Part shown: in pieces, positions 1-11,845 of the stretch
Layout of the letters: each line of letters begins with the position of its first letter
Position numbering within the stretch: position 1 is the stretch's first letter
Source of the DNA: an uncultured Candidatus Poseidoniales archaeon
GTDB taxonomy: Archaea; Thermoplasmatota; Poseidoniia; Poseidoniales; Thalassarchaeaceae
Assembly: GCA_964645485.1 (NCBI GenBank)
Contig: CAZXZO010000018.1
Location: 5,778-17,622 of the forward strand
Reading direction: 5' to 3'
DNA: 11,845 nt
Made by a program: the position numbers and the translations under genes
The notes under the pieces: generated by a model
What the model was told of the DNA's origin: nothing
The model's database searches: none
Seen by the model: the letters and a program-made list of their open reading frames with translations, nothing else

Positions 1-2
1 CT

Positions 3-89
3 GGTGACCCTGGATATGGTCAAGCATTTATTGCCATTGTTTGGTTAATTGGTGTGTGGTTCATCAAATCAAAAATAAAAACTCGATAA
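3..89 (+). CDS. 3' end of a membrane protein gene (partial, starts before the window)
   Basis: Manual translation of frame 3 gives GDPGYGQAFIAIVWLIGVWFIKSKIKTR* (TAA 87-89): a hydrophobic helix plus basic tail, convergent with the next gene. Confidence 0.6.
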   Translation, partial: GDPGYGQAFIAIVWLIGVWFIKSKIKTR

Positions 90-96
90 AATGATG

Positions 97-498
97 TTAT
101 CCACTCTCAGATAGTGTTACAGAATGAAGAGACGACGATTTTGAATCTCTGAAATATGACCAAATTACGAAAGGTAGGCTCCAGAAAGCGCCCCCTACTG
201 CTGCTATTGGAATCAATACTAGCCACTCGGGTCCCATGTCTGGTCCACCAGAGACTGCTCCCCAGACTGGAATATTGAATGTTAGAAATGCAATGGGAAT
301 CAGTTGGACTAGGCTGACCTCGTTCGGTTTGACTCGCTTAAGAATGAAGGGTGGAATGAGAATCACTGCAAGGAGTGAAATCATTGCAAATACGAAATCA
401 ACATCGTCAGTCACACCACTGATAACGTTGAGAATCATCAGAACAGCCATCATTGCGCCGTTCATTGCACCAAATAGTGGGATGTTTTTCCAGGTCAT
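97..498 (-). CDS. Hypothetical integral membrane protein (~4 TM helices)
   Basis: 133-aa ORF with about four hydrophobic segments; starts 7 bp after the purH stop, so probably co-transcribed. No recognised family. Confidence 0.75.
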   Translation of the reverse strand: MTWKNIPLFGAMNGAMMAVLMILNVISGVTDDVDFVFAMISLLAVILIPPFILKRVKPNEVSLVQLIPIAFLTFNIPVWGAVSGGPDMGPEWLVLIPIAAVGGAFWSLPFVIWSYFRDSKSSSLHSVTLSESG

Positions 499-505
499 GT
501 AATCA

Positions 506-2167
506 CTAGTGCCTGAACAATCGTATGCCCGTGAACAACATAGTCATACCATGCTCATCAGCAGCATCAATTACTTCTTGGTCACGTATCGAACCACCCG
601 GTTGAACTACGCTGGTTATTCCTATCTCATGTGAGGTATCAATGCCATCTCTGAATGGGAAAAATGCGTCTGAAACCATCATTGCCCCTGTTGCTCGCTC
701 ACCGGCACGACGGGCTGCAATTCTGACTGCTTCGACTCTACTGGTTTGTCCTGGGCCAATACCAACTGTTGCGAATCCTGTAGTACTGGGCTGAACAAAC
801 ACAACACAATTTGATTTCACTTGAGCGCATACCGTTACACCAAATCTTGCTAAATCGATTTGACCCTCGTCTGCTGATTTTTTGGTCACTGATTTGACCT
901 CTGACCAATTGATTTGAGGGGCTCCTTCTTCTTGTGCTAACCAGCCACCATCAATTTGTCTCCATCGTAATTCTGGATTTAGCGGGGTGAAATTATCAAA
1001 AGTTAACATACGGCGGTTCTTTTTTCCTGACAAAATCTCCAAGGCTGAATTTTCAAATCCTGGAGCGATTATACATTCAACAAAATGACCGCCGATTGCT
1101 TCGGCTACCTCATCAGTCACTACTTGATTGAAAGCAATTACACAACCGAAAGCGGATTCCGGGTCGCTAGCAAGCGCATCATTCCAAGCATCTACTTGAT
1201 TGGTGGATATTGCAACACCACAAGCATTTGTGTGTTTAATGATTACACAGCAATGGGGCCATTGACTCCATTTATCACCACTTACTGAACGAGCAAAACG
1301 CAATGCCGCATCCAAATCAAGATAATTATTGAAAGATAATTCCTTCCCTCCATGTTGGTTTGCAGATGCCAGGCCTTCAGGCATTTCCCCAACCCGTGAC
1401 GCATCAAAAAATCCTGCCATTTGATGTGGGTTTTCCCCATATCTTAACCGATTCAACTGACCGCCCGAAATCAACAGTCTCGGGGGTAAATCACCTTCTA
1501 ATTCAACCCCTTCAAAACGTTCGGCCAAGGTTGTTGCTAGTGCCACATCATAGGCTGCTGTTCTCTGAAATGCCGTCAATGCAAGTCTTTGCCTCACATC
1601 TAATGGAACTGACTTTGGGTCACCATCTGTTTGTTGTAAATGTGCTAGAACTTCATCGTATTGACTAGGATCTGCCATCACTAGAATATCTGGATGGTTC
1701 TTTGCTGCAGCCCTAATCAATGTCGGACCGCCAATATCAACCATCTCAATCAATTCATCGATATCAACAGGCGGTTGCCGCGCAGCAACCTCCTCAAAAG
1801 GGTAGAGATTTACGACCACCATATCGATTCGGGGGTAACCAAGTTGGGCTAGGGTTTGTACATCATCCGGATTATTTCCTCGAGCAAGAATTGGTGCATG
1901 AATTGCTGGATGAAGTGTTTTGACTCTGCCATCAAAAACCTCTGGGTGTTCAGTGATAGAACTAACATCATCAACCGCTACACCAGACTCTCGTAATAAC
2001 CGAGCAGTACCTCCTGTACTCACTATTTTCCAACCCATCGCTTCCAAAGCAACGGCTAGAGCGGTAACTCCAGTTTTATCGTAAACACTGAGAAGGGCGC
2101 GCGGTGAATTATCACCGGTTTTATTGGGCACCTCAGAAGTAGTTCCGGGTTGATTAGACGTGCTCAT
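506..2167 (-). CDS. purH: Bifunctional AICAR transformylase / IMP cyclohydrolase (bacterial-type PurH)
   Basis: Motifs RALLSVYDKTG, STGGTA, GRVKTLHP, VVVNLYPF, DIGGPT, LRYGENPHQ, GKELSFNNYLD, KHTNACG, SDAFFPF, QPGGSIRD and C-terminal TGIRLFRH. ATG at 2167 preferred over TTG at 2170. Confidence 0.97.
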   Translation of the reverse strand: MSTSNQPGTTSEVPNKTGDNSPRALLSVYDKTGVTALAVALEAMGWKIVSTGGTARLLRESGVAVDDVSSITEHPEVFDGRVKTLHPAIHAPILARGNNPDDVQTLAQLGYPRIDMVVVNLYPFEEVAARQPPVDIDELIEMVDIGGPTLIRAAAKNHPDILVMADPSQYDEVLAHLQQTDGDPKSVPLDVRQRLALTAFQRTAAYDVALATTLAERFEGVELEGDLPPRLLISGGQLNRLRYGENPHQMAGFFDASRVGEMPEGLASANQHGGKELSFNNYLDLDAALRFARSVSGDKWSQWPHCCVIIKHTNACGVAISTNQVDAWNDALASDPESAFGCVIAFNQVVTDEVAEAIGGHFVECIIAPGFENSALEILSGKKNRRMLTFDNFTPLNPELRWRQIDGGWLAQEEGAPQINWSEVKSVTKKSADEGQIDLARFGVTVCAQVKSNCVVFVQPSTTGFATVGIGPGQTSRVEAVRIAARRAGERATGAMMVSDAFFPFRDGIDTSHEIGITSVVQPGGSIRDQEVIDAADEHGMTMLFTGIRLFRH

Positions 2168-2280
2168 CAATCGAACCCGTATTCATTCGACGGGGAAGCC
2201 GTTATTGAGTTTTGAGGCGATAATTAATTTCCTCTAAAACGAAAATGGTTGGTGTTTTAACATCAGATTGACGAGGTCAT

Positions 2281-3855
2281 TTAGTCACCTCTGGCACTGA
2301 TAACTTGATCACAGCGAAGAAGTGTGTTCGTTGTTTCAGTTGCGGCCATAATTCCATGAAGAATGCTTTCGGCCGGCTCAAGAACCTCTGACATTGAGGT
2401 GATTGAACCATCTGAACTAACTCCCGCGGCTACCATGTTTTCTCTAACTGCTGAACGAAGTTCAAGAAGTGCATCTAATGGATTAACACCAGAATTTGCC
2501 GCCAACATCCAAGGAATCATCTCAAGGGCCCGGCTGAAGGCATCCATGCCAAGTCGGCTTCTGTCAGCAATTTTTTCAGCCGCCTCTTTTACTGCTTTTG
2601 AAGCAACCATGTGAGATGCACCACCGCCAGGCAGGAGGGTGCCTTCATTGAGGGCTAGGCTAGTAGCCCTAAGGGCATCATACATTCCTCGAATTGTCTC
2701 TTCTGCACCCATTGCTCCGCCAACAAGGATTGTGACTAAAGGACCGGTGCATCCATCAAAGATAATTCTGTCTTGGACTTCATCCGTTGCTAACTTTCGT
2801 TGGGCTTCAAATCGACCAACTAGTCCAAGGTGCTCATTACCAAGGTCATCCAAGTGTTCGACTAATTTTGCCCCACTTGCTTGGGCTAAATGGGTTAACT
2901 GCTTCTGGTCAACATCATGGATTACCACTTTCCCGGCAGCGGCAAGTCTGTGGAGTACAATTCTATCAATATCACCACTAGCACAGATTATATCTGCGTC
3001 AGTCTCAATGATGTTATCAGCAATTTCTACCAATGTTTGTTCATGAATTGACATGAATTTTTGCAGATCTTCTGCTGATTGTAATTCGATTTCAGTATCT
3101 CTCTTTGTTTCTCTTTGCTTAATATCACAATTGAGAAGTGCCACTTTGGCATTCTCCTTGATTCCAGCCATTCTCTCCATTGGAATACGCTGGCGCCAAA
3201 ATACTCCAGTAACCATACGTGTGTCATTGATTGTGCTTTCTTCTAATTTGTCAAATAGCACATCTTCTGCTTCACAACGAATACCTGATTCTGATTCATG
3301 GGTCACATGAGCAAGTCCTTCCACTAACATTTTCGCAAACCGAGCATCAGAACCTGCTCCACGTCCGGTCAAAGATGTTGAAGCAACTTTTTGTAACATC
3401 TCAATATCTTCTGCTGAGCAATCAATTACATTTTCTTCAAGGGCTGAAACGGCTATCTCTGCAGCCATCAAATAGCCATCAACTACTGTAAGAGGATGCA
3501 CCCCTTTTCGAATCAATCTACCTGCTTCATCTAACAGCGCTCCAGCGAGAAGAACTGTTGAAGTCACACCATCTCCAATCGCTGATTCTTGAGCTTGTCC
3601 TAATGATACGAGAAGTTTGGCACCTGGATTTTTTATCAACAAATCGTTCAGAACTCTTGCACCATCAGATGTTACTGCGAATTCACCACTTGTTTTGTAC
3701 AATCCTTTGTCTAAACCCCGTGGCCCAAGTGTTCCACGAAGTATGGAAGCGAGGGTTTTTGCGGCATGAATTAACTTCTGAGTTACCTCTACACCAGATG
3801 TCACTGTTGTCTCTTGGCGAACTATCGGAACCGACCCTTGAGTACCTTCAGCCAT
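2281..3855 (-). CDS. Thermosome / group II chaperonin subunit (divergent paralog)
   Basis: TLGPRGLDK, TSDGA, GDGVTS (canonical GDGTT), helical-protrusion-like segment, YDAL, LPGGGA, ATETTNTLLRCDQVI; 524 aa. Confidence 0.93.
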   Translation of the reverse strand: MAEGTQGSVPIVRQETTVTSGVEVTQKLIHAAKTLASILRGTLGPRGLDKGLYKTSGEFAVTSDGARVLNDLLIKNPGAKLLVSLGQAQESAIGDGVTSTVLLAGALLDEAGRLIRKGVHPLTVVDGYLMAAEIAVSALEENVIDCSAEDIEMLQKVASTSLTGRGAGSDARFAKMLVEGLAHVTHESESGIRCEAEDVLFDKLEESTINDTRMVTGVFWRQRIPMERMAGIKENAKVALLNCDIKQRETKRDTEIELQSAEDLQKFMSIHEQTLVEIADNIIETDADIICASGDIDRIVLHRLAAAGKVVIHDVDQKQLTHLAQASGAKLVEHLDDLGNEHLGLVGRFEAQRKLATDEVQDRIIFDGCTGPLVTILVGGAMGAEETIRGMYDALRATSLALNEGTLLPGGGASHMVASKAVKEAAEKIADRSRLGMDAFSRALEMIPWMLAANSGVNPLDALLELRSAVRENMVAAGVSSDGSITSMSEVLEPAESILHGIMAATETTNTLLRCDQVISARGD

Positions 3856-3858
3856 GTT

Positions 3859-3865
3859 CCCACCT
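3859..3865 (-). promoter_or_regulatory. Putative Shine-Dalgarno AGGTGGG of the thermosome gene
   Basis: CCCACCT on + strand, 3 nt before the ATG; the same heptamer precedes the 5327-5662 gene. Confidence 0.5.
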
Positions 3866-3930
3866 AATTTGCCTGACCTGCGACCCCTTGATGAACCTTT
3901 GAGATTGTTGAGAGTGAGGAGTTTAGTGGG

Positions 3931-5316
3931 TTATCGACGTCTTCCCTTCCGTTTTGCCCTTCTATCTTTCTTGCTGCTGTAGGACTGTTCCCAGGCCCTT
4001 CCACCCATGCTTCGTTCAACATCCATATCATACGAACTTCGGAACTTATTTTCTGGTGCTCTGAAACCACGTGGTAAATCACGAGCTGATTTAATTGAAA
4101 ACTTGACTTCATATTGTTCTTCTAAATCCTTCACAGTTGAACCACCCTGGCCAACAAGAACGCCAATTGCTGATTCATCAGGATATACTTCTACGCTACC
4201 ACCAGAGAATTTTACATGATGGATTCTAATTCCAAAATCTTCTGAAAGACGGTCTTTGAGTTGGGCCGCAGCAAGGAGTTGCATTGGTGACATTTCATCA
4301 CCTGCTGCTTGACCATCTGCATCAACAATACAAATTTGTTCACCGAATGAGAAGATTTCATTCAGAACTTTGCCATCAGGGTATCTCTTCACTTGGATTA
4401 CCGGCCTTGCCAAATCAGATTGCATTCCAGAGGGAGCTTTGACTGTCATTGCTAATTGTAAAACCTCTCCGATTTTACCCTTTTCAACATGAATAACTGT
4501 TGTTAATATCTGGGCTAGAATTCCTAATTCAACTCTGCCAATCATTCGCTGAATCGCTTCTAGTGCTGAGGCAGAATGAGTTACCCCGAGCAAACCAAGA
4601 CCTGCTAATCGGCAATCGCCGAACACTTCGAAATCTTTGGTTTTACGAACTTCATCATAAACGATGAAATCAGGTCTTGCCAAAAATAAGATGTCCGCTG
4701 TCAATTCCATTGAACCGCGGGAGCGGTCATCTTCTGCAAGAGGAGCATATTGGGTTACTCTTTGTGGTAATTGTAAGTCTCTTGGGCTTTCCATTGTTTT
4801 GACTACTGCCCCTTTACCATCTAACCAGCGAGCAATTGCACTAGCCAGTGTTGATTTCCCTGAGCCGGGCATACCACTAACTAAAGTCCCTTGATTTTGT
4901 AGATCTGCAATCAATTTTACAAGGTTTTCATCTAAATTATAATCATCAAGATCTGGTTGGGCTACGGGACGAACAACAATCATTTCCCAACCATCAGAAA
5001 ATGGAGGCCATGAAATTGTTATTCGTAAATCACCAACTTGCATTACTTTACAACCATGACGATCAATTTCCACGAAGCAATCACTACGCGTCTCACTGTG
5101 TTGCTCAAGAGTCATTTCCAACCCTTGTGAAATCTCTTCAATAGCCGAACTGCTGAATTCCTCAATCTCAAGTTCGACGACTTCTAACTCGGTAATGTGG
5201 CCGCGTTTAACTCGTGGACGACAATCTGCTTTCAAAAAAACTGTGCTCACTGTGAGGTCTGAAAGTAAATTTTCCAGCGCATCTGGAATAGCGGGGTGGT
5301 CACCAAATTTTGCCAT
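3931..5316 (-). CDS. PINA-like P-loop ATPase (VirB11/PilT-like) with C-terminal KH domain, lacking the N-terminal PIN domain
   Basis: Walker A GMPGSGKS, KTMESPRDL, Walker B FIVYDEVR, GVTHS, KH motif IGVLVGQGGSTVKDLE, basic tail KKDRRAKRKGRRR; 461 aa. Confidence 0.88.
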   Translation of the reverse strand: MAKFGDHPAIPDALENLLSDLTVSTVFLKADCRPRVKRGHITELEVVELEIEEFSSSAIEEISQGLEMTLEQHSETRSDCFVEIDRHGCKVMQVGDLRITISWPPFSDGWEMIVVRPVAQPDLDDYNLDENLVKLIADLQNQGTLVSGMPGSGKSTLASAIARWLDGKGAVVKTMESPRDLQLPQRVTQYAPLAEDDRSRGSMELTADILFLARPDFIVYDEVRKTKDFEVFGDCRLAGLGLLGVTHSASALEAIQRMIGRVELGILAQILTTVIHVEKGKIGEVLQLAMTVKAPSGMQSDLARPVIQVKRYPDGKVLNEIFSFGEQICIVDADGQAAGDEMSPMQLLAAAQLKDRLSEDFGIRIHHVKFSGGSVEVYPDESAIGVLVGQGGSTVKDLEEQYEVKFSIKSARDLPRGFRAPENKFRSSYDMDVERSMGGRAWEQSYSSKKDRRAKRKGRRR

Positions 5317-5326
5317 GACTCTCTAC

Positions 5327-5662
5327 TCAGATGGGTTCCCCTTCAAAGTTAGTCATGCACCAATGCATGAATAATAGCGAAGTGAGTGTCATTGTAATTG
5401 CACCGAGAAAGGGGAAGCCAAACGTCGTTGACATTACAAAATACAAAATCACACCAGAGAGTGAAAGGAACAACATATTTCCAATTGTAGCCAAACGTAA
5501 ATCCAAGCCAGAAATAACTTCATTCCGATTCGCTATCAGCCACCAAATTAGCGCCGATATTCCGAGCAGTGTCACATAACCCACAATCATTCCAACTGTT
5601 TGACCAAGGGCTGAAACATAGAGGTCATATAGAGGGCCGAGCAAGGTTTGTGCTAGGTTCAT
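5327..5662 (-). CDS. Small hypothetical membrane protein (~3 TM)
   Basis: 111-aa hydrophobic ORF with an SD-like AGGTGGG; ends 10 bp before the ATPase start. Confidence 0.75.
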   Translation of the reverse strand: MNLAQTLLGPLYDLYVSALGQTVGMIVGYVTLLGISALIWWLIANRNEVISGLDLRLATIGNMLFLSLSGVILYFVMSTTFGFPFLGAITMTLTSLLFMHWCMTNFEGEPI

Positions 5663-5669
5663 GTGTTAG

Positions 5670-5676
5670 CCCACCT
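5670..5676 (-). promoter_or_regulatory. Putative Shine-Dalgarno AGGTGGG
   Basis: CCCACCT on + strand, 7 nt before the ATG at 5662. Confidence 0.5.
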
Positions 5677-5717
5677 GTGTCTGATTCTTGAATGCTCTCT
5701 CAATTTTTTTTCTAAAA

Positions 5718-6743
5718 TTACTCTCTGCCTGCTGCCTTAAGTGCTGAGGAAACCATTCCCACACCCTCTAAACCAACTTTTCCTGATGCAAAAGGAGTGT
5801 CATTATTTTCTCCGTTAACATGTGATATGAAAGCCCGCAACTCTGCTGTCAAACTTGGCTCACCTAGTGGTAATTCAATACGCTCACGTGGAGCCGCATC
5901 AAATCCGCCCCACTGCTGCCCATGGGCATTATTTGGATGGTGGTGAATCCAAAGTCCTGAGTGGTCAAGATAATCAATCGCCAAGGAAGCATCTTGACCG
6001 ATAATTCGTAATACCCTGACTTTACCTTGTATTCTGCTTCTCCATGAAACAGTTACAACTGCAGAAACACCGTTCAAATTAGCATCTGATTTGCTAGATG
6101 GTTGACTTGGGAAACCCATCTCAATGATTGCGTGGTCCTCTATTTTTGGATTATCTGAAGGTAAAGCAAGGCAGTTGATTGTACTTGGTTCAATATCACC
6201 CATCAAATCCTTCATGATGTCCATATCATGAATTGCTAATGCCGCAATGACTCCAATATCTGACCTTGGCTCTCTTACTGAAAGACGGTCGGATTCAATG
6301 TGAAGAATCTGGCCAAGGGTTCCGTCTGCAATGAGTTCTGCTGCCTTACGAACTGCTGCATGATATCTGAATAAATGACCTACCATCAATACTTGACCGG
6401 TCTTTTCAGCACAATCCAATACTTCTTTGGCCTGCTCTTCATTCATTGCTAATGGCTTTTCAACAAGAACATCAATTCCTTGCTCCATCAATGAAATTGC
6501 TAAGGGTGCGTGCTGAGGGGTTGGAGTGGCAATTGTTGCTGCACTTACACCTAATGATTTGAGGTCATTTGCATCTGTACACCATTCACAACCAAACTCT
6601 GTTGCCATGTTTTCAGCACGTTCTGAATCGACATCACAAACAACTAATTCTGAGATTAATCCACTGGATTTTAACGCAATCAAGGTTCGGACATGATTGC
6701 GCCCCCAGTAGCCGGTTCCCACTACTGCCATCTTCAAACTCAT
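5718..6743 (-). CDS. Gfo/Idh/MocA family NAD-dependent oxidoreductase (WbpB/WlbA-like candidate sugar 3-dehydrogenase)
   Basis: Rossmann start MAVVGTGYWGRNH, IATPTPQH, VLVEKP, VGHLFRYH, LAIHDMD. ATG at 6743 preferred over GTG at 6773. Substrate inferred from gene neighbours. Confidence 0.9.
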   Translation of the reverse strand: MSLKMAVVGTGYWGRNHVRTLIALKSSGLISELVVCDVDSERAENMATEFGCEWCTDANDLKSLGVSAATIATPTPQHAPLAISLMEQGIDVLVEKPLAMNEEQAKEVLDCAEKTGQVLMVGHLFRYHAAVRKAAELIADGTLGQILHIESDRLSVREPRSDIGVIAALAIHDMDIMKDLMGDIEPSTINCLALPSDNPKIEDHAIIEMGFPSQPSSKSDANLNGVSAVVTVSWRSRIQGKVRVLRIIGQDASLAIDYLDHSGLWIHHHPNNAHGQQWGGFDAAPRERIELPLGEPSLTAELRAFISHVNGENNDTPFASGKVGLEGVGMVSSALKAAGRE

Positions 6744-6844
6744 TGACCGGCCGACCCTACACCCCTCTTTCACGCTACCGGAATTTTCACCTAATGGCTC
6801 ATGATAGCGGTTTGTCTGATATAGGGTATGCAGAATCGGATATC

Positions 6845-8104
6845 ATGGTGGGGCTGTTAATAGCCGCTGTTCGGGATCTCGACCCACCCGCAGGTGGGGC
6901 AGAGATGAGTCTTGCAACTCTACTCAATGGAGTGTGTGAGCCTGGCCCACTTCCAGAAGCAGATGTCCTCTTTATTCCAAGCCGGGATACACCACATACA
7001 GACCCAGCACTTCTCGAACAAGCGTGGCGAGTAACTATTTTTCAATCAGATGCCAGAGGTGATGCAACGGCTCTCACTTCAAATTCAGAATTAGAAAGGA
7101 AAGTTATCAATCTTGAAATTGAAGATAGGTGGTCTGGTCTTGCTTGGCGATTGCGTGGCAAAAGTGGGCAACCAAACTCTCTGTTCCAACGCCAACACCT
7201 GAAAAAGAGTAACAAAAAGTTTGCCAAATTATTGAAAGAGAAAATCGCTGCAACTAAAGCAGAAGCGAAAAGAAGTGGGCTACCTGTCATTGGTATCACT
7301 CAATTACATTGGTCTGCAGGCGCAGCGGAAGTATTCAAAGAATTGAATATCCCGTATTTGGTCTTCGTAAGAGATGAACTGCAATTCATCCAATCCGACC
7401 TCTACCGCTCAAGTTTAGAGGGCGCGGCTGCAGTGTGTTGTGCTGGAGAAGGATTGGGGCAACAAGTTGCCAACACATTCAATGTAAAAGCAATCAAAAA
7501 TGTTCGACTTCCAGTAGATTTCGCTAGTAGATTTGGGACAATTGAAGAAATTGAAACAACTAGAGCATCAGGGCTTTCAAATCGTATTAAAAATAATGAT
7601 ATTGATATCCCACGAATTGCGATTGTTGGGGTGACCCCTGAGAAAGGATATGAGTTCTATCAAGGTCTTTTACCTCATCTTGCAAATTGTTGGCCAGAAG
7701 CAAGGGTTGACGTTTACGGAGGGGGTGCTTATGCGGAAGAATTGGGTGAATTTGACAATACCACATGGCATGGACACACACCAGTTAGTGAGGTCTTTAG
7801 CCGCTGTGATGTCCACCTTCTTACAGTGGCTTCAACGGGTTCTTGGGGTCGAGTAATTAACGAGGCTGGGTTGTTTGGAGTTCCGTCGGTTTCAATATCA
7901 ATAGGTAGCCAACCTGAAGCAGTTGGAGAAGGAGGGATTATTGTAGACCAAGTGGCTGACCTTGATGCTTGGGTACACGCCTTGCGTACCACATACACGA
8001 AGAGGGAACAGTTGGGTGAATTAGCGAGGAAACATTGTGGAATTGTTGACCATCGCCGCTCCATTGCAGCGTTCCGCTCTGTCATCAAAGAATTTTCATC
8101 GTGA
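6845..8104 (+). CDS. Glycosyltransferase, GT-B fold, GT4-like
   Basis: N-terminal LLIAAVRDLDPPAGGAEMSL resembles the GT4 GGAE motif; C-terminal KG..., DVHLL, GSWGRVINEAGLFGVP, GSQPEAVG. Likely start 6845 (or 6794); the ORF-track start at 6569 would overlap the opposite-strand gene. Confidence 0.8.
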   Translation: MVGLLIAAVRDLDPPAGGAEMSLATLLNGVCEPGPLPEADVLFIPSRDTPHTDPALLEQAWRVTIFQSDARGDATALTSNSELERKVINLEIEDRWSGLAWRLRGKSGQPNSLFQRQHLKKSNKKFAKLLKEKIAATKAEAKRSGLPVIGITQLHWSAGAAEVFKELNIPYLVFVRDELQFIQSDLYRSSLEGAAAVCCAGEGLGQQVANTFNVKAIKNVRLPVDFASRFGTIEEIETTRASGLSNRIKNNDIDIPRIAIVGVTPEKGYEFYQGLLPHLANCWPEARVDVYGGGAYAEELGEFDNTTWHGHTPVSEVFSRCDVHLLTVASTGSWGRVINEAGLFGVPSVSISIGSQPEAVGEGGIIVDQVADLDAWVHALRTTYTKREQLGELARKHCGIVDHRRSIAAFRSVIKEFSS

Positions 8105-8108
8105 TTAA

Positions 8109-9026
8109 ATGGCTTACACAGATGTTACCCTTGATGATGCGTCTGAAATAACATCACAAGCAAATTTGTCCCGAGTTAACCAAATAGAACACCTATCAGG
8201 TGGATGGGCGAATTCAAACTATCTTCTTCATCTCAGTGATGAATCAAAAGTGGTTTTGAAAATATGGAACGAACGCACACCAAAACAAGTTGAAGAATTG
8301 TTAGTGATCACGTCTTGGCTAGTCAAAGAAGGGGTACCAACACCCGCGCCAATCAGATTCAACAACAATGAATTAATGATTATCAAAAATGGTTTGGCTT
8401 GGACACTATTGCCATATGTGGAAAGTAAATGGTTAGAATCTGATGAAAAATCGCTGTTTACCCTAGGTTGTTCTCAGGCCAAACTTCACGCTACCAATCC
8501 CCCACCAACACTTGGAACTGATTTCTCGATGGGGTTTTCTCTCTTTGAAAAGTTGTTTAAACACGCTGAAGAAAATGAACAATGGACTGATTTTCTTGTA
8601 ATGTTGAAAAACCAATATGATGGGTTGAAAATGGTTAGGTTTGATGAACTTCCTTCGGGAGTTATTCATGGTGACTTGTTCTCGGATAATGTGCTTGGTG
8701 GTCCAGAAAAAATTGATGCTATACTAGATTTTGAAGAGGTGTGTATAGGACCTTTTGCTTTTGATTTGGTGATGACATTTGTTGGCTTTGGTTGGCAAGA
8801 TGGAAAACCAATTTCAAACCGGTGGCAAGCAATACTTTCAGGATATGAAACGGTGAGAAAACTCGAACCGATAGAAGAGGAGTCATTAGAAAAATTACAT
8901 ACATTTGCAACTTTGTCAATTGCTGCATGGAGGTATTGGCAATTTGTAATAAATATGCCACATACAGAACACACAAATAGGTATGTTGAGATGGTTGAGA
9001 GACTAAACAAAACCCTTCCATTTTGA
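8109..9026 (+). CDS. APH/choline-kinase-family phosphotransferase (type II homoserine kinase-like)
   Basis: SGGWANSNY loop, VLKIW lysine, catalytic IHGDLFSDNVL, metal-binding LDFEE; 4 bp after the GT stop. Confidence 0.85.
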   Translation: MAYTDVTLDDASEITSQANLSRVNQIEHLSGGWANSNYLLHLSDESKVVLKIWNERTPKQVEELLVITSWLVKEGVPTPAPIRFNNNELMIIKNGLAWTLLPYVESKWLESDEKSLFTLGCSQAKLHATNPPPTLGTDFSMGFSLFEKLFKHAEENEQWTDFLVMLKNQYDGLKMVRFDELPSGVIHGDLFSDNVLGGPEKIDAILDFEEVCIGPFAFDLVMTFVGFGWQDGKPISNRWQAILSGYETVRKLEPIEEESLEKLHTFATLSIAAWRYWQFVINMPHTEHTNRYVEMVERLNKTLPF

Positions 9027-9043
9027 ATTGGGGTACCTGTTGG

Positions 9044-9152
9044 AAGTTTGTTTGTTTTTGATTTTATGAAACGTACGTTTGGTAGAAGTAACCCCCGTTC
9101 AAATGTTGTTCATGCGACGTTAGCAACGCTTTACAAAACATAAAAACCCAAA
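9044..9152. terminator. Possible bidirectional archaeal T-tract termination zone
   Basis: T-rich run on + (gtttgtttgtttttgatttt) after the kinase gene; T-rich run on - (complement of tttacaaaacataaaaacccaaaa) after the acetyltransferase gene. Confidence 0.35.
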
Positions 9153-9245
9153 ATTCGCCTTAAATCACAAGTGGGCACACCGTTCAGTGACGACTATACT
9201 TAGTGTAGAAAGTAAATCATTAACTGAACCTAAGGTGGCTTGAGA

Positions 9246-9701
9246 TTACATCTTACGGGCGGGATTACCTGCATAAGTACCCGGTTCTGTGATGTCTTTT
9301 GTGACTACACTTCCTGCTCCAATCACAACATCATCACAGATGGTGACTGGCATAATGGTGGCATTCGTGCCGATTGAAACGCGGTCCCCGATAATAGTTT
9401 CAGCCCATTGAGATTGGTCTCCTCTTGCTGGGCCGCCTATTCGGAATGGGTCGTTGATGAACATCGCACCGTGACTGATGAAGCAATCTTCCCCAATTGT
9501 CACAAGTTCGCAAATGAAAGCGTGGCTCTGCACACGCGTGCGGGCGCCGATTACCACTCTGCGCTGAATTTCTACGAAGGGGCCGATGAATACGTTATCA
9601 GCAATTTTACAACCATAGATATTGGCTGGTTCAATGACTGTGACACCATCTCCAAACTCTACATCCACGATCCCGGATTGTATGCGGCGTGGTTCTCCCA
9701 T
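9246..9701 (-). CDS. Hexapeptide-repeat (left-handed beta-helix) sugar N-acetyltransferase, WxcM/FdtC/WbpD-like
   Basis: Hexapeptide repeats (NVFIGPFVEI, VTIGEDCFISHG, IIGDRVSIGTNATI), MFINDP, VIGAGSVVTKD, YAGNPAR. Confidence 0.9.
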   Translation of the reverse strand: MGEPRRIQSGIVDVEFGDGVTVIEPANIYGCKIADNVFIGPFVEIQRRVVIGARTRVQSHAFICELVTIGEDCFISHGAMFINDPFRIGGPARGDQSQWAETIIGDRVSIGTNATIMPVTICDDVVIGAGSVVTKDITEPGTYAGNPARKM

Positions 9702-9786
9702 GTGTAGCCCCTCGGGCGACTAACACTTCAACGCCACGCCCGAAACATTGACCGTGAAGAGGTAATAGCACAAGTTGGGGCTTCTC

Positions 9787-10317
9787 GTGGGAATTGAAAT
9801 TGAGCGAAAATTTTTGGTCGAAGATTCAACCACATTACCTCCACTAGGAGAAGGTGTGCGGATGATACAATGCTATCTCCCTTCAGAGGATTGGTTGAAT
9901 TTTTGGCCAGGTGAAATGGGTAAATTAGAAGAGGTGTTGGCTGACCCGCTCTCTGCATATCGAATTAGAGTACATGGAAATACAGCTATTGCAACAGCAA
10001 AAAGCCACTCTGATGGCCCAACGCGGTTAGAATTTGAGATGAAAATACCATTAGATTCAGTTCTTGAAATTATTAATACTAGGCAATACCCAAGTGTTGA
10101 AAAAACACGCTATAAAATCCCCTCAAATGATGATTTGTTTTGGGAAATTGATTTCTTTGAAGGAAAAAATTCAGGATTAATCATCGCTGAAATCGAAATG
10201 CCAGCGCCTGATTATTCTATCACTTTACCAAATTGGATTGGCCGGGAACTTACTGGACAAGATGATGTGTGGTCAAACTTCGCGCTTGCAAAACGGCCAG
10301 GTCCCAATCACGGTTGA
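9787..10317 (+). CDS. CYTH domain protein (triphosphate tunnel metalloenzyme)
   Basis: EIERKF (EXEXK), YRIR, ATAK, RLEFE, VEKTRY, WEIDFF, IIAEIE, WIGRELT. GTG at 9787 preferred over TTG at 9775; 10-bp convergent overlap with the DegT gene. Confidence 0.92.
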   Translation: MGIEIERKFLVEDSTTLPPLGEGVRMIQCYLPSEDWLNFWPGEMGKLEEVLADPLSAYRIRVHGNTAIATAKSHSDGPTRLEFEMKIPLDSVLEIINTRQYPSVEKTRYKIPSNDDLFWEIDFFEGKNSGLIIAEIEMPAPDYSITLPNWIGRELTGQDDVWSNFALAKRPGPNHG

Positions 10318-11402
10318 AATGACTTGACTGCTGAAATTACCTGCTCGACTTCAGCATCTGTAAGGTGTGGATGAACTGGAATAGAGACGACACTTTCACA
10401 AATTGCTTCGGTAGTTGGTAATGCTCCTTGCTGGTGTTGGGTGTGCCCCTCATACAAGGGTTGGAGATGACACGGTATTGGGTAGTGAATGCCCGTGGAA
10501 ACGCCCTGCTCATCCATGTGTGTCTGGAAATCATCTCGTCTATCAACTCGTAAAACATACTGGTGCCAAGCATGTAACGCACCTTCACGAATTGCTGGGG
10601 GGTTAGTCCAATCAAGGGAAGAAAATGCCTCATTATATCGGGCCGCGATTTCGTTACGTCTTGCTACCCAGTCATCCAAGTGTTTGAGTTGGACTCTACC
10701 TACTGCACATTGCATTTCTGAAAGACGGAAATTAGAGCCGAGGAAATCGTGGCGATATTTGTCTAAGCGGCCATGGTCGATCGCCATTCCTATTTTATCT
10801 GCTAAATCTTCACGGTTTGCTAAAATTGAGCCACCGTCTCCACCTACAGCCATGTTTTTACTTGGGAAAAAGGAAAATGTTGCTAAATCTCCTATGCTTC
10901 CAATTCTCTGACCGTTCAATTCCGCACCATGTGCTTGGGCCGAATCTTCAATCAAGGGAATGTTGTGGTTCTTGGCAATTTCGAAAACTTTTGGTGAAAT
11001 TGGTTGACCATACAAGTGGACTGCGATGATGGCTTTTGTTGAACCTGTTATCGCCGCTTCTACAGCATCAGGACAAAGGGTGTGATATTCTTCTTCAACA
11101 TCTACGAAAACAGGAGTTGCGCCAACTTGGTCAATACAAGTAGCACTAGCAATGAATGTGTGTGATGGGACGATTACTTCATCTCCATGACCTACATCAA
11201 GTAGCCGAAGGGCGGCGATTAATGCTGTTGAGCCGTTTGAGCAAGGGGTTCCTGCAAGTGCGCCACAGTAAGCCGCCCATTCTGCTCCAAATGCTTTAGA
11301 ATGTGGGCCTTTAATCCATCTACCTGAATCAAGAACCTCGCTTACGACCTCTCTCATTTCATCATCGATGAACATTCGACCAAGTGGAATATTGTCTCCC
11401 AA
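10308..11402 (-). CDS. DegT/DnrJ/EryC1/StrS family PLP-dependent sugar aminotransferase (WbpE-like candidate)
   Basis: SNGSTAL, AVHLYGQP, IEDSAQAHG, FSFFPSKNMAVGGDGG (PLP lysine), GSNFRLSE, GIHYPIP; TTG start with AGGTGAGG SD. Confidence 0.95.
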   Translation of the reverse strand: MGDNIPLGRMFIDDEMREVVSEVLDSGRWIKGPHSKAFGAEWAAYCGALAGTPCSNGSTALIAALRLLDVGHGDEVIVPSHTFIASATCIDQVGATPVFVDVEEEYHTLCPDAVEAAITGSTKAIIAVHLYGQPISPKVFEIAKNHNIPLIEDSAQAHGAELNGQRIGSIGDLATFSFFPSKNMAVGGDGGSILANREDLADKIGMAIDHGRLDKYRHDFLGSNFRLSEMQCAVGRVQLKHLDDWVARRNEIAARYNEAFSSLDWTNPPAIREGALHAWHQYVLRVDRRDDFQTHMDEQGVSTGIHYPIPCHLQPLYEGHTQHQQGALPTTEAICESVVSIPVHPHLTDAEVEQVISAVKSFQP

Positions 11403-11404
11403 TG

Positions 11405-11412
11405 CCTCACCT
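11405..11412 (-). promoter_or_regulatory. Putative Shine-Dalgarno AGGTGAGG of the DegT gene
   Basis: CCTCACCT on + strand just upstream of the TTG start; complementary to the archaeal 16S 3' end. Confidence 0.55.
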
Positions 11413-11489
11413 TCTGAGATGCGCGGGTGGGTATTTCATACTTGAGTGAGGCGGATTACAGACTCTAGCACGCGCTAGAAATATGCATA

Positions 11490-11544
11490 ACTGTTGAATT
11501 GAAATCAAACAGTTACCCCGTTCACCTTACGCAGGGGTTGCCAA
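11490..11544 (+). repeat. 55-bp repeat, copy 1 (diverged)
   Basis: ACTGTTGAATTGAAATCAAACAGTTACCCCGTTCACCTTACGCAGGGGTTGCCAA; 46/55 identical to copies 2 and 3, ungapped. Confidence 0.92.
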
Positions 11545-11686
11545 CGCCCGCCGCGAGCGCAGCGGCGTGCGACATTGCGGCTTCGCCGTGATTATAAGGA
11601 AAAAAAAGATTGAAATGTTTGGGTTTCGATAAACATAGAAATTACTGCAACTCAAATTGTTCTAACCAAAAAAGTCAATCCGCTTT

Positions 11687-11741
11687 ACCGTTGATTTGAA
11701 ATCAAATTGTTACTGCGTTCAACCTAAGCAGGGGTTGCCAA
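11687..11741 (+). repeat. 55-bp repeat, copy 2
   Basis: ACCGTTGATTTGAAATCAAATTGTTACTGCGTTCAACCTAAGCAGGGGTTGCCAA; identical to copy 3. Confidence 0.97.
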
Positions 11742-11790
11742 ATTAGTCTCGGCCAGCAAGCCCTCCGGGCATCCCCAACCAGTTGTTTCA

Positions 11791-11845
11791 ACCGTTGATT
11801 TGAAATCAAATTGTTACTGCGTTCAACCTAAGCAGGGGTTGCCAA
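11791..11845 (+). repeat. 55-bp repeat, copy 3 (ends exactly at the window edge)
   Basis: 55/55 identical to copy 2, with a 49-bp unique spacer between them. Confidence 0.95.

Follow-up and report, generated by a model that had tools for sequence, protein, structure and literature searches.

A short array of direct repeats in a tRNA-Leu(GAG) gene region of an uncultured Candidatus Poseidoniales archaeon probably consists of att-type duplications, left behind by two site-specific insertions of miniature, integrase-less modules, each of which would have regenerated the promoter and the 5' end of the tRNA gene. This interpretation is drawn from sequence comparisons among genomes and strains. The array is located at the right end of the window, which is the whole stretch of 11,845 nucleotides that was analysed (contig C18:5778-17622 of the genome designated G000 below). 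Its repeat unit of 55 nt is present in three copies in one orientation, which are separated by two spacers, S1 and S2. Together with the repeat block that follows, S1 forms a module of 197 bp and S2 one of 104 bp. The components are as follows.

11490-11544, plus strand: copy 1, putative displaced original promoter arm with orphan tRNA-Leu(GAG) nt 1-14, attL-like
11490-11530, plus strand: promoter arm of copy 1, with the TATA-like TTGAAA at 11499-11504 (-32)
11531-11544, plus strand: orphan tRNA-Leu(GAG) nt 1-14 of copy 1
11545-11686, plus strand: spacer S1, body of the presumed older module, 142 nt, with hairpins H1 and H2 and then an AT-rich stretch
11545-11571: hairpin H1 in S1, GC-rich, 10 bp with a 7-nt loop
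about 11578-11588: hairpin H2 in S1, 4 bp with a 3-nt loop
11687-11741, plus strand: copy 2, putative module-borne arm with tRNA nt 1-14, TTGAAA at -32
11742-11790, plus strand: spacer S2, body of the presumed younger, tRNA-proximal module, 49 nt of unique sequence
11791-11845, plus strand: copy 3, predicted live promoter with nt 1-14 of tRNA-Leu(GAG)
C18:17778-17847, outside the window: remainder of the tRNA-Leu(GAG) gene, following a spurious 100-N gap with a 55-nt overlap

Copies 2 and 3 are 100% identical to each other. Copy 1 differs from them by nine substitutions and no insertions or deletions, the changes being confined to the first 41 nt, so that the final 14 nt do not vary. These relations had been described in an earlier sequence-only reading of the window, and all of them were obtained again upon recomputation. 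No further copy of the unit was detected in the 1.94-Mb assembly of 55 contigs, even with up to 14 mismatches allowed. The recurrence of the unit is far beyond chance, and a repeat scattered over the genome, which had been named as a possible refutation, is ruled out. The spacers, too, are unique as described before: Blast searches with S1 and S2 against their own genome yielded nothing above 15 nt, and they were therefore not templated from elsewhere in the bin. The genes within the window specify PurH, a thermosome subunit, a T2SSE-like ATPase, a Gfo/Idh/MocA oxidoreductase, a glycosyltransferase, an APH-type kinase, a hexapeptide acetyltransferase, and DegT, that is, housekeeping and sugar-modification functions. 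In agreement with the earlier description, cas, cdc6, integrase, and transposase genes are absent from this annotation.

The array had been taken to run off the window edge. In the assembly, the window ends at a scaffold gap of 100 N (C18:17623-17722), after which the identical 55-mer is found again, running uninterrupted into the 84-nt tRNA-Leu(GAG). Of the 44 N-gaps in the assembly, 22 have a duplicate of exactly 55 nt on their two sides, and both gaps bounding the window are among them. Such a signature is left when a scaffolder joins contigs that overlap at k=55. Independent assembly evidence was obtained from Logan k=31 contigs (contigs, not reads) of three public runs, X1 to X3, their independence being limited by the fact that these runs may be the source samples of this MAG. 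The 55-nt unitig has about twice, not three times, the depth of its flanks (499.6 versus 274-278 in X1, 348 versus 176-179 in X2). A single unitig of 109 nt, composed of 30 nt of the repeat, S2, and again 30 nt of the repeat, occurs at 1x depth in X1 to X3. One of the k=31 contigs stops 30 nt into the repeat and another begins 30 nt before the tRNA body. The only path leads from S1 through the repeat, S2, and the repeat to the tRNA; there are therefore three copies, and the array ends at copy 3. The 55-mer beyond the gap and copy 3 are physically one and do not amount to a fourth copy, and a full element hidden inside the N gap was rejected on the grounds of the k=31 unitig depths and path and the k=55 gap overlaps.

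The repeat length equals the apparent k of the assembler, and an artefact of k=55 had been suspected from the beginning. For the copy past the gap the suspicion was justified. That the array as a whole is an assembly artefact, a de Bruijn loop, is highly improbable: the unitig at 2x and the S2-bridging unitig at 1x are found in k=31 contigs of three runs, copy 1 is diverged and syntenic with relatives, and S1 with the block is carried independently by another species of the genus, G011, and by a strain in the metagenome X4. The length of 55 nt is no k-mer artefact either, because it was recovered at k=31 and because the boundaries of copy 1 agree with those of the copies in G011. Half of the scaffold gaps of the assembly carry spurious 55-nt duplications, which can mimic repeats at window edges, and with this false lead removed a supposedly open-ended array turns into a finished three-copy structure at a tRNA gene.

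Copy 3 leads directly into tRNA-Leu(GAG), which was detected by ARAGORN and by Rfam (RF00005 tRNA, 43.9 bits). The invariant 14 nt of the unit are positions 1-14 of this tRNA and constitute, in copy 3, the 5' end of the live gene itself. The preceding 41 nt are a predicted promoter arm. Upstream of 32 tRNA genes of the genome, the TATA-like motif T[TGC]NAA[AGT] yielded 15 matches in the -35 to -31 bin and about two in other 5-nt bins, and in the repeat TTGAAA starts at -32 in both arm types. The word GTTGAATTGAAAT also precedes the neighbouring AdoMetDC gene. Each unit is accordingly predicted to comprise a promoter, a transcription-start region, and tRNA nt 1-14, and all three promoters might be able to fire. 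The designation of the array as non-coding is correct for the arms and the spacers, but not for the last 14 nt of every copy. To the right, where partner genes of the array had been suspected and a recombinase, cas, or cdc6 gene was to be looked for, extension along the contig revealed the tRNA-Leu(GAG) gene followed by AdoMet decarboxylase-like and deoxyhypusine-synthase-like genes.

With the nature of the unit in mind, two proposals made for the array can be judged. Archaeal replication-origin iterons, in the form of ORB-like boxes, were suggested by a 15-bp dyad (TTGATTT-G-AAATCAA) and a G-string in each unit, and by the AT-rich DNA in S1; a short dyad and a G-rich element repeated in an intergenic region are indeed shared with archaeal oriC boxes. 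Here, however, the G-string is the tRNA acceptor stem, and the dyad, which is imperfect in the native arm defined below, overlies the promoter box, a feature shared with other tRNAs and with the AdoMetDC gene. Unlike ORB clusters, the array is not located beside orc1/cdc6, both Cdc6/Orc1 genes being present on other contigs (C3 and C34, the only contigs with Cdc6_C matches). The copies are all direct and not inverted around an unwinding element, and congeners exist with one copy only. An origin is therefore extremely improbable. A CRISPR-like or guide-like array was suggested by direct repeats with unique spacers between them and a diverged repeat at one end, and polarised addition beside a fixed end is a further resemblance. 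CRISPR arrays have many repeats of 23-50 nt, uniform spacers, and cas genes, whereas this array has only three copies and irregular spacers of 142 and 49 nt, and no cas gene was found, the search for Cas1 covering the 82%-complete genome. Its repeat consists of a promoter and the 5' end of a tRNA, and the conservation of S1 in a second species and at a second locus shows that S1 is no acquired spacer. The probability of this proposal is as minute as that of an origin.

Comparisons with related genomes defined the state of the locus without the array. In six congeners (G014, G017, G013, G016, G005, and G004) an empty site is found, consisting of one block and the tRNA without spacers, in the order DegT aminotransferase, about 88 nt, block and tRNA-Leu(GAG), about 75 nt, AdoMetDC gene. 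Relative to this arrangement, the extra DNA in G000 (S1, block, S2, and block; 197 + 104 = 301 bp) is placed exactly between nt 14 and nt 15 of the tRNA. The tRNA bodies of G000, G011, G014, and G017 are identical. The native arms of four species are 1-3 nt apart among themselves, and between the copy-1 arm and the single copies of G017, G013, G016, and G014, which abut an intact tRNA, there are 1-4 differences. The arm of copies 2 and 3 is an outlier, 6-8 nt from the native arms and closest to the arms of G011, at 5 nt. Its arm being of the native type, the outermost copy appears to be the orphaned original promoter and 5' end; the gene is now served by a foreign arm. This pattern, in which attL has the native arm and attR the foreign one, supports the att-type reading.

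In G011, one homologous unit is present, with two copies 198 nt apart, and S1 is 75% identical to the spacer between them over 197 nt. The displaced copy of G011 has a module-type arm and a tRNA fragment with three mutations. Such an arm would need an extra step, for example gene conversion, which counts against an insertion. In an 11.4-kb window comparison, G000 is 86-93% identical to the empty-site genomes G014 and G017 and 84-88% identical to the filled G011. As G000 is nearer to the former, module presence does not follow relatedness at the Leu-GAG locus. In the upstream intergenic sequence, G000 resembles G014 and G011 resembles G017, and the whole-window comparison gives the same ordering. 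Judged from the similarity of this upstream region, the modules may have been gained independently, with recurrent loss as the alternative. All more distant congeners are empty at the Leu-GAG locus and also at the Leu-CAA locus described below.

Contigs of related strains were available from X4, an independent marine metagenome run of 2025. In one of them, at a depth of about 36, copy 1 is joined straight to the tRNA body, and no module is present. Another one has a single module, S1 and block being placed straight onto the tRNA without the S2 unit; here, three bases replace most of copy 1, and S1 is kept. Strains with zero, one, and two modules coexist in nature. S2 looks youngest, since the blocks flanking it are 100% identical and since it is absent from the one-module X4 strain and from G011. 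Polarised growth had been proposed for the array, with the diverged copy outermost. The polarity fits, the spacer nearest to the tRNA being apparently the youngest, but the outermost copy is to be regarded as the displaced original. To judge from the sequences in which they are mutated or deleted, displaced copies appear to be dispensable. From the three candidates offered by the sequence-only reading, an insertion-site array is the one that finds support, in att-like ends, native and foreign arms, empty sites, and strains with different numbers of modules; the origin and the guide-like array do not.

A second locus with the same layout was found at the tRNA-Leu(CAA) gene on contig C2. The native upstream region and nt 1-13/14 of the tRNA lead into a GC-rich double hairpin with homology to the beginning of S1. 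Some 100 nt further on, there is a promoter of another sequence (TTTGAAGG, at an unchanged distance), which is joined to the cognate nt 1-14 and the intact tRNA. In the orphan fragment of G000, G1 is mutated. An orthologous arrangement is present in G011, in which the hairpins are intact and the orphan fragment is largely decayed, and the site is empty in four congeners (G014, G017, G013, and G016). The insertion coordinate, after nt 14, is equal in the two tRNAs, although these differ at nt 9-14, and each module carries the cognate version. A covariance model of H1 and H2 recognized only four instances among 21 genomes of the genus, at the GAG and CAA loci of G000 and G011. Across these instances, 3 of the 10 base pairs of H1 keep pairing through changes on both sides, and H2 is invariant. 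In single-sequence folding, the units were no more stable than shuffled sequences (z from 0.05 to -0.41).

At both the Leu-GAG and the Leu-CAA locus of G000 and G011, the working tRNA is preceded by a 5' fragment and followed by a 3' fragment, both of which are missing in congeners. At tRNA-Leu(TAA) and tRNA-Pro(TGG), 3' modules occur without any 5' fragment. The first of these arrangements would fit a nested homing or break-repair cassette, in which a complete tRNA-Leu with its own promoter invaded the old gene and left nt 1-14 upstream and the part from the T-loop to the end downstream, so that 5' array and 3' module were one event. The second arrangement indicates that the two sides can be independent, and X4 gives a hint of variation, though without a link between the two sides; furthermore, no nuclease gene is present, and the two stacked 5' units would be left unexplained. 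Such a cassette is accordingly considered improbable.

The conserved hairpins and promoters might also mean that the array is kept for a function, copies 1 and 2 driving an S1 RNA (H1/H2), an S2 RNA, or long-leader pre-tRNAs, either as an sRNA or guide-like locus or as a device for tRNA-Leu dosage. A TATA-like box at the canonical distance in every copy and the compensatory changes in H1/H2 would be in line with such a role. The displaced copies, however, decay or vanish and the hairpins stay, as seen in the three mutations of the GAG fragment of G011 and in the CAA fragments of both genomes; the X4 strain has retained S1 with most of copy 1 gone; and most congeners have no array. Nor do the folding energies stand out from those of shuffled sequences or does the array belong to an Rfam family. 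Searches of 11300-11845 against Rfam 15 at permissive thresholds, in line with an earlier suggestion to look for RNA families, produced chance-level matches only (E of 2.6 or more), and at three paralogous loci tRNAs only. A functional array is thus hardly to be expected.

If the modules are mobile, traces of them might be found elsewhere, and several collections were searched. In exact or degenerate scans, neither viral contigs nor JGI metagenome contigs contained the block, and G011 was the one GTDB species genome that did. For S2, there was no match of more than 14 nt in the genome and none in about 400 genomes of the order, and neither the whole spacer nor its halves matched IMG/VR viral contigs. 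The H1/H2 signature is absent from viral contigs and from metagenome contigs, the motif of the 3' modules from viral contigs. A free or attP form, or a larger element with block, S1, S2, or hairpins, was not detected in IMG/VR, JGI metagenome contigs, or GTDB species genomes, and no circular junctions were seen in the k=31 contigs. An attP-like pattern (AAG, tRNA nt 1-14, and a residue other than G) gave eight viral matches, all of which were chance hits with no similarity in the arms. The detached 14-mer gave eight matches outside G000 in 400 genomes of the order, all in coding sequence with no tRNA nearby; as a reversed-pattern control gave four, these matches are background.

Other kinds of small elements were considered as well. 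A MITE was rejected, since inverted repeat pairs are absent from 10500-11845 and since the duplicated block comprises 55 bp including a promoter, as opposed to a short target-site duplication. A casposon, with a target duplication of 14-15 bp and terminal inverted repeats, and an element of the IS200/IS605 type were dismissed because of the missing inverted repeats and the long cognate identity block. No integrase or recombinase gene lies between the copies, and the 82%-complete bin has only one XerA-like gene, which is the sole PF00589 match of the genome and is located on contig C2. Integrase-mediated targeting of tRNA genes exists in the genus and in the order. On contig C35 of G011, an element of 10.3 kb is inserted at tRNA-Ala; a tyrosine integrase gene is adjacent, and 16 nt of the tRNA 3' end are repeated inside a second recombinase ORF. 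For Poseidoniales, integration of integrase-bearing Charybdis elements beside tRNAs has been reported (10.1101/2025.08.03.668216).

According to the insertion reading, two small gene-free modules would have inserted successively between nt 14 and nt 15, in the D-arm of tRNA-Leu(GAG), presumably through the action of a site-specific recombinase. Each module would carry its own copy of the 55-bp identity block at its tRNA-proximal end. Insertion would rebuild an intact, promoter-equipped tRNA gene and push the old promoter and 5' fragment upstream as an orphan. Copy 2 would be the 5' end regenerated upon the first insertion and later displaced by the second. Module 1 (S1 and block) would be the older one, and the conserved double hairpin at its start may act as its cis-acting end or as an insulator; Module 2 (S2 and block) would be recent. 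Having no encoded recombinase, the modules would be non-autonomous and moved in trans. They could also be deletion remnants of larger elements, which is less likely given their conservation at two loci. As to S2, it may stem from a different element with the same att block, of which it would be a remnant, or from a local duplication with filler DNA.

Several observations count against insertions. Sizes of 197 and 104 bp are far below any described integrative element, a circle of 104 bp is implausible as a substrate of recombination, and neither a recombinase in the array or bin, apart from the XerA-like one, nor a free or attP form was found. The D-arm coordinate likewise weighs against them, as it lies outside the known sublocations of tDNA crossover. 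The start and end of S2 are unlike those of S1 although the block is identical, and a local duplication with filler DNA could therefore explain unit 2. It is also possible that an ancestral insertion was followed by precise losses through recombination between the repeats. A local, non-mobile origin would dispense with insertions altogether: the block would have been duplicated in place, by slippage, template switching, or repair of a break in the D-arm with filler DNA, and units would then have been lost repeatedly and precisely via the direct repeats. The complete identity of copies 2 and 3 around a spacer unrelated to S1 at both ends fits in-situ copying of copy 2, direct repeats of 55 nt favour deletion, strains with zero and one unit exist, and the missing recombinase and free form are as expected. 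The distance of the copy-2/3 arm from the native arms, which vary so little among themselves, argues against a recent copy of copy 1, and local events do not readily explain why the nt 14|15 junction and homologous hairpins recur at a second tRNA-Leu gene with a different promoter arm. The uniformly empty sites of more distant congeners at both loci, and a module presence that is independent of relatedness at the Leu-GAG locus, point in the same direction, so that a local origin, while conceivable, is rather unlikely.

Among known systems, the closest counterparts of the array are duplications of att sites at tRNA genes, and it seems reasonably likely from the sequence features that the structure is a miniature, integrase-less, promoter-replacing variant of these. 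In tDNA islands and proviruses of tyrosine integrases (Reiter 1989; Williams 2002; PMC4383910; for archaea PMC9897764), an intact tRNA gene is likewise accompanied by co-oriented cognate fragments; the tDNA fragment carried by the island restores the gene and displaces the original fragment (PMC4383910). Copies 1 and 2 (nt 1-14) are positioned in this manner upstream of tRNA-Leu(GAG) in the same orientation, and an empty attB is available in six congeners and an X4 strain, with the native arm as attL and the foreign arm as attR. Also in common are inserted DNA that supplies the part regenerating the gene, empty sites in relatives, and tandem stacking, and the sharp-edged identity block of 55 bp is comparable to the 44-bp repeats of PYG1. 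Differences concern, above all, the tyrosine integrase, which is missing between fragment and tDNA (intervals of 142 and 49 nt), and the size, islands measuring 2-200 kb (PMC4383910). Moreover, at Leu-GAG and Leu-CAA alike, the last position of the block is nt 14, in the D-arm, whereas the known sublocations of tDNA crossover are the anticodon loop and the T-loop/acceptor junction, the D-arm not being among them (PMC4383910). Unlike typical islands, the array uses the rarer 5' fragment, reported for 159 of 3,919 islands in Islander (PMC4383910), and the block has to carry a whole promoter.

Two further systems resemble the array in being poor in genes. CIMEs and other products of tandem accretion (review PMC5704250; tandem ssrA islands of Dehalococcoides, PMC3146451) are gene-poor or gene-less, att-bounded DNA stacked at one attB. 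The array likewise is att-bounded, has no recombinase of its own, and shows the tandem order block, S1, block, S2, block plus tRNA. Gain and loss by recombination between att copies with a recombinase acting in trans, as for CIMEs, could apply to it, but CIMEs are bacterial, of kilobase size, and derived from ICEs or IMEs, whereas the units here are archaeal and 0.1-0.2 kb long, with no helper element known. The TLRs of Escherichia coli (Egan and Landy 1978; PMC8144298) are short gene-free units of tRNA operons with an exact copy of one end of the neighbouring tRNA, sometimes in tandem and mostly of unknown function. The array is similarly short and gene-free; TLRs, however, repeat the 3' terminal 18-19 nt of the tRNA downstream of it, the array the promoter and the 5' 14 nt upstream, and there is no sequence relationship between the two. 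The 3' modules beside the Leu-GAG locus closely match the TLR layout.

A more far-reaching possibility, put forward only tentatively, is that the modules are miniature gene-free mobile elements of Marine Group II archaea, hitherto undescribed and inserting at a constant coordinate, nt 14|15 of the tRNA-Leu D-arm, which might bring along their own promoter and the cognate nt 1-14. Recognition might take place via the covarying double hairpin, to which a host or helper recombinase, for example XerA, would perhaps bind in the form of folded DNA. If this is true, the modules and those copying tRNA 3' ends at the same genes would together suggest that structured 'tRNA-end parasites' form a wider class. 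In any case, tRNA genes of uncultured Poseidoniales appear to be landing pads that are active at the strain level, with zero, one, or two modules. The presumed insertions are unusual in being very small and integrase-less, in their rare 5'-fragment configuration and D-arm coordinate, and in the replacement of the tRNA promoter. Should the modules be merely scars, they would still serve as strain markers and call for caution in the automated prediction of tRNAs, CRISPR arrays, and origins in MAGs. Should they be truly mobile, the known repertoire of tRNA targeting would be extended, and a natural case of promoter replacement at an essential gene would be at hand.

A family of gene-free modules of 140-200 nt each was detected directly downstream (3') of tRNA genes. 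In the genome under study, G000, such modules are located at tRNA-Leu(GAG), tRNA-Leu(CAA), tRNA-Leu(TAA), where two are arranged in tandem, and tRNA-Pro(TGG), and further copies are present in the relatives' genomes G011, G004 and G006. The modules and the loci discussed with them have the following positions (L-numbers designate stretches of DNA):

L003:1626-1782 (contig C18:17848-18004), 3' module just beyond the window
L058:733-886, 3' module
L059:178-463, 3' module
L060:264-467, 3' module
L055:906-1043, 3' module
L008:2020-2176, 3' module
L058:300-1050 (G000 contig C2:57900-58650), tRNA-Leu(CAA) locus
L061 (G000 contig C16:8900-9700), tRNA-Pro(GGG)
L060 (G000 contig C4:64100-64900), tRNA-Pro(TGG)

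At its start, each module carries the cognate T-stem/T-loop in inverted orientation; at its end, the 3' part of the cognate tRNA, beginning with the T-loop, is repeated directly. Each also contains a conserved GGACTGAcCAAaGgGAAGGAAG box and a long hairpin whose sequence varies. RNAalifold predicted 34 base pairs for the modules, with compensatory changes in 10 of them. No match was obtained in Rfam or by an IMG/VR search, and the modules are absent from empty-site congeners. Their layout is similar to that of the tRNA-linked repeats of E. coli (PMC8144298).

The tRNA-Leu(CAA) locus contains a 5' hairpin module, and the tRNA 3' end is present there in four copies, which set apart short modules in the order X - Y - X; the X unit of about 165 nt is thus represented twice. 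The 5' hairpin module, the 3'-end copies and the X and Y modules are all missing in the congeners G014, G017, G013 and G016. At both tRNA-Pro(GGG) and tRNA-Pro(TGG), a second copy of the tRNA 3' end is found about 180-200 nt downstream. The tRNA-Pro(GGG) insert is not obviously a member of the Y family; it shares the word CCTTCGCAT..TCAACCT with the X unit.

The congener G011 carries a classical integrated element, about 10.3 kb long, at tRNA-Ala(TGC):

L094 (G011:C35), 2732-14291, integrated element

The tRNA gene is directly followed by a gene for a tyrosine integrase of 295 aa, and 16 nt of the tRNA 3' end (ATCCCCCAACGTCCAC) recur 10,263 nt downstream within a second, recombinase-like ORF of 417 aa, a position recalling integrases with the att site inside their own gene.

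In the whole G000 assembly, 22 of the 44 100-N scaffold gaps have the same 55 nt on their two sides, for example C18:5678-5777 and C18:17623-17722. These flanks are k=55 contig overlaps, and for any 'repeat' or 'duplication' at a window edge in G000 this artefact should be considered.

The sequences preceding 32 tRNA genes in G000 yielded a promoter consensus for the clade, in which a CCGTT/CGGTT-like word is followed by TTGAAA/TTCAAA/TTAAAT, starting at about -32 relative to tRNA +1, and the region from -20 to -6 is GC-rich. In the array and beyond the window, the relevant positions are:

window 11499-11504, promoter box
window 11696-11701, promoter box
window 11800-11805, promoter box
C18:18095-19300, AdoMet decarboxylase-like gene (PF02675), then a deoxyhypusine synthase-like gene

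The product of the second gene looks like deoxyhypusine synthase, judged from its sequence. The promoter word GTTGAATTGAAAT also occurs about 35 nt ahead of the GTG start of the AdoMet decarboxylase gene, a position suggesting that its mRNA may be leaderless or have a short leader.

Strain variation at the array was apparent in run X4, an independent marine metagenome. In a contig from a related strain, aligned to L003:862-1296 (window 11307-11741), GCC stands in place of window 11462-11540, so that the 28 nt preceding copy 1 and the initial 51 nt of that copy are lost. Since this strain retains S1, the first spacer, and a single 55-bp block joined to the tRNA, the displaced native promoter is dispensable.
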